Shown here: positions 1 to 64,000 of the stretch, piece after piece
Layout of the letters: every line of letters begins with the position of its first letter
How positions within the stretch are numbered: position 1 is the first letter of the stretch
Source: Deltaproteobacteria bacterium
GTDB taxonomy: Bacteria; Myxococcota_A; Polyangia; Polyangiales; Ga0077539
DNA: 64,000 nucleotides
Assembly (NCBI GenBank): GCA_947477565.1
Contig: CANJUR010000008.1
Span: 14,265-78,264, forward strand
Direction: 5' to 3'
Position numbers and translations under genes: made by a program
The notes under the pieces: generated by a model
Told to the model about the DNA's origin: nothing
The model's database searches: none
What the model saw: the letters and a program-made list of their open reading frames with translations, nothing else

Positions 1-171
1 CTTCAGACACGAACTTACCTGCTATTCGCCCGCTGGTACGACGACGACGGCACCGCCCGCGCTCACTGGCATCTGTCGCCGGAGACCGACGCGCTGACGC
101 GGCGGGTGCGCGAAGTCTCGGGAATCATCGACCCCAACGCCCCGCGCGAGACAGTCATCCAACAGAACTAG
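1..171 (+). CDS. 3' end of an unidentified CDS (partial, begins left of window)
   Basis: Frame 1 is open from the window edge to TAG at 169-171. It has strong G/C third-position bias (...LFARWYDDDGTARAHWHLSPETDALTRRVREVSGIIDPNAPRETVIQQN*). No family recognised. It overlaps the convergent ABC gene end by 17 nt. Confidence 0.45.
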   Translation, partial: LQTRTYLLFARWYDDDGTARAHWHLSPETDALTRRVREVSGIIDPNAPRETVIQQN

Positions 172-2029
172 GGACCGCTGTCCCCGCGATTGCATCCGCG
201 GGCTCGGTCACGAACTGCAGTCGGTGGAGGCGAGCGTAGACGCCACCGAGGTCCATGAGCGCCGCGTGGTTGCCGTGCTCGACGACCTCACCGCGAAGCA
301 TCACCAGGATCTCGTCGGCGTGTCGGATCGTGCTCAAACGATGCGCAATCACGATAGCCGTGCGGCCGCGCAACGTTTCGGCCACCGCACGCTGCACCGT
401 AGCCTCGGTCTCGGAGTCAAGACTGGCCGTGGCTTCATCAAGCACGAGCACCTCGGGGTCGCGGTAAAGGGCACGCGCGAGAGCGATGAGCTGACGCTCG
501 CCGCTGCTGAAGTTGGCGCCGCGCTCGCCAACAGAGGATTTCAACCCCAGGCCACGGCGGATGAGCAGGTCGAGCAGGCCGAGGCGACGCGCGATCTCTT
601 CCGCGCGCTCTTCGTCGGGGTGCTCCTCGCCCGGGGACATATTTGAGAGCACGTCGCCCGGGAAGAGCACGACGTCCTGGGGGACGACCACCACGCGGCG
701 GCGCAGCGTCTCCCGAGGCAGCGCGCGGATGTCCGTCCCATCGAGGAATACCGCGCCCTCCCCGACCTCGTAGAGGCGCTGGAGCAGGGAGATGATGGAC
801 GTCTTGCCCGCACCTGTGGGCCCCACAATCGCCAGGGTGCGCCCGCGCGAAACCTCGAAGCTAACCCCTCGAAGGGTCGGGCGATCGGGCTTGTAGCCAA
901 AGTGAACTTGCTCGAAGACGACGGTCGCGGTGGGAGCCGGGCGGTCGCCGCGGGACGGGACCTCTACCGAAGGTGCATCGGGCTCAGGCTTGTCGAGCAA
1001 GCCGAAGACGCGCTCGGCGCCCGACATCGCGTTCTGCAGAATGGTGAACTTCGAGGAGATCTCGCGGAGGGGCTCGAAGAAGCGCTGCACGTACTGCACG
1101 AAGGCGACGAGGACGCCGAGGGAGGTCGCTGGCTGGTTCTGATCGAGGGCCCAGGCGCCGGCGAAGAGCAGCGATGCGATGCACACCGACGCGAAGGCAT
1201 CGACGATCGCGTAGAGCATCGCGTCGTAGCGAATCGCAAGCTGGTTGGCTTCGCGGTACGCGAGGTTGATCTCCCGGAATTCCTCCTGGCAGCGCTGCTC
1301 CTGCGCGAATGCCTGCACGACCGCGACGCCGGTGACCTGCTCGTTGAGGTAGGCGTTCATCCGCGCGGTTTTGGTGCGGATGGCGCGAAAGGCGTCTCGC
1401 GCACGGCGGCGGAAGCGGTCGACGAGCCAAGCAAGCGGCGGTACCGCAAGGAAGGTGAGCAGCGAGAGATGCGGCGAGAGCACCAGCATCGCAATCACAA
1501 TGCGCGTGAGGGTGATCACGTCGCCGACCGCAGTGACGGCGCCGGAGGCGAAGATTTCACCCATGGCATCGACGTCGTTGGTGACGCGCGTGACGAGTCG
1601 GCCGATGGGCTGCCGATCGAAGAACGCGATGCGTTGCCCCTGGAGAAAGCGAAACACCTCGCGCCGCACGTCCGCCATGCTCCGCTGACCGACCACCTGC
1701 AGCAGGTAGCCGGAGACGAAGCGCACCGCGAACTCCGCCACGATGAGAGTCGCGAGCGTGACGGATCCGCGGTGCACAGCGGAGACGTCCCCACGGCCGA
1801 CGCCATCATCGATGATCGCGCGCATCGTGCGGGGCTGCGCGACCAAGAGCTCCGATCCAATGGGCAGCAGCGCCATCGCGAGCAGCAGCGACCCACGGTA
1901 GGTCTTCACGAAGGGCCAGAGCCGCTTGAGGAGACGAGCGTCGTAGGTCTTCCCTAAAGCGTCCTCTTCGTGAAAGACCCGCTCGGCCTCCGCGGCGCTG
2001 CCCTTCGGGCCCGGCTTCGGGTCGCTCAC
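155..2029 (-). CDS. ABC exporter, fused permease/ATPase subunit (MsbA/MdlB-like), partner B of a heterodimer
   Basis: 624-aa ORF with an N-terminal six-helix-type TMD. Walker A is GPTGAGKTS, Walker B is LVLDEATASLD, and the H-loop is AHRLS. The signature is atypical (FSSGERQ). Its start overlaps the upstream gene stop by 4 bp. Confidence 0.9.
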   Translation of the reverse strand: MSDPKPGPKGSAAEAERVFHEEDALGKTYDARLLKRLWPFVKTYRGSLLLAMALLPIGSELLVAQPRTMRAIIDDGVGRGDVSAVHRGSVTLATLIVAEFAVRFVSGYLLQVVGQRSMADVRREVFRFLQGQRIAFFDRQPIGRLVTRVTNDVDAMGEIFASGAVTAVGDVITLTRIVIAMLVLSPHLSLLTFLAVPPLAWLVDRFRRRARDAFRAIRTKTARMNAYLNEQVTGVAVVQAFAQEQRCQEEFREINLAYREANQLAIRYDAMLYAIVDAFASVCIASLLFAGAWALDQNQPATSLGVLVAFVQYVQRFFEPLREISSKFTILQNAMSGAERVFGLLDKPEPDAPSVEVPSRGDRPAPTATVVFEQVHFGYKPDRPTLRGVSFEVSRGRTLAIVGPTGAGKTSIISLLQRLYEVGEGAVFLDGTDIRALPRETLRRRVVVVPQDVVLFPGDVLSNMSPGEEHPDEERAEEIARRLGLLDLLIRRGLGLKSSVGERGANFSSGERQLIALARALYRDPEVLVLDEATASLDSETEATVQRAVAETLRGRTAIVIAHRLSTIRHADEILVMLRGEVVEHGNHAALMDLGGVYARLHRLQFVTEPADAIAGTAVPSSVG

Positions 2030-3819
2030 ATCGCCTCCAGTTCGGCCTCGAGCGCCTGGCGCTCGACGAGACGCGCGTAGAAACCCCCGCGGGCGATTAG
2101 CGCATCGTGTGTGCCCGTCTCGACCACTCGTCCGGCGTCGAGGACGACGACTTGGTCGCAGCGTGCCGCCGCCGCCACGCGGTGGGTGACGAGCACGAGC
2201 GTGCGCCCGCGCGAGGCCTGATCGATGGCATCGAGAATCGCGGCCTCGGTGCGCGTGTCCACCGCGGAGAGAGGGTCGTCGAGCACCAGAACCCTGGGCC
2301 CAGCGAGCAGCGCGCGCCCCAGAGCAACCCTCTGTTTCTGTCCGCCGGAGAGTTGTACGCCCCGCTCACCGACGATGGTGAATGCCCCCTCTGGCATCGC
2401 ATCGACCTCGGCCAACAACTGAGCGGAGCGGAGCGCCGTACGCACCTTCTCGCGCGTCGCGGGCGCATCCGGGTCGAGCTCCGCGAACGCGACGTTGCGC
2501 GCGATGGTAGTAGAGAAAAGGAAGGGTTCTTGCTGGGCGAGACCGACAACGGCGCGCAGCGTCGCCAACGGGATACGGGTGATGTCGTGCCCATCCAGGA
2601 AGACCGCGCCTACCGGAGTCGGGAGCATGCGGGCCAGCAGCCTCGCCAGAACGCTCTTGCCCGAGCCCGTTCGTCCAACGATCGCCACGCGGTGGCCCGC
2701 CGGAACCTCGAGGCTGACACCCTCGAGGACCGTGCGGCCGTCGATCGCGTAGTGCAGGTCGCGCACCGCGAGGGCTCCCTCGATGGACGAAGGCTCGACG
2801 GGCGTCGCATCGACATCATCGACGTCGGGCGAGGCCTCAAGGACGTCTAGCAGGCGGTCTACCGAGGCGCGGCCGCGCTGGAGAATCGACAGAAGATAGC
2901 CAAGTGCGATGGTGGGCCACGCGATGAGCGCGAGGTGCGACTGAAACGCGAGGATGTCGCCCACGGTGAACGTCGATGGGTCGGTGATAATCTGCGAACT
3001 GCCGACCCAGACAACGATGAACGATGACATCGCACCGGCGAGACCGAGCACAGGGAACATCACGCCGCGCAGCCGCGCGAGCGCAAGGTTGGCCTCAAGG
3101 GAGCGGTCGATGTCCTGGTTGAAGCCGACGCGCTGCGACTCCTCGAGGCCATACGCGCGCACCACACGCATGCCCGAGAGAACCCGTTGGACACGCTCGG
3201 ACATGACCCCGAGGGACTCCTGGGCGGCCCGACTGCGGGCGAACATCGCGCGACCGAAGCCCTGAGTGAGGAAGATGAAGACAGGGAACGGCAGCAACGC
3301 GAGCGCGGCGAGGCGCGGGTTGCGCATGAAGATCAGCGGGATGTTGACCACGTAGGCGAAGACGGCGTTGACGAGGTTGAGACCGCCGAAGCCAACGAGG
3401 AGACGCACCTGCGCGAGGTCGCTGGTGGCGCGGGACATCACTTCACCAGGACCCATGCGCTGGAAGAACGAAGGGCCCAGGCGGTGGAGGTGCGCGAGGA
3501 GGCGTTCGCGAAGGACGAATTCGACTTCGCGTCCAGCGTTGAATACGCGCAATCGGGAGGCCACGCGAAACCACGCCCCCGCCGCGGCGAGGGCCGCGAT
3601 GGCGAGCGCGAAGGCCATCGCGCGGGGTGCATGCGAGGCGCGCAGAGCGTCGGAGGCTCCGCGAATGCACTGCGGAATGGCTCCGGCGGTGACCGAACTG
3701 AGCGCGAGGAAGACCCCACCGATGACGACCTCCCGACGCTGATTGACGAGGAGTTCGCGCAGGAGGGACCACGCCCGTCCCGGGGGGCGCTCGACGAGGA
3801 CGGAGGGAGCGGCGCTCAT
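2026..3819 (-). CDS. ABC exporter, fused permease/ATPase subunit, partner A of a heterodimer
   Basis: 597-aa ORF. Walker A is GRTGSGKS and the signature LSGGQKQR is canonical. Walker B is VLVLDDPLSAVD, with Asp in the usual catalytic Glu position. The H-loop is THRV. Confidence 0.9.
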   Translation of the reverse strand: MSAAPSVLVERPPGRAWSLLRELLVNQRREVVIGGVFLALSSVTAGAIPQCIRGASDALRASHAPRAMAFALAIAALAAAGAWFRVASRLRVFNAGREVEFVLRERLLAHLHRLGPSFFQRMGPGEVMSRATSDLAQVRLLVGFGGLNLVNAVFAYVVNIPLIFMRNPRLAALALLPFPVFIFLTQGFGRAMFARSRAAQESLGVMSERVQRVLSGMRVVRAYGLEESQRVGFNQDIDRSLEANLALARLRGVMFPVLGLAGAMSSFIVVWVGSSQIITDPSTFTVGDILAFQSHLALIAWPTIALGYLLSILQRGRASVDRLLDVLEASPDVDDVDATPVEPSSIEGALAVRDLHYAIDGRTVLEGVSLEVPAGHRVAIVGRTGSGKSVLARLLARMLPTPVGAVFLDGHDITRIPLATLRAVVGLAQQEPFLFSTTIARNVAFAELDPDAPATREKVRTALRSAQLLAEVDAMPEGAFTIVGERGVQLSGGQKQRVALGRALLAGPRVLVLDDPLSAVDTRTEAAILDAIDQASRGRTLVLVTHRVAAAARCDQVVVLDAGRVVETGTHDALIARGGFYARLVERQALEAELEAM

Positions 3820-3867
3820 GATGCTGGCGTCAGCCTCGAAGGGAAAAGCACGGGTGAGGGGGGCAAA

Positions 3868-4464
3868 TCAGGGAGCATCGACGCACGAAGCGTCACCGAG
3901 CAAGCCTGCGTCGTCGGCCCCGCTGGTCACTGGGAGGCAGCGACCGTGTCCGTCGGTTCCAAGAAACGCGGTGTCACACACAAAAAACCGGGGACAGTCG
4001 CGCGGGCTGTCGCACGCCGGGGCGCAGTAGCCCGGGCCGCCATCGCACGTCTTGTTTACACAGTCCCTGCCGCCGCAGTCGAGGCGATCATGACACCGCG
4101 GCACGCAGACCCTCTCGGACTCTCCGAGGCACTGCTCACCGACCGAACAGGTGCCCTCGCAGCGAGTCTGAAGCGGTACCCGACACACCCGAACCACGTC
4201 CGTGTCCTTACCGGCGGGCAGGCCCGCGTCGTCGCGACCGCGGAAGTCGAAGCGGCCGCAAACCTCCGTGCCGGAGCAATCCCCATCCGCAGAGCAGCGC
4301 GACACGCACACCGCTTCTCCGGTGGAGCGTTCGAGGCAAAGCCCAGTCTGGCATTGGGTACCTGCGGTGCATCGGGAGCCGCGGGGGTACCGATCGTCAG
4401 CACAGGCAGAGAGAATCGAGAGGAATGCGATGGTGAGCGTGGCAATTCGAAACCGCCCACCCAT
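3868..4464 (-). CDS. cysteine-rich lipoprotein, function unknown
   Basis: Signal peptide with lipobox (TIAFLSILSAC). I hand-count 23 Cys in 198 aa. The motif C-x3-C-x5-C-x4-6-C recurs three times (CVSRCSADGDCSGTEVC / CVPRCHDRLDCGGRDC / CAPACDSPRDCPRFFVC). It starts 9 nt after the rplS stop. Confidence 0.75.
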   Translation of the reverse strand: MGGRFRIATLTIAFLSILSACADDRYPRGSRCTAGTQCQTGLCLERSTGEAVCVSRCSADGDCSGTEVCGRFDFRGRDDAGLPAGKDTDVVRVCRVPLQTRCEGTCSVGEQCLGESERVCVPRCHDRLDCGGRDCVNKTCDGGPGYCAPACDSPRDCPRFFVCDTAFLGTDGHGRCLPVTSGADDAGLLGDASCVDAP

Positions 4465-4473
4465 CGGGTGCGA

Positions 4474-4851
4474 TCAGGAAGCGGAAGGGCTCTTGTCGCG
4501 AGCGTCCTTCAGACGGGCGGCCTTCCCCTGGAGGTCGCGAAGGAAGTACAGGCGAGCGCGACGCGTGACGCCGTGTGCGATGACTTCGATCTTGTCGATG
4601 CGCGGGCTGTGCACCGGGAAGATGCGCTCGACGCCGACGTTGTAGGAGATCTTGCGGACGGTAAACATCGCGCCGACGCCGCCGTTGCGGATGCGGATGA
4701 CCTGGCCCTTGAAGACCTGGATGCGCTCCTTTTCCCCTTCGGCGACCTTGTAGTGCACGTTGACCGTGTCGCCGACGCGAAAGGGAGTGAGCTTGTTGTC
4801 GGCGATGCGCTGAGTGTGAAGCGCTTCAATCTTCGGATTCTGGCTGCCCAT
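4474..4851 (-). CDS. rplS: 50S ribosomal protein L19
   Basis: The sequence [52 protein letters not shown]...[16 protein letters not shown] is typical L19. I placed the start at the internal ATG (4849-4851, MGSQNPKIE), not the 172-aa track ORF. Confidence 0.93.
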
Positions 4852-4940
4852 GGCGTCTCTCGGGTTGAAGAGCGAAGGCTCTTTGAGGGAGCGCAAGGAA
4901 TCATCGCAGGCACTTGTTGTCAAGCTGAGCGTGATTCCAA

Positions 4941-7900
4941 TCACGGCGGACGCATCGAGATCGAGCGCACCTCGCGCAGCGCGGCTTCGCACTCTTCCAA
5001 CAGCACCCGGTTGTCGGTAGTTCCGGCCTTGGTGAGCGCCTCGCGGAGGTAGCGGCGGGCCTTGTCGGTCTGCCCCTCGGTGAGCGCGAGGCGCCCGAGG
5101 AGCCAGCGTGCCTCGATGCCATCCGCAGGGAATCCCTGTGCATCAAGCGTCACCAACGACTGCTCCAGGCGCGCCCGCGGCACGGCCCGATCGGCTCCCT
5201 CGCGGGACGCCTCCAGGAACGCCAGGTACCCGTCGGCCCTTGCCGCGATTCGCACGTAGCCACGCGCTACGGCGATGCCGCGAGCCTCGGTAAAGGCAGC
5301 ATATCCGCGCGGCGCATGACCGCTGCGCCACTCCGCCTCGCCCAGCACCATCGAGGCCGCGCAGAGCCCCAGCGCGCGATCGACCTCCCGCGCGAGATCG
5401 ACTGCCGCCTGCGCAGAGGCCACTGCGGGACCGAGATCACGGAGCCGAAGGAGAACCTCGGCGCGGGTGCGCGCGACCTCTACGAGCAGTCTGCGATCCA
5501 TGGGTTCTTGCGCGCAGAGCGCATCGATTTCGGTCAGTGACGCCCGTGCGGCCACGGCGTCGCCGCTGGCCGCCTGACAGCGCGCTGAGGAGGCCAGCGC
5601 ACGCACCTGCTCCGAGACGAGACCTATTTCGGACGCCAGGTGCGCCGCATCCTGGAGATACTTTTGCGCGCGTCCGAATTCACCGCGGTCTGCGTGCATG
5701 GACCCAAGCGCGGAGACGACCATCGCGCGAATCGCCTTGTCCCCAGAGAGCTCCGCGAGCGCGAGCGCGCGCTCGAGGTGACGGATCGCCTCGACGACCT
5801 GTTGCCGACGCGCGAAAAGTCGGCCCTGGACAAGCACGAGGCGCGCGATGGCGGTGCGCTCGTTGCGCTCCTCCGCGAAGGCGATGCCAAGCTTCAGGCG
5901 CTCGAACGCGAGGTCCGTCGAGCGCGCCGCGAGGGAGGCGTCGCCGAGTGCGATGTAGAGCGAGAGCACCAGTGCAGGGTCGGGCTCGCTGCCCGCGAGC
6001 GTGAGGTCAATGGCCCGCGCAAAGCTCCCTACGGATGCGTCCGGGGCATGCTCGCGGAGCTGCCGACGCGCAGCACGCATCCAGCAGTCAATGGTGCGAG
6101 GGCGGTCTCCCGCGAGGTCGTAGTGACGGGCCAACCGCTCGGCGAACTGATCGACGCGGTCGGGCAGAAACTGCTCCGTCACCGCCGCGACGGTGGCGTG
6201 CAGGCGGCGACGAACATCTTCCGGGAGGCCGTCGTAGAGCACCTCGCAGAGCAGGTCACTGCGGAAGCGAAACTCCCGCGTGCCCGTGCGCTCAAGCAGG
6301 TCTTTCGCGACCAGTGATTCGAGCACCTCCTCGACAAGTGTCTCCGGCATTTCCGCGGTGCCGAGTAGTTGTTCGGTGGCGAGGCGCGAACCAATCACGG
6401 ACGCTACCTGAAGGATGCGCCGCTCTGCGGAGGGGAGACGCGCGACCCGGCTCGCGGTGAGGCCACGCAGGGTGCGGGGAAGCTCTGCGGGGACACGGTC
6501 TTGACGGTAGACCACTCCCTCCGACGTGACACTGAGCGCGCCGGCCTCCCGCAACGCTTTGACCAGCTCGATGAAAGCGAACGGATTGGCTCCAGACCGC
6601 GCCGAGAGGTCGTCGATGAGATCGATTGGGCTCGGCAGATCTGTGCTGAGCGTCAGCCCCAGAAGTTGGCGGAGATCGTCCTCGGTCATCGGGTCGAGCA
6701 GCACCTGTTCGGCGTTTGCACTGGCCTCCCACGGGAAAGCGCGCCCTGGGCGTCGCGCCGTGACGACGAGTGCGCGTGCCTTGTTCGCGCCCTCGATCAC
6801 ATCGGCGAGGAGCGTCACGGACAGGTCATCCAGGTGCTCCGCGCCGTCCCAGCAGAACACCGAGATGCGGTCCTCGGAGAGCCGCGTCACGATCTTCTGA
6901 AGAGCGGTACGCAGCGGGCGCGAGGCGGACTCCAGGGACTCCATCGTCGCGCTGACGATGCCGAGCACCACCCCCACGGCGAGCATCTCCTCTGGGGTCA
7001 GCCCGAGTTCGCGCACTCGGCGAGCCTTCTCACGCATGACGCTCTCGCTGTCACCGTCCTCGATGCCCAGGAGGGACCGAAGCATCCCCTGGAGGCCCTG
7101 CAGTGGCACCTCGCGTCCGTACGAGAGACAGGTCGCGCCGTACCAGGTGACCGGATGGTTCATGCGCCGGAGACGGTACTGAAGCTCTTCCAGGTAGCGG
7201 GTCTTTCCGATGCCCGCCTCGCCGACGACGGTCACCGTCAGAAGACCTTGATTTGCAGCGGTGGCGAGCAGTTCGCCGAAGCGTCTGAACTCGAGCCGAC
7301 GACCCACCACTCGCTGGCGTCCAGGATCCTTTCGGCCCACCAGTTGGAGTGCATCAATGTGCCCGAGCGCGATCAGTTCGAAGCGCTCGCTGAGCACCCC
7401 CTCGGTGGACGCGTCGCCGAGCGCTGCGCCGGGTACCTCACCGGCGAGTTGGTCCGCCGTGGTGATGCTCTCCGCCATGCGGTCGTCGATCACCGGGCGG
7501 CCATCACCGTCCACTTCGATACGCGCGCTGGTAAAGCCTGCACCGAAGACGATCCCGTCGGGCGCCTCAGCGATGATTCGCAACGAAACCGCGGCGGCCG
7601 TCTCGGTGTCCCGTCCATCCGGCGCGTCTATGCCGAAGAGAAAACGGACCCGCCCTGGAGCACGAGAGAGTTCCGTGCCTCCGCGCCGGTTCGCGAGCGT
7701 GGCGACGGCGTCGATGACCCGCTCCGGAACCGGCGCACTCCCGCGCGAACGGGTCGCGTGCAACGAAAGCACCGTCACGTCGCGACGCTCGGCAAGGGAC
7801 CGCAGTGGCCCCGCACGCAGCGCAGCGACCTCTACCTCGACCTCCTCGACCTCCAGCAACTCGACGTCCTCGTCCGGGTCGATGAAGGCGTCGCGGATCC

Positions 7901-8855
7901 GATTGAAATCCACGGGTGCAGCCGGGGCATCCTGCGTCGAGCGGAGCCATTCCGCGAGGTCCGAGGCGCCGACCCTTCGACCCAGGGTGTAGAGGAAGGC
8001 AGTAAGTTCCTCGTACACCTTCGCAGCGTTGGAATACCGGTCCGCCGCGTTCGGAGCCATCGATGTCTCGACCACGTGGAGCAACTCATCGGGCACCTCG
8101 GGCCGCAGCGAACGGAGCGGTGTCGCGTGACCCTCGAGCACGCGCTCAAGCACCTGCTTCGGGTCCGACGCAAACTCCGTCGACGGCGCGAAAGGGTTCT
8201 CTCCCGCCAGGATTTCAAACAGCGTGACTCCGAGAGAATAGATGTCCGCGCGCGCATCGACGGCCTCGCCGCGCGCCTGCTCCGGGGGCATGTACGCGTA
8301 CTTACCGCGCACGGTGCCGCCAGCCTCCACGGTGGAAGCCGCCTTCGCGATGCCGAAGTCCGTGACCTTCACTTCCCCTTCGCGCGACAGAAGAATGTTC
8401 TGCGGAGAGATGTCCCGGTGGACGATACCGAGGTTGCGACCGCGAGCGTCCTTGCGACGGTGCGCGTAGTCCAGGGCACGCGCGACTTCGCAAGCGATGA
8501 GCACCGCGACCTCAACGGGCACCGCCCGACCATCCCTCCGGCAGCGCCGCAGTGACTGCGCAAGGTCGGAGCCGAGCACGTACTCCATCGCGATGAAGTA
8601 GGTGTCCTCCTCGCGACCGAGGTCGAACACCTGCACGATGTTCGCGTGGGACAGCGCGACGGAGAGCCGCGCCTCGTGCAGGAACATATCTACGAAGGAC
8701 TGGTTCAGCGCTAGCTCGGGGAGGATGCGCTTGAGGACAACGACTTTCTCGAAGCCCTCCACGCCATAGCTTTTGGCCTTGAAGACCTCTGCCATTCCCC
8801 CACGCGCGATACGTTCAAGAAGCTGATACCGCCCGAACAGAAGCGGGGACTCCAT
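4941..8855 (-). CDS. multidomain Ser/Thr protein kinase (kinase, degenerate cyclase-homology-like region, P-loop AAA/STAND ATPase, TPR-like C-terminus)
   Basis: Hanks kinase motifs are present: [32 protein letters not shown]. Downstream are an [10 protein letters not shown]...GG...FG segment resembling a class III cyclase fold, the P-loop [16 protein letters not shown], and about 600 aa of helical repeats. I chose the start at [13 protein letters not shown] (ATG 8853-8855). The 1528-aa track ORF has an Arg-rich antisense-type extension. Confidence 0.88.
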
Positions 8856-8969
8856 CACCACATGCCTTTGGACTTTGGATCCCGCCGCGTGTGCTTGCGC
8901 CCGGGTCGCTGGCATCATACCCCGAGGACGCGCTGCGCCTCTACCCGTCGCGCGCCCCCTGAACCCATC

Positions 8970-11300
8970 ATGATCTCCCCTCCCCCGCGCGTCGCGGTCG
9001 TTGTCTCCGCGTTTGTCCTCGCCGCGGTGTGCGCTTTCGCGGTCGTGGTTGTCCGTCGGGGCGGCGGGGGTTACGTGCCTCCGCCTGGTCGGTGCGAGGT
9101 GTCCTCCACCCGAGCGTTGACCTCCGAGGCCAGCGACCGCCTCGTCGGATTGACCTCGTTCGAAGGCAACCTCTGGGCGCTCGCAATGCGGCACACGGCC
9201 ACAGGCACCGTGGGTCAGCTCGTACGTTCTGCCTCCGGGCGCTCGGCACCGGTGACTGTAGCGACCACGCCGCTCGCCGATCCGGGCGCTGTCGCCGGCC
9301 CGGTGGTGTCGCGCCGCAGTGTCGGGTTCGTAAGCGCCACGGGCTCCGCGGTGCGGGCGACCCTGTTTGACGGCCACGTTGCACGCACCTCGGAACTGCC
9401 CCACGGAGAGCAGCCACCGGGGCGCGACGAACGGTCCCTCCGCCTCGCGCTCGACACCGAGGCCGACGGATCGCTCACCGTCGCGGCGCACTGGGGTGGA
9501 GTTTTCGGAACGCGACGACTCCACCAACGAGACACGCGCGAGAGCCCTGGGCTCGGTCCCGTGCGACGTGACCGGTTCGACGCGCCCGCGCTCGCCGTCC
9601 TGGGTGATGCGGTCGTGCTCCTACAGGAGCACCACGTGGGCAACTTCGTCGATGACACCCTCACCGGCCGAAGCGTCGATGCACTGGCCTTTCCTGCGGC
9701 GCCGTTTGATCCAGCGATCTCCCGCGCCACGGTGCTCACGAATTCCGCCACGGCTGGCGATGCGCGTCTCGCGGTCACGGCGACCGCCGCCGTCACCCTG
9801 TGGCGGGACGGCGTCCGCCTCCTCGCGACGCGCCTGGACGTGTCCCCGACCGAACTCGTCGCCCTCGCGCCACCGATCGAGGTGGTCGTCGGGGCTGGCC
9901 CCCACCATGACCTCGCGGCCGCCACGACCTGCGCGCTGGCAGTGTGGGACCACGACGGCGCAATCGTCGCGAAGGGTATCAACCTTGCGGGTTCAGGCTT
10001 CGTCGCGGCTACGGAATCGACCGCGCACGCGTCGGCTGCCATAGGGGATCTCCGCGTAGCCCGGGTAGGCGAAGGCTTCGTCATCGTCGCCATCGGGAGC
10101 GGCTCGATGCAGGGATGGCGCGTGGCGGTGGATGCTACCTGTGCGCCGTCCCTGACGCCGTTGGCACTGCCCCCGATGCGGGCACCGCAGACGGGTCTAC
10201 GGTTGATCGCCGTGTCGGGCGACGCGACCGGAGCAACGGTTCTGACCACCCGCGATCCGGTGGACGCGGCCAGCACACTGGTCACACGGTTGGAGATCGA
10301 TGCCGGCTTCGCGATCGGGACGCCGGTGTCGGAGCAGATCGCGCAGCCGGTGAGCGTCGGCACCCGGCAAGACGCCCGCATAGCCCTCGTCGGTGGCCCG
10401 GTTCGCGGAACGGTTCGCGTGCAGCGCCTCGGAGACTCGGATGACGATGACGAGCCCGGCGAGGACATCCTCCTGCGATTCGCCCGCGGCGAGCGCCTCG
10501 CCCTCGTCGCGAGTACGGTGCGGCACCGGATCTGGATCGCCGACCGCAGCGACGCGCGCTCCAACGGCTTCCATGCACCGCACTCGCTGGTTCTGCACTC
10601 GGTCATCGACACTCTGGAAGACGGTCCCCGCACGGAGGTCGCGACCTCGATGGCCCCAGAGGCGGCCTTCTCGTCCATTGCGCTGCATCGCCTCGAAGCG
10701 ACAGAGGTAGGCCGCCCTACGTGGGCCCTCGTCACTGCACCCGACCCGTCGGCGTCCCCTGCGCTTGAGGGCGCCTGGGCGTTTCTCTTCGATGGCGCCG
10801 ATCGACCCATCACTCGGCGTGTCGTCGATGGTAGCCCGTGGCCCAATGCAGCACCTCTCCTGCCGCTCGCCCTGCGCTCCCCTCATGACCACGTCGCAGC
10901 GGTCGTGTGGCGCGGCCCGGTGCTCGCTGCCATCGTCACGGGTCCGCGGGCCGGCGTGCGCCTCGTCACGGGAGATCCTTTCAGCGAGTCCCTGCGTGAC
11001 GTGCCCCTCGGGGCGACGGTTCCGACGATGGTGCGAGGCGCGACGGTGCTCCCATCGCAAGACGGCTGGATCGTCTTCTGGCTCGACGTGACCCACGCTG
11101 CCCCCACCCTCCACGATCGCCGTTTCGACATCCACGGCCGGGCGATCGGGGCGCCGGACAAGTTGGGTGAGTTTCTCCGGCTCGACGAGCAGGCCCTCAA
11201 CAGTGGGCTCGCGGCCACCAATTTGGCTCGCGATGAGTTCGCTGTAGCGATCCCGACCCCGCACGGAGTCAGGGTCGCGGAGGTTCGTTGTTCGCGCTAA
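8970..11300 (+). CDS. membrane-anchored hypothetical protein with large extracytoplasmic domain
   Basis: ATG at 8970 gives MISPPPRVAVVVSAFVLAAVCAFAVVVV, an N-terminal TM anchor. GC3 bias is high throughout. Recurring short 'hhhhW' strands occur (TVAAHW, AVTLWRD, ALAVWDHDG, AAVVWRG, IVFWLD). No family recognised. Confidence 0.65.
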   Translation: MISPPPRVAVVVSAFVLAAVCAFAVVVVRRGGGGYVPPPGRCEVSSTRALTSEASDRLVGLTSFEGNLWALAMRHTATGTVGQLVRSASGRSAPVTVATTPLADPGAVAGPVVSRRSVGFVSATGSAVRATLFDGHVARTSELPHGEQPPGRDERSLRLALDTEADGSLTVAAHWGGVFGTRRLHQRDTRESPGLGPVRRDRFDAPALAVLGDAVVLLQEHHVGNFVDDTLTGRSVDALAFPAAPFDPAISRATVLTNSATAGDARLAVTATAAVTLWRDGVRLLATRLDVSPTELVALAPPIEVVVGAGPHHDLAAATTCALAVWDHDGAIVAKGINLAGSGFVAATESTAHASAAIGDLRVARVGEGFVIVAIGSGSMQGWRVAVDATCAPSLTPLALPPMRAPQTGLRLIAVSGDATGATVLTTRDPVDAASTLVTRLEIDAGFAIGTPVSEQIAQPVSVGTRQDARIALVGGPVRGTVRVQRLGDSDDDDEPGEDILLRFARGERLALVASTVRHRIWIADRSDARSNGFHAPHSLVLHSVIDTLEDGPRTEVATSMAPEAAFSSIALHRLEATEVGRPTWALVTAPDPSASPALEGAWAFLFDGADRPITRRVVDGSPWPNAAPLLPLALRSPHDHVAAVVWRGPVLAAIVTGPRAGVRLVTGDPFSESLRDVPLGATVPTMVRGATVLPSQDGWIVFWLDVTHAAPTLHDRRFDIHGRAIGAPDKLGEFLRLDEQALNSGLAATNLARDEFAVAIPTPHGVRVAEVRCSR

Positions 11301-11438
11301 GAATCGATGCGTCGTCGATCCCTTTGGGCAGCGGGGCCGTTCGCTTGCGAGCGGCGAAGCTCTCACGGCAAATCTCCGCTCGACAGTGCTTGATTGATTG
11401 CTGTCTGTAACCGTCACCGGAGGCTCCCCATCAAGAGG

Positions 11439-11818
11439 GTGCTGGTCGTGGAAGACGATGCCAATGAGCGCTTCACGCTCATGCGTGTGTTGAAGTGAGT
11501 CGGCGATTCAGTGATCGCCGTCTCGAACGCTAAACAGACGCTCGCTTCGCGCTCCCTGGGCAACGGTTTCACGCGGTAGTGAGCGACGTGATGATGCCCG
11601 AGACAGACGGCGTCTCTCTTGCTCGCGACACCGCCGAGCGCGCCCCGGGGACACCGATCATCCTGGTGAGCGCACTTCATCTGGCGCCACGTCAGGTGGA
11701 ACGCATGCGCATCGCGACGCTGCACTGCATGGACAAGCCACTCGACCTGCCGAAGCTGATTGCGATGCTGGAGTCACCGAGTGAATCGCCGGCCGAGCGA
11801 TGGATGTATTCTTTGTAA
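11439..11818 (+). pseudogene. disrupted single-domain (CheY-like) response regulator
   Basis: GGAGG at 11419-11423 is followed by a GTG at 11439. The translation (M)LVVEDDANERFTLMRVLK meets an in-frame TGA at 11496-11498. The same frame continues VGDSVIAVSNAKQTLASRSLGNGF. A 1-nt frame change near 11562-11570 then leads into FHAVVSDVMMPETDG...ILVSA...MDKPLD (track ORF 11579-11818). All receiver hallmark residues are present, split over three segments. Confidence 0.55.
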
Positions 11819-11853
11819 GAGGCGCTGGTGTCGGCCAAAGAGCCGCCCCCACG

Positions 11854-11895
11854 GCTGACCCATCGGTCAGCGTGAGGGCCGCGCCGAAGGGCGCG
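11854..11895. terminator. two GC-rich hairpins between convergent genes (candidate bidirectional terminators)
   Basis: GCTGACC-catc-GGTCAGC lies at 11854-11871 and CGCGCC-gaag-GGCGCG at 11880-11895. The second sits immediately 3' of the rpoD stop (11900-11902). Neither has a U-tract. Confidence 0.35.
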
Positions 11896-11899
11896 CGCG

Positions 11900-13774
<1,875 letters not shown>

Positions 13775-13866
13775 CGAACGGCTCCTCCGCGCCGCAATAA
13801 TCGGCCGCGCTGTCTGTACGATCTGTCCGCCCCCGTCAAATGAACCATCATCAACCCTCACCCTGC

Positions 13867-15762
13867 CTAAGTGCCGTCACGGCGCTTCCGTACGAGGTCG
13901 CGCTTCATGTTCAGTTGTTCGTTCAGGGTCTGCTCTTCCCCTTTGGGATCGCCCTGCATTCCAGCCCGCGCGCTCTGCTGCTTCAGGACACGGGCAGCGT
14001 CTCGCACCCGCAGTCGCCCCAACGTCGCCACCGCATCCACGATCGAGGTCCTGCATTTCTCCTTCAAACTGCCGTCTTCGTCGGTGTTTGGCACCAGACG
14101 CTGAGCCATCCAGTGTCGGGTTCGGTCGTTGGGACAAAGCTCAAGAAGAGACGGCGCATCCAGCCTTTGCTGGGTCACCCACTGCTCCCGCGCAGACTGA
14201 ACGAACGGCTTGAGCCCGTCATCGATCATTGCGCAGAACTCCTCCACTTCCGGGCGCTCGAGTAATTCTGGGCAGAGCAGCAGTGACTCCAGCCCGCTCG
14301 CGATCGCCCGCCGGGTCATCAGCGGAACATCCTCGTTGGCATCATCCGGCCCCGTAAGACCCGCGCGAAGACGCACCTCCCCTGCCGCGAAGGGAGAAGC
14401 CTTCGCTGCCTGAGCGGCCTGCGCCTGGTACTCACGAATCGCCCGCACCACGAGGTGCTCCTCGAGGTAGAGCGCCTTCGCGGCGAGCCGCACGTAGACC
14501 TCCCGCTCAATACCGTCGCGCACGTCAGCGATCACCGGCGCGAGCGCCCGCGCCGCAGCCACCCGCTCCGGGGCGTTGTCCCCGGTGTGCAGGGCCACGT
14601 CTTTGATCAGCCACTCGACCACGCTCGGTGCGCTCGCAAGCACCGCAGTCATCCCCGGGAGGCCTTTACCTTCCTCTGTATTCCGAAGGTATCCGTCCGG
14701 GTCGGTCTTCGGCGGAAGCACCCCGACGCGCGCGACCAGACCCGCCTTCGCACAGACCGAGTGCGACGCCCGCGCAGCCTTGCGCCCCGCTTCGTCCCCG
14801 TCGAACACCAGCACTACGCTCTCCGCGAATCGTCGGAGCAGCTTCGCCTGCGCCTCGGTGAAGCTCGTACCCAACGGCGCAACGGTCTCGGTAAACCCAT
14901 GCTGGTGCATCTGCACCACGTCGAAGTTGCCCTCGACCAGGATCGCCTCGGCTTTCTGCCGCATCGAGGTGCGCGCGACCCCGAGCCCGTAGAGCAGCTC
15001 AGACTTCTTGTAGAGAGGCGTCTCCGGGCTGTTGATGTACTTCCCTGCGTCCTCCGGGACGAGCCCCTCGGGCATGTCTTCGGTGACCGGCAGCACCCGC
15101 CCAGAAAAGGCAACCACACGACCCGCTCGGTCAACCACAGGGAACATCAGTCGGTGCCGAAACCGGTCGTACCAGCCGCCGTTGCGCCCCGGCATGAACA
15201 GCCCTGCAAGCTCGGCATCCGCTGGCGAGACCCGCTGCGCCTTCAGGTGCTCGGTGAGCCCGTCCCAGCGAGCCGGTGCGTACCCGAGCCGGAAGCGCGT
15301 CGCGATCTCGTCGTTGATGCCACGCTCGCTGAGCGCGCCGCGGGCTAGTTCGCTGTAGGGCGCGTCGAGGAGACAACGCTCGAAGTACGCCGCGGCAAAC
15401 TCACATGCCGAAACGAGGCGCTCGCACACATCGCGTTGCCGACGGTCCTCGGCGATGCGCTCCGGGTCGCGGGTCTCTGGAAGCTCGACTCCGGCCTTCT
15501 CCGCGAGCGCTCGAAGAGCCTCGACGAAGTTGACCCCCTCGATCTGTTCATAAAAGCGGAGCGCGTCTCCCGAGGCCTTGCAGCCGAAACAAAAGTAGAA
15601 ACCGCGCTCGGCGCTGACGTTGAAGCTCGGCGTCCGCTCCTCGTGGAAGGGACAGCGCGCGATCCAATTCATGCCCGCACGACGCAGGGGCATGTACTGG
15701 CCGACGAGTTCTACCAGGTCGGTCCGCTGCCGGACCTGGTCGACGACGCTGCGATCGATCAC
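13867..15762 (-). CDS. dnaG: DNA primase
   Basis: Zinc-ribbon [25 protein letters not shown], a TOPRIM region ([10 protein letters not shown]...[13 protein letters not shown]), and the classic dnaG-rpoD gene order. Confidence 0.95.
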
Positions 15763-15976
15763 TCCGCTGTCGCCTCGCGCTGAATGGGAAAATGCTCGGT
15801 CTCAGGAATACCCTGCCCGGTGAGCGCACAGTGCGTAGCTTGCCCCTCCGTATGGGTCAAGAAGCTCACCAATAGAATCAACTGCCAGATTTCTCGGGAG
15901 ATCCCGCGCACCTGCGAGGGATCGCGTTCTGCAAGACAAAGGCCATCGGGGGTCGTGATAGGCCCTTCTCGCAACC

Positions 15977-16552
15977 ATGTTGTTTCACCCTCGCCCCTTC
16001 CAACTCGCCGCACTCGGCCTCGCCGCGGTGGTGCTGCCGCTCGCAGTCGCCGCCGATCCGTGGCCGGCCCTGACGATTCCTCCGGAGAACGCTCGGACGT
16101 TGCGAGCGCCGCCACGTCGGCCGCCGCCGGGAGACGTGGGCACCCGCGCGCAGCTGCTCGTCGATGCTCTCCGCACTGGAGAGTCCACCGACGTGCAGCG
16201 GGCCGAGGGGTTTTTCCTGCCGCGCGAGCCCTTCCTGGCAATCAAGGACATGTCCGGCGCTGCGGGCTACTTCGCCACCCTGGTGCGCTGGTTTCGCCGC
16301 GACCTTCTCACCGAACGCGCGCGGCGACGCGACTGGACGGGCGCTCGCTTCGAGAGCTTCGAACTCTCCCGGGCGTGCACCTGGATGACCGTCGGGCGCG
16401 AAGCAAACCGACTGCCGTACTGGAGCTGCTACCGGTCTGCGCTGAGAGTATCCGTCGGCGGACGGTCCGAGCGCGTCGAGGTGCGGGTGATGATCCATTG
16501 GGGCGATCGCTGGTATGCAACGCACCTGGGGGCGGTTCCCTCGCAACATTGA
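15977..16552 (+). CDS. secreted hypothetical protein
   Basis: Signal peptide MLFHPRPFQLAALGLAAVVLPLAVAADP and good GC3 bias. No family recognised. It is the first gene of a co-directional run (15977-18409). Confidence 0.6.
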   Translation: MLFHPRPFQLAALGLAAVVLPLAVAADPWPALTIPPENARTLRAPPRRPPPGDVGTRAQLLVDALRTGESTDVQRAEGFFLPREPFLAIKDMSGAAGYFATLVRWFRRDLLTERARRRDWTGARFESFELSRACTWMTVGREANRLPYWSCYRSALRVSVGGRSERVEVRVMIHWGDRWYATHLGAVPSQH

Positions 16553-16623
16553 GCGCCGAGACCGGGCGGCGCGCCGTCGCCTGCTGCTCGACAGCCCTCC
16601 CCGGGAGGCGCTACGACAAACTA

Positions 16624-17013
16624 ATGAGCACTCCAGACATCAAGTCGTTCGAGGATTTCTGGCCGTACTACGTCCGGGCGCACCAAAACCCGTTGACGCG
16701 CACGGTGCACGCAGTCGGCACGAGCCTCGGCGCCGCGGTGGCACTCACTGGCCTGCTGTTGGGCAGGAAATCCCTCCTCCCGGCCGGGGCAGCCATCGGG
16801 TACGGCTGCGCCTGGTATTCGCACTTTTTCATCGAAGGAAACGTGCCTGCGACGTTTGGACACCCGTTGTATTCGTTCGCCGCGGACTGGGTAATGATCT
16901 CCAAGATGCTGCGCGGCACGATGGACGCTGAGGTCGAGCGCATCACCGCGCACACCGTCACGGAGAGTTCGTCCCCCGCCAGCGCAGTCACCGGCGACGG
17001 CGTTCTCCACTGA
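16624..17013 (+). CDS. DUF962 (Mpo1-like) membrane protein
   Basis: The sequence MSTPDIKSFEDFWPYYVRAHQNPLTRTVHAVGTSLG...YSHFFIEGN resembles the DUF962 family. Only the last 129 codons of the 409-aa track ORF are used (ATG 16624). Confidence 0.7.
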   Translation: MSTPDIKSFEDFWPYYVRAHQNPLTRTVHAVGTSLGAAVALTGLLLGRKSLLPAGAAIGYGCAWYSHFFIEGNVPATFGHPLYSFAADWVMISKMLRGTMDAEVERITAHTVTESSSPASAVTGDGVLH

Positions 17014-17027
17014 ACGTCGCTGCTACT

Positions 17028-17762
17028 GTGTTGCCCCTGGATTCCCGCGCGCGCGCCCGACGTCACCTGCTCATCGCTTACATCGTCGTGAATGCCCTGG
17101 TGTTTGCGCTGTCCCGACCGGCGGCCGTGCGGCGCGACCTGCACGGGCTGATCGGCGTGGTCTTCCTGGTGGCGGCGCTGCGCGGAATCGCCTGGGACGA
17201 CGACGACACAGAGCGCTACGGCGTCCGCCTGGACGGCCTCATCCCGGGCCTCCAGGGCGACCCCCGCTCGCTCCCTCGCGCTCTGATCGAGGCCATCCCC
17301 TCGGCGCTGCGCGAACTGGGCGTCGCGGCACTCGTCGCGGCCGTCGTGCTCCCGGTCTACTCGCTCGCGTGGCCGCTCATCAATCGCCCCATCGGGCCGC
17401 GGCACCTGCCCTTTACCCACGACCCCGTAGCCACCCTCCTCGGCGAGGTCGTCGCCGTCGCGCTCACGGAAGAACTCTTCTTTCGCGGTTTCCTCCAGAC
17501 CCGCATCGCCGACGCCCTTGGGCATCCGAACTTTACCGGTACCCGTAAACCTCCCATCGCCGAGGCCGCCCGCGTGTTGGCGATCACCTCCGCCTTCTTC
17601 GCCCTCACTCACGTCATCGCCGAACCCGGCCTCGGGCGCGCCGCGGTCTTCTTTCCGAGTCTCCTCTTTGGCGCGGTTCGCATCGGGCGCGGCGGAATCG
17701 GCGCAGCGGTGGCCCTCCACGCGATCTTCAACGTCTTCGAGCGCTACCTCGAGGGTCGGTGA
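17028..17762 (+). CDS. CPBP family intramembrane glutamic endopeptidase (CAAX protease-like)
   Basis: Three family motifs are present: TEELFFRGF, FFALTHV and LHAIFNV. The protein is multi-pass hydrophobic and has a GTG start. Confidence 0.8.
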   Translation: MLPLDSRARARRHLLIAYIVVNALVFALSRPAAVRRDLHGLIGVVFLVAALRGIAWDDDDTERYGVRLDGLIPGLQGDPRSLPRALIEAIPSALRELGVAALVAAVVLPVYSLAWPLINRPIGPRHLPFTHDPVATLLGEVVAVALTEELFFRGFLQTRIADALGHPNFTGTRKPPIAEAARVLAITSAFFALTHVIAEPGLGRAAVFFPSLLFGAVRIGRGGIGAAVALHAIFNVFERYLEGR

Positions 17763-18409
17763 AGACCGCCGCGCTCTTCGACATGGACCACACCCTGGTC
17801 GGCGCCAACAGTGCGCTGCTCTACGTGAAGTGGCTTCGCGACCGCGGGGAGGCACGCCGCCGAGACGCCGCGCTCTTCGGTTGGTGGTTCGTCCGCTATA
17901 TGGCCGGGTCGCTCGACGCGGCCGGCATCGCCCGCACCGTCGCGCAACCGCTCGCCGGGCGAGACGCCGCGCGCTTCATCCGCGAGGTGGAGGATTGGTC
18001 CGCCGCGGAGGTGGTGCCGTTCATCTCCGCGCGCGCGCGCTCGGTGGTGGCATCGCGGCAAGCACGTGGGGACCTCTGCGCCGTGCTGACAAGCTCGACC
18101 GCCTACGCAGCGAAGCCCGTCGCCGATGCACTGGGCATCGACCACATTCTGGCATCACGCCTCGTCGCCGCGGACGGCAAACTCACCGGCGCCATCGAAG
18201 AGCCGCTCTGTTTCGGCGCGGCGAAAGTCATCGTCGCCAGGCACTGGGCGCGCAAACACGACGTCGACCTCACGCGCAGCGCGTTCTTTTCAGACTCGAT
18301 CACCGATCTGCCGATGCTCGACGCGGTGGGCGAGCCCGTGGTGGTCAACCCCGACCCGCGACTCCGATGGACCGCATGGCGACGGGGTTGGCCGGTAGAG
18401 CGCTGGTAG
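17759..18409 (+). CDS. HAD-IB family hydrolase (SerB-like phosphatase)
   Basis: FDMDHTL (DxDxT motif I), a C-terminal DSITDLPML...VVVNPD, and a GTGA start/stop overlap with the CPBP gene. Confidence 0.8.
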   Translation: MKTAALFDMDHTLVGANSALLYVKWLRDRGEARRRDAALFGWWFVRYMAGSLDAAGIARTVAQPLAGRDAARFIREVEDWSAAEVVPFISARARSVVASRQARGDLCAVLTSSTAYAAKPVADALGIDHILASRLVAADGKLTGAIEEPLCFGAAKVIVARHWARKHDVDLTRSAFFSDSITDLPMLDAVGEPVVVNPDPRLRWTAWRRGWPVERW

Positions 18410-18686
18410 GCTTCGCGCGCCTCGCGCCGGTCGGTCGTTCGAGCACCGACCGCACGCTCGGGTCGAGGCCGTCGAGTTCCCAGGTCATCCTGCGCAGCAC
18501 CCCGGCAAGCACCTCGATCTGCGCGTCGACGGACCCGCGCTCGTCCACAAGCACCGTCGGCGCGCCCTTCAAAACGCAGTAGCCGCCCGCGGAGGTTCCG
18601 CGGCTCATCGCCTCTTTGCGCACCGTGATGCCGCGGGAATGTGCCAACGACACCAACGCTTCGACCAACGCCTTGCCTCGCATCAC
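18345..18686 (-). CDS. hypothetical protein
   Basis: 113-aa ORF with high GC3 bias (MMRGKALVEALVSLAHSRGITVRKE...GGYCVLKGAPTVLVDERGSVDAQIEVLAGVL). No family assigned. Its 3' end overlaps the convergent HAD gene by 65 nt. Confidence 0.45.
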   Translation of the reverse strand: MMRGKALVEALVSLAHSRGITVRKEAMSRGTSAGGYCVLKGAPTVLVDERGSVDAQIEVLAGVLRRMTWELDGLDPSVRSVLERPTGARRAKPTSALPANPVAMRSIGVAGRG

Positions 18687-18769
18687 TCGGGAGAATGCCT
18701 CGACTGCCCGCCCGGTGTCCCGCGGATCGTCGCGTCAGCGCCGGTGGGTTCGCTGCGCTAGCGTCGTGC

Positions 18770-19066
18770 ATGACCCGCACGAAACTGACCGACCACGAGA
18801 TCGACACCGCCCTCGCAACGCTCGCCGGATGGCACCGGGAAGGCGCGACGATCACTCGTGAATTTGCCTTCGAGAGCTACGAGGCCGGCGTCGCGTTTGC
18901 CGTGCAGACGGCCCTCCACGCGCAGCGCATCGACCACCACCCGGACCTGTTGATCACCTGGCGACGGGTCACCGTGACGTGGTCCACCCACGATGCGAGT
19001 GGCGTCACCCGGCGCGACCTCGAGGCCGCCGCAGACGTCTCCCGCTTCGCTCTCGCACAGACCTGA
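18770..19066 (+). CDS. phhB: pterin-4-alpha-carbinolamine dehydratase
   Basis: The sequence LTDHEIDTALATLAGWHREGATITREFAFESYEAGVAFAVQTALHAQRIDHHPDLLITWRRVTVTWSTH carries the DHHPD core motif. The start is at the internal ATG 18770 of the 141-aa track ORF. Confidence 0.85.
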   Translation: MTRTKLTDHEIDTALATLAGWHREGATITREFAFESYEAGVAFAVQTALHAQRIDHHPDLLITWRRVTVTWSTHDASGVTRRDLEAAADVSRFALAQT

Positions 19067-19227
19067 GAGCTCCGCCGACAATCGGGCCCGTTCCCCCCAC
19101 CGCTGCTGCGAGGAACTCCACCTCCTGCCGACCCGCGCCCTAAGGTCTTTTCAGACGACGCGCCCACGGCCTTTCCCACGGAAGCGCCTTCCCTTTCGCG
19201 CGTCACAGCCCGCTGGAGAGCCGCTCC

Positions 19228-19539
19228 ATGTCCAATCGTCACCGGGACGTCATTCGTCCGCCCATCGCCACACTCCCGGTGCGCACGGACCCCCGCGTCG
19301 AGCCCGAAACCCAGAGCGCCCGAGAGGTGCAGATGTCCTGCCTCGCGCGCATCGCCCTCACCCGCCGCATCGTGGCGATCGAGCCCGACGAGCGCCCGGT
19401 CATGCTCGCGCCGCGTCCTCGCCCGGACTTCGCCCGACCGCCCGTACGCCCGCCCGTCCCCGTCGCCGACCGCGGCGTCTGGTGCTTCCGCCCAAGCGAC
19501 GATCACGTCGAGGTCGTCGATCTCCCATTCGACGACTGA
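19228..19539 (+). CDS. hypothetical Pro/Arg-rich protein
   Basis: 103-aa ORF with clear G/C third-position bias, unlike the overlapping alternative frames. GGAGAG lies about 9 nt upstream of the ATG. No family recognised. Confidence 0.5.
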   Translation: MSNRHRDVIRPPIATLPVRTDPRVEPETQSAREVQMSCLARIALTRRIVAIEPDERPVMLAPRPRPDFARPPVRPPVPVADRGVWCFRPSDDHVEVVDLPFDD

Positions 19540-19588
19540 ACCCGTCTGCTTGACAGCCGCGCATCGTCTGCGCTGTGTTCCAGACGAA

Positions 19589-20368
19589 ATGCGCCTCTTC
19601 GATCGCTTTCCTGCGCGCTACCTCGCCCCAAACGGGGTGACCTGCATCGGCCTCGTCCTGGGCCTCCTCTCGATTCGCACATCCCTCACCGCCACCTCGC
19701 TGGTGCAACTCCAGGGCGCCGCGTGGCTCATCCTTTACGCGGTGCTGCTCGACAAGGCCGACGGCGCGATCGCACGACGCCTCAACGCCAGCAGCGAGTT
19801 CGGGGTGCAACTCGACTCCTTCTCCGACTTCGTCACCTTCGGCATCTGCCCCGCTGCGCTCATCACCCAGGTCGTCGCGATCGGCGCGCCGGAGTGGTCC
19901 CAGGGCGTCGCCCACGTCGCGCTGCTCGGCCTCGGCGCCCTCTACGTGCTCACCGCCGCCATCCGACTGGCGAAGTTCAACGTCACCACCGCCAGTGTCG
20001 GGACGCGCTTCTTCCTCGGACTCCCATCGACAAGCTCCGGCGGACTGCTCGCGTCGGCCTTCCTGGCACACCAGGCCAACAACCTCGGGACACAATCGCT
20101 CCCCGCCTTCGTCGGTTTCATGGTGCTCAACGCCGTGTTGATGGTGTGCAACCTCCCTCAGCCGAAGCTCCACATCTCGTCGCAGCCGACTCTCAAGGCG
20201 TTCCAGATGCTCGCCGTGGTCAGCGTGTACGTGCTGATCCCGCTGCACCGCGCCCCCACCTACCTGATCGCCGTGTCGGCGCTCTACACCATCGGCGGCT
20301 TCATCTACGGACTCCGCGTGACCGGCGGCAAACAGCCCAGCGACGTCGCTCCGCAGCCCTCCCACTGA
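19589..20368 (+). CDS. pssA: CDP-diacylglycerol--serine O-phosphatidyltransferase (CDP-alcohol phosphatidyltransferase family)
   Basis: The motif DGAIARRLNASSEFGVQLDSFSD matches D-G-x2-A-R-x8-G-x3-D-x3-D. The protein is multi-pass membrane. The ATG at 19589 (MRLFDRFPARYLAPNGVT) is preferred; a TTG at 19550 is an alternative start. Confidence 0.85.
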   Translation: MRLFDRFPARYLAPNGVTCIGLVLGLLSIRTSLTATSLVQLQGAAWLILYAVLLDKADGAIARRLNASSEFGVQLDSFSDFVTFGICPAALITQVVAIGAPEWSQGVAHVALLGLGALYVLTAAIRLAKFNVTTASVGTRFFLGLPSTSSGGLLASAFLAHQANNLGTQSLPAFVGFMVLNAVLMVCNLPQPKLHISSQPTLKAFQMLAVVSVYVLIPLHRAPTYLIAVSALYTIGGFIYGLRVTGGKQPSDVAPQPSH

Positions 20369-20641
20369 CACCCGCCAGGCGCCTCCCCCGCGCCTTCTGC
20401 ACCGGGCACCGTAACCCCGCTCGCTCCCGACGCATCCCAACCGTGATCGCCCGCCAGGAGCCCCGGAATATTCCGCCAGCACCCTTGCGCGAACGTGTTC
20501 ACGATACTAGAAGTTTATCCATCAGAACGAACGCGGCCTTGATCGTCTTCGATGCACATCGGTTGGAATAGCGTTCCCCTGGTGGTGCGTTCGTGGAGAT
20601 GAAGGGCCGGACTACCCGGCTGAACAAAAACGGAGTCCCCA

Positions 20642-20953
20642 ATGCGCATCACACTCATCGGCGGGGTTGAACGCAACGAACGCGCGCTCTCGAAGATCGC
20701 CCAGTCCCTGGGTCACGAACTCGACTTCCACGGTGGCCACATGAACGGTCGCGGCGTCGAGGTGATGGAGCGTCAGATCGAGCGCTCGGACCTCGTGCTC
20801 GTAACGACGGACGTCAACAGCCACACCGCCGTGATGGTCGCGCGCAACGCCTCGAAGCGCTTCGGCCGCGAGCTCGTGATGATGCGGTCTTGCAACCCGA
20901 CTCGCTTCCGCGAACTGCTCACCCTGCGCGCACCCATGGCGAAGGCAGCCTGA
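20642..20953 (+). CDS. DUF2325-like small protein
   Basis: MRITLIGGVERNE...LDFHGGHMNGRG...SDLVLVTTDVNSHTAVMVARNASKRFGRELVMMRSCNPTRF matches my recollection of the DUF2325 pattern. GGAG lies 9 nt upstream. Confidence 0.6.
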   Translation: MRITLIGGVERNERALSKIAQSLGHELDFHGGHMNGRGVEVMERQIERSDLVLVTTDVNSHTAVMVARNASKRFGRELVMMRSCNPTRFRELLTLRAPMAKAA

Positions 20954-20972
20954 GTCAGGGAGAGTCTCGGTC

Positions 20973-23693
20973 TCAGGGGGCGGCAGGCCCGAGGTAGAGC
21001 ACCTTCAAGGCCGCGATGTTTACGCGGAGGAAGGCACCACCGGCTCCCCCAGCGCCGCCGGTGTACCGGGTGAAGTGCTCGAAGACGGACATGTTCACCG
21101 CGGCGGCGTCGTCACCGATGATCACCCGGTAGTCGCGACCGGACTCGAGCGTCGCACGCACGAAGGACGAGTCGCGCCACTGGTTCCAGGAGCCGAGCTG
21201 CGGCATCACGACGTAGCCATCGGCCACCGTGCGGCCGCCGGTGACCTCGATCACCTGCACGCGCTTCACGCCGCAAGTAATGCCCGTGCTGGTGCCACCC
21301 GCGCCGTTGGCGGCGGTCACCTGCAGCAGGTACGCGCCGGTCTGCGCCACCCGAAGCGCGGAAACCTCGAGACGGTGACCGGGGTCGCCCCAGTTTTCGT
21401 AGTGCACGCGGCCGTGATCGCTGACGAGCCGACCGCCGGTGGCGACGAAGCGCGTGGCGTCGATCTCCTGCACCCGTGCGGCCGCGACGCCCCACCAGCA
21501 TTGCGGCGAAGCGTGTTGCGAAGCGTTGCCCGATCCGCGAAAAACCGTCTCAAAAGAGTAGCAGTGCGTGACTGTTTGCTCGTCCGTCAACGGATCGATC
21601 CAAGTGTCGCCGTCTGTGGGACCGAGCGTCGCGACGCGCTGGCCGTCACGAAGAACCACAACGTCGAGCGCCGCGCGGTCTTCCCCAGCGACGTCGATGC
21701 GGATCTGCACGCGGCCGCTCGCGACGGCCGTGAGCGCGGCGATGGAGGGCGTGCGCGGGCCGAACACCTGACGCCAGTCGCTGAGGTCGGGAAGGCTGCG
21801 GAGGCTTGCGTGGGCCTCGGGAATATCGCGGAGTTCGACGTCCACGGTCGATCGCTCGGGCAGCGTGGTCGGGTCGATGAAAGCATCGCCGACGTCGCGG
21901 CCGTTCAGGCGCACAAAACCGACAGAGTAGGCGCCCGCGCGATCGGTGCCGGGGGCCGGGAGCGAGACGCGCAGGTCGAGGCGGTGTCCGCGGAAAAGGA
22001 AGCCGCGCAGGATGATCCGGTCGGCGCGGGCGAACCACGCTTGGCGCATCACGCGGGTGATGTACGGCCGGAGGCGAAAGCCCGCGGTGGAGGTCTCCAG
22101 CCCGAAGACCACGTCGTGAACCATCGAGAGGTATCCCGCGACGCTCCAGAGTTGCCGCTGCGAGTTGACCACCGGGCCGCTGTACATCCCGTCCTCGACC
22201 CGCGCGCGGCCGCTGGTGAACTCAAAGTTCTCCATGTTGGAGAGGTTGAGCGCGGCGGCGCGAACCATGGCGTCTACGTTCCAATCAACGCTGGCGTCGT
22301 TGCGCACCTGGCGGGCCGCGCGCAGCCAGTAGGCCGTCACAAAGGGCCACGAGGCGCGGTTGTGATAGATCGCCGTGAACTGCTGCTGCGGCCAGAGCAC
22401 GGGCAGGCCATGGCCCGCGTGGGGGTAGCGCGCGACGACCTCGCGGGCCTGCGCTTCGGTCGCGACGCCGGTCAACACCGCGAGGGCGGAGCCAAGCGCG
22501 TCCCAGCGGCGCACGGGTGACGGGTCGAGTTCGGTGCTGCTAAACGCGCTGAACTGACCATCCGCGGCGAGCCAGAAGCGACGCTGAATCGAGGTCTTCA
22601 ACGCGTCGGCCCACGCCCGGTAGCGAAGCGCGGCGGTGGCGTCCGCGCGCTCAATCGCGAGCGTCGCGAGGGTGTCGAGCATCGCGTAGTGCAGCACGTT
22701 GGTGCTGAGCGAACGCGACATCGCGATGTGCACCGGGTCCGTGGCCGTCCACGCGGCGTAGCTCTGTTCGCGCCAATCGAGGAAGGAGTGCTCGCCGCGG
22801 TAGAGGCCGTCGCGCGCGTCGAAGACCACCCGGCGGTCGTGCTCCGCGGTGTTGAGCATCGCGGGGTATGCGCGATCGAGGAAGACCGCGCGATCGACGC
22901 CGGACAGGTGCTTGAGCAGCTCCGAAGCACCAAGCGACCACACCACACGGTCGCTGGAAACGGGGTAGCTGCCGCCGGTTCCAGTATCCTGAACAATCTG
23001 CACGTCGCCGCCGGTGCGGCGCGCGGAGAGCTTGAAAAGAAGGGAGTTACGGGTGCGCAGTGGGTCCATCGAGGCAAGCGCGAGGTCCGCGGCGTAGGAG
23101 GTGTCGCGGGTCCAGACGTAGTTCCAGAGGCGGCCGGTTTCGAAGCATCCCTCGGCGGGGCAGTCGATGGCGTTGCCGTTGTTGAACGAACCATCGCGGA
23201 TCGCGGCCACGGAGTTCTCGCGCATCTCCTCGACGGCCAACGCATAGAGCGAGTCGAAGAGATCGTGGCCGCTGCGCAGCGTGGGCCATCCATCGCGCTC
23301 GCGCACGGTGCGCGGGTTGCCGGGCTGCCCGTCGCGGAGCGCAGCCGTGGTGCGTAACTGGTATGTGCGCACGCAGGCCGCGGGGTCGTCCATGGTGACG
23401 GTCGCGCGGTCGGCTCCGTCAACGAGTTCGCTGGTCATCCCCGGCCGACTGACGACAGCGCTCTCGCAGGCTGCGGACGGGACATCGCCAGCGGGGACAT
23501 CAAACGAGTGCCCATCGAGCGCGGGCGCGTCGATGGCTCCCGCGTCGATGCTCGAGACGTCGGCGCGCGGCGTGTCGTCCGTCGGGACATTGCCCGCATC
23601 GACCGGGGTCACTGAGCCATCACAACCCACGAAGACGCAGGCGAGCCATGGGAGACAGCGGAAGATCGAATCGACGGAGTCCTTGGAGTGCAC
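20973..23693 (-). CDS. secreted lipoprotein, six-hairpin glycoside-hydrolase-like core with C-terminal carbohydrate-binding-like domain
   Basis: Lipobox LACVFVGC. The NYVWTRDTSYAADLALA segment resembles GH15/GH63-type (alpha/alpha)6 enzymes. The C-terminal 250 aa or so is beta-rich (HYENWGDPGHRLEV...AYLLQVTAANGAG...RDYRVIIGDD), like CBM6/35. The exact GH family is not determined. Confidence 0.6.
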   Translation of the reverse strand: MHSKDSVDSIFRCLPWLACVFVGCDGSVTPVDAGNVPTDDTPRADVSSIDAGAIDAPALDGHSFDVPAGDVPSAACESAVVSRPGMTSELVDGADRATVTMDDPAACVRTYQLRTTAALRDGQPGNPRTVRERDGWPTLRSGHDLFDSLYALAVEEMRENSVAAIRDGSFNNGNAIDCPAEGCFETGRLWNYVWTRDTSYAADLALASMDPLRTRNSLLFKLSARRTGGDVQIVQDTGTGGSYPVSSDRVVWSLGASELLKHLSGVDRAVFLDRAYPAMLNTAEHDRRVVFDARDGLYRGEHSFLDWREQSYAAWTATDPVHIAMSRSLSTNVLHYAMLDTLATLAIERADATAALRYRAWADALKTSIQRRFWLAADGQFSAFSSTELDPSPVRRWDALGSALAVLTGVATEAQAREVVARYPHAGHGLPVLWPQQQFTAIYHNRASWPFVTAYWLRAARQVRNDASVDWNVDAMVRAAALNLSNMENFEFTSGRARVEDGMYSGPVVNSQRQLWSVAGYLSMVHDVVFGLETSTAGFRLRPYITRVMRQAWFARADRIILRGFLFRGHRLDLRVSLPAPGTDRAGAYSVGFVRLNGRDVGDAFIDPTTLPERSTVDVELRDIPEAHASLRSLPDLSDWRQVFGPRTPSIAALTAVASGRVQIRIDVAGEDRAALDVVVLRDGQRVATLGPTDGDTWIDPLTDEQTVTHCYSFETVFRGSGNASQHASPQCWWGVAAARVQEIDATRFVATGGRLVSDHGRVHYENWGDPGHRLEVSALRVAQTGAYLLQVTAANGAGGTSTGITCGVKRVQVIEVTGGRTVADGYVVMPQLGSWNQWRDSSFVRATLESGRDYRVIIGDDAAAVNMSVFEHFTRYTGGAGGAGGAFLRVNIAALKVLYLGPAAP

Positions 23694-23744
23694 GGGGCGG
23701 ATTGTTCCTGCTGACGAGACCTGCGGGCAAGGGCCGCGGTGTGC

Positions 23745-24425
23745 TCAGAGGTTGGGAATCTGCCAGTCGATGGAGGTCTCGCCAAACTGCGCGAGCGCGG
23801 CGTTGACCCTGGAAAACGGCTTGGAGCCCGTGAAGAGCTTTAGCGACAATGGCGACGGGTGCGCGCACTCGATGACGATGTGGCGATTCGTATCGACCAG
23901 TTTCGCCTTCTTCTTCGCGTAGTTGCCCAAGAGCAGAAACACCGCAGGCTTCGCACGGGCCGAGATGGCCTTGATGGCCGCGTCGGTAAACTGCTCCCAG
24001 CCGTGATCCTTGTGGGAGTTGGGGGTGTGCGCGCGCACGGTCATCACGGCGTTGAGCATCAGGATTCCCTGCTTGGCCCACGGCACGAGATATCCGTTGT
24101 TCGGGATGCTGCACCCGAGGTCGGACCTCAACTCTTTGTACATATTGAGCAGCGAAGGAGGGGTCGCTACACCGGGCTTCACCGAGAAGCACAGCCCGTG
24201 CGCCTGGCCGACGTCGTGATAGGGATCCTGTCCAATGATCACGATCTTCGTGTCATTGAACGGCGAGTGAGCAAACGCCGAGAACACCTCGGATTCCGGT
24301 GGAAACACCTGCCCGGACCGTCTCTCCTGCGCGATGAAGTCCATCAAGGTATTGAAGTGGTCTTTGGCGAACTCCGCACCGAGCGCGATCCGCCAGTCAC
24401 TGGGAAGCTCGGGATGATCACTCAT
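23745..24425 (-). CDS. ung: uracil-DNA glycosylase, family 1
   Basis: Motifs GQDPYH, HGLCFSV and AHPSPLS, with the typical 226-aa length. Confidence 0.95.
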   Translation of the reverse strand: MSDHPELPSDWRIALGAEFAKDHFNTLMDFIAQERRSGQVFPPESEVFSAFAHSPFNDTKIVIIGQDPYHDVGQAHGLCFSVKPGVATPPSLLNMYKELRSDLGCSIPNNGYLVPWAKQGILMLNAVMTVRAHTPNSHKDHGWEQFTDAAIKAISARAKPAVFLLLGNYAKKKAKLVDTNRHIVIECAHPSPLSLKLFTGSKPFSRVNAALAQFGETSIDWQIPNL

Positions 24426-24458
24426 TGGGAGGTATTCAATGCTTCACTGGGACTGCGG

Positions 24459-24875
24459 TCAGACTGCCGCCGCGATGGAGCGCGCAAGCTCCGCCGCGTC
24501 GGCGTGGTCGAACGCGCCCAGCGGCTGCCAGCGCACCCCGAGGCCCTGGCCCGTATCCGGGCGCGGGATGATGTGAAAATGAACATGAAAGACAGCCTGG
24601 TGTGCGAGGGAGCCGTTGTTCTGGAGGACGTTGTAGTCCGCGCAGCCAGTCACCTTCTTCACCGCGCGGCAAAGCCGCGGGAGCACCCGGCCGATCGCGG
24701 CGGCGGACTCATCGGAGAGCGCATCAAGGGTCTCCGCGGCCTCCCTGGGAATCACCAGCGTGTGCCCGCGACTCAATGGTCCGACGTCTAGAAACGCCAG
24801 TACAAGGTCGTCTTCGTACACCTTGTGACAAGGGATCTCACCCCGGAGAATCTTACCGAATATGGTGTTTGCCAT
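24459..24875 (-). CDS. HIT family protein (Hint-like nucleotide hydrolase)
   Basis: MANTIFGKILRGEIP...HTLVIPR...HVHFHIIP carries the histidine triad HxHxHxx. Confidence 0.9.
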   Translation of the reverse strand: MANTIFGKILRGEIPCHKVYEDDLVLAFLDVGPLSRGHTLVIPREAAETLDALSDESAAAIGRVLPRLCRAVKKVTGCADYNVLQNNGSLAHQAVFHVHFHIIPRPDTGQGLGVRWQPLGAFDHADAAELARSIAAAV

Positions 24876-25076
24876 GGTGTTGTCGCGCAGCAGCGTACAC
24901 CAACCCCACGCAGTGCGACGGCGGACGAAACGGCCCCGCCGCTGGTCACTCGACCCCCACCCGGCCTGCGATGGAATGGTCTCTGGAAGGCATTGCCGGA
25001 TGCGCCCTGGCCCGGTGTAGAGTCGTTCGTTGCCGTGGCTGTCCGCGTGAGTGGACCATGCGGCCGGAGGTCCATC

Positions 25077-26924
25077 ATGCGTTCAAGAGTCCTCATCTTC
25101 GCGTTGGCGCTGTCACTCCCGGTCGCGGGATGTTCGAGCGGAGACTCCAACGCGATCAGCCCTGATCCGAACAACCGCGGTGACACCGGCCCGAGCGGCA
25201 ATAAAGGCGACGCTGCGCGGAGCGACGGCGCGCTCTCGCCGGACGGCTGGAGCGACTTCGACGCAGGCCCGGTCACGACCACCGACGCGGGGCGGCCGAC
25301 CTTTGACGGCTTCGACTTCGATGGACTCGACCTCGATGGGTTCTCCTTCGACGGCGGACCCACGGGACCGACGCCCGAACACCCGGACGTTTGCGGCAAC
25401 GGTCTCGACGACGACGGCAACGGCCTCGCCGATGACAACTGCAACTGCGTCGCAGGACGCTCGCAGAGATGCTTCCTCGGCGCGCTGGCGAGCGCAGGCC
25501 GCGGGGTGTGCCTGTGGGGTACGCAGACCTGCGAGGGAATCCAGACCGACGGCACGTGGGGGGCGTGCACGGGTTCGGGATCCGCGGCGCCAACGGAGGC
25601 GTGCGACGGACTGGACAACACCTGCGACGGCAACATTGACGAGACGTGCCCGTGCACGCCCGGCGCGTCGCGGCCCTGCTATTCGGGTCCGGGCGCTACT
25701 GCAGGGCGTGGGGCCTGTCGCGGTGGCAGCCAGGTCTGCTCGACCGCGGGACGCTGGGGCACCTGCAGCGGCGAGGTCACCCCAACTGCGGAGACCTGTG
25801 ACGGCATGGACCGCAACTGCGATGGCAGCACCACGGACCGCTGCGTGTGCCCGCTGGGGATGTCTCGCACGTGCAGCGCCGGGGCGAGCGCCTCCCTCGG
25901 CCTTGGCATCTGTCGCCCAGGCCAGCAGAGGTGCGCGGCCGTGGCGAGCGGCGGCACCGACTGGGGCGCCTGCGTGGGCGAGGTATTTCCCACGGCGGAG
26001 GTCTGCGACAACACCATCGACGACGATTGCAACGGCCTCGCAGACTGCCTCGATCAGGGCTGCCGCTTCACCGCCGAATGCCTGCCCCGCTGCACCCGCG
26101 GAACCATCGAAAACCTCCTCCCGGACGTCGCGGAGATCACGCTGGTCGCCGATCGCTCGGGGAGCATGGAGGCCCGCTTCAGCGACGGCGCCACGCGCTG
26201 GGGAGCGCTGCGCTCAGCGGTCAACATCGTGCTCCCGCGGGTCGAGGACGCCTTCGATGTCGGCTTGCAGCTATTCCCGATCGGCGGCGCGTGCAGCGTA
26301 CCGCCCACCGGCATGACCTTTCCGCCAAGCCGCGGAACCGCCCGGTTCATCTCCGACCTGATGCAGCGCATCGGACCCGACGGCAACACGCCCACCCGCG
26401 CTGCGATCGAGGGCGTGGCCGGGTACTTCCGCGCGCACCCAACCGCCCGACGCCGCTTCGTGCTGCTCGCGACGGACGGCGCGCCCAACTGCGGTTCGCC
26501 CGTCGGCGAGGTCGTCACCGCGCTCACCGCGCTCCGTGCCACCGGGGTCGATACATTCGTGCTCGGCGTGCCTGGTCCGCGGGATGCGCTCGACGCGATG
26601 GCCCGCGCCGGCGGCCGCCCCCTGCCAGGCAGCACGGCGTTCTACGACGCCTCGACCACACGGCAACTCATCGATGCCATGAACGCCATCACCGGCGCGA
26701 CCAACTCCTGCGAGTACCCGCTTCCGTCGGGCCTGCCGGCCATCACCGACCTCGCGCAATTCCGCGTGCTGCTCGGCGGCGTGGTCGTTCCTGCGGATGC
26801 CGCCAACGGCTGGAGCTTCACCGACGGCACCCGCAGCCGCCTACGCTTCAACGGCACTTCCTGCGCCAGACTGCGCACCGGAACCGTCGTCGCCGCGGTC
26901 GTCACGTACAACTGCCCTCCGTGA
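25077..26924 (+). CDS. lipoprotein with N-terminal Cys-rich 'CDGxDxxCDG' (MopE-like putative metal-binding) repeats and C-terminal von Willebrand factor A domain
   Basis: ATG 25077 is preceded by GGAGG. Lipobox LSLPVAGC. There are about four repeats of E(A/T/V)CDGxDNxCDG...C...G.C..G.Q.C. The vWA MIDAS-like start is LVADRSGSM and ...LLATDGAPNC lies downstream. Confidence 0.8.
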   Translation: MRSRVLIFALALSLPVAGCSSGDSNAISPDPNNRGDTGPSGNKGDAARSDGALSPDGWSDFDAGPVTTTDAGRPTFDGFDFDGLDLDGFSFDGGPTGPTPEHPDVCGNGLDDDGNGLADDNCNCVAGRSQRCFLGALASAGRGVCLWGTQTCEGIQTDGTWGACTGSGSAAPTEACDGLDNTCDGNIDETCPCTPGASRPCYSGPGATAGRGACRGGSQVCSTAGRWGTCSGEVTPTAETCDGMDRNCDGSTTDRCVCPLGMSRTCSAGASASLGLGICRPGQQRCAAVASGGTDWGACVGEVFPTAEVCDNTIDDDCNGLADCLDQGCRFTAECLPRCTRGTIENLLPDVAEITLVADRSGSMEARFSDGATRWGALRSAVNIVLPRVEDAFDVGLQLFPIGGACSVPPTGMTFPPSRGTARFISDLMQRIGPDGNTPTRAAIEGVAGYFRAHPTARRRFVLLATDGAPNCGSPVGEVVTALTALRATGVDTFVLGVPGPRDALDAMARAGGRPLPGSTAFYDASTTRQLIDAMNAITGATNSCEYPLPSGLPAITDLAQFRVLLGGVVVPADAANGWSFTDGTRSRLRFNGTSCARLRTGTVVAAVVTYNCPP

Positions 26925-27183
26925 CTCCCGCACGGCCGCTCCCCGCATCGACGCCACGTCGAAGCAGCGGGAGCGCCGACGGTTTCTTCCCTGTACCCGT
27001 AACCCCTCATCCGAAGAACGCGCGCCCTCTCCTCGAGGGAGACCTCGACGCCGCTGCTCGACCACTCCTGCGGAAACGATCTCAACCATCAGGCGTAATA
27101 CGCGCTGGGAGGGAGTGGGCGAGCGTTCCGGGCGGGAGTGGTGACGGCTGACCCGAGCGCGCAGGGACCGAGGCGAAACCGCT

Positions 27184-28170
27184 CTAAAACTCCATGAAGA
27201 GGTCGCTCGCGTGGGCGACGGTGAGCGCGCGGTCAGCCCAGCGCTCGATCTCCGCGGTGTCGGTCGCTGCGAGAATGCGCGCCTCGTCGTTGTCGGTGAC
27301 CGCTACGCCGCGTAGCCGAAGCACCCGCAGCAGCAACCTGGCCTCGCCCGCGACCTTACCGCGGGCTTCACCGCGGGCTTCACCGCGGGCTTCACCGAGA
27401 GCTTCACCGAGAGCTTTACCGCGGGCGTCGATCTCGGCCACCCAGCGTTCGAGAGCGGGGTTCTTCGGCAACTGGTCGATGTCGATCATGACGGCGCTCC
27501 TCAGCTTATGGACGATGGTCGGGTGCAGAACCGACAAGATGCTCCACCGGGTTTGAACTCGCAACGCGGCATCCGCGATGTCTTCAGCACGCTCAAAAGC
27601 TCTCCGCGCCAGCGCCAGCGCGCTCGATCCGTAGCGGCCTTGCAGCACCCACGCAGCGAACACCGCCAACTCCGGGGCGCCCTCGCGCAACACCACTTCG
27701 GCCTCCGCCACGCCGAGCAGCAGCACCGTCGGCGTCACGCCCCAGCGGGTCTCGCCCCTTTCGTGCCTGGCGACGCGCTTCGCCCATCGCGCGACGGCCG
27801 ACGACGCCGTGATCACCACCAGCTCACCCCGCGGGCCATGGCGATCAGCCATCGCCGCCATCGCCATCGGCCAGCGGCGCGCCTTGGCCTCATCGGGCCG
27901 ACGCTGCACCTCGACCAGCACCCACTCCGACGTCTCCAGGTCGCGCAGCACCAGATCCGGCGACACCTCGATGGGGACGATCACGCGCAGGGCGGAGTCC
28001 TCGACGGTGAGCATCGGCGGACACGGCGGGTGGCCCGTCAGCACCAGGAGCGAACTCAGCCGCGACGGATCATCGCGCAGCCAGAGAAGCACCGACTCGT
28101 GGACGGTGGAGGTCGTCATCGATGGCCGACTGAGCAGACCCTGGGCCATGCGAAATCGACGAGAAAACAA
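27184..28170 (-). CDS. Rpn/YhgA-like PD-(D/E)xK nuclease family protein with DUF4351-like C-terminus
   Basis: N-terminal HESVLLWL, SPDLVLRD...WVLVEVQRRPD (a D...E-x-Q nuclease-type motif), and a C-terminal ...LLLRVLRLRGVAVTDNDEARILAATDTAEIERWADRAL. The true start is probably an internal ATG (28119 MTTSTVHE or 28149 MAQGLL). Confidence 0.65.
   Translation of the reverse strand: MFSRRFRMAQGLLSRPSMTTSTVHESVLLWLRDDPSRLSSLLVLTGHPPCPPMLTVEDSALRVIVPIEVSPDLVLRDLETSEWVLVEVQRRPDEAKARRWPMAMAAMADRHGPRGELVVITASSAVARWAKRVARHERGETRWGVTPTVLLLGVAEAEVVLREGAPELAVFAAWVLQGRYGSSALALARRAFERAEDIADAALRVQTRWSILSVLHPTIVHKLRSAVMIDIDQLPKNPALERWVAEIDARGKALGEALGEARGEARGEARGKVAGEARLLLRVLRLRGVAVTDNDEARILAATDTAEIERWADRALTVAHASDLFMEF
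27358..27429. repeat. 12-bp tandem repeat, six units, in-frame inside the Rpn-like gene
   Basis: The units are accgcgggcttc x3, accgagagcttc, accgagagcttt and accgcgggcgtc. They encode G-E-A-(R/L) tetrapeptide repeats (GEALGEARGEARGEARGKVAGEAR region). Confidence 0.9.
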
Positions 28171-28321
28171 GAGTATGCGGGGTGGCGGAGGAGTGGCGGC
28201 GGGGTGGCGGTGGAGGCTGCTGTGCGTTCGCGAGGAAGAGTTCCGCGCGCAACGCCCGACGGGGAAGAAACTGCATCTTCAGCGCCTCGACGGCGCGACA
28301 CCGCCGCGCTAGACAGCCGCT

Positions 28322-29200
28322 ATGACGCGAGCAGACCTCACGGGAAAGACAGCGCTGGTCACCGGCGCAAACCAGGGCATCGGCAAGGTGTCGGCGCTCG
28401 AACTGGCCAGGATGGGCGCAGCGGTGACCATGGTCTGCCGCAGCGAAGAAAAAGGCCGGGCGGCCCGCGAAGAGATCGTCGCGCAGGTGAAGGATGCCGC
28501 GGTCGAACTGATCGTCGGGGATGTCTCGTCCCTCGCCTCGTTGCGCGACGTTGCGCAGCGGTTTCTCGACGGGCACGAACGTCTCGACATCCTGCTCAAC
28601 AACGCTGGCGTGCTGGCAACGTCGCGGCGCGAGAGCAAAGACGGCTTCGAACACACCTTCGCCACCAACCACCTCGGGTATTTCTATCTGACGCACCTCC
28701 TGCGGACGACGATCGAGAAGACCCCCGGCGCGCGCGTCGTGAGCGTCTCCTCGGAGGCCCACCGGAGCGGGAAGATCGACTTCGATGACCTCCAGGGGCG
28801 CAAGCGCTGGAGCGCCATCGGCTCGTACTCGGCCTCGAAGCTCGCCAACGTGCTCTTCACCCGCGAACTCGCGCGGCAGTGGGCAGGCACCGGAGTCACC
28901 GCCAACTGTCTGCACCCAGGGGTGATCGCGTCGGGGTTCGCGAGCACGGACGGTGGATTCGCGGCGCTGCTCGCACGAATCGCACGGCCGTTTCTCGCGA
29001 CAACCGAGGACGGCGCGAAGACACAGATCTATCTGTGCAGCTCGCCCGACGTAGCGAAGATCTCCGGGAAGTACTTCGATAAGAGCAAGGAGCGCCAGCC
29101 ATCGCGCGCAGCGCAAGACGACGCCGTCGCGCGCGATCTATGGACGGTTTCCGAAGAGCTTTGCGGGCTCAAGGGCGGCGTCTCGACGATGGACGCCTGA
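28322..29200 (+). CDS. short-chain dehydrogenase/reductase (retinol-dehydrogenase-like SDR)
   Basis: TGANQGIGK (TGxxxGxG), NNAG, and YSASK (YxxxK). Confidence 0.88.
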   Translation: MTRADLTGKTALVTGANQGIGKVSALELARMGAAVTMVCRSEEKGRAAREEIVAQVKDAAVELIVGDVSSLASLRDVAQRFLDGHERLDILLNNAGVLATSRRESKDGFEHTFATNHLGYFYLTHLLRTTIEKTPGARVVSVSSEAHRSGKIDFDDLQGRKRWSAIGSYSASKLANVLFTRELARQWAGTGVTANCLHPGVIASGFASTDGGFAALLARIARPFLATTEDGAKTQIYLCSSPDVAKISGKYFDKSKERQPSRAAQDDAVARDLWTVSEELCGLKGGVSTMDA

Positions 29201-29212
29201 CGACGCAACGGG

Positions 29213-30094
29213 TCAGCGAGCGCCGGTGACCAGCGCGACTTCTCGTGCCTCGCCGGCGCGGATGATCCGCAGAGAGATCGTCGCTCGTACGCGACCGCGG
29301 AGCACGGCCACGAGGTCGCCCGGACGCTCGACGCGCTGACCATCCACCGCCAGGAGCAGATCGCCGAGCAGCAGGCCGCCAGACTCCGCGGGCCCCTGTG
29401 GTTCGAGCGCGGCGACGAGCAACCCGCGTCGCTGCCCCGCGGCCTCGACCAGAGACTCCGCGACCCGCCCAGGAACAACCTCCACGCCCAGATATCCGCG
29501 GCCCACCGTGCCGTTGGCCGCAAGCTCCGAAACCATCCGGCGAAGCGTCTCGGTCGGGATGGTTCCGCCCCCGCGACCGAGGCCCGCGGTGTTCATCCCG
29601 AGCAGCCGACCGGCCGTGTCCGCGAGCGCCCCTCCCGAAAACCCGCGCGGGAGCGAGCCATCGACCTCGATGTATCGATCGATGGTTCCGCCCGCCATGG
29701 TGCGGTAGGCCTCACCGACCGCCGAGACCATCCCCAGCGTCGCCCGCGCGCTGCGCCCCGGTCGCCCCAGGGTCAGCACCAGATGGCCCACCTTCACCGC
29801 CCCGGTGTCCGTCCATTCGGACGCCACGAGGTCGGTCGCTTCGACCTTGAGCACCGCGAGATCGGTGCCACGGTCGTGCCCGAGCACCTTCGCCTCCAGC
29901 GTCCGGCCGTCACCGAACGCCACCGTCACGCTCTCCCTCCCATCCAGGGCGTGCGCCGCCGTGACCAGCAGCCCGTCCCCCCCGAAGACCACCGCGCTCG
30001 CGGCGGAGCAGCGGCCCTCGATGCGCGCCACCCCAGCGCCGCCGCGCGCCACCGCCTCAGCCATCGACTCGGACACCTGTTCAAGAACACTCAT
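29213..30094 (-). CDS. S1C (HtrA/DegP-like) serine protease with PDZ-like domain, no obvious signal peptide
   Basis: The catalytic triad context is TAAHAL, DLAVLKV and GFSGGAL. The C-terminal part GLLVAALEPQGPAESGGLLLGDLLLAVDGQRV is PDZ-like. Confidence 0.8.
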   Translation of the reverse strand: MSVLEQVSESMAEAVARGGAGVARIEGRCSAASAVVFGGDGLLVTAAHALDGRESVTVAFGDGRTLEAKVLGHDRGTDLAVLKVEATDLVASEWTDTGAVKVGHLVLTLGRPGRSARATLGMVSAVGEAYRTMAGGTIDRYIEVDGSLPRGFSGGALADTAGRLLGMNTAGLGRGGGTIPTETLRRMVSELAANGTVGRGYLGVEVVPGRVAESLVEAAGQRRGLLVAALEPQGPAESGGLLLGDLLLAVDGQRVERPGDLVAVLRGRVRATISLRIIRAGEAREVALVTGAR

Positions 30095-30241
30095 CGTGGT
30101 TGCTTCTTTCTTCTGCGATCCGTCGCGCCTGTGGGGCGACGCCGTTCACAGGAGCCCATCGTGACGATCGCTCGGCGTCCCCACCATCGCCCGATGGTCG
30201 AGCGTCCGCACTGGACCAACGGGTAGGGTCCGACCTCCCCG

Positions 30242-30949
30242 ATGGGCGAGGTTGCCTTGACGATGCTCCACGCGTGGCCACTGCTCCCCGCTACGATGCG
30301 CGCACGACCAGACCCCTCCTCCCCGGACGCTCCGCTCCGGGTGTGCGTGCTCGCCGACGACGCCATCGCCCGCGCGGGCCTCTCCGGCATCCTCGCGGAG
30401 ACCGACCTCGTCGTCGAGAGCGCGCGCCTCACCACCGACCTCGACGGCGCCCTCGACGAACACTCCGCCGATGTGCTGCTCCTCGATGCCGGGGCTGATC
30501 CGCGGAGGGCTGCGGCGTGGCTCGACACGCTGCGCGCGACGACGGCCCCCACGGTGGTCCTACTGGTCGATCCGACCCGCCTCGAGGACGTCTTCGCGGC
30601 GGGGATTCTGGGTGCTCTGGCCCGGGATGCTCCGCCCGCGGTGGTGCGTGCGGCGCTCGTCTCCGCGGCGCGCGGCCTCGTGGTGATGGACGCAGGCTTC
30701 CATCGCGCCCGAACGCCCCTGACCAGCGAACGCCGCCCCGCCGAACCCATGGATTCGCTCACCCCACGCGAGGTCGAGGTGCTCGCCCTGCTCGCCACCG
30801 GCATGCCGAACAAGCTCATCGCCCACCACCTCGGAATCAGCGAGCACACGGCGAAGTTTCATGTGACGGCAGTGATGGGAAAGCTTGGAGCGCAGAGCCG
30901 TACCGACGCCGTGATTCGGGCCGCGCGACGGGGCATGGTCGCGCTCTGA
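30242..30949 (+). CDS. LuxR/FixJ-type transcriptional regulator with atypical receiver-like N-terminal domain
   Basis: The C-terminal HTH is LTPREVEVLALLATGMPNKLIAHHLGISEHTAKFHVTAVMGKLG. The N-terminal region has VLADD and LLLDAG. I could not find the conserved T/S and K receiver positions. The start codon is uncertain. Confidence 0.75.
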   Translation: MGEVALTMLHAWPLLPATMRARPDPSSPDAPLRVCVLADDAIARAGLSGILAETDLVVESARLTTDLDGALDEHSADVLLLDAGADPRRAAAWLDTLRATTAPTVVLLVDPTRLEDVFAAGILGALARDAPPAVVRAALVSAARGLVVMDAGFHRARTPLTSERRPAEPMDSLTPREVEVLALLATGMPNKLIAHHLGISEHTAKFHVTAVMGKLGAQSRTDAVIRAARRGMVAL

Positions 30950-30969
30950 GGGGCGACGCGCCGAGGCGT

Positions 30970-32073
30970 TCAGCGCAGCCCGAGCGACTCTGCCAGCGTG
31001 TAGATGGAAGACATCCCCGAGGCACGCTCGCGTCGCGCGATGGTGTGCACCATGTCTTGTGAGGCCGCGTTGACGGGGGTCGCGACCCCGAGCGCCCGGC
31101 CCCGCTCGACGACCTCTCCGTTGAGGAAATCCACCGCCGGCGGACGCCCCCGCTCGATGGCCGAAAGCATCGACGAGCGCATGCGCCGGTACCGCGCGCC
31201 CACCGCCAGAAGCAGCGTGTGCTTGGCCACCAGGCTCGGCGAACCCACGGTGCGACTCTCTTCTTCGGTAAGGGCGATCCAGTCGAGGTCGAGGGTTCCG
31301 CTCACCTTCTCCAGTCGGATGCCTGACGACTGCGCGACACGCACGGTCTCCGTCATGATCGCGAGCACGAGGCGTCGCACGGTGAGCGAGACCATCAGCG
31401 CGCCGAGGCGATCGCCGCCGATGGTTCCGATGGTGGAGATCGCGGCGTTGATGGCGAGTTTGCTCCAGCGCGCGCCGGCGAAGTTGTCGCTGCGGGTCAC
31501 CGGGCCAACGCATTCCAGGAGCACCGCCAGTCGCTCGAGCCGCGGGTCGGCCACGCCGTCCATTCGACCGATGGCGAATCCCCCGGCGGCGGTGCGCTCG
31601 AACAGGCCGGGCTCGGACATCGACGCCCCCCACGCGACCACCGCGCCGAGCACCCGGTCGGCCCCGGCGATCTTCGCGACGCGGTCTTCGCAGAGACCGT
31701 TCTGGAAGCACACCATTGCACCGCCGGGCGCGAGCCACGGGAGCGCAGCGCGCGCGGCCTCCTCGACGTGCGGTGGCTGCACAGCCAACACGATGAAGTC
31801 GAAGGGTTCGACGTCGTCCGTGAGCGCCGAGAGGCACAACCCAGGGACGGCGCGGGCGGGTTCGTTGCCCGTGAGCCGATAGCCGTGGCGGCGAATCGCG
31901 TCGGCGATGCCAGTGTTGGTTGAGTAGCCGACGACCTCGACGCCGAGGGACGACCAGGCTTCGGTGAGGCACGCCGCGGTGATGCCTCCGATACCGCCGC
32001 AACCGACCACCAGCACCCGCTCGGCCCGAACGACGAACTCACCGGGAAGCAACGAAGCACGAGGTTCGCTCAT
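30970..32073 (-). CDS. ketopantoate reductase (PanE/ApbA) family oxidoreductase
   Basis: The N-terminal Rossmann motif is VLVVGCGGIGG. Length and C-terminal helical domain are consistent with the ApbA family. The physiological substrate is not inferable. Confidence 0.7.
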   Translation of the reverse strand: MSEPRASLLPGEFVVRAERVLVVGCGGIGGITAACLTEAWSSLGVEVVGYSTNTGIADAIRRHGYRLTGNEPARAVPGLCLSALTDDVEPFDFIVLAVQPPHVEEAARAALPWLAPGGAMVCFQNGLCEDRVAKIAGADRVLGAVVAWGASMSEPGLFERTAAGGFAIGRMDGVADPRLERLAVLLECVGPVTRSDNFAGARWSKLAINAAISTIGTIGGDRLGALMVSLTVRRLVLAIMTETVRVAQSSGIRLEKVSGTLDLDWIALTEEESRTVGSPSLVAKHTLLLAVGARYRRMRSSMLSAIERGRPPAVDFLNGEVVERGRALGVATPVNAASQDMVHTIARRERASGMSSIYTLAESLGLR

Positions 32074-32125
32074 GAGGGAGGCGATCTACACCACGGAGGG
32101 CGCGGCTGCATCACCGCCGCAGCGA

Positions 32126-32201
32126 CCCTGCTCAACGCCGGGGACACCCTGCTCAACGCCGGGGACACCCTGCTCAACGCCAGGGACACCCTGTTCAACG
32201 G
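32126..32201. repeat. 21-bp direct repeat, about 3.6 copies, intergenic
   Basis: ccctgctcaacgccggggaca is perfect at 32126-32146 and 32147-32167. The copy at 32168-32188 has one mismatch. A partial copy (ccctgttcaacgg) starts at 32189. The tract begins 53 bp upstream of the PanE-family start. Confidence 0.9.
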
Positions 32202-32294
32202 ACGCGAGGGCTGAAATCAAGGGGTTTGCGTGCGAGGCCGACGCCGCGCACGGACGGTGTCGTCGCAAAAACACCGAAAGAATGGCCTTGCGCA

Positions 32295-32336
32295 GGGTCG
32301 TCGGACGGGTGAGCAGGGTGGTCGGACGGGTGAACA
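32295..32336. repeat. second, unrelated 21-bp direct repeat, 2 copies, intergenic
   Basis: gggtcgtcggacgggtgagca (32295-32315) is followed by gggtggtcggacgggtgaaca (32316-32336), with 2 mismatches. Confidence 0.85.
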
Positions 32337-32486
32337 GGCGATGGGCGCTTCGCTTCCCATCCAGAGAGAGCTCGGCAGTACAATGGCGGAGGTCGGACGC
32401 GCGGCGGGCCTTCTCAACCCCACCACGGCACTGCACCACAACCCAACCACACGCTCGATTTCCCGAAAGGCCAGGGTCCCCTCCCG

Positions 32487-33269
32487 ATGAGCACTACCGA
32501 AGTTGTTCCGTCCCGCGACACGCTCGACCGCGCTCCGGTCAGGGCGCTTGGATTCCTGATTGGGGTGGGGCGCAATCCGGCCATCCGTGGCGCCATGGAA
32601 ACCCGCGGATACTCCACCGCCGAACACAACCACGGATGGCACCTGCTCCGCTCGCTGGACCCCGCCGCGACGCCCGCCGGGGGCGCTGCGACGAGAGCGC
32701 AGTCCGATCCTGCGGTGCGCACTGCCATCGCGGCCCTGGACGCCTGGGACAACGACAACCTCCCCATCGCGGACGTGGCCCTCGTCAAGCGCGAACCCGC
32801 CGCCCACGCGTGGCTCTTCGCCAACGGACTCGCACCCGCGGACGGGTGGGCGTCGGTGCCCGTGGTGGCGATCTTTCTCGACCGAATCGATTCCCTCGAG
32901 GCGCGCGCGGAGAAAGAGAAGACCGGGAAAAAAGTGCGCGTGGCCGACGGCGTGACGCTCGCCCAGGCGAAGGCCGCGATGGGAATCCTCGCGAGCCGGG
33001 GCATCACCGCCGAGATTCGCGTGACGGCCCGCGCATGGATCGCCACGGTTCAGAAGGGCGCCACGCCCGCCGCGCCTGCGAGTCCGAAGGTGTCCGACGA
33101 GCCGACGACGGCAGCGAGCGACCTCCACGACTGGATCTCGGAGTGGACGCTCGTCGCGCGCAAGGTGCTCAAGCGACGCGACCACCTCATTGCCATTGGC
33201 ATCGGGGAGAAGAAGGCCGCCCGCCGCGGCGCGAAGCCGGGCGTCGGAGGCGATACCCCCGCGGGGTGA
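32487..33269 (+). CDS. hypothetical protein
   Basis: 260-aa ORF with strong GC3 bias over its whole length. It has no signal peptide and no recognisable SD. No family recognised. Confidence 0.6.
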   Translation: MSTTEVVPSRDTLDRAPVRALGFLIGVGRNPAIRGAMETRGYSTAEHNHGWHLLRSLDPAATPAGGAATRAQSDPAVRTAIAALDAWDNDNLPIADVALVKREPAAHAWLFANGLAPADGWASVPVVAIFLDRIDSLEARAEKEKTGKKVRVADGVTLAQAKAAMGILASRGITAEIRVTARAWIATVQKGATPAAPASPKVSDEPTTAASDLHDWISEWTLVARKVLKRRDHLIAIGIGEKKAARRGAKPGVGGDTPAG

Positions 33270-33339
33270 CCCCGGAAGCGACGCCGCCGCCGCGTTGACG
33301 CCGAGCCCCGCGCGCGGGTAGTGCCCGTGACCCCATCCC

Positions 33340-34110
33340 ATGAACCCCAAAGACGACGGCAAGGCCCCCTGGTTGCGCGAGGCGGTCACCGTCGCTGCGA
33401 GCGTTCGCCTCGACGACGAGGTGACCTTCGACGCCCGCAACGTCGCGCGCATCCGATACCGAGGCATCAACGTCAAAGAGGCGTTCACCGTGCGCGACGC
33501 CGACGGGCGCTTCTTTCGCGCCGCGCTGCGAACATGCGAGGGAGACGTCGCGACGGCGCTCGCCTACGAGGCGATGGAGAACGATCCAGAGTCGCCGCTG
33601 GCGATCACGCTGTTCAATGCGGTTCCGCAGAGGCAGCGGATGCTCTGGGTCACGCAAAAGGCCGCGGAGCTGGGCGTGTTCGCGATACAGCCGGTGTTTA
33701 CCGTGCGATCGGTTCAGGCGGACGGGCTCGCGCACGAGAAGGCGCACGCCTGGCCCGCGCAGGCCATCAAAGGGGCGCGGCAATGCCGACGGTCCATCGT
33801 GCCGGAGGTGATGCGCTCGCTCCCGCTGGCCGAAGCGCTCGCCACGCCGGCCTGGACGGGCGCCTCGCTCCGAGTGGTGATCGACGACCGGGCCGAGGCC
33901 GCGACCACCGCATCGACCGGCGTGCCGACCTCCGTCGCGCTCGTGGTGGGGCCCGAAGGAGGCTTCAACGCCCAGGAGCGCGAGATGCTGCGGGCCGCGG
34001 GGGCAGCGATGTGGCGACTGGGCGGGCGGGTGATGCGCGCGGAGACGGCTTCCATCGCGGGCATCGCGGTGCTGCAGCATCGATTTGGTGACCTGACCAT
34101 CGCGGGCTGA
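33340..34110 (+). CDS. rsmE: 16S rRNA (uracil1498-N3)-methyltransferase
   Basis: RsmE-type pattern: ...LFNAVPQRQRMLWVTQKAAELGVFAIQPVFTVRSV... and VVGPEGGFNAQEREML...RLGGRVMRAETASIAGIAVLQ. Confidence 0.82.
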   Translation: MNPKDDGKAPWLREAVTVAASVRLDDEVTFDARNVARIRYRGINVKEAFTVRDADGRFFRAALRTCEGDVATALAYEAMENDPESPLAITLFNAVPQRQRMLWVTQKAAELGVFAIQPVFTVRSVQADGLAHEKAHAWPAQAIKGARQCRRSIVPEVMRSLPLAEALATPAWTGASLRVVIDDRAEAATTASTGVPTSVALVVGPEGGFNAQEREMLRAAGAAMWRLGGRVMRAETASIAGIAVLQHRFGDLTIAG

Positions 34111-34278
34111 GAGCCATGGTCGTCGGCGCAATGGGCGATGCGGGCCCTGGTCATCAACCCGGCCACGAAGATGAGGACAACCATCCGCCCTCCTGGGAGA
34201 GGCGCTGCGCGGTAGCGCGTCCTGACACGCGCTTGTTGTTCGCGTCTCCGATGCCGCACCCGTAGAGTCCCCCCCGCG

Positions 34279-35679
34279 TTGTCCAGCTTACTGGTGTCCC
34301 GCAAGACCTTCGGCCTCGCGCTCCTCGATGGCATCGTCGTGCTCAGCGCGCTGGCCGCCTCGGCGACGCTCGCCCGCATCGGATCAGGCTTCTCGCTGCT
34401 CACGATTCTCGTGCGCGAGTGGAAGGGCGCGACGCTCATCGCGCTGTCGGTGCACCTCCTCGCGTTCTATGTGTTCGAGCTCTACAACCTGCGGCTCAAC
34501 TTCCGGCGGCTGCGCAACCTGCTCCGCTGCGTGGGTGCGGTCGCCATCGCCGCCATCGCGCTGGCCGTCTCGAGCTTCGTCGTTCCGCGCTGGGGATTCG
34601 GCCGCACCCTTTTCAGCCTGCACGCCATCTTCCTCGCGATCGGCACGTGCGTCTCCCGCGTCGCCCTCTCGCGCTTCATCGAACTCCGCGAGCCTCCCGA
34701 TCGCGCACTGATCGTGACCGGCGCGCCCGTCCCCGAGGAGGTTCTGGAGGAGCTTGCGCGCAATCCCGAGAGCCCTTTCTCCGTGGTCGGAATGATCTCC
34801 GTCGGGCGACCGTCGATGATCTTCGACCCGCTGCACGCACCCACCCCGGCGCCCATCTCGCCGATGGCCGAGTGCGCAGCCGCGCTCCGCCGGGCGAACT
34901 CGCGCGACCTGCTGGTCGCCAACCTCGACCAGCTTCCCACCAGAGCCGCGCAAGAACTCCTCCGCCTCAAGGGCGAAGGCATCCGCGTGCGCGATCTCGC
35001 TTCGATCTACCAGGGCCTCTCCGGGCGCATGCCCCTGAAGCTCGTGGACGACCTCTACTTCCTGCGCGTCGCGGCCTTCTCACGAGACACCGACCCGGTG
35101 CTGAGCAACCTGCTCCGGGTGTTCGATGTCCTCGTGGCGCTGTTGCTCCTCGCGCTCTCCTGGCCGCTGTGGATCCTGGCCTACCTCGGCATCAAGCTGA
35201 CCATGCCCGGCCCCGCGCTCTTCTCGCAGGAGCGCGTCGGCAAGGACGAGATCCCGTACACGATCTACAAGTTTCGCTCGATGCGCCTCGACGCCGAGAA
35301 AGACGGCCCGAAGTGGGCCACGCAAAACGACGATCGCGTCACGCCGTTCGGTCGCTTCTTGCGCCGCACCCGCATCGACGAACTCCCGCAACTCTGGAAC
35401 GTCCTGCGCGGCGACATGTCCCTCGTCGGCCCTCGCCCAGAGCGCGCGGTGTTTGTCTCTCAACTCATCCGCGAGGTGCCCTACTACGCGCTGCGCTTCC
35501 AGGTCCGACCGGGTCTCACGGGATGGGCGCAGGTCAACTACCGCTACGGCGCCTCCGTGGACGACACGCGAGTGAAGCTCTCCTACGACCTCTTCTACAT
35601 CCAGGGCCGCTCGTTCTCGCTCTTCGCCGTGACGCTTCTCAAGACGGTGCAAACGGTGCTCTTCAAGCCCGGGTCGTAG
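34279..35679 (+). CDS. polyprenyl-phosphate glycosyl-1-phosphate transferase (WbaP/EpsZ-type initiating sugar transferase)
   Basis: The N-terminus is multi-TM. The C-terminal bacterial sugar-transferase domain shows [26 protein letters not shown] and [21 protein letters not shown]. The start is TTG at 34279. Confidence 0.88.
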
Positions 35680-35710
35680 TCCCTTCCGGGTGCTAGGATC
35701 CGCGCGCCCA

Positions 35711-36775
35711 ATGTCTACGCGCCCACTCCCTATCTTGATGGTTGCCCTGGCTGGTTGCCTTGCGCTCGATGGGTGCTCGACCCCGGCCTTCACGCTTCGC
35801 ATCGACGCCGGCGAGAGCGTCGACGTCGGCATCGTGAGGCCCGCCGACGTCGCACCCACGCCAACCAACGACGTCCCTGTGACTCCCATCGACGCGATCA
35901 CCACTGCCGCCGACGTCTCCGTGCCCCCGGTCGATCGCCCCGCGACGACGATCGATGTCGGCGCACCCATGGACGTCGGAACAACCACTCCAGGGACGGT
36001 TCCGGCTTCCATCGCGCGGGCGCTTCCGGCCTTTGACGCGGCGACCCTCGCGCGCGTCCGGGCCATCCGCGCCGACGGCCTGCGCCGGGGCAATCGCCCC
36101 AACGTGTTCACCAAGATCGGCGACTCCATCACCGAAGCCGGCGGATTTCTCCAGGACATCGGCGACGGCTACTTCGACCTCGCCGGGTACGACTGGCTGA
36201 TGCCCACGCTCACGTACTTCAACAGCGTCCACTTCGCCGACGGCCGCTCCAGCTTCAACCGGTACAGCCTCAGCGCGATGGGTGGGTGGGTCTCCAGCCA
36301 GCCTCTCGATGGCGACCCCAACAGCCCGCTGCGCAACGAACTCGCCGCGACCCGCCCCCTCTACGGCATCGTGATGATCGGCACCAACGACCTCGATCGC
36401 AGCACCCTCGCGGTGTACACGGCCAACCTCACCCGCATCGTCACGATCATGGAGGGCAACGGCACCGTGCCCATCGTTTCGACGATTCCCGACCGCAACG
36501 ATCAGGCGACGCCGGCCGCGCGCGTGCCCTCCTTCAACGACGCCATCCGAGCGCTCGCCCGCACGCGCAACCTCCCTCTCATCGACTACTGGCTCACGAT
36601 GCACGACCTCCCCGCGCACGGCGTCAGCGACGACGGAATCCACCCGTCGATCTGGCGCAACATGGGCGACCCCCAGGCCACCGACTTCCGCGACGTCGCG
36701 ATGCAGTACGGCTACAACATGCGCAACCTCACGGCGCTGCTCATGTTCGATCGCCTGCGCTCGCTCCCGCAGTGA
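35711..36775 (+). CDS. SGNH/GDSL-family hydrolase lipoprotein
   Basis: Lipobox LALDGC, a block I motif KIGDSITE, and IMIGTNDL. The start is ATG 35711; GTG 35690 is an alternative. Confidence 0.8.
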   Translation: MSTRPLPILMVALAGCLALDGCSTPAFTLRIDAGESVDVGIVRPADVAPTPTNDVPVTPIDAITTAADVSVPPVDRPATTIDVGAPMDVGTTTPGTVPASIARALPAFDAATLARVRAIRADGLRRGNRPNVFTKIGDSITEAGGFLQDIGDGYFDLAGYDWLMPTLTYFNSVHFADGRSSFNRYSLSAMGGWVSSQPLDGDPNSPLRNELAATRPLYGIVMIGTNDLDRSTLAVYTANLTRIVTIMEGNGTVPIVSTIPDRNDQATPAARVPSFNDAIRALARTRNLPLIDYWLTMHDLPAHGVSDDGIHPSIWRNMGDPQATDFRDVAMQYGYNMRNLTALLMFDRLRSLPQ

Positions 36776-37560
36776 CGGCCCGCCGATTCCTCCTCGCCCT
36801 CGCCCTCACGGGCTGTACGCGCCGCATCCCTCCCCCGCAGGTTCGCGTGGTGGAGTCGGTCGCGCCCGCACGCCCGATGGTGGCCTGGTCCACCGTCGCG
36901 CCGGGCTTCACATGGACGCAGGTCGAGCTGCCGTTCGACGAAGAACGGCTTCTCTGGACGGTGCTGCGCTTCGACCTTTCGCGGTGGTCTTTGCAAGTCG
37001 AGCGCTCACCCGATGACACGGTCACCGGACTCGCGCGCACCGCGGCCGTCAACGCCGGCTACTTCGAGCCCGACCACGCACCGAGCGGGTTGCTCATCTC
37101 CCGGGGACACGTCCTCGGTCGCCCCGCGACGCGCGGCGGCAGCGGCGTGCTCACCCTCCGGAACGGCCGCGCGAGCATCGAAGCCTCCGCTGGGTTTCCC
37201 GAAGACTTCGCGGGCGAACTCGCCGTGCAGTGCGGCCCGCGCCTCGTCGAGGAGGGCGGCCTCGTCGGCGTTCACCGCGACGACGGACACCGCTTCGCAC
37301 GCACCGCAGCGTGCGTCCGCGACGCAGGGCGCACCCTCGACCTCGTCCTCACCTGGAACCTCCACGACCCCCTGCGCGGACCCGGTCTCCAGTGGTTCGC
37401 GCGCCGCCTCGCAGGCCCGTCGCCCACCGGCGACCCTAGCGGATGCGAGCGCGCCCTCAACCTCGACGGCGGACCCTCCACAGGCTTCTCCATCGCAGGA
37501 GCGCCAGGCCACCCCGCGCTCGGTCCCACTCCGTGGCTGCTGACCGCGCACGCGCTGTGA
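36772..37560 (+). CDS. phosphodiester glycosidase family (NAGPA/DUF2233-like) lipoprotein
   Basis: The GTG start makes a GTGA overlap with the SGNH gene stop. Lipobox LALALTGC. Motifs AVNAGYF and ALNLDGGPST are typical of the family. Only the last 262 codons of the 424-aa track ORF are used. Confidence 0.78.
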   Translation: MTARRFLLALALTGCTRRIPPPQVRVVESVAPARPMVAWSTVAPGFTWTQVELPFDEERLLWTVLRFDLSRWSLQVERSPDDTVTGLARTAAVNAGYFEPDHAPSGLLISRGHVLGRPATRGGSGVLTLRNGRASIEASAGFPEDFAGELAVQCGPRLVEEGGLVGVHRDDGHRFARTAACVRDAGRTLDLVLTWNLHDPLRGPGLQWFARRLAGPSPTGDPSGCERALNLDGGPSTGFSIAGAPGHPALGPTPWLLTAHAL

Positions 37561-37595
37561 TCGCCACCCATGCGAGCGTCTGGCATCCTCCGCGA

Positions 37596-39206
37596 ATGAT
37601 CCGGTTTTTTACCCGTGCCGTAATCCTACTGGGGCTCGTCGGCGCGCTGGCGTGCTCGCGAGGGGAGATCCCGGCGATTCCCGACTCGGGTGTTGAAGAC
37701 GACGCTGCGACCTTCGACCTCGGCATCGACCCGCGCTGCGGATCATCCCGTTCGCCCTGCTGCGGCGGCCGCGCATGCAACCGCACCCTGGCCTGCGAGG
37801 AGGGCCTGTGCTGCGGTCTCGCAGGCGCCGACTGCGCCAGCCAACTCGATTGCTGTGGGCTCTACGGCTGCAACGAAGGGAGGTGCTGCGTTGACGTCGG
37901 CGGCCTCTGCGAATCCTCCGCGGATTGTTGCTCCGGTGGCCTCTGCCGCGACGGCCTGTGCGAGCGCGGCAACGAGTGCGGGGTGATCGGTCAGCGGTGC
38001 TGCGCGGGCGACCTCTGCGCGAGCGGCGGCGCGTGCGCGAGCGGGATGTGCGTCGCCTGCGGTCATGCCGACGCGCCGTGCTGCGACGGGCGCTGCGAGG
38101 CTGGACTGCAGTGCACCGGCGGCAGCTGCCGGGTTCCGCTGGCGTGCGGCGCGCTCGGGCAGGCGTGCTGCAACGGTCGAGCGTGCGAGCGCGGCAGCGA
38201 GTGCACCGCGGGCGTGTGTCGGCAGCCCGCCCGCTGCGGCGCGATGGGCGAGGTCTGTTGCCCCGGGAGCGCCTGCACCACCCCCCTCGTCTGCGCCGCC
38301 GGAACCTGCTCCACCCCCGCCCCGACCTGCGGCTCCCTCGGACAAACCTGCTGCTCCGGACAGGCCTGCAGCGCCCCGCTCAACTGCAGCAGCGGCGCAT
38401 GCGCGGCCTGCAACGCTCCCGGCACGCCGTGCACCCTCGCCTCGCAGTGCTGCTCGGGCTTCGACTGCCGCCCCACGCCCGTGAGCAGCCGGTGCTGCCA
38501 TCGGCAGGGTGCCACCTGCGCCAACTCGCTGGAGTGCTGCGGTCAGATGCTCTGCGACGACTCCGGCCACTGCGCCTGCCAGGCGCTGGGGCTCGCGTGC
38601 GTCGATGACAACGACTGCTGCACTGGCTCCCGCTGCACCGGCGGGGTGTGCCAGACCACGGCCGCCTGCCGCCCCGCGGGCAGCACCGGATGCACCACCG
38701 GGGAGGAGTGCTGCCAGGGGCTCCTTTGCGCGCAGGGCGCCACCGGCCGGGCTTGCTGCGCCGGCGCCACCGCGACGTGCACGCCCACGGACGGCGGAGT
38801 CGGCACCGGATGCTGCGGATCCATGGCCTGCAACCGCATCGGAACGGCAGGCTACTGCGCTTGCCGCATCCTCGACGAAAGCTGCGGCTCGAGCACCGAC
38901 TGCTGCCCTGGCTTCACGTGCTCGGGCAACCGGTGCCGACCGCCCAGCACCACCTGCCTCGGCACCGCCAACACCACCGTGTGCGCCTCCGCGGCGCAGT
39001 GCTGCAGCACCCTGACGTGCGCCATCCTGCGCGGCGCACAGCGTTGCTGCACCGGGGCGCGCGGCGGCTGCCGGACCAGCACCGAGTGCTGCGGCGCCAT
39101 GCTGTGCGCCGCCGGGCGCTGCGCCTGCCGCGAGGCCGCGAGCAGCTGTAGCCAGGACGGCGACTGCTGCACCGGCCACTGCACCGCCGGGCGCTGCGGA
39201 CCGTAA
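37596..39206 (+). CDS. hyper-cysteine-rich lipoprotein composed of about 17 tandem cystine-knot-like modules
   Basis: ATG 37596 gives MIRFFTRAVILLGLVGALAC, a lipobox. I hand-count about 103 Cys in 536 aa. The recurring spacing is C-x5-6-CC-x3-4-C-x4-8-C, with some six-Cys units C-x6-8-C-x5-CC-x4-C-x8-C. A central block holds five near-regular 27-31-aa units (CGVIGQRCC..., CGHADAPCC..., CGALGQACC..., CGAMGEVCC..., CGSLGQTCC...). Confidence 0.8.
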   Translation: MIRFFTRAVILLGLVGALACSRGEIPAIPDSGVEDDAATFDLGIDPRCGSSRSPCCGGRACNRTLACEEGLCCGLAGADCASQLDCCGLYGCNEGRCCVDVGGLCESSADCCSGGLCRDGLCERGNECGVIGQRCCAGDLCASGGACASGMCVACGHADAPCCDGRCEAGLQCTGGSCRVPLACGALGQACCNGRACERGSECTAGVCRQPARCGAMGEVCCPGSACTTPLVCAAGTCSTPAPTCGSLGQTCCSGQACSAPLNCSSGACAACNAPGTPCTLASQCCSGFDCRPTPVSSRCCHRQGATCANSLECCGQMLCDDSGHCACQALGLACVDDNDCCTGSRCTGGVCQTTAACRPAGSTGCTTGEECCQGLLCAQGATGRACCAGATATCTPTDGGVGTGCCGSMACNRIGTAGYCACRILDESCGSSTDCCPGFTCSGNRCRPPSTTCLGTANTTVCASAAQCCSTLTCAILRGAQRCCTGARGGCRTSTECCGAMLCAAGRCACREAASSCSQDGDCCTGHCTAGRCGP

Positions 39207-39210
39207 ACCG

Positions 39211-40947
39211 TCAGCGCGGAAACTGCCTCATGGCGATACCGGCGCCGACGCCCGCCTCCCACGCCACGACGAAGCGATCGCCCATGGGCCCACCGAAGGC
39301 CGCCGCGGGCGCACGCTGTGCGGGTGTCGCATCGCTCACGAGGAAGTCCGCGGTGGTGCCGCCGAGCCGCGCAAACCCGTCGCGGTCGTCGGCGCGACGA
39401 ACCCGCCCACGAATGGCCCCGGTGGCTTCGTCTTCCCACACCAGAAGCAGGGTTGAAGGCGTTCCGGGTGCAATCGCCACTGCGGGGTGTGACTGCCCAC
39501 CGGCCGTCGTCGTGTTGATCACCGCGGCAACGCCCATCACGGTCAGCGCGGCATCCAGTCGCACCCAACGGATGGACGTCGCCTCCATGTCTGCCGCATC
39601 GCGCGTCGCGTCGCGCCACGCCACCACCATGCCGCCCTCCGGAAGCGCCGCGGCGGTGGGCTGATCTTGCGTCTCCGTGGCGCTCGGATTGACCCGCACC
39701 GCCGCCGCCATGGGCATCCCCATCGCCGTAAGGCGGCGCGCGAAGATGTCTCCGTCGGCCGACCACACCAGCGCGAACGTGCCGTCGCTCAGGGCCACCG
39801 CGCGGGGATCGCTGATCGCTCCGTCAGCCACCGCCACGGGCGTCGTTGCAGGGCCGACGAGCGGTCGCGCGAGCGGCGCAAACGTCGAGGCTCGCAGTCC
39901 CACCATGGGCTCGCTCCAGGCGAGCAGGAGTCGATCGGCGCTCGCCGCGAGGGTGGGCGTCAGGCGTCGCCCGCCGGACATCGGCAGCACCCCGCTGCCC
40001 CCCGGCGGATCGTCATTGAACATCTGCGCCGCCACGTTGCCCGGCGTCTCCTGCAGGGTCTCCCAGGCACCGGCGAAGCCCTGGAGCGTCGCAGTCGTCG
40101 CGAGGGTCAGCACCGGGGCGGTCTGCGAGCTTGCGCCGCTGCCCAGCACCACGTCGTTGCGCAGCGCACCGAAGGTCGTCTCCGGGCTGCCGTCGGCGGA
40201 GAAGTACCGCGCCTTCACTTCTTCGCTCGGAACGTTCTCCACGTGCCACGCCACCACGAGGCGATGGCCCATCGGCCAGACCACCGCAGGGTGCCGCTGG
40301 AGCCCTGCGGCGTCGGTGTTCACGCGCACTACCGGGGTCTGGCACCGCGTCGAGCAGGCGCCGCCATCCATGTTGGCCGCACCGAGGTCACACACCTCGT
40401 CGAAGTCGAGCGTGCCGTCGCCGCAGCGGCCCACCGGGCGCTGCTCACGAACCACCACCGTCGCGCTCTGCTGCTGCCCTGCTGCCACGGTCACCTCCGC
40501 GCAGCCGGAGCCGAGAATCTCGCTGCGGGTGGTTCCGTCGGGCAGGGGCAGGTTGCCCTGGCCATGGACGAGGGCGATGTAGGTGCCGGGGGAGTTGATG
40601 GCGACGGTGGTCGGCTCCGCCGCGCTGAAGCAGGTGTCCACGGGGGAGGCCGTACCGAAGCGCCCGGACTCCGTCGCCCAGCCGATGCCGCAGCGCACCG
40701 CGGGGGTGACGTCGCGGCCGGGTAGGGCAGCGAGCACCCGCAGCCCCGCCGCGTCGCGAACCTGCCCCGAGGAGGCATCGCAGCGCAGCGCGCCCTTCGG
40801 GAATACCCGAAGGTGTAACGGACCGATGAGGTCGGAGAGCATCAACTGGTCGAGGGAGACCTGCAGCGGCGGCGGCATGGGCTCGCCTCCGCACGCCGAG
40901 AGCACCACCATCACCGCCAGGGACCATCGCGAGGATTGCTTCTGCAT
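39211..40947 (-). CDS. lipoprotein with a myxococcal cysteine-rich repeat and about seven W-centred beta-propeller-like repeats
   Basis: Lipobox VVLSAC. CGDGTLDFDEVCDLGAANMDGGACSTRCQ resembles the CGDG...E.CD.G..N...C...C repeat. About seven segments have the pattern (H/Q)P(A/T)xA...hhh(A/V)W...(A/I)RR(F/L). Its stop lies 4 bp from the stop of the convergent Cys-rich gene. Confidence 0.7.
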   Translation of the reverse strand: MQKQSSRWSLAVMVVLSACGGEPMPPPLQVSLDQLMLSDLIGPLHLRVFPKGALRCDASSGQVRDAAGLRVLAALPGRDVTPAVRCGIGWATESGRFGTASPVDTCFSAAEPTTVAINSPGTYIALVHGQGNLPLPDGTTRSEILGSGCAEVTVAAGQQQSATVVVREQRPVGRCGDGTLDFDEVCDLGAANMDGGACSTRCQTPVVRVNTDAAGLQRHPAVVWPMGHRLVVAWHVENVPSEEVKARYFSADGSPETTFGALRNDVVLGSGASSQTAPVLTLATTATLQGFAGAWETLQETPGNVAAQMFNDDPPGGSGVLPMSGGRRLTPTLAASADRLLLAWSEPMVGLRASTFAPLARPLVGPATTPVAVADGAISDPRAVALSDGTFALVWSADGDIFARRLTAMGMPMAAAVRVNPSATETQDQPTAAALPEGGMVVAWRDATRDAADMEATSIRWVRLDAALTVMGVAAVINTTTAGGQSHPAVAIAPGTPSTLLLVWEDEATGAIRGRVRRADDRDGFARLGGTTADFLVSDATPAQRAPAAAFGGPMGDRFVVAWEAGVGAGIAMRQFPR

Positions 40948-40997
40948 CGTCGCCGTCGAGACTACCGCAGGTCGGGCGGCGGGTCTGAGGGTCTGCG

Positions 40998-41375
40998 GTG
41001 CTTCGGACGGAGGCGCCGGGCAGCGGGCGTGCTCCGACGGAAAGCGACGGCGAGACCCGCTTGCGTCCGAAGAGGTGGGGGTACCTCTTCAAGCGAGTCA
41101 ACGCATCGCCCGAAGAGGCGCGCCCTGCCGCGGCTCCGAAGGCCGACCTGGTCGCTCCCCTCGCCGCCCTCGCGGCCTCCACGCAAGACCTCGCACTCCA
41201 GCTTGTCGCGTTCGCCAACGACCGCAGCGCCGACCCTTCTCGTTGCGCCGAGGCCCGCGCTGCGCTTCGTCCCATCGACGTCCTGCGCGCGGCCAACGCC
41301 CGCCGCGTCGCCCACCGCGCGCCGGATGCCGAGTCCGCCCCCGCGGAGACCGACGCCCCCCTGCCCGCGGTCTGA
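40998..41375 (+). CDS. small hypothetical protein (Ala-rich, acidic C-terminus)
   Basis: This is the only frame in the 40948-41388 gap with strong GC3 bias. The GTG start is uncertain. No family recognised. Confidence 0.35.
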   Translation: MLRTEAPGSGRAPTESDGETRLRPKRWGYLFKRVNASPEEARPAAAPKADLVAPLAALAASTQDLALQLVAFANDRSADPSRCAEARAALRPIDVLRAANARRVAHRAPDAESAPAETDAPLPAV

Positions 41376-41388
41376 CCCAACCCCGCAC

Positions 41389-42075
41389 CTACAGAACCAA
41401 CTTGTATCCCCGCCCGTAGACCGTCTGGATGTGCTGCGGCCGATCGGGCGTCGTCTCGATTTTCTTGCGCAGCTTCACGATGAAGTTGTCCACCGCGCGG
41501 CTGTTGATGGCCTGCACGCCCCACACGCGGTCGAGGATGTCGTCGCGCCCGATGGCCTCCCCGGCGCGCTCGAGCATCAACCGCAGAAGCTCGACCTCGT
41601 AGGAGGTCAGCGCCTCTTCCTTGCCGTCGAGCACCACCACGTGGCCTGCGAGGTTGACCTCCGCGCGGCCGATGCGAACGGACGCCGGCGCGGTCGTCTC
41701 GCGCTCCACCCGGCGCAGCGCTGCGCGAACCCGCGCCGCCAGCTCGCCCAGGGAAAACGGCTTGGTCACGTAGTCGTCGGCCCCGGCGTCGAGTCCGCGA
41801 ATCTTGTCGCTGTCCTGGCTGCGCGCCGAGAGAATGAGGATGGGCACCGTGCGCGACCACCGCCGAAGCTGGATGCAGACCTCGTAGCCGTTGGTGTCCG
41901 GCAGCATCAGGTCGAGGAGTACGAGGTCGGGCGAGGCCGAGCGCGCCATCTCGATGCCCTGCCGCCCAGTCGGCGCGTGCACCACCCGGTAGCCCTCAAA
42001 CGCGAGCGCATCGGTGATGCCCAGCGCCATCGCGGGCTCGTCCTCCACCAGCAGGATCAACTTCTCGGGGTTCAT
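41389..42075 (-). CDS. OmpR/PhoB-family response regulator (orphan)
   Basis: MNPEKLILLVEDEP...DLVLLDLMLPDTNG...ILILSAR...DDYVTKPF, followed by a winged-helix domain (...TVYGRGYKLVL). I used the internal ATG at 42073-42075 of the 557-aa track ORF. No histidine kinase is adjacent. Confidence 0.9.
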   Translation of the reverse strand: MNPEKLILLVEDEPAMALGITDALAFEGYRVVHAPTGRQGIEMARSASPDLVLLDLMLPDTNGYEVCIQLRRWSRTVPILILSARSQDSDKIRGLDAGADDYVTKPFSLGELAARVRAALRRVERETTAPASVRIGRAEVNLAGHVVVLDGKEEALTSYEVELLRLMLERAGEAIGRDDILDRVWGVQAINSRAVDNFIVKLRKKIETTPDRPQHIQTVYGRGYKLVL

Positions 42076-42168
42076 GCGGACTTGCGCGCAACCTACTCGA
42101 AGGCCGGGTGGGGCTCCATCGCGGCGCGCGTTGACCCTTCGCACGACGACGTGCCATTCCCTCGGCCC

Positions 42169-43128
42169 ATGCGAAGCGACGCCCGCGCCGTGTACCCGGA
42201 GATCGAGGCCCACCACGTCGGCACCCTGCGGGTGTCGGCCCTGCACGAGCTCTACTACGAGGTCTCGGGCAACCCCGCGGGCAAGCCCGTGGTGTTTCTC
42301 CACGGCGGCCCCGGCGGCGGAAGCGACCCCCGCTACCGTCGCTTCTTCGACCCGGCGCGCTACCGCATCGTGATCTTCGATCAGCGCGGCAGCGGCCAGA
42401 GCACGCCGTACGCATCGCTCGAAGAGAACACCACCGCGCATCTCGTTCAGGACATGGAAACACTCCGCGCCCACCTCGGCATCGAGCGCTGGCAGGTCTT
42501 CGGCGGATCGTGGGGTAGCACCCTCGCCCTCGCCTACGCCCAGGCCCACCCCGCGCGGGTCACGGAACTCATCCTCCGGGGCATCTTCCTGCTGCGGCGC
42601 AAGGAGATTCAGTGGTTCTACCAGCACGGCGCAAGCGAGCTTTTCCCCGATGCGTGGGAGCGCTTCGTCGCGCCGATTCCCGAGGGCGAGCGCCACGACC
42701 TGGTGAGCGCCTACCACAAGCGCCTGACCGGCGATGATGCGCTCGAGCGCTCGCGCTGCGCCGTCGCGTGGAGCGTCTGGGAAGGCAGCACCAGCCGGCT
42801 CATCCCGGACCCGGACATGATCCGGCGCACCGGCGACGAGCACTTCGCCGAGGCCTTTGCGCGCATCGAGTGCCACTACTTCGTCAACCGGGGCTTCCTT
42901 CGCTCGGACGCACAGCTTCTCGAGGACGTTTCGCTCATGCGGCACATCCCCGGGGTGATCGTTCAGGGCCGCTACGACGTGGTGTGCCCGATGGACTCCG
43001 CCTGGGCGCTGCACCGCGCGTGGCCGGAGGCCGAGTTCATCGTGGTGCCCGACGCCGGCCACTCTGTGATCGAGCCAGGCACCACCCGCGCCCTGCTCGA
43101 CGCGACCGATCGCTTCGCGTCGCGTTGA
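42169..43128 (+). CDS. pip: prolyl aminopeptidase (proline iminopeptidase)
   Basis: The sequence LYYEVSGNPAGKPVVFLHGGPGGG...IVIFDQRGSGQS...GGSWGSTLALAYA is typical S33 Pip. Only the last 319 codons of the 730-aa track ORF are used. Confidence 0.92.
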   Translation: MRSDARAVYPEIEAHHVGTLRVSALHELYYEVSGNPAGKPVVFLHGGPGGGSDPRYRRFFDPARYRIVIFDQRGSGQSTPYASLEENTTAHLVQDMETLRAHLGIERWQVFGGSWGSTLALAYAQAHPARVTELILRGIFLLRRKEIQWFYQHGASELFPDAWERFVAPIPEGERHDLVSAYHKRLTGDDALERSRCAVAWSVWEGSTSRLIPDPDMIRRTGDEHFAEAFARIECHYFVNRGFLRSDAQLLEDVSLMRHIPGVIVQGRYDVVCPMDSAWALHRAWPEAEFIVVPDAGHSVIEPGTTRALLDATDRFASR

Positions 43129-43163
43129 CGGTAGGCGTCACCCCTCCCTAAGGTCACCCCACG

Positions 43164-43439
43164 ATGAACATCAAAAAGACCCTGCTCGCGCAGGCCATGA
43201 AGCTCGCGCAAAACCCCCGGGTGATGGAGGTCGTCACGCATCCGAAGGTGATGGAGGTCGCCATGCAGGCGATGGCTGCGCGGGCGCAGGTGACCACCAC
43301 GGTGAACGGCGCCACGAGGACCGTAGCGCGCAGCCTCAACCTCGCGACGCGCGACGAGGTGAAAGAACTCCGACGCACGATACGCAAGCTCGAAGAGGAG
43401 ATCGCGAAGAGCCGCGGAGATACGGGCGACAAGCGGTGA
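43164..43439 (+). CDS. small coiled-coil protein (phasin-like)
   Basis: The sequence is MNIKKTLLAQAMKLAQNPRVMEVV...LATRDEVKELRRTIRKLEEEIAKSR. It is 91 aa with good codon bias. Confidence 0.55.
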   Translation: MNIKKTLLAQAMKLAQNPRVMEVVTHPKVMEVAMQAMAARAQVTTTVNGATRTVARSLNLATRDEVKELRRTIRKLEEEIAKSRGDTGDKR

Positions 43440-44224
43440 GGTACCGCGCCGCGGGGGTGCTGCTGTGCGCGCTCAGCGGCTGTCACGCCCACGCCACGCC
43501 GACGATGCAAGCCACTGCGCGGCCGGAGTCGAGCGGGACGTACTCCTCCGGGAGCGGGTCACACACGGAGGGGCACGAGGCCACTCCGCGAGACCGGGAA
43601 GCGCCGCGCAGCAACGTGGCACCACCGACGACCACGAGCGCAGCGCAGCGTCGCTACGAGGAGGGCGTGGCGGCTGCGGGACAGCACGACTGGCAGGCGG
43701 CCGCGCGCGCCTTCAGCGATGCTTACGGCATCGAGCCATCAACGGAATTGGCTTTCAATACGGGCCGGATGTTTGAGCACCTCGCGGACTTCGAGCGTGC
43801 CAACGAGTGGTACCAGCGGGTGCTCACGAGCAATCCCACCGCGGCGGTACGCGCGCAGGTGACCGCACGGGTGGCCAACGTCGAGCGCGATGCGCAGCGC
43901 CGACGGGACGGCATCGCGCAGGCCGCGCCAGACGACGACGCGCTCTCCGCGGAGGCGTCGGTGTGGTTCGAGCGCGGGCTGCAGTTCTTTCGGCGGCACC
44001 ACTGGCGGGAGGCGCTGCAGTCCTTCGAGACGGCCAACCAGTTTGTGCAGAACTCCGGCGGCAACGTGGCCGAGTTGATGTTCAATCTAGGGGTGACGCA
44101 CGAGCACCTGGGGCACCGTGGCGAGGCCGAGGCGGCGTTTCGCTCTTACTTGAGCGCGCGCCCCGACTCGCACGACCGCGCGGAGATCGAGCAGCGCATC
44201 CAGCGGCTACGCCAGGAGCGCTGA
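43436..44224 (+). CDS. TPR-repeat lipoprotein
   Basis: The GTG start makes a GTGA overlap with the preceding gene. Lipobox LCALSGC. TPR-like segments occur (WQAAARAFSDAY..., FERANEWYQRVL..., WREALQSFETA..., GHRGEAEAAFRSYL). Confidence 0.7.
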   Translation: MRYRAAGVLLCALSGCHAHATPTMQATARPESSGTYSSGSGSHTEGHEATPRDREAPRSNVAPPTTTSAAQRRYEEGVAAAGQHDWQAAARAFSDAYGIEPSTELAFNTGRMFEHLADFERANEWYQRVLTSNPTAAVRAQVTARVANVERDAQRRRDGIAQAAPDDDALSAEASVWFERGLQFFRRHHWREALQSFETANQFVQNSGGNVAELMFNLGVTHEHLGHRGEAEAAFRSYLSARPDSHDRAEIEQRIQRLRQER

Positions 44225-44245
44225 GCTTCCCCGCGTCGGCGCGAG

Positions 44246-45322
44246 TCAGGTGCTTGGAGGAAGGGTCGCGTAGGCGGGAATCGGGCCGGTGAGTGCGCGA
44301 AGGAACGCTGCGATGCGCTGCACCTGCGGCGCCTCGAGGTCGCGGCCGAGTTGCACAGCGCCCATGGTGCGCACGGCGTCTTCGAGCGTCGTGGCGTGGC
44401 CGTCGTGAAACCAGGGACCGGTCTCCGCCACGTGCCGTAGCGTCGGAACCTTAAAGAAGTGCTGATCGGCGTCGCGGTGGGTGACGTTGAAGCGCCCCGC
44501 GTCGGCGGTGGTGAGGGGAGTCCCTCGCAGGGCGAAGTAGTCGCGCACGGCGCCCATCTTCTGGAAGGATCCGCCGCCGATGTTGATGCCGCTGTGACAG
44601 GCGGTGCAGCCGACGGACTCGAACAGCCGTGCACCTTCGCGTTGCTCGTCATTGAGTGCGAGGTCATCGCCGCGCAAGAATCGATCGACCGGCGCGGGCG
44701 TCACGAGCGCCTCTTCGTACACGGCGATGGCGTCGCGGATGTTGACGTCCGTGAGGCCTCCGCCGGGGTAGAGATCGCGGAAGGCGGCCACGTATTCCGG
44801 CGACCGGGCGAGCGTGGCGACGACGTTGGGCCACGTGTTGCCCATCTCACCGGGGTTGGCCACCGGCCCGGCGGCCTGCGCTCGTAGGTCAGCCGCGCGC
44901 CCATCCCAGAACTGCACAAAGTTGTATCGGGAGTTGAAGACCGTGGGCGAGTTGATCGGCCCGACTTGTCCGTGCACTCCAAGCGACGACACGCGCCGGT
45001 CGGTGCCACCGCGGTTGATGTCATGGCAGCTCGCACAGGAGAGTGTGTTGTCGATGGAGAGCGCGGTGTCGTGGAAGAGCTGCCGACCGAGCTCCATCTT
45101 GCGCTGGTCGAATTCAACATGCTCCGGGAGCGCCTGGAGCGACGCCCGAAGGCGACGAAGCTCGGCGGGAGTTTCGGGCTGCGTGGAGGGCTCTCGGTAC
45201 TCCGTCGCAGGGGCTCGAGCGCGGTCGGGATCACGGCTGCGATGACAGCCGACCAGTGAGAAAGTGCCCAGGGTGACGGCGACTAGCGCGCCGACCATAT
45301 GCAGAGTGGATTGGGGGCGCAT
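44246..45322 (-). CDS. di-haem cytochrome c peroxidase (CCP/MauG family) lipoprotein
   Basis: Two CxxCH motifs (CASCHD, CTACHS) and lipobox FSLVGC. The start is at MRPQSTLHMVG (ATG 45320-45322) within the 648-aa track ORF. Confidence 0.88.
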   Translation of the reverse strand: MRPQSTLHMVGALVAVTLGTFSLVGCHRSRDPDRARAPATEYREPSTQPETPAELRRLRASLQALPEHVEFDQRKMELGRQLFHDTALSIDNTLSCASCHDINRGGTDRRVSSLGVHGQVGPINSPTVFNSRYNFVQFWDGRAADLRAQAAGPVANPGEMGNTWPNVVATLARSPEYVAAFRDLYPGGGLTDVNIRDAIAVYEEALVTPAPVDRFLRGDDLALNDEQREGARLFESVGCTACHSGINIGGGSFQKMGAVRDYFALRGTPLTTADAGRFNVTHRDADQHFFKVPTLRHVAETGPWFHDGHATTLEDAVRTMGAVQLGRDLEAPQVQRIAAFLRALTGPIPAYATLPPST

Positions 45323-45342
45323 GTGGAGAAAGATGCTCCGGC

Positions 45343-47460
45343 TCAGGGCGCGGTTGCAGCCGGAGTTGGCGCCGACAGCACTCGGTATGGCGCCCGTGCG
45401 CGCGCCTCGCCAGCGTTGGCCACGCGCACCGTCAACGGACCCGTCTGCGCCCCATCGGGGATCTGACACTCGATGCTCGTCGGGGTCACCGCTGCGGTCG
45501 GACAGGTGAGCGCGCCGATGGTCACGCCGACCGTCGCGATGTCGCTTCCGAAGTTGCGCCCGCGAATGATGATGCGCGCGCCGGGTGCAGCCGCCGCCGG
45601 GACGACGGCCGTCACCACCGGCGGAACAGTGATCACGAAGGGCATCGGCGAGCTCACGGGCTGCCGACCGTCGGCCTCGACGGCAACGGTGCCGCCCCGT
45701 GCCGCGCGGGGGACGGTGAACACGATCTCGGTGGTGGAGTTGCGCGTCGGCCGGAGAACCTGCGGGCCAAGGCGCAGCGTGAGGCGCGCCGGGTCGGGCT
45801 CGAAGCCGGTTCCGTGCAGGGTCACCGTGGACCCGATCGGGCCTGCGGGCGGATCGACGGATTGCAGTTGCACGGGCTGCAAGACGAAGAACTCCTGCGG
45901 GGCCGTGCCGGTGCCCTGGAGCCGACCGATCACCTGAAAACGCCCTGTTTGCGCATCCCGGGGAATGGTCACGACGATGGCGTCGCGGGCATACGACTCC
46001 ATCGGGACTTCGGCTCCGTTGAGACGCACCGAGGCGAGCGAACGGTCCGCGGGGAAGTTGGTGCCGCGCAAGGTGACGCGGACCCCCGGGATGCCACGCT
46101 CGGGTTCGAGCGCGGTGATGTGCGGCCGCAGGGTGACCATGAATGGCTCCCGTGTACGGGCGTTGCCGCTCCCGGTCACGGCGACGGTCCACGCCCCGGA
46201 GCGAGCTCCCTCTGGGACCTCGACGACCAGCTCTGTCGGGGTCGCCGAGACGACGCGCGCGGCGATGGCGCCGAGCTGTACGGCGTTCTCGCCAGGAGTC
46301 AGGGAGAAGCCCGTCCCGGTCAGGGTTACGCGCTCGCCGATGTCGCCCGCGCGGGGGTCAACGCGCGCCAGGTTCACCGGCGACATTACCCGGAATTCCG
46401 TCGTGGAGAGCACGGGGCCGACGCCCCCCGCGGTCACTGCTACGTGTCCGCTGGTGGCTCCTTCGGGGATGGTCACCACAAGCTCCGTCGGCGCCGCGCT
46501 CACCACGGTGGCGTTGGTCGCGCCGAAGGCCACCGTCACCCTCGCGGCCTCGGTGCCGAAGTGGTTGCCCCGCAGCGTCACCCGCGCGCCGGGCGGTCCC
46601 GACGCGGGCTCCATCACGCGCACCATGGGCGCCGGGCCCACGAAGAGCCGCTGCGCCATCTCGTAGCGACCCGCGTTCGAAACCTCCACTGCCAGCGTGC
46701 CGGTCGTCGCGTCCACGGGGATCTCCACTTCGAGTTCCGTAGCCGTCGCGCGCACGACCCGCAAAGGACGCCCTCCGAGGGTGACGCGATCGAGCGCCGC
46801 CGTCGGCGAAAACCCAGCACCGCGCAGCACCACGCGTCCACCTGGCGCGATCGCTGCCGGGACCATCTCCCGTACACCGAGCCGCGCGCTCAAGGTCAGG
46901 TCACCGCCGCTGCGTGCCTCTCCGCCCGCCGTGCGCACGAACAACGGTCCACTCGTGGCACCGTCTGGGATGATCACCCGCAGTGATCCCGAATCACCCG
47001 CCCGCACGACCATCGGCAGGGTGCCCACTCGCACGGCGTTGTCCGACGGGCGCGCGGCGAAGTTCTCCCCGCGAATGGTGATCTCCATCCCTGGAGCAGC
47101 GCTCGACGGATCGACGCTTCGCACCACGGGCGGGGGCAGCCGTTCGGTGACCCGAAACGTCTCCGGCGATTCGGTCTCATCGGCGCCGAGTGCCAGCACG
47201 AAGCGACCGCTCTGGGCGTTGTCGGGAACTGCCACGGTGATGCGCTCAGGCAGCACCTCGGTCGGCGTCAGGGGTCGCTCGTTGAAGAGCACCCGCAGCC
47301 CCCGGGAGAACCCCCTTCCCTCGATGCGCACCCGCGTCCCTGGCGGTCCAGCGGTCGGCACGATGCGTTCGATCATCGGCCGCGTCTGCGCGGACACCAC
47401 CGTTGCCTGCGTACAGGCCAGCAACACTCCCACGGCGCTCACGCGCGCTCCGATTCTCAT
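45343..47460 (-). CDS. secreted protein of eight tandem IPT/TIG domains
   Basis: Signal peptide MRIGARVSAVGVLLACTQATVVSAQ. There are eight repeats of about 85 aa, each opening with (V/I)xxhxP..G.pG..hxhxGxxF (for example IVPTAGPPGTRVRIEGRGF and VTAVVPAAAAPGARIIIRGRNF). Confidence 0.8.
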   Translation of the reverse strand: MRIGARVSAVGVLLACTQATVVSAQTRPMIERIVPTAGPPGTRVRIEGRGFSRGLRVLFNERPLTPTEVLPERITVAVPDNAQSGRFVLALGADETESPETFRVTERLPPPVVRSVDPSSAAPGMEITIRGENFAARPSDNAVRVGTLPMVVRAGDSGSLRVIIPDGATSGPLFVRTAGGEARSGGDLTLSARLGVREMVPAAIAPGGRVVLRGAGFSPTAALDRVTLGGRPLRVVRATATELEVEIPVDATTGTLAVEVSNAGRYEMAQRLFVGPAPMVRVMEPASGPPGARVTLRGNHFGTEAARVTVAFGATNATVVSAAPTELVVTIPEGATSGHVAVTAGGVGPVLSTTEFRVMSPVNLARVDPRAGDIGERVTLTGTGFSLTPGENAVQLGAIAARVVSATPTELVVEVPEGARSGAWTVAVTGSGNARTREPFMVTLRPHITALEPERGIPGVRVTLRGTNFPADRSLASVRLNGAEVPMESYARDAIVVTIPRDAQTGRFQVIGRLQGTGTAPQEFFVLQPVQLQSVDPPAGPIGSTVTLHGTGFEPDPARLTLRLGPQVLRPTRNSTTEIVFTVPRAARGGTVAVEADGRQPVSSPMPFVITVPPVVTAVVPAAAAPGARIIIRGRNFGSDIATVGVTIGALTCPTAAVTPTSIECQIPDGAQTGPLTVRVANAGEARARAPYRVLSAPTPAATAP

Positions 47461-47497
47461 CGCATCGCCTCCAGGCCAAGCATCAGTCGGATCATGC

Positions 47498-48193
47498 TCA
47501 CGCCACGCCCGCGGTTGGCTCGTCGTCGCGGGCCCCCTCGGCGTGGTGCACGTCCGCCAGGTCATCAAAGATCTCATCCATCGGAACGTTTGAACCGCTC
47601 AGTGCCAGCACAGCGGCCACGAGGTGTTTGTTCGCCTCGTAGATGCGCAGCCAGTGCTGCCGCGCTGCCTCGAGCCCGGCTCCCTGCACGGGTCGCGCGC
47701 GAACGCGTTGGTCCGCGGCCAGGACGGCATCGAGGCCGTGCCGTGCACGGGAGATTTCGTCGCGCCAGTGTCCGTGTTCGCGCACCGGACCCCCCAGTTC
47801 GTCGAGCGAGCCGAGAACATGATCAAGCGCCGCGAGCATCCGCTGCGGGCCGCGCTGCGAGAGCGTCGATGCAGGCTCGACGAAGAACGCCCCATACGGG
47901 ACGCTCCCCGCCCGGTGCGACTCCAGGTGCCGGGCGAATCGCACGATGACCTCGCGCGCCTCCGCCAGCGGTACCTCCCGCGCGACCGTGGCCTGATGAA
48001 GTTCCGGGTCTACCGAGCGAGCCTGGTGCAACTGCTGGGCGACAGTGTCCGTGGCCACCCGCAGCGCGGTCACCGCGAGGTGGAGCGCCGGGTCGAACTC
48101 GCGCAGCCGGCCCGCGAGGTGGTGCGCGATCTGCTCAATCGCATACTCACCATAGATCCGTGTCTCGTCGAAATCGATGCACGCGTCCGCCAT
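47498..48193 (-). CDS. hypothetical helical protein
   Basis: 231-aa ORF with good GC3 bias and no signal peptide. It ends 37 nt upstream of the IPT/TIG gene start on the same strand. No family recognised. Confidence 0.6.
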   Translation of the reverse strand: MADACIDFDETRIYGEYAIEQIAHHLAGRLREFDPALHLAVTALRVATDTVAQQLHQARSVDPELHQATVAREVPLAEAREVIVRFARHLESHRAGSVPYGAFFVEPASTLSQRGPQRMLAALDHVLGSLDELGGPVREHGHWRDEISRARHGLDAVLAADQRVRARPVQGAGLEAARQHWLRIYEANKHLVAAVLALSGSNVPMDEIFDDLADVHHAEGARDDEPTAGVA

Positions 48194-48374
48194 AGCCGCG
48201 GAGGATTCTTCCTCCTCCCGGCCCTTGTAAAGACCTCAGCACCGAACGTCCTCCGCGAATCGCGGCGCTGTAAGTCCACGAGGACGCGGCACGTTCTGCG
48301 CGTCGAGATGCACCGAAGACGCAACCCCGTTGCCTTGAGCGCCTCCGCGCTTCCGTCGCGCGTGGATTGCGCCT

Positions 48375-48983
48375 ATGTTGTTTCGGAGTCGTTGCCCTAT
48401 GGTCCTGATCGCGCCCTCCGCCGAGGAAAAGGCCCTCGTCGAGGCTGCCCAGGGCGGCGACGTAGAGGCCATTCGCGCGCTCCTCGACCGGGTGTCCCGG
48501 CCGCTGTACGCGGCGGTCATACTGCCGCGCATCGGCATCGCCGCGGACGCCGAGGACATTCTCCGCGAGACACTTCTCCGCGCCATCGATCGTCTGCACA
48601 CGTTCCACTGGACCGGGGCCGGATTCTTCCCGTGGCTGAGACAGATCGCGATCCACCAGGTGATCGATCACGTGCGCCGGGTGCAGCGACGCACACGCCT
48701 CGAGGAGCGCTTCGAGCGGCATGCGGCGGACGTGACGCCCATGCACCTCGCCGGGGCCGAGGAGTCGCTCATCGATCAGCAGGAGCGGGCCCTCTCGCTG
48801 AAGACCATGAGCGTCGCGATGGACGCCCTGAATGACCGGTATCGGGCGGCCATCACCCTGCGCCTGCTGGAAGAGAAGAGCCGCGAAGCGTGCGCGGAGG
48901 CGCTCGGCGTGACCCTCGGCAACTTCGACGTGATCCTGCACCGCGCGTTGGCGGCGCTAAGAAAGGCCTATGGTGTGCGATGA
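48375..48983 (+). CDS. ECF-type RNA polymerase sigma factor
   Basis: Sigma-70 region 2 (DAEDILRETLLRAIDRLHTF...FFPWLRQIAIHQVIDHVRR) and region 4 (LNDRYRAAITLRLLEEKSREACAEALGVTLGNFDVILHRALAALRKAY) are present. ATG 48399 is an alternative start. Confidence 0.88.
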   Translation: MLFRSRCPMVLIAPSAEEKALVEAAQGGDVEAIRALLDRVSRPLYAAVILPRIGIAADAEDILRETLLRAIDRLHTFHWTGAGFFPWLRQIAIHQVIDHVRRVQRRTRLEERFERHAADVTPMHLAGAEESLIDQQERALSLKTMSVAMDALNDRYRAAITLRLLEEKSREACAEALGVTLGNFDVILHRALAALRKAYGVR

Positions 48984-49477
48984 GCGCTCCCGACGAACGC
49001 TGGAACCCTGACGACGGCCCTGCCCCGACCGACGAAGAGCGCGCGGCCTCCTCGCGGCTGTCCGAGGCGCTTTCCGAGCCGAATGCACCCGACGATCCTG
49101 CGCTGCGGGAGTTGGTGTCGGTCGCGCGACGCATCCACGCCACCGCTCATCCGAACCGCGATGTGCAGCACGCAGCCACGGCGCGCATTACCGACGAAGT
49201 GCTCGCGACGATGCGCCCGATGGCCTCGCCGGTACGCGGAATCGCTCGGCGGATGTGGCCCTTCGCGGTCGCCGCCGCGGCGATCCTTGTGGTGGGTGTC
49301 TCGGTCGGACGTCCGCGGTCGGTACCGGCCGGACCCGACCCGAGCATTTCTCGCGACGTCGATGATGTTCTCCGCGCGCCGGTTGGGGTCGGCGCGGCAT
49401 CGACGCCCGCGACACGGGTCTACGAGGCGCGGCTCACCGCCTGGCGCGAGTTGTACCTGCGGGGAGGGTCGCGATGA
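48980..49477 (+). CDS. putative anti-sigma factor (single-pass membrane protein)
   Basis: ATGA overlap with the sigma gene stop. One TM segment (MWPFAVAAAAILVVGVSVG). The call rests on position. The protein has no Cys, so it is not ZAS-type. Confidence 0.6.
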   Translation: MSAPDERWNPDDGPAPTDEERAASSRLSEALSEPNAPDDPALRELVSVARRIHATAHPNRDVQHAATARITDEVLATMRPMASPVRGIARRMWPFAVAAAAILVVGVSVGRPRSVPAGPDPSISRDVDDVLRAPVGVGAASTPATRVYEARLTAWRELYLRGGSR

Positions 49478-50016
49478 GCAGGCACTTTATCGTCGCGCTG
49501 ACCTGCGGGTTGGCACTGATCTCGGGCTGCGCCGCGAAGACCTCCGGGCACCGCGAAGCGCCGTCCAACGAGGCCGTGATGGCACTCCTCGGCACCGTGC
49601 GGGCGCTACACCACGAAGCCGACGTTTTCGAGGGTGCTGGGGATTTCGAGCATGCGGGGGCGGCGGTGCGGCGCATTCTGACGCTGGAATTTCCTCGCAC
49701 CATGGCTGAGGGGGAAGACCTTCGGGCCGATGCCTACGGCCGTCTGGCGGAGATCGCACTGCGTCGTGCGACGCCGGACGAGGCGCTCTCCATTGCAGAC
49801 ACGGGACTGCGCGACACGCACCGCGAGAGCGTCCTGCGTGGACGGTTGATGATGGTCCGCGGGCAGAGCCTTGGAGCGCTATCCGACCGCGCGCACGCAG
49901 CGAGCGATGAGGTCGGTGCCCGGCGCTTGCGCGAGCAGGCCATCGAGGCGCTCGAGGCCTCCATCGCGCTCAACGGACGACTGCTCCAGCGACTCACCGA
50001 TGGAGGTGCGCCGTGA
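49474..50016 (+). CDS. helical (TPR-like) lipoprotein
   Basis: ATGA overlap with the preceding gene and lipobox LALISGC. Confidence 0.65.
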   Translation: MSRHFIVALTCGLALISGCAAKTSGHREAPSNEAVMALLGTVRALHHEADVFEGAGDFEHAGAAVRRILTLEFPRTMAEGEDLRADAYGRLAEIALRRATPDEALSIADTGLRDTHRESVLRGRLMMVRGQSLGALSDRAHAASDEVGARRLREQAIEALEASIALNGRLLQRLTDGGAP

Positions 50017-50603
50017 AGCGCGGCGCTGTCCTCATCGCAACGCTGAGCGTGCTGGTCGTCGGCTGCGCGGCGTCCCTGCCCTATCGCGCCTCGACGCGTT
50101 CGAGCCAGTCTGTCCCTGCGGGTGCCTCGTCCGCCGAAACCGCAGCCCGGGTCGAATCCGGGTCTCGTTTCGCGCCGGCTCCGTCGGCGCGAGAGCCTTC
50201 CGTCGATCGCCCGACCGCACGCCCTCGCCGCGACGCCGACGATGTGAGTCCGATGGGTCTGCCTTTCACGGTCGCCACCGGAAGCGCGACCGCCGAGCGC
50301 CCAGCCGCGGCGACCACGCCTTCCCGTCAAGGAGCAGCCCAGGAAGACGGCGAGCGAGCGGTGCGCGAAGGGCGCATCGGAGCGCAGGTGCAACGGATTC
50401 GCGACGATCAGATCCGGCTCGCGACCAACCCTGGCCTCTGCCATGACGTGTGCTTCGCGGCGGGCTCGATTTGCCTCGCCGCGCACGAGATTTGTCGGCT
50501 GTCAGGCGACGCAGATGCTCGTTGCGAGCACGCCCGAGACGCATGCGCGGAAGCCGGGCACCAACGCGACGGCGCGTGCCCGGTCTGCCCTCCCACGCAC
50601 TGA
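50013..50603 (+). CDS. lipoprotein with C-terminal eight-cysteine cluster
   Basis: GTGA overlap with the preceding gene and lipobox LVVGC. The C-terminus is CHDVCFAAGSICLAAHEICRLSGDADARCEHARDACAEAGHQRDGACPVCPP. Confidence 0.65.
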   Translation: MKRGAVLIATLSVLVVGCAASLPYRASTRSSQSVPAGASSAETAARVESGSRFAPAPSAREPSVDRPTARPRRDADDVSPMGLPFTVATGSATAERPAAATTPSRQGAAQEDGERAVREGRIGAQVQRIRDDQIRLATNPGLCHDVCFAAGSICLAAHEICRLSGDADARCEHARDACAEAGHQRDGACPVCPPTH

Positions 50604-50637
50604 GCGCAGCGCTGCGCGCATGCTAGCGTAACCAGTC

Positions 50638-51456
50638 ATGAGCCGCGCACTTAGCTTCACTTCAACCCTCGCCGTCTCGCTGCTTTCGACATCGTTGGCG
50701 TTCGCGCAGGTTCCGCCCTCGGAGGTATTGCCGCCGCCGCCGCCCGCGGCCACGATCGCGACGGCACCTTCATTACCACCCGCGGTAAGCGCGACTGCTG
50801 TCCTTTCTGCCGGCGCGGCCTGGAGCCTCACGCCCCCAACCACGCAACGGGCCCTCACCCGCGAGCGCCTGCGCCTGCTGAATCAATCGCTTCTCGGTCT
50901 ACCGGAGCGCAGCCGCTCGGGTCGCATCACCGAGGGGATCATCAATCTCGCCCTCGGCGGAGGCCTCTTCGCGCTCGGATTCCTGTTCTCTTCGGACACG
51001 GATGGCGCCTCGCCTCTGCGCACGCTCCTTTGGTTTCAGGGTGGCTATAGCGCGCTCAACGGGGCCGTAGGGCTGGCCTGGACACCCGCCCGGGAGCGAC
51101 TCCCTCCCGTCTACGGCGCGATGCCGGTACGCACCGGCGCGCAACGACGTGCCCGCCTCGCCTACGGAGAAGAGGCGCTCGACGGCATGGCCCGCGACAG
51201 CCGCCTCCGCCGCACGCTAACCGGCATCGGCAGCGCCGTACTCGGCCTCGGGACTCTCGGAATTCTCTATCGCGACCAGATCTTCGACAACGCCGCGATG
51301 CCCGCGCCCACGGAGTTCAACTACCTGATCATCGGGTTGTCGCTGGTGAGCGTGGCCGCCAACGTGATCACCGTCTTCTCGCAGACGGAAGAAGAGCGCC
51401 TGCGAGCGAATTACCGCCAGGAGATCCAGATGCTCCGCGAGAGCACCGAGGAGTGA
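50638..51456 (+). CDS. polytopic membrane protein with signal peptide
   Basis: Signal peptide MSRALSFTSTLAVSLLSTSLAFAQ and about four hydrophobic segments (GIINLALGGGLFALGFLF, LLWFQGGYSALNGAVGLAW, LTGIGSAVLGLGTLGILY, FNYLIIGLSLVSVAANVITVF). It is the last gene of the ECF operon. Confidence 0.6.
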   Translation: MSRALSFTSTLAVSLLSTSLAFAQVPPSEVLPPPPPAATIATAPSLPPAVSATAVLSAGAAWSLTPPTTQRALTRERLRLLNQSLLGLPERSRSGRITEGIINLALGGGLFALGFLFSSDTDGASPLRTLLWFQGGYSALNGAVGLAWTPARERLPPVYGAMPVRTGAQRRARLAYGEEALDGMARDSRLRRTLTGIGSAVLGLGTLGILYRDQIFDNAAMPAPTEFNYLIIGLSLVSVAANVITVFSQTEEERLRANYRQEIQMLRESTEE

Positions 51457-51506
51457 TGCTCGCGGGCTAACGCGTGGGTGGATGCGAAGGGGGGGCGGAG
51501 AATGAA

Positions 51507-52793
51507 TCAGGGAGCGGGAGCGGCGGGGCGAGCAGCCGGACGACCCGGAGGGCGCGGACGAGCGCCAGGGCGCGTCGGAGCCACCACCGCAGGAGTGGCG
51601 CAAGCAGGAATGAGCGAGAGCGAGATGCCCTCGTCGGTCGGCATGCCTTCGCCATCGAGCGCGGCGTAGGCATCGATTCGCAGGCAGGCGCGCGCCGTCA
51701 CCGCGGGCGCAGGAACCCCCATCGCCTGCGAGTGAGCCTGCACCGCTTCTGCGGGTGCCGTGAAAGGACGTCCGGTGACGTTGGCGCAGCCTACGAGGGC
51801 GCTCCAGCGGGTTCCGAGCGGCTGCGACGGAATGACACACGCGTTGGCATCGACGGCTTCCGGCGCGGCGTTTTCGTCTTCTTCGCCACCCATTACCATG
51901 GCCTCCGGAGGCGGGCCGTACAGCTCTGCCGGGGTCTCCTTCGCATCCGCGAAGGACGCCGCAACGATCGCCCGAAGCTGATCCATCGTCCAACGAACGG
52001 CAGCTTCGCGTGCCTGCGGATCGGCCGGGTCGGCCGCGCCCTGGGTCTCCAATTCCCACCACTGGGTCAAGCCGCGATTACGCATTACGGTAAAGACCTG
52101 GTTTACGTTTCGCTCCGTACCGAAGCGCACCATGTCCAGGCTCAGCGTGGCACGCCGCGGGATGGCACTGCGGCCAGGGACGGGGATGAAGAAATCCTGA
52201 ACGTAGTCCCTGCGGCAATGAGACGCCCGGCACTGCGGCGGGGTGTTCTCGAAGGCCGCGCCGAACTCCGGGTTTCCCTGGACGATCTCGCCCACGCCTC
52301 GGCCCCATGCGTTGAGTCCCGCAAAGAGACGGACCCAGCGATCGAACGAGGTGCGCCCCCACATGCGGGCTCGCGTGGCGGAAGCCTCGTGCTCCTCCTC
52401 CCGCCGCTGCCGATCGGCCTCCTCGGCGGTGCGACGGGCGGCCTCGGCCTGCTGCCGGTTGCGCTCGTACACCGCGAGTCGCTGCCGCGCCTCGTCGAAG
52501 TGGGCCCCCGCGGGGAAGGCCCGCAGGTACTCGTTGAGCCCGTCGAGCGAGGCCCGGTGGTCGGCCCAGTAGTCCTCCTCGGTGGCATTGACGACCGCCT
52601 GCACCTCCGGCCTGAAGCGGCCCTGGGGCTGCGCCTGGAGGTACTCGCTCGCGGCCGCGAGACGGTCAGAACCCTCGGCGGCGTAGCGAAAGGTCCGGTA
52701 CGCGGCGTAGTCCGCACGGGACGACACCACTCGGCAGCCCGCGACGGCCATCGCCGCGATCGCCACCGCCCTCAACGTATCTCTGGAACGCAT
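51507..52793 (-). CDS. lipoprotein with BamD/YbgF-like half-TPR motifs and charged coiled-coil segment
   Basis: Lipobox AMAVAGC, the motifs EYLQAQPQGRFRPEVQ and EYLRAFPAGAHFDEARQRL, and the charged segment RQQAEAARRTAEEADRQRREEEHE. Confidence 0.6.
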   Translation of the reverse strand: MRSRDTLRAVAIAAMAVAGCRVVSSRADYAAYRTFRYAAEGSDRLAAASEYLQAQPQGRFRPEVQAVVNATEEDYWADHRASLDGLNEYLRAFPAGAHFDEARQRLAVYERNRQQAEAARRTAEEADRQRREEEHEASATRARMWGRTSFDRWVRLFAGLNAWGRGVGEIVQGNPEFGAAFENTPPQCRASHCRRDYVQDFFIPVPGRSAIPRRATLSLDMVRFGTERNVNQVFTVMRNRGLTQWWELETQGAADPADPQAREAAVRWTMDQLRAIVAASFADAKETPAELYGPPPEAMVMGGEEDENAAPEAVDANACVIPSQPLGTRWSALVGCANVTGRPFTAPAEAVQAHSQAMGVPAPAVTARACLRIDAYAALDGEGMPTDEGISLSLIPACATPAVVAPTRPGARPRPPGRPAARPAAPAP

Positions 52794-52820
52794 GTGTAGA
52801 CCTCTGTTCCTAGGAAGGTT

Positions 52821-53348
52821 TCAGGGCGCGCCGGTGCACGTGCCGACGTCGCGGCAGAGGGCGGTGCACGACGACGGCGGGTTGCGGATGACGTCCGGCA
52901 GGCTGTTGCAAGAGGTCTCCTCGATGGCATGGCCGCAGGCGGTGATGTCCCCCTGGAACGCCCCGCAGAACTCCCCCTGGTAGGTCGAGCACGCGTGCGG
53001 ACATGCGTTGGTGCCGAAGATGTCTTGCCGGATGTTGCCGCGAATACACTGGATATACGCGGGTTCGGAGTCGTTGGTGCAGTCAGGGCCGGCGCCGGAG
53101 ACGGAGCGACAAAGCACTCCGCACTCTCGCAACCGGAAGCACAAGTGCGAGCACATTCCCTGATCGAAGTAGTCGTACTCCGCCTCGGACTGCGTGCCCG
53201 GAATGTCTACGTTGGCGTTTTCGCTGCCGCAGCCACCGATGTCGCCAGGAGTCGGCGCAGCGATGAACGCCGTCGAGATCACAAGAACGACCAAAGCCGT
53301 CCATCGAGGGCGCCGCAGCGCCGGAGAGTCTTTCACCACGCCCGTCAC
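52821..53348 (-). CDS. cysteine-rich secreted or membrane-anchored protein
   Basis: The GTG start makes a GTGA overlap with the upstream gene. Hydrophobic anchor WTALVVLVISTAFIAAP. About 17 Cys lie in the 130-aa mature part. No family recognised. Confidence 0.55.
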   Translation of the reverse strand: MTGVVKDSPALRRPRWTALVVLVISTAFIAAPTPGDIGGCGSENANVDIPGTQSEAEYDYFDQGMCSHLCFRLRECGVLCRSVSGAGPDCTNDSEPAYIQCIRGNIRQDIFGTNACPHACSTYQGEFCGAFQGDITACGHAIEETSCNSLPDVIRNPPSSCTALCRDVGTCTGAP

Positions 53349-54028
53349 GGAAGCACCTCGTAGTCCACCAGGATGCCCAGGCCACCGCCGATGATCGGGT
53401 AGATCGCACCGCCGTTGCCCAGATAGAGATCGAATGTCGCCTCGGCGGTCACCGCCAGACCCGACCGGATGTAAAACGCTGCGCCCGCCGCGACCTCGAA
53501 GCCCACGGAGACCTCCGGGCAGTAGCCCCAGCCGGGCGGATACACCACGCTGCGGTTGGGCGCGACGCCGCTACCGATCCACTGTGGGCTCCCTTGCGGA
53601 ATCGCGAGACCGGCGGACCGCGGACATGCCCCACGGGTGATCAGCAGCGGCACGTCCACGCGCGCATGTGCAGCGATCGCATCGGTGAACCGACGATATA
53701 TCTGGACGCCGGGTTGCACCGCGACCTGCGCACCATTGCGGTCGATGCCGCCCTGCAGTCCGAGCGACGGACCCAACAGGAAATTTCCAAGATGCAAGAA
53801 CGCGTAGGTCCCCTCCACGAGGAGCGACGGCGGAGAGAGCACGCCGAAGGAGAAAGGGTCACGCAGGCGCGCCCCGATGCCGAACTCCGTGCGAATCAGG
53901 ACGTGCCGCTCGCCCGGCTGCAACGCCCATCCGTGGGAAGGTGCGGGAGGGTCGCTGAGCCCTTGCGCAGCGGCGGAAGTAGTAGCCAGGACGAACCCGA
54001 CCGCAATGAGGAAAGCGCGCGTTTTCAC
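53345..54028 (-). CDS. outer-membrane beta-barrel-like protein
   Basis: Signal peptide MKTRAFLIAVGFVLATTSAAAQG. The sequence has an alternating hydrophobic, Gly/aromatic-rich pattern and ends ...GLGILVDYEVLP. The structural class is inferred. Confidence 0.5.
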   Translation of the reverse strand: MKTRAFLIAVGFVLATTSAAAQGLSDPPAPSHGWALQPGERHVLIRTEFGIGARLRDPFSFGVLSPPSLLVEGTYAFLHLGNFLLGPSLGLQGGIDRNGAQVAVQPGVQIYRRFTDAIAAHARVDVPLLITRGACPRSAGLAIPQGSPQWIGSGVAPNRSVVYPPGWGYCPEVSVGFEVAAGAAFYIRSGLAVTAEATFDLYLGNGGAIYPIIGGGLGILVDYEVLP

Positions 54029-54037
54029 GTTGTGCGC

Positions 54038-54721
54038 ATGGTAGACACGGCCCCGCGTCCATCGTCAACGGAGCAGTGCGTGCCCGCGAGCAAGACTCCT
54101 TCCCTCTGGTCACTTGGTCTTCTCGGGCTTGGCGTTGCAATCACGTCGGGGTGCCCTGCGACGCCCTCGCCGGTGCTCGACGCCACGGCTGTCGTGCGGC
54201 CCGTCGCGCATGATGCTGGCGTACGGGCGAGAGCCCGCCACGGTCGGCGACGCCGTCCGGCAGCGCAGTCCCCGGGAGGAACCATCGCGAACAACGAGCC
54301 GATTGAGACGACCGAAGAGGAAGCCCCGGTGGCCCCGCGACCACGGGTGACCGAGACGGGTCCGATGCTGCGGGAAGACCTCGGACCACCGCCCTCGGTC
54401 GAACTCGATCTAACCCAAAGTGCGCAATCAGAGCCGATGGGGCTTGAACCCGGGCAGATTCGCCGTGCGATGGACCCGCTGCTGCCGCGCATGGCTGCCT
54501 GCGCAGAGGCAACGACCGACGAGTCTGGACACGGTCCGCGCGGTCGGGTCGGCGTGCGCCTGCGCGTCCACGGTGACGGGCGACCCCTCGCGGCGCGCGT
54601 GAGCGGCGGTGGTGGCACCGCGGAGTTCGTGACGTGCGTGCGGCGAGTGGTGGCGTCGGCACGTTTCGACCACTTCGGCGGCCCCGACGTCTTCGCGACG
54701 TGGGGCTTCGACGTGGACTGA
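54038..54721 (+). CDS. lipoprotein with AgmX/PglI-type C-terminal domain
   Basis: Lipobox VAITSGC. The C-terminus is IRRAMDPLLPRMAACAE...GRVGVRLRVHGDGRPLAARVSGG...FVTCVRRVVASARFDHFGGPDVFATWGFDV. The start ATG at 54038 is uncertain. Confidence 0.6.
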   Translation: MVDTAPRPSSTEQCVPASKTPSLWSLGLLGLGVAITSGCPATPSPVLDATAVVRPVAHDAGVRARARHGRRRRPAAQSPGGTIANNEPIETTEEEAPVAPRPRVTETGPMLREDLGPPPSVELDLTQSAQSEPMGLEPGQIRRAMDPLLPRMAACAEATTDESGHGPRGRVGVRLRVHGDGRPLAARVSGGGGTAEFVTCVRRVVASARFDHFGGPDVFATWGFDVD

Positions 54722-54726
54722 GAAGG

Positions 54727-57543
54727 TCAGCGGATCGAGCGGTAGTAGATGTCGCCGTTGATGCCGGCGCGGCGATCGACCCAGACGACGTGCGCCACGG
54801 GACTGCTGCCGTTGATGGTCGCGAGCACCGACGGCGTAGCGCTGTCCACGTTTGGCGGCGCGGAGTCGAGGCGGAGGTCCGTGGGCTGGAAGATCCCGCC
54901 GCCGTCGAGGGAGTAGTTGGCGTAGATGTCGAGCGAGCCGCTACGGTCGTCGGCCCACACGGCGTAGACGGCGAGACCGGCGTTGGAGGCCGCCACGTTG
55001 AAGGCCCGTGAGCGGCCCGGCGCACCCGCCATCACCTGCACGTCGCGCGCGGGGAAGACGCCCGCCGTGGTGCGCGAGGCATACACGTTGGGCAGCCCCC
55101 AGCGGAACTCCTGCCAGACCACGGAGAATTCTCCTCCGGGCAGCGACATCACCACGGGCCGGATGGAGTCGTGAGCGAAGGGATCAGCATCGATGCGCAC
55201 GTCGGCCGCGCCCCAGCGGACCCCGGAGTCCGTCGAGCGATTGGAGTAGATGTCGAAAGCGTCGTTGCCCCGCACGTCCTGCCAGGCGACGAGCACGTTG
55301 CCTGCGGAGTCGGCGGCGATAGACGGTTCTTCGCTGGCATGCGCACCCGCGATGTCGGTGTCGAGGCGCACCTCAAGACCCGGCCAGGTCAGGCCGCCAT
55401 CCGGGCTCGCTCGGAAGTAGATGTCCGTTCCCTCCCCGGACCGATTGTCGCGCCAGACGAGATACGCGCGATTGCCCACCGCAACGATGTCGGGCGTCGA
55501 AGCGACGCTGGTGACCGATCCGCCGGTATCGATCTGCAATGCCGTAGACCACGCCGCGCCGTTGGTCGATGTCGCGGCGAAGATGTGTCGGCCTCGGTTC
55601 GAGAAGAGCACCTCCCAGACCGCCAGGTAGCCGCGCGTCGTCGGCACGACCTCAATGTTGAACGAGTCGTTGTTCTGCCCCGCGTTGATTCGAAAATCAT
55701 TAGAGCTCCAGGCACTGCCAGATGCCGTCGACGCGCTGCCAAAGACCTGACGATATCCAGTTGGGTTGGAACCCGAAGCCGGACGAAAATCACCCCACAG
55801 CGCAACGAGGTTGGCACCACCGTTGGGCCACGCAAGGCGCGGCTGCACGCTGGCGAACGAGCCCGCGACATTGGTGTCGAGTCGGACATCCCGGAGCCAC
55901 GATCCACCGCCGTCGGTCGTGCGTGCGAAGTACACGTCGCTCTCCCCGCTGCGACGGTCGATGAAGACCACGCCGACGTTGTTCCCCGCGCCCGCGAGGT
56001 ACGGCTGGATCGAATTCTGCAAACTCGAATCGAGACGCAAGTCCGTCGCTGGCGCAAGCGTCTGGCAGCCCTCGTCAATCCGCGCGTCGCAGTTGTTATC
56101 GAGCCCGTCACAGTACGCTTCGCTGTCCAGGTCGCGATACGTCGTCGGGTAAGTGCAACCCCACCCTCTTGTCCCGTTGCATACGGCACGGGCCAACGCG
56201 CAAACCCCGCGACCTTCCGTGCCACGACTGTTGCAGCGTAGCGTCGGTGGAGCCACGAGCCCCTCGTCGATCAGCCCATCGCAGTCGTCGTCGAGACCGT
56301 CACAAACCTCCGCGGTCGCGCCCGTCCCGCCAGTGCAAACGATGCTGCCGCCCACGCAAGCGAACCGCCCAAACGTGCAGGCTCCCACGTTGTTGCCGCA
56401 CACGGTCGCGGGCCCCGTGCCAGGGATCACCCCACCTATCGGCGCGTCGTCGATCACCCCGTTGCAGTCGTCGTCGAGACGATTGCAGATCTCCGCTCCG
56501 GGCGCAGAACCACCGACGCAGCGGAGCGCCCCTCGCTCGCAAACGTACGTCCCGGGGCGGCACACGCCCAGGCTCGGCCCACACGCGGTGCCCACCGTCG
56601 CGGGCGCATCATCGACCCTCCCGTTGCAGTCGTTGTCGCGGCCGTCACAGACCTCCGGCCCGCGCGTTCCGGTCGCGTCGCCGCACGAGAGTTCGCAGCC
56701 ATCCGTCGGGTCACCGTTGCGATCGACGAAGCCTCGCGCACAACTCGCCACGCTGCAGACCCCTGCGGCACACCCCGCGATGGCATTCACCGCCGGGCAC
56801 ACGCGGCCGCACCCGCCGCAGTTGGAGACGTCGCTCATCGGGTTGAATCCGTTGTCCGTCGTGCCATCGCAGTCGTTATCGCGACCGTCACAGATCTCTG
56901 GACCCGACGCCGTGCACTCGTACTCGCAGCCATTCGCCGGGTCGCGGTCGCGGTCGACCGCCCCCGCGCGGCATGCGCCCATCCTGCAGACACTGGCCAC
57001 GCAAGCCGCCTCGGCGCGGTCGAAGACACAAGCGTTGCCGCAGCGACCGCAGTTGCTGTTGCTGCTCGTGAGATCGAAACCCTCATCGATCAGACCGTCA
57101 CAGTCATTGTCGATGCCGTCGCAGACCTCGGCTCCGGTCGGCGCGCACTCGTACTCGCACCCGTTGGCGGGCATCCGGTCGAGATCGACGAAGCCCACGT
57201 CACACTGGCGGTATCCACAGACGCTCATCGCGCACGCAGGAACAGCGTGGGCTGGAGCGCATGCGTTGCCACAAGCGCCACAGTTGCGTGGATCACTCGT
57301 GAGGTCGAAGCCCTCATCGAGCATTCCGTCGCAGTCGTTGTCTCGCCGATCGCAGACCTCGACGCCGGAGGGAACACACACCCTCGAGTCCGCTGGAGGG
57401 ATACCGTTGTCGCGAATCGGCGCAACGTCCCGCACGTTGACCAGGCCACCGTCACCCGTGGCGCAGTTGAGGCAATACGGCTCCGGGGCGCATCCCAACA
57501 CCGCGAAGAGAAAGCCGAGCGAGGCGAGCAGCGGGCGGTTCAT
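54727..57543 (-). CDS. lipoprotein: N-terminal MopE-like Cys-rich repeats plus C-terminal BNR/Asp-box (sialidase-like) beta-propeller
   Basis: ATG 57541-57543 gives MNRPLLASLGFLFAVLGC. There are about eight repeats of (E)(V/I)CDxxDNDCDGxxDEGF...C(G/R)xCGNxC. Asp-boxes follow: TTDGGGSW, SPDGGLTW, STDSGVRW, SLDGGGIF. Confidence 0.8.
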   Translation of the reverse strand: MNRPLLASLGFLFAVLGCAPEPYCLNCATGDGGLVNVRDVAPIRDNGIPPADSRVCVPSGVEVCDRRDNDCDGMLDEGFDLTSDPRNCGACGNACAPAHAVPACAMSVCGYRQCDVGFVDLDRMPANGCEYECAPTGAEVCDGIDNDCDGLIDEGFDLTSSNSNCGRCGNACVFDRAEAACVASVCRMGACRAGAVDRDRDPANGCEYECTASGPEICDGRDNDCDGTTDNGFNPMSDVSNCGGCGRVCPAVNAIAGCAAGVCSVASCARGFVDRNGDPTDGCELSCGDATGTRGPEVCDGRDNDCNGRVDDAPATVGTACGPSLGVCRPGTYVCERGALRCVGGSAPGAEICNRLDDDCNGVIDDAPIGGVIPGTGPATVCGNNVGACTFGRFACVGGSIVCTGGTGATAEVCDGLDDDCDGLIDEGLVAPPTLRCNSRGTEGRGVCALARAVCNGTRGWGCTYPTTYRDLDSEAYCDGLDNNCDARIDEGCQTLAPATDLRLDSSLQNSIQPYLAGAGNNVGVVFIDRRSGESDVYFARTTDGGGSWLRDVRLDTNVAGSFASVQPRLAWPNGGANLVALWGDFRPASGSNPTGYRQVFGSASTASGSAWSSNDFRINAGQNNDSFNIEVVPTTRGYLAVWEVLFSNRGRHIFAATSTNGAAWSTALQIDTGGSVTSVASTPDIVAVGNRAYLVWRDNRSGEGTDIYFRASPDGGLTWPGLEVRLDTDIAGAHASEEPSIAADSAGNVLVAWQDVRGNDAFDIYSNRSTDSGVRWGAADVRIDADPFAHDSIRPVVMSLPGGEFSVVWQEFRWGLPNVYASRTTAGVFPARDVQVMAGAPGRSRAFNVAASNAGLAVYAVWADDRSGSLDIYANYSLDGGGIFQPTDLRLDSAPPNVDSATPSVLATINGSSPVAHVVWVDRRAGINGDIYYRSIR

Positions 57544-60170
57544 CGCGCACCTCCCACGGAAAGCAATGAACGGCGTCTCCGGCGGCGCAGGCAGACCAGC
57601 ACAACGCCCGCAGCGAGCATCCAACGCTCGGCCGGTGCACTGGCCCCACGGGTGGCGACCGAGCAACTTCCTCCAGAGCCTACAACCCGATCACGAACCA
57701 GCGGCGTGAGCGTCGGATCTACGCATTGCCCACTGCGGCAGACGACGTTGGAGCCCCCTCCGCAGACGACGCCCGAACACGGATCGTCCACCAGCACTCC
57801 GTTGCGACACACCCGGCCGGGCTGCGCCCCGATGTTCTGGCACGCATCGGTTTGGCACGAGCCGCGACCGGAGACGACGGTGCAGATCGTGCCGAGGTCG
57901 CAGAGAACCCCCTGACACGGATCGGCGACGCAGGCGCCATTCACGCAGGACTGGGTCATGGGGCACCGGGTCGTCGCACAGGACGGGACGCACAGCGCTG
58001 CACCGCCCACGCCCGGACGACAGAATTGACCAGCTGGGCAAGTGTGCTGAGTGCATCCGTTGTTGACGCAGGTACCCGCGCGGCAGATCTGGCTGCCCAT
58101 GCAGCCGAGGCCGTAGCAGTTGTTCTCCACGCAGCTCGCGCGACCTTCCCGAACGTTGCAAACCAGGCCCGTCGGACAGGTCATCGCGGAGCATTGATCG
58201 ACGCAGCGGTCACCCAGACAGATCTGCGAGGGCGAGCAGATCTCCGCGCCGCACAACGGAGGCACGCAGAAGTTTTCGCGGTTGCACACCAGCCCGATCG
58301 AGCACGGAAACTCTCCCGGTATACAGGGAGTGCGGCACTGACACGCCACGCAGCGTCCGCCGCCCGGACAGAAGTTCCCAGCGCCCGCCACGTCCTCGTC
58401 GATCATCCCGTCGCAGTCGTCGTCCATGCAGTTGCAGCGCTCGGGCGTGCCCAACACGCCGCCCTCGCAGGCGAGTCGGCCTTCGCGGCAGCGCAGTGTT
58501 CCGGCCCGGCATAACGGCGCGCCGTCGGCCGCGGTGCTGCAGGTAGCGCCTCCGCCTGGGTTGCCCTCGTCGATCAGCCCGTTGCAGTTATTGTCGAGTC
58601 CGTCGCAGATCTCGTCTCGCCGCATGGTCTCGTTGGCGTTGCAGACGAAACGCCCTCCGCGGCACTCGAACATCCCGGCCCGACAGACGCCCCGCGCGAG
58701 GCCGCACGTCCCCGCCACAGCGATACCGTTGTCCACGGTGCCGTCGCAGTCGTTGTCCACACCGTCGCAGACCTCCGGGCGCGGCTGCGGCGCATTGCAT
58801 ACGAAGCGCCCGCCCACGCAGATGGCCATGCCCGGACCGCAGCGAAGTTCGCCGGCGGCGCAGGGCCGCGCGGGAACGTCCTCATCCACCAGGCCATCGC
58901 AATCGTTGTCGATTCCGTCGCAGACCTCCGTCGCAGGCCCTGGCGCCGAGCAACTTCCCCACGTACCGGCGGCGCACTCCTCGCGACCCGATCCGCACGT
59001 GGTTGTGCACGGCCGCGAGAGACCATCGTCGACGCGGCCGTTGCAGTCATTGTCGCGGTTGTCGCAGACCTCCGGAATCGGCGCGGTGCTCACGCAGTCT
59101 CCCCACGCACCTGCGCTGCAGTACTGCGTCCCGGCTCCGCATTCGCCGGTGCAAGCGCGCGCCACGCCCTCGTCGATGGTGCCGTTGCAGTTGTTATCAA
59201 CGTTGTCGCAGACCTCTACCGACGCCGGGCCCGGGGCGCAGGTCACCGGCGAACCGCTCTGACAGTTGTTCACCGAGCGAAGACACGCGCCCACGCCGCA
59301 GGTCGTCGAGCCGAGGCCATCGTCCACGATGCCGTTGCAGTTGTTGTCACGTCCGTCGCAGGTTTCTGGCACCGGGTTGCAGGTCGGAACCATCCCAATG
59401 GTGCGCACCAGCACGTCTTCGAAGTCGTTGTCGCCCCCGCGAAACAGATCTTCCCATCCGAAGTAGTACCCGTCACGGAAGGTGCGCGACGAGTAGATGA
59501 GGAAGTGCACGTAGTCGCCGTCGTCGTTGATGCTGTTGTCGGTTGAGTAGACGCGGCGGTCGGTCGCAGATTCCGCGGCGCAAATGGTGTCCGCACCGTC
59601 GGCCACCGGCTCCGGAGTCATGATGTAGAAAGCGATCGGGCCGCCGCGCCATGCAGCTCGACTGCGAAGGCAGTCGAAGTCGAGTTCGACGATGTTGGGA
59701 TTCACCCAGTGGACGCAGATGCCGTCCGCAGGGATCGCTCTGCGAGGCCCCGCGGGACAGGGACAGTCGCAAGGCGCGACGAGGTCGCGACAAGCAAAGA
59801 TCTGCCGACGCGACGCGGCCACGAAGGGACTGTCACCGACGTTGTACCAACCGAAGCGGTTCTGGTATCCGGCGCCTTCGCCGACCATCGTGAACTGCGC
59901 GATGCGTCGGCCGTCACTGCGCACCGAGGGGACAAACGTCTGCGGGGCGATCGCGGCGTTGGCGACGGCGTTGAGGACCCCGGGGCCCTCCCCCGGAGCT
60001 GGATTTCCCGCAGTCGGCACAAGGTCAGCGCGCTTGTCGAGACACGCTTGCAGGGCGTCGGTCTGCGGAACAATCACCCCGTCGACCTGATTGATAATCG
60101 CCTGCGCCGGTGGGCTGAAGAGCGCGAACACACCCATCAGGGCGAGGAAAATACCCGTACGAAACCGCAT
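57540..60170 (-). CDS. surface protein: DUF4114-like N-domain, MopE-like Cys repeats, further Cys-rich stalk, MYXO-CTERM-type sorting tail
   Basis: Signal peptide MRFRTGIFLALMGVFALFSPPAQA. GWEDLFRGGDNDFEDVLVRT resembles the DUF4114 signature. There are about seven CDGxDNxC(D/N)G repeats. The C-terminus is GSGGSCSVA...WMLAAGVVLVCLRRRRRR. It has an ATGA overlap with the downstream gene. Confidence 0.8.
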   Translation of the reverse strand: MRFRTGIFLALMGVFALFSPPAQAIINQVDGVIVPQTDALQACLDKRADLVPTAGNPAPGEGPGVLNAVANAAIAPQTFVPSVRSDGRRIAQFTMVGEGAGYQNRFGWYNVGDSPFVAASRRQIFACRDLVAPCDCPCPAGPRRAIPADGICVHWVNPNIVELDFDCLRSRAAWRGGPIAFYIMTPEPVADGADTICAAESATDRRVYSTDNSINDDGDYVHFLIYSSRTFRDGYYFGWEDLFRGGDNDFEDVLVRTIGMVPTCNPVPETCDGRDNNCNGIVDDGLGSTTCGVGACLRSVNNCQSGSPVTCAPGPASVEVCDNVDNNCNGTIDEGVARACTGECGAGTQYCSAGAWGDCVSTAPIPEVCDNRDNDCNGRVDDGLSRPCTTTCGSGREECAAGTWGSCSAPGPATEVCDGIDNDCDGLVDEDVPARPCAAGELRCGPGMAICVGGRFVCNAPQPRPEVCDGVDNDCDGTVDNGIAVAGTCGLARGVCRAGMFECRGGRFVCNANETMRRDEICDGLDNNCNGLIDEGNPGGGATCSTAADGAPLCRAGTLRCREGRLACEGGVLGTPERCNCMDDDCDGMIDEDVAGAGNFCPGGGRCVACQCRTPCIPGEFPCSIGLVCNRENFCVPPLCGAEICSPSQICLGDRCVDQCSAMTCPTGLVCNVREGRASCVENNCYGLGCMGSQICRAGTCVNNGCTQHTCPAGQFCRPGVGGAALCVPSCATTRCPMTQSCVNGACVADPCQGVLCDLGTICTVVSGRGSCQTDACQNIGAQPGRVCRNGVLVDDPCSGVVCGGGSNVVCRSGQCVDPTLTPLVRDRVVGSGGSCSVATRGASAPAERWMLAAGVVLVCLRRRRRRSLLSVGGAR

Positions 60171-60318
60171 TCGATCTGCTCCTGCGCCAGTCGGAGTGCG
60201 CTGCCATCGTGGTTCCGACGAGGCCGGACTCTTTCACGGTCCCCATTTCGTCTCAAGGCACTCGTGGCTCCCGGACTGATCTGCCGCAAGCGCTCGACAT
60301 CGGAGGGAAAAAAGCGCG

Positions 60319-61239
60319 TCAGCCCCGCTCAGACCGTCCCCCGCTCGCCATCGCCCAGCCTCGCGGGTGCAGCACGACCATGCGTGATTCCTCATCGAGC
60401 GCGGCCCACCTGCGCCGCGCCATCGTAAGCGCAGCGCTGTTTTCCGCAGCACGAAACGACTGGAGGCATCGCTCGAACGCCGCGACGCGATCGCGCGGCG
60501 TCCCGAGGCGGCGCACCAGCAACGAGCGCACGTGGCCAGAGAGAGCAAGAGCGGCGGGAGGGTCCAGTACCCCGCCCGAGATGGAGGTCGCGACCATGGG
60601 GCAGTGACCATCAAGCGGGCTCAAGCGAGCACGCAGAACACGCATCGCTGTCGCTACGGCGAGAGTGCGATCGGGATCTTCGGGCCCGGGGTCGAGGTCA
60701 AACGGTGGGAGTTCGTCGGACCGGTGAAGTAGAGCCAGCAGCGCGGGGGCGCGCCCGTGAGGGGGAGTCCATCCGCGAGAGAGCGCGAGGAGATCGTCGA
60801 TGTCGTCGTCGATGCCAGCATCGACCTCCGTCGCGGAGAAAACCGCGATCAGCAAGTCCGGAGGATCGGGCGCAAGCGCGTCGCGAAGCTGCGTCCTGAG
60901 CTGCGGACGGCCCGCGGCGCGGAGTCCCGGCGTGTCATGAGCGATGAGCGTTCCGGCCCAGGAGACTTGCGCGCAAGAGATCGCGAGGTCTTCGCCCGTG
61001 GAGGCGAAATCGGCCAACGCGAGCGCCACGGAAGACTTGCCCACCGCGCGGCGTCCGACGAAGGCCATGGAAGGTACCCAGCCCTGGGCGGGCACCTGCC
61101 CCAGTCGGAAGCGCGCCAGCGCGGTCCAGGGCGGGCGCTCGATCGACGACTCGATGCCAGGCACAGGCGGCACGAACTCACCAAGACAGAGAGCCATCTC
61201 GCGGGCTGCGGCGAACGGGTCGCGGACGACATCACTCAT
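60319..61239 (-). CDS. soluble P-loop GTPase paralogue with degenerate G4 motif
   Basis: G1 is GRRAVGKSS and G3 is DTPG. HRSDELPP stands where the partner has TKVDELPP. It is clearly paralogous to the upstream gene (RPQLRTQLRDALAPDPPDLLIAVFSATEVDAGIDDD versus RPERREEIARALQAERPDVLLWLFKASQVDAGVDED). The ATG at 61237-61239 overlaps the upstream gene by 8 bp. Confidence 0.7.
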   Translation of the reverse strand: MSDVVRDPFAAAREMALCLGEFVPPVPGIESSIERPPWTALARFRLGQVPAQGWVPSMAFVGRRAVGKSSVALALADFASTGEDLAISCAQVSWAGTLIAHDTPGLRAAGRPQLRTQLRDALAPDPPDLLIAVFSATEVDAGIDDDIDDLLALSRGWTPPHGRAPALLALLHRSDELPPFDLDPGPEDPDRTLAVATAMRVLRARLSPLDGHCPMVATSISGGVLDPPAALALSGHVRSLLVRRLGTPRDRVAAFERCLQSFRAAENSAALTMARRRWAALDEESRMVVLHPRGWAMASGGRSERG

Positions 61240-62467
61240 CGGGCTTCGTGAGATCCGGGGGAGGCCCCTCCGCGGCGGCCGCAACGAAGTCCGCCCGCGC
61301 CTCGATGGCGCTCGCGCCGTCGATGAAATATCGCACTGCGGCGACGCCGAGGGCCCAGGTTCCGGTCGCCGCCACGGCACCGGAGATCGTCGCCCCGACG
61401 CCTGGAATCAGCTTGAGCGCCGCCCGCACGGCCTCGCGCAGCCCGACACCGGCACCGACGGTCGCGCCCATGACCGCGAGCCACTCACTGACCGCCCGCG
61501 GGCCGAGCGAACGACCCGACGCATACACAATGCCCGCGAGCATGGTCGATTGCAGTGGGATCAACACCGCGAGATCCGCGATCGGCAGCGGCGTCGCACC
61601 CACGACGAAAGACACGCTCGTCGCCGTGCCGACGAGGCGCATCGCCACCTTCCGCCGCACCGTCCGAGCCCGCTCGAATGCCCGCGCCGCCTCGATCTGC
61701 GCCGACACAGGGAGCGCTTGATGAATCTCCATCGCGAGCGCGTCGAGGTTCCACCGCCAGTCGGTCACGGCGGACTCTTCGACGAAGCGTTGCCAGGTAC
61801 ACACAGCCACGATTGGCAGTTCCAATCCGGTGACCCGCTGGACGTGCCCGCGAAGCGCATCTCTCGCCCGTTGGATGGCTGCTCTTTTCGCCGTGTCACA
61901 GTCATACGGCGGAGCGCGTCGCTCGGTCGGCGGCAGTTCGTCAACCTTGGTGATCACGACGACCACCGGCACCGGCCCGTCGACGCCCGTGATCGCGGCG
62001 CGCAGCACAACCAACTCGGCGAGGTCTTCATCGACGCCCGCATCGACCTGACTCGCCTTGAAAAGCCAGAGCAGTACATCTGGACGCTCCGCCTGCAGGG
62101 CGCGCGCGATCTCCTCCCGACGCTCGGGACGGGCACCCGCCCGGAGCCCCGGCGTATCGAGCCAGCGTACCTGTCGCCCTTGCACCGCGAGATCGATCCA
62201 CGTCGGCGCCACGGTGGTGTCCTCGACCGCGCCGACGGTAAGGAGTTCCCGCCCCAGGAGCGCATTGCCGAGCGACGACTTCCCACTGCCCCGCCGTCCC
62301 AACACCGCGACCCTCGGCGCGCGGCGGCCCACGAGCAGCGCACGCAGATCGCGCAGTTCGTTGATTACCTTCTGGGCACCAGGAATGCGCTTCAGCAACT
62401 CCTCGAGGTCGTCGAGGGTCTGGGCCGCGTCGCGGGTGTCGGGCGGAGGACTCTGGTCAGACGCCAT
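61232..62467 (-). CDS. P-loop GTPase with C-terminal DUF697-like membrane domain
   Basis: G1 is GRRGSGKSS, G3 is DTPG and G4 is TKVD. The C-terminal Gly/Ala-rich hydrophobic region is LVGTATSVSFVVGATPLPIADLAVLIPLQSTMLAGIV...LIPGVGATISGAVAATGTWALGVAAVRYF. I chose the start at MASDQSPPP (ATG 62465-62467). Confidence 0.75.
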   Translation of the reverse strand: MASDQSPPPDTRDAAQTLDDLEELLKRIPGAQKVINELRDLRALLVGRRAPRVAVLGRRGSGKSSLGNALLGRELLTVGAVEDTTVAPTWIDLAVQGRQVRWLDTPGLRAGARPERREEIARALQAERPDVLLWLFKASQVDAGVDEDLAELVVLRAAITGVDGPVPVVVVITKVDELPPTERRAPPYDCDTAKRAAIQRARDALRGHVQRVTGLELPIVAVCTWQRFVEESAVTDWRWNLDALAMEIHQALPVSAQIEAARAFERARTVRRKVAMRLVGTATSVSFVVGATPLPIADLAVLIPLQSTMLAGIVYASGRSLGPRAVSEWLAVMGATVGAGVGLREAVRAALKLIPGVGATISGAVAATGTWALGVAAVRYFIDGASAIEARADFVAAAAEGPPPDLTKPDE

Positions 62468-62616
62468 GGATGTTGGAGCAATCGTACGACGGGCCTGCGA
62501 GACGGCCAGCGATCGCACGCAGACCGCAGGAATATTCAATCGCCCGACGCTACCCGTGGCCTCCGTCATCGAGCCTATTGCGGAAGATCAAGCCATCGGC
62601 GAAGGATACGCGGGCC

Positions 62617-63600
62617 ATGTCTAAACCCCACTCCCGCTGGTCCATAGCCCTGCTCACCGCACTCTCCCTCGGCAGCGCCGCCGAGGCTCAGCGAATGATC
62701 TCCGTCGCCACCCTCGCCCCGAGCGGATCGACATGGATGCGCGGCCTCGATGCCGCCAACCGCGAACTGCGACGCCGCACCAACGGCGCAATCGCGCTGC
62801 GCTTCTATCCGGGCGGAGTCCAGGGTGACGAGTCCGAGGTCGTGCGCAAGATGCGACAGGGTCGGCTCGACGCCGCAGTGGTCACGGGCACGGGTCTCGG
62901 ACTCATCCATCGCCCGACGTTGGCGTTCATGCTCCCGGGGGTGTTTCCCAACGCCGCGGCGATGCAGCGCTCGCGTGCGGCCCTTAGCGACGAGGTTGAG
63001 CGGCAGTTTGCTGCAAGCGGATTCGTACTCGTCTCCTGGGGTGCAGGCGGCACGCCGCGGCTCTTCTCGCAGCGCGCCATCCGGACCCCCACCGACCTCC
63101 AGCAAGTCCACCCGTGGATCTGGCGCGACGACGTGATTCTTCCCGCGCTCTATGGAGAGGCGGGAGCGCGGGGGGTTCCGCTGGCGCTCCCGGAGGTGCT
63201 CTCGGCGCTGCAGACCAACCGCATCGACACCTTCATCGCGCCTCCACTGGCCGCGCTCGCGCTGCAGTGGTCGACGCGGGCCAGTTTCGTCTCCGAGGGT
63301 GCCAACAGCTACGGCATCGGTGGAATCGTCGTGTCACGCCGCGCCTGGGACACGCTGCCGGCCGACCAGCAGACGATCACGCGGGAAGTCATCCAGCAGT
63401 TCAACACCCTCATCGGGCACAACGTCGAGCGCGACGACGTCAGTGCGTTGCGCGCCATGACCACGCGCGGCATGCAGGAGGTGACCTACACCGCGGCGGA
63501 GCGCACCCAGTGGGCAACGCTCTTCCAACGCACACGTGCACGCCTTGTCGGCACCGTCTCGGACGCCGCCTGGATGGAGCGGGTCCGCACAGGACACTGA
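62617..63600 (+). CDS. TRAP-transporter DctP-like solute-binding protein (orphan)
   Basis: Signal peptide MSKPHSRWSIALLTALSLGSAAEAQ and SVATLAPSGSTWMRGLDAANRELRRRTNGAIALRFYPGGVQGDESEVVRKMRQGRLDAA, a DctP-like pattern. No DctQ or DctM gene is adjacent. Confidence 0.7.
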   Translation: MSKPHSRWSIALLTALSLGSAAEAQRMISVATLAPSGSTWMRGLDAANRELRRRTNGAIALRFYPGGVQGDESEVVRKMRQGRLDAAVVTGTGLGLIHRPTLAFMLPGVFPNAAAMQRSRAALSDEVERQFAASGFVLVSWGAGGTPRLFSQRAIRTPTDLQQVHPWIWRDDVILPALYGEAGARGVPLALPEVLSALQTNRIDTFIAPPLAALALQWSTRASFVSEGANSYGIGGIVVSRRAWDTLPADQQTITREVIQQFNTLIGHNVERDDVSALRAMTTRGMQEVTYTAAERTQWATLFQRTRARLVGTVSDAAWMERVRTGH

Positions 63601-63741
63601 CTCCTCTCTGCCCTCACCGGCGCGATCGCCCATCGTCGGTGTCGCCCTTCACGATCCCGGCTTTAAATCCCCTTTCAACCCGACATAACGAAGAGCTCCT
63701 GCCCACTCATCGCAGTGGCGGGAGCCTCGTTGCGGCAGAGT

Positions 63742-64000
63742 TCAGGTGACGGTTCGGGAGATCGCCGGCCGCGGCCCCGCAGCGCCTTGCTCGGCGGCGG
63801 AGAGTTCACCCAGGCGTCTCAGAAACCGAAACGTGTAGATGCCCGAACTGTGCCCGTCGCCCCAGTTGAAGAGCAGCGCGTAGGAGCCGACCTCCTCGAG
63901 CGTGACGATCTCGGCGTTGTTTCCTGGGATGAACTTGATCTCACCCGAGTGGCCCTGACATCCCGCACAGGGGCAGTACCCGCGCAAGAACGCATTGGGC
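63742..64000 (-). CDS. DUF971 (gamma-butyrobetaine hydroxylase-like N-terminal domain) protein, 5'-truncated by window edge
   Basis: ...NAFLRGYCPCAGCQGHSGE...EEVGSYALLFNWGDGHSSGIYTFRFLRRL is typical DUF971. The reading frame is still open at position 64000. Confidence 0.75.
   Translation of the reverse strand, partial: PNAFLRGYCPCAGCQGHSGEIKFIPGNNAEIVTLEEVGSYALLFNWGDGHSSGIYTFRFLRRLGELSAAEQGAAGPRPAISRTVT

Follow-up and report, generated by a model that had tools for sequence, protein, structure and literature searches.

[quoted passage not shown] Their extreme stability makes knottins valued scaffolds for drugs and imaging. The ICK fold has been proposed to descend from the disulfide-directed beta-hairpin (DDH), a two-disulfide core. 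The closest described systems are the ICK toxins produced by spiders, cone snails, sea anemones, and remipedes. ICK domains also occur in tandem, within a single secreted chain, in the double-knot toxins and SCREPs DkTx (6cuc), Hi1a (2n8f), and Xt3a (7rz3), which, together with CpTx-1, have two ICK domains each. SCREPs, with a signal peptide followed by tandem disulfide-rich repeats, are a descriptive class and not a homology family, and ICK folds are rare among them (PMC6262176). The 'bacterial knottins' of the KNOTTIN database are predicted sequences only, with no experimental structure (PMC5753296), and the literature on bacterial and myxobacterial knottins and on DUF7107 contained no description of arrays such as the one reported here. 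A further paper, PMC10672856, was set aside, as it deals with backbone knots, not cystine knots.

In the window, which is the whole stretch of 64,000 nucleotides analysed in this study, the gene at 37596-39206 on the + strand, which belongs to a Sandaracinaceae-type myxobacterium, encodes a protein of 536 aa with the SCREP architecture. Its 17 modules are of two types, A and B, and the type B modules have the six-Cys framework of the ICK toxins. However, an ICK toxin is a free peptide of 30-40 aa and the double-knot toxins contain two domains, whereas this protein is bacterial, has a predicted lipid anchor, and consists of 17 fused modules. Unlike those of the toxins, its loops are rich in small residues and contain neither Lys nor Trp.

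The gene and its cysteine-rich modules

The translation of the gene was free of stop codons, and the GC contents at codon positions 1, 2, and 3 were 0.59, 0.73, and 0.88, respectively, which fits a genuine frame in a genome with a GC content of roughly 68-70%. An identical 536-aa product with the same start has been called in the NCBI MAG GCA_947476635.1, and the start was also conserved in the orthologue at locus L007. The dN/dS value against an orthologue with 81% identity was 0.21. All 103 Cys residues were kept in orthologues with 81% and 53% overall identity, in which the identity of the non-Cys residues was 77% and 44%, respectively. The gene is real and is under purifying selection. The antisense ORF at 37743-39179 was rejected as a gene; its Ala/Gly/Arg-rich product is explained by the shared third-codon GC, and it is the plus frame that has 31 Cys-conserving orthologues.

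The N-terminus, MIRFFTRAVILLGLVGALAC followed by Ser, is a lipobox-type signal composed of an n-region, an h-region, and a lipobox that ends in an invariant Cys (MIRFFTRAVILLGLVGALA-C). The initial annotation had proposed a lipobox signal with a 27-residue linker behind it, and both were confirmed. The signal peptide formed a helix at residues 3-16 in the AF2 model, and residues 16-46 had a pLDDT below 50 in the full-length model. Lipidation of Cys20 and the localisation of the protein are predicted from the sequence.

About 17 Cys-rich modules with about 19% Cys had been expected. Parsing by regular expression gave exactly 17 modules of 24-34 residues, and every Cys after the lipobox was assigned to one of them (17 x 6 = 102), which together with the lipobox Cys makes 103 of 536 residues (19.2%). 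The modules are arranged in the order A-B-B-A-A-A-A-A-B-B-B-B-B-B-B-B-B. Type B (n = 11) has the pattern C-x6-8-C-x5-10-CC-x3-4-C-x4-8-C, which is ICK spacing, and type A (n = 6) has the pattern C-x6-CC-x3-4-C-x5-C-x4-C. The features of the gene are listed below, with the supporting evidence in parentheses.

37596-37652, + strand: signal peptide, aa 1-19, MIRFFTRAVILLGLVGALA (translation; n-region with Arg, hydrophobic h-region)
37653-37655, + strand: lipobox Cys20 (GALA-C/S), predicted lipidation site and mature residue 1 (Cys column in 30 of 30 homologues)
37656-37736, + strand: acidic, Pro-containing tether of 27 aa, aa 21-47, SRGEIPAIPDSGVEDDAATFDLGIDPR (AF2 and sequence)
37737-37811, + strand: module A1, aa 48-72, C-x6-CC-x4-C-x5-C-x4-C (parse; AF2 beta-hairpin 65-68/71-74)
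37812-37886, + strand: module B1, aa 73-97, ICK spacing, no linker after A1 (parse; C1 and C4 both lost in P0007)
37887-37961, + strand: module B2, aa 98-122, no linker after B1 (parse; C1 and C4 both lost in the same 10 homologues)
37977-38051, + strand: module A2, aa 128-152 (parse, AF2)
38058-38129, + strand: module A3, aa 155-178, third loop x3 (parse, AF2)
38145-38219, + strand: module A4, aa 184-208 (parse, AF2)
38235-38309, + strand: module A5, aa 214-238 (parse; C1 and C3 both lost in the same 21 homologues)
38328-38402, + strand: module A6, aa 245-269 (parse, AF2)
38409-38495, + strand: module B3, aa 272-300, long last loop (CRPTPVSSRC), opens triplet T1 (parse; AF2 triplet)
38496-38573, + strand: module B4, aa 301-326, no linker after B3 (parse, AF2 triplet)
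38577-38651, + strand: module B5, aa 328-352, closes triplet T1 (AF2; C1 and C4 both lost in the same 13 homologues)
38667-38756, + strand: module B6, aa 358-387, opens triplet T2 (parse, AF2)
38757-38858, + strand: module B7, aa 388-421, x10 and x8 loops, no linker after B6 (parse, AF2)
38862-38936, + strand: module B8, aa 423-447, closes triplet T2 (parse; weak Toxin_12 match, 17.8 bits)
38955-39047, + strand: module B9, aa 454-484, opens triplet T3 (parse, AF2)
39048-39122, + strand: module B10, aa 485-509, no linker after B9 (parse, AF2)
39126-39197, + strand: module B11, aa 511-534, C-x6-C-x5-CC-x3-C-x4-C, omega-conotoxin-like spacing (parse; C1 and C4 both lost in 9 homologues)

After B11 come Gly-Pro and then the stop codon (39204-39206). 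The segment CNAPGTPC...SSRC, which the initial annotation had quoted as an example of six-Cys spacing, is indeed module B3. Each module had been described as built around a CC doublet; this holds for the 17 doublets within modules, whereas the other 5 of the 22 arise at junctions, where one module ends and the following one begins with Cys (72/73, 97/98, 300/301, 387/388, and 484/485). Likewise, the near-regular central units correspond to the type A modules, in which the last loop is x4, not x3. A four-Cys core is common to both types, at positions 8, 14, 20, and 25 of a 25-aa scaffold, and the two consensus sequences have C1, C8, C14, C20, and C25 in common. The linkers between modules are 0-6 residues long (five of zero, three of a single Ala, and the rest of 2-6), with no conserved or dibasic processing motif, and C-x-C and C-x2-C motifs occur at module junctions only.

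The B modules form three triplet super-repeats, T1 (272-352), T2 (358-447), and T3 (454-534), and B4 carries the family motif C-A/E-NSL-D/E-CCG-x-M-x-C, with which 13 Myxococcota loci were located. Recent tandem duplication, as suggested from the regularity of the central units, was contradicted by three observations: TRF detected no DNA repeat inside the gene, the nucleotide identity between modules was 64% at best, and nearly every module formed its own orthologous column across 31 family members. The conserved non-Cys residues are almost solely Gly, Asp, Leu, and Met at structural positions, and the loops drift.

Disulfide pairing and comparison with known folds

The loss of Cys was counted across the 31 orthologues for each module instance. 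In type B, C1 and C4 were lost together in 43 module instances, against a single case in which C1 alone was lost; in type A, C1 and C3 were lost together in 23 module instances. The core Cys residues were essentially never lost in either type. Because Cys was lost almost only in pairs, the residues are likely to form disulfides and not free thiols. The pattern in type B fits a I-IV disulfide added to a two-disulfide hairpin core, and that in type A suggests that a clasp between C1 and C3 is added to a core of two disulfides, which would not be a knot. The II-V and III-VI Cys residues of type B never vary, so that their pairing is beyond the reach of covariation; these two pairings and the threading of the knot are putative.

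The four never-lost Cys residues with the hairpin correspond to the DDH core, and orthologue modules that lack C1 and C4, or C1 and C3, are left with exactly this core. Module A5, for example, has only four Cys residues in most Sandaracinaceae orthologues, and P0034 and similar related proteins are built from four-Cys units. In contrast, all 17 modules of the present protein keep the Cys residues for a third disulfide. No named fold was matched by the putative C1-C3 disulfide of type A.

The knottin consensus proposed in the initial annotation applied to 11 of the 17 modules. The loops of type B (6-8, 5-10, 0, 3-4, and 4-8 residues) follow the ICK framework C-x3-7-C-x3-8-C-x0-7-C-x1-4-C-x4-13-C, with about 10 of 11 modules in range and loop 1 of B9 (x8) and loop 2 of B7 (x10) just outside, whereas loop 2 has zero residues in the six type A modules. 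A type B profile gave 21 matches to PDB sequences at E <= 10, all of them ICK toxins, with Xt3a as the best match (E = 2.6e-4); a control profile with shuffled non-Cys residues gave only 3 matches, with a best E value of 0.045. Comparison with the ICK families Toxin_12 (PF07740), Conotoxin_I2, Toxin_7, and Toxin_21 and with AcaTx1 (6nk9), cyriotoxin-1a (6gft), and SGTx1 (1la4) revealed a common non-Cys consensus of G5, D/E13 before CC, G17, and L18. A C-terminal hairpin and a short helical turn ahead of CC are likewise predicted in type B by the models. Homology and convergence between type B and the ICK toxins are indistinguishable.

Scores against the Pfam ICK toxin families were below the gathering cut-offs, namely 12.7-17.8 bits for the segments against 21 (16.2 bits for B2 with Toxin_12) and 22.7 bits against 27 for Conotoxin_I2. 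The whole protein matched no family in Pfam or NCBIfam at E <= 1, in agreement with the initial annotation, which had recognised no named family, and a phmmer search of PDB sequences had no match at E <= 1. Type A had no ICK match in Pfam; the best match of its profile among PDB sequences was a disintegrin (weak, E = 0.19) with no ICK protein, and its triplet profile gave only three weak, unnamed matches in an index of 5.8 billion proteins. The type A arrays P0011, P0012, and P0036 also matched no Pfam family.

The AF2 model of triplet T1 had a pLDDT of 92.5 and a pTM of 0.77. In the full-length model, one hairpin was formed per module in A and B alike, and the pTM of 0.26 indicates that the modelled chain has no fixed global packing. 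Single modules were superposed on SGTx1, hanatoxin, conotoxin GXIA, and squash inhibitors at 0.7-1.1 Å, with a target-normalised TM (TMt) of 0.6-0.74. The Foldseek E values were all at least 0.08 and none passed 0.001; weak values are usual for domains of 25 residues. DkTx and Hi1a were within the list for the full-length model. AF2 may merely reproduce knottins that it has learned for such Cys spacing.

The Foldseek comparison had been suggested for the knottin, granulin, and Dickkopf_N folds. Besides the knottin superpositions, the top match of both models was Dkk4 (5o57), with E values of 0.08 and 0.16 and a TM of about 0.3. The end of Dickkopf_N (PF04706) resembles the ...C-x5-DCC-x-G-x2-C-x2-G-x-C of a module, and 17 of 24 triplets had a sub-threshold Pfam match to it (<= 17.4 bits against a cut-off of 25); however, Dickkopf_N is a single 10-Cys animal signalling domain, whereas the unit described here is a six-Cys repeat. 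The likeness to granulin stacks was not supported, since granulin (PF00396) was absent from both the Pfam matches at E <= 10 and the Foldseek results. Granulin is a 12-Cys module with four CC pairs in a ladder of stacked hairpins, whereas the present modules have six Cys residues and one CC. The cut-offs of DUF7107 (PF23416) and the EB module (PF01683) were passed by the module-sharing relatives P0034 (FG-GAP), P0039 (TIG), and P0046, which consist mostly of four-Cys units fused to other surface domains, whereas neither family matched the protein or its five segments at E <= 10 (cut-off 24.6 bits). TIGR02232 (myxo_disulf_rpt), a Cys-rich acidic repeat of Myxococcus found in secreted myxobacterial proteins, is also disulfide-rich; it differs in Cys pattern and length and had no match in the protein, and a weak copy was found in the neighbouring gene at 39211-40947.

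Distribution and gene neighbourhood

The taxonomic mapping advised in the initial annotation found full-length relatives only in Myxococcota MAGs, mostly of Sandaracinaceae. Related module arrays formed about 940 protein clusters at 50% identity, with up to about 20 units in a protein; some are apparently lipoproteins, and one has an archaeal-type pilin-like signal. Genome contigs were scanned with a six-sequence triplet alignment as the query. About 12 Sandaracinaceae MAG loci were examined, each with one orthologue stably located beside proC, and this single copy in a stable place resembles a core gene more than it does a toxin cassette. At these loci, a divergent gene for a cytoplasmic GS-rich protein lies upstream, and proC followed by a Ser/Thr kinase gene lies downstream. 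In the clade of the window, a NAGPA gene lies upstream and a gene for a 578-aa lipoprotein downstream. These clade-specific neighbours are unrelated to each other, and the gene context is thus conserved within clades only. The other genes of interest in the window are as follows.

29216-30094: HtrA-like Trypsin_2-PDZ gene
34279-35679, same direction as the target gene: Bac_transf (sugar transferase) gene
35690-36775, same direction as the target gene: SGNH gene
36772-37560, + strand: NAGPA-like phosphodiester glycosidase gene with its own lipobox (LALTGC), 36 bp upstream of the target gene (Pfam PF09992, E = 6e-15)

The Bac_transf, SGNH, NAGPA, and target genes are tightly spaced, with a terminator-like hairpin only upstream of the first gene. 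This order was kept at locus L007, and NAGPA with the target gene at locus L003; it was absent from the Sandaracinaceae loci.

Possible roles and significance

The leading candidate, which we hold tentatively, is that the protein serves as an intact, disulfide-stapled tether of the envelope or surface. The protein would be exported by Sec, lipidated at Cys20 with removal of the signal peptide by signal peptidase II, and oxidised in the periplasm to give about 51 disulfides. The Lol system would probably pass it to the outer membrane, as is proposed because residue +2 is Ser and not a retention residue. The mature protein would then consist of a flexible tether of 27 residues and 17 mini-domains like beads on a string, each of them a disulfide-locked beta-hairpin with the four-Cys core. 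The 11 type B modules would gain the ICK framework through an additional C1-C4 disulfide, and the six type A modules would have the C1-C3 clasp instead. The product may be a long filament that would measure tens of nanometres when extended and would withstand proteases and denaturation. It would function as a tether, spacer, or shield and might also bind weakly and multivalently, but it would not be a precursor of free peptides. We infer the intact state and the structural role from the linkers of 0-6 residues, the orthology of single modules, the conservation of structural residues, the core-gene-like loci, and the pTM of 0.26. The structural reading is to some extent reached by default, since the loops are not conserved, and the sugar-transferase, SGNH, and NAGPA genes upstream in the clade of the window could indicate a polysaccharide-related role instead.

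Of the three functions put forward in the initial annotation, the protease-resistant surface stalk is accordingly the most plausible. Cleavage of a polyprotein into up to 17 free toxin or antimicrobial peptides, as in eukaryotic multi-knottin precursors, would suit both an ICK framework typical of such secreted peptides and the predatory habit of myxobacteria, and yet appears very unlikely: five junctions are direct Cys-Cys contacts, a single Ala separates the modules at three more, and the others have 2-6 residues without a conserved or dibasic processing motif; module positions are nearly all orthologous across 31 proteins and are not homogenised copies; the precursor would carry a predicted lipid anchor; and no protease or transporter was consistently adjacent at the loci examined. 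A metal or redox buffer, in which the 102 Cys residues would remain largely as free thiols that coordinate Cu, Zn, or Cd or neutralise oxidants, as in a metallothionein of the periplasm, is the least probable of all. The Cys content of 19% and the near absence of aromatic residues give a superficial likeness to metallothioneins, but the loss of Cys in specific pairs (43 to 1 in type B and 23 in type A) is that expected for disulfides and unlike metal clusters. The predicted export to an oxidising compartment, the ICK spacing, the confident model with a hairpin in every module, and the restriction of C-x-C and C-x2-C to junctions, without the clustered thiolates of metallothioneins, also argue against such a buffer.

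Knottins are classic protease inhibitors, as in squash and potato, and a multi-headed inhibitor with knottin heads blocking the organism's own or competitors' proteases at the surface or in the periplasm was also considered. The squash trypsin inhibitors MCTI-A, EETI-II, and MCoTI were among the Foldseek results (TMt 0.67-0.73), albeit with E values that are not significant. Two divergently transcribed trypsin-like protease genes adjoin the distant homologue P0010, and the HtrA-like gene lies within the window; protease genes were, however, adjacent at only 1 of about 20 loci. Moreover, loop 1, the inhibitory loop of the squash inhibitors, is rich in Gly, Ala, Ser, and Thr and is not conserved between orthologues, and the conserved non-Cys residues are just Gly, Asp, Leu, and Met. 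We therefore regard an inhibitor as unlikely. The tightly spaced, same-direction Bac_transf, SGNH-esterase, and NAGPA genes, whose order is kept in L007 and in part in L003, would agree with an adhesin or lectin that binds exopolysaccharide or the glycans of prey or plants multivalently, in the manner of hevein or CBM arrays such as wheat-germ agglutinin; scytovirin and wheat-germ agglutinin were indeed among the weak Foldseek matches. However, small disulfide-rich glycan binders normally rely on aromatic platforms, whereas aromatic residues are scarce here, with 0 Trp, 2 Tyr, and 5 Phe among the 536 aa. At the approximately 12 Sandaracinaceae loci this synteny has disappeared and the gene lies by proC, and the type A region matched no CBM or lectin family. 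We regard this role as slightly more doubtful still than that of an inhibitor.

The module types A and B defined here currently have no model in Pfam or NCBIfam. It is possible, although less likely than not, that the type B modules are true cystine knots and that the protein represents the first described bacterial knottin-lipoprotein family, as the tip of an unnamed prokaryotic superfamily of about 940 clusters. If so, the 17 units of the protein, and the up to about 20 of its relatives, would place the family among the longest knottin concatemers in nature. For protein engineering, it would offer a template, encoded in a gene, for disulfide-rich polymers that are multivalent or mechanically robust and are produced by a bacterial system of oxidative folding. 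The natural series of six-Cys and four-Cys modules in the family could be used to test the proposed path from DDH to ICK directly. The fusion of 17 knottin or DDH units in a conserved bacterial lipoprotein would mean that the fold also serves in a different way, as one link in the chain of a filament of the cell envelope. Across the superfamily, DDH and ICK mini-domains would be the building blocks of disulfide-stapled envelope filaments, and in prokaryotes the knottin fold would be put to structural use, much like the unit of a polymer, and might have arisen there.

Gene and modular product

Uninterrupted translation of window 37596-39206 (+) gave a cysteine-rich product of 536 aa. The GC content by codon position was 0.59/0.73/0.88, which fits a genuine reading frame in a window with a GC content of 66-74%. 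The identical 536-aa product with the identical start is annotated in an NCBI MAG (GCA_947476635.1, contig CANJRO010000004.1), and the orthologue at L007, one of the homologue-bearing loci, starts at the equivalent Met. This is a real gene. A longer in-frame ORF from 37443 was rejected, as it runs into the upstream gene and its extra part is Arg-rich out-of-frame text. An antisense ORF (37743-39179, -; 478 aa, Ala/Gly/Arg-rich) spans most of the gene and was judged not to be a gene but a consequence of the high GC at third positions of the coding strand.

The protein contains 103 Cys (19.2%), 22 CC doublets, two Tyr, five Phe, and neither Lys nor Trp. Its N-terminus, MIRFFTRAVILLGLVGALAC followed by SRGE, is a lipoprotein-type signal whose lipobox Cys column was kept in 30/30 homologues. 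A linker of exactly 27 residues follows. All 102 remaining Cys were placed into 17 six-Cys modules by a left-to-right regular expression; the lipobox, the linker, and the approximate module number and Cys content (about 17 and 19%) proposed in the initial annotation were thus confirmed. Two module types occurred in the order A-B-B-A-A-A-A-A-B-B-B-B-B-B-B-B-B.

Module types of the cysteine-rich protein
Type B, 11 modules (B1-B11): C-x6-8-C-x5-10-CC-x3-4-C-x4-8-C
Type A, 6 modules (A1-A6): C-x6-CC-x3-4-C-x5-C-x4-C

In the family-wide alignment, both types reduce to a 25-residue scaffold with the consensus CxxxGxxCxxxxDCCxGxxCxxGxC for B and CGxxGxxCCxGxxCxxGLxCxxGxC for A. Cys 1, 8, 14, 20, and 25 are common to both, whereas the sixth Cys is at position 15 in B and at position 9 in A. 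Inter-module linkers were 0-6 residues long; three junctions had a single Ala and five had no linker, so that, of the 22 CC doublets, five mark a junction and are not intra-module pairs. B3-B11, the nine C-terminal B modules, are arranged as three triplet super-repeats (T1, aa 272-352; T2, 358-447; T3, 454-534), which align to one another and to the triplets of the homologues. TRF detected no DNA repeats within the gene, and module-to-module nucleotide identity was 64% at best, indicating that the duplications are old and not recent tandem events as had been proposed.

Probable disulfide pairing and predicted fold

In a 31-sequence alignment, Cys were lost almost exclusively in defined pairs. 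In B modules, C1 and C4 were co-lost in 43 module instances (in B1, B2, B4, B5, B6, B8, B9, and B11, in various lineages) vs one lone loss of C1. The A modules lost C1 jointly with C3, at scaffold position 9, in 23 instances. The four core Cys common to both types were essentially never lost. [quoted passage not shown] Type A would swap this bond for a short C1-C3 clasp. The paired loss also speaks against metal binding by free thiols.

Searched against PDB sequences, a profile built from 71 B modules gave 21 matches at E<=10, all of which were ICK toxins (Xt3a, 2.6e-4; cyriotoxin-1a, 1.9e-3; AcaTx1, 2.1e-3). A control profile, in which non-Cys residues were shuffled within each B module, still gave three ICK matches (best E 0.045). 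The Cys framework by itself selects ICKs, and the non-Cys positions G5, D13, G17, and L18 contribute about 7 bits. Pfam matches of 24 triplets were likewise of the ICK type, all sub-threshold (Toxin_12, 18/24; Dickkopf_N, 17/24; Conotoxin_I2, 9/24); for Toxin_12, which has a cut-off of 21 bits, the protein's own segments scored 12.7-17.8. Its type A segments matched nothing in Pfam, and no Pfam or NCBIfam model covers the protein.

AlphaFold2 modelled T1 from a 24-row alignment with a pLDDT of 92.5 and a pTM of 0.77. Foldseek against PDB returned nothing at E<=0.001 for this model; the Dkk4 N-terminal domain, scytovirin, and Dkk1 topped the list, followed by dozens of knottins, and squash inhibitors reached a TMt of ~0.7. 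Over 22-28 residues, single T1 modules superposed at 0.7-1.1 Å on SGTx1, hanatoxin, conotoxin GXIA, and an engineered knottin. The full-length model, at a pLDDT of 66 and a pTM of 0.26, had no confident global packing: a signal helix led into a disordered tether (residues 16-46), and each module, whether A or B, formed exactly one beta-hairpin; its Foldseek list additionally held the double-knot toxins DkTx and Hi1a. Type B modules probably have the same fold as ICK toxins, an assignment that rests on prediction. The ICK spacing recognized in the initial annotation holds for the 11 type B modules but not for the six type A modules.

Relatives and gene neighbourhood

Only 14 proteins came up in a word-indexed search; none of them carried a name other than 'hypothetical', and one was from a Sandaracinaceae MAG. 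When the family profile was run exhaustively with HMMER against 1.84 billion cluster representatives, 941 matched at E<=1e-3, of which 161 reached E<=1e-10 and 23 reached E<=1e-30, indicating a small full-length family and a broader distribution of the modules. Among GTDB species genomes, a pattern scan picked out 13 loci, all in Myxococcota MAGs, the majority labelled Sandaracinaceae or Sandaracinus. The family is collinear, with an own orthologous column for nearly every module.

Comparison of the window protein with two orthologues
L007: protein identity 81%; Cys conserved 103/103; non-Cys identity 77%; dN/dS 0.21
L008: protein identity 53%; Cys conserved 103/103; non-Cys identity 44%; dN/dS 0.50 (uninformative, dS of 0.82 being probably saturated)

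The closest metagenomic homologue in the first search (P0001; L003 10001-11626; 56% identity) becomes Arg-rich out-of-frame text past about residue 378, indicating a frameshift or assembly error in the JGI contig. Module counts reach ~20 B or ~15 A among the best 150 profile matches, and a loose pattern found lipobox-like N-termini in about half of those that start with Met. Type A modules (CG-x2-G-x2-CC-x-G-x2-C-x2-G-L-x-C-x2-G-x-C) also form 9-15-copy arrays in otherwise unrelated large proteins (P0036, P0041, P0042, P0067, P0081, P0089, and P0110), whose lower Arg/Lys bias suggests lower-GC hosts; P0036, the one member of this set scanned against Pfam at a loose threshold, matched no family. 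The N-terminus of another profile match, P0114 (886 aa, ~20 type B modules), is MRAQTSVEYMITLAVVLLIAIAVIAILGFF and resembles a class III (type IV pilin-like) signal of archaea. Should the protein prove archaeal, it would run counter to the KNOTTIN database paper, which states that archaea lack knottins (PMC5753296).

The gene closes a tight series of same-strand genes in the window.

Genes around the cysteine-rich lipoprotein gene
34279-35679, +: Bac_transf sugar transferase
35690-36775, +: SGNH/GDSL hydrolase, lipobox-type N-terminus MVALAGC
36772-37560, +: NAGPA-like phosphodiester glycosidase, lipobox-type N-terminus LALTGC
37596-39206, +: cysteine-rich lipoprotein, lipobox-type N-terminus GALAC
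39211-40947, -: convergent gene for a 578-aa lipoprotein, lipobox-type N-terminus VVLSAC

The first four genes look like one transcription unit; the only terminator-like hairpin near the series was at 34214-34233. Lipobox-type N-termini occur on four consecutive genes (35690-40947). The 578-aa lipoprotein matched no Pfam family; its residues 174-203 gave one weak match (E=0.02) to TIGR02232, the Myxococcus cysteine-rich acidic repeat. The lipoprotein adjoins the orthologue in L007 (82% identity) and L008 (51%) and is missing from the Sandaracinaceae loci. The full gene order is retained in L007, the glycosidase and the cysteine-rich gene in L003, and the latter with the downstream lipoprotein in L008. 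In about 12 Sandaracinaceae loci, the orthologue is flanked on one side by a divergent gene for a cytoplasmic GS-rich protein and on the other by proC and a Ser/Thr kinase gene, a stable block across these MAGs. The GS-rich protein (L001/L002/L004, L009-L019; 485-571 aa) matched no Pfam family and contains a very long low-complexity insert of Gly and Ser. One distant homologue adjoins two trypsin-like protease genes and a GDSL gene. No family-wide conserved gene partner was found among the loci examined, and the gene behaves as a stand-alone gene, single-copy at each of them.

Possible roles of the array

The function is on weaker ground than the anatomy and the ICK/DDH assignment. Conserved non-Cys residues are nearly all Gly, Asp, Leu, and Met at structural positions, and the loops drift freely. 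This structural-only conservation, together with the predicted lipid anchor, zero-length junctions, and position-specific orthology, points to an intact disulfide-stapled chain that would serve as a tether, spacer, or shield in the envelope or at the surface; we give this statement as a whole a little less than an even chance. A multi-headed protease inhibitor is rather unlikely, as the inhibitory loops are not conserved. A binder of glycan or EPS linked to the upstream operon also seems improbable, given that aromatic residues are almost absent from the protein and the synteny is not conserved. The initial annotation had considered a precursor cleaved into many peptides, which is very unlikely for a protein lacking linkers and processing sites, and a metal or redox buffer, which we consider slightly less likely still because the Cys are lost pairwise and the protein is predicted to be exported.

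The protein is closest in kind to ICK toxins, which share the framework of type B, to double-knot toxins and other secreted cysteine-rich repeat proteins (SCREPs), and to the DDH core; the Dickkopf N-terminal domain resembles the modules only weakly. ICK folds are rare among SCREPs (PMC6262176), and the tandem-ICK examples among double-knot toxins and other SCREPs (PMC6262176 and this analysis) have two domains, in contrast to the 17 modules found here. The 'bacterial knottins' of the KNOTTIN database paper are a predicted family without an experimental structure (PMC5753296), and our literature search turned up no report of bacterial proteins with long knottin arrays. The architecture of this lipoprotein would surprise a specialist in disulfide-rich peptides.
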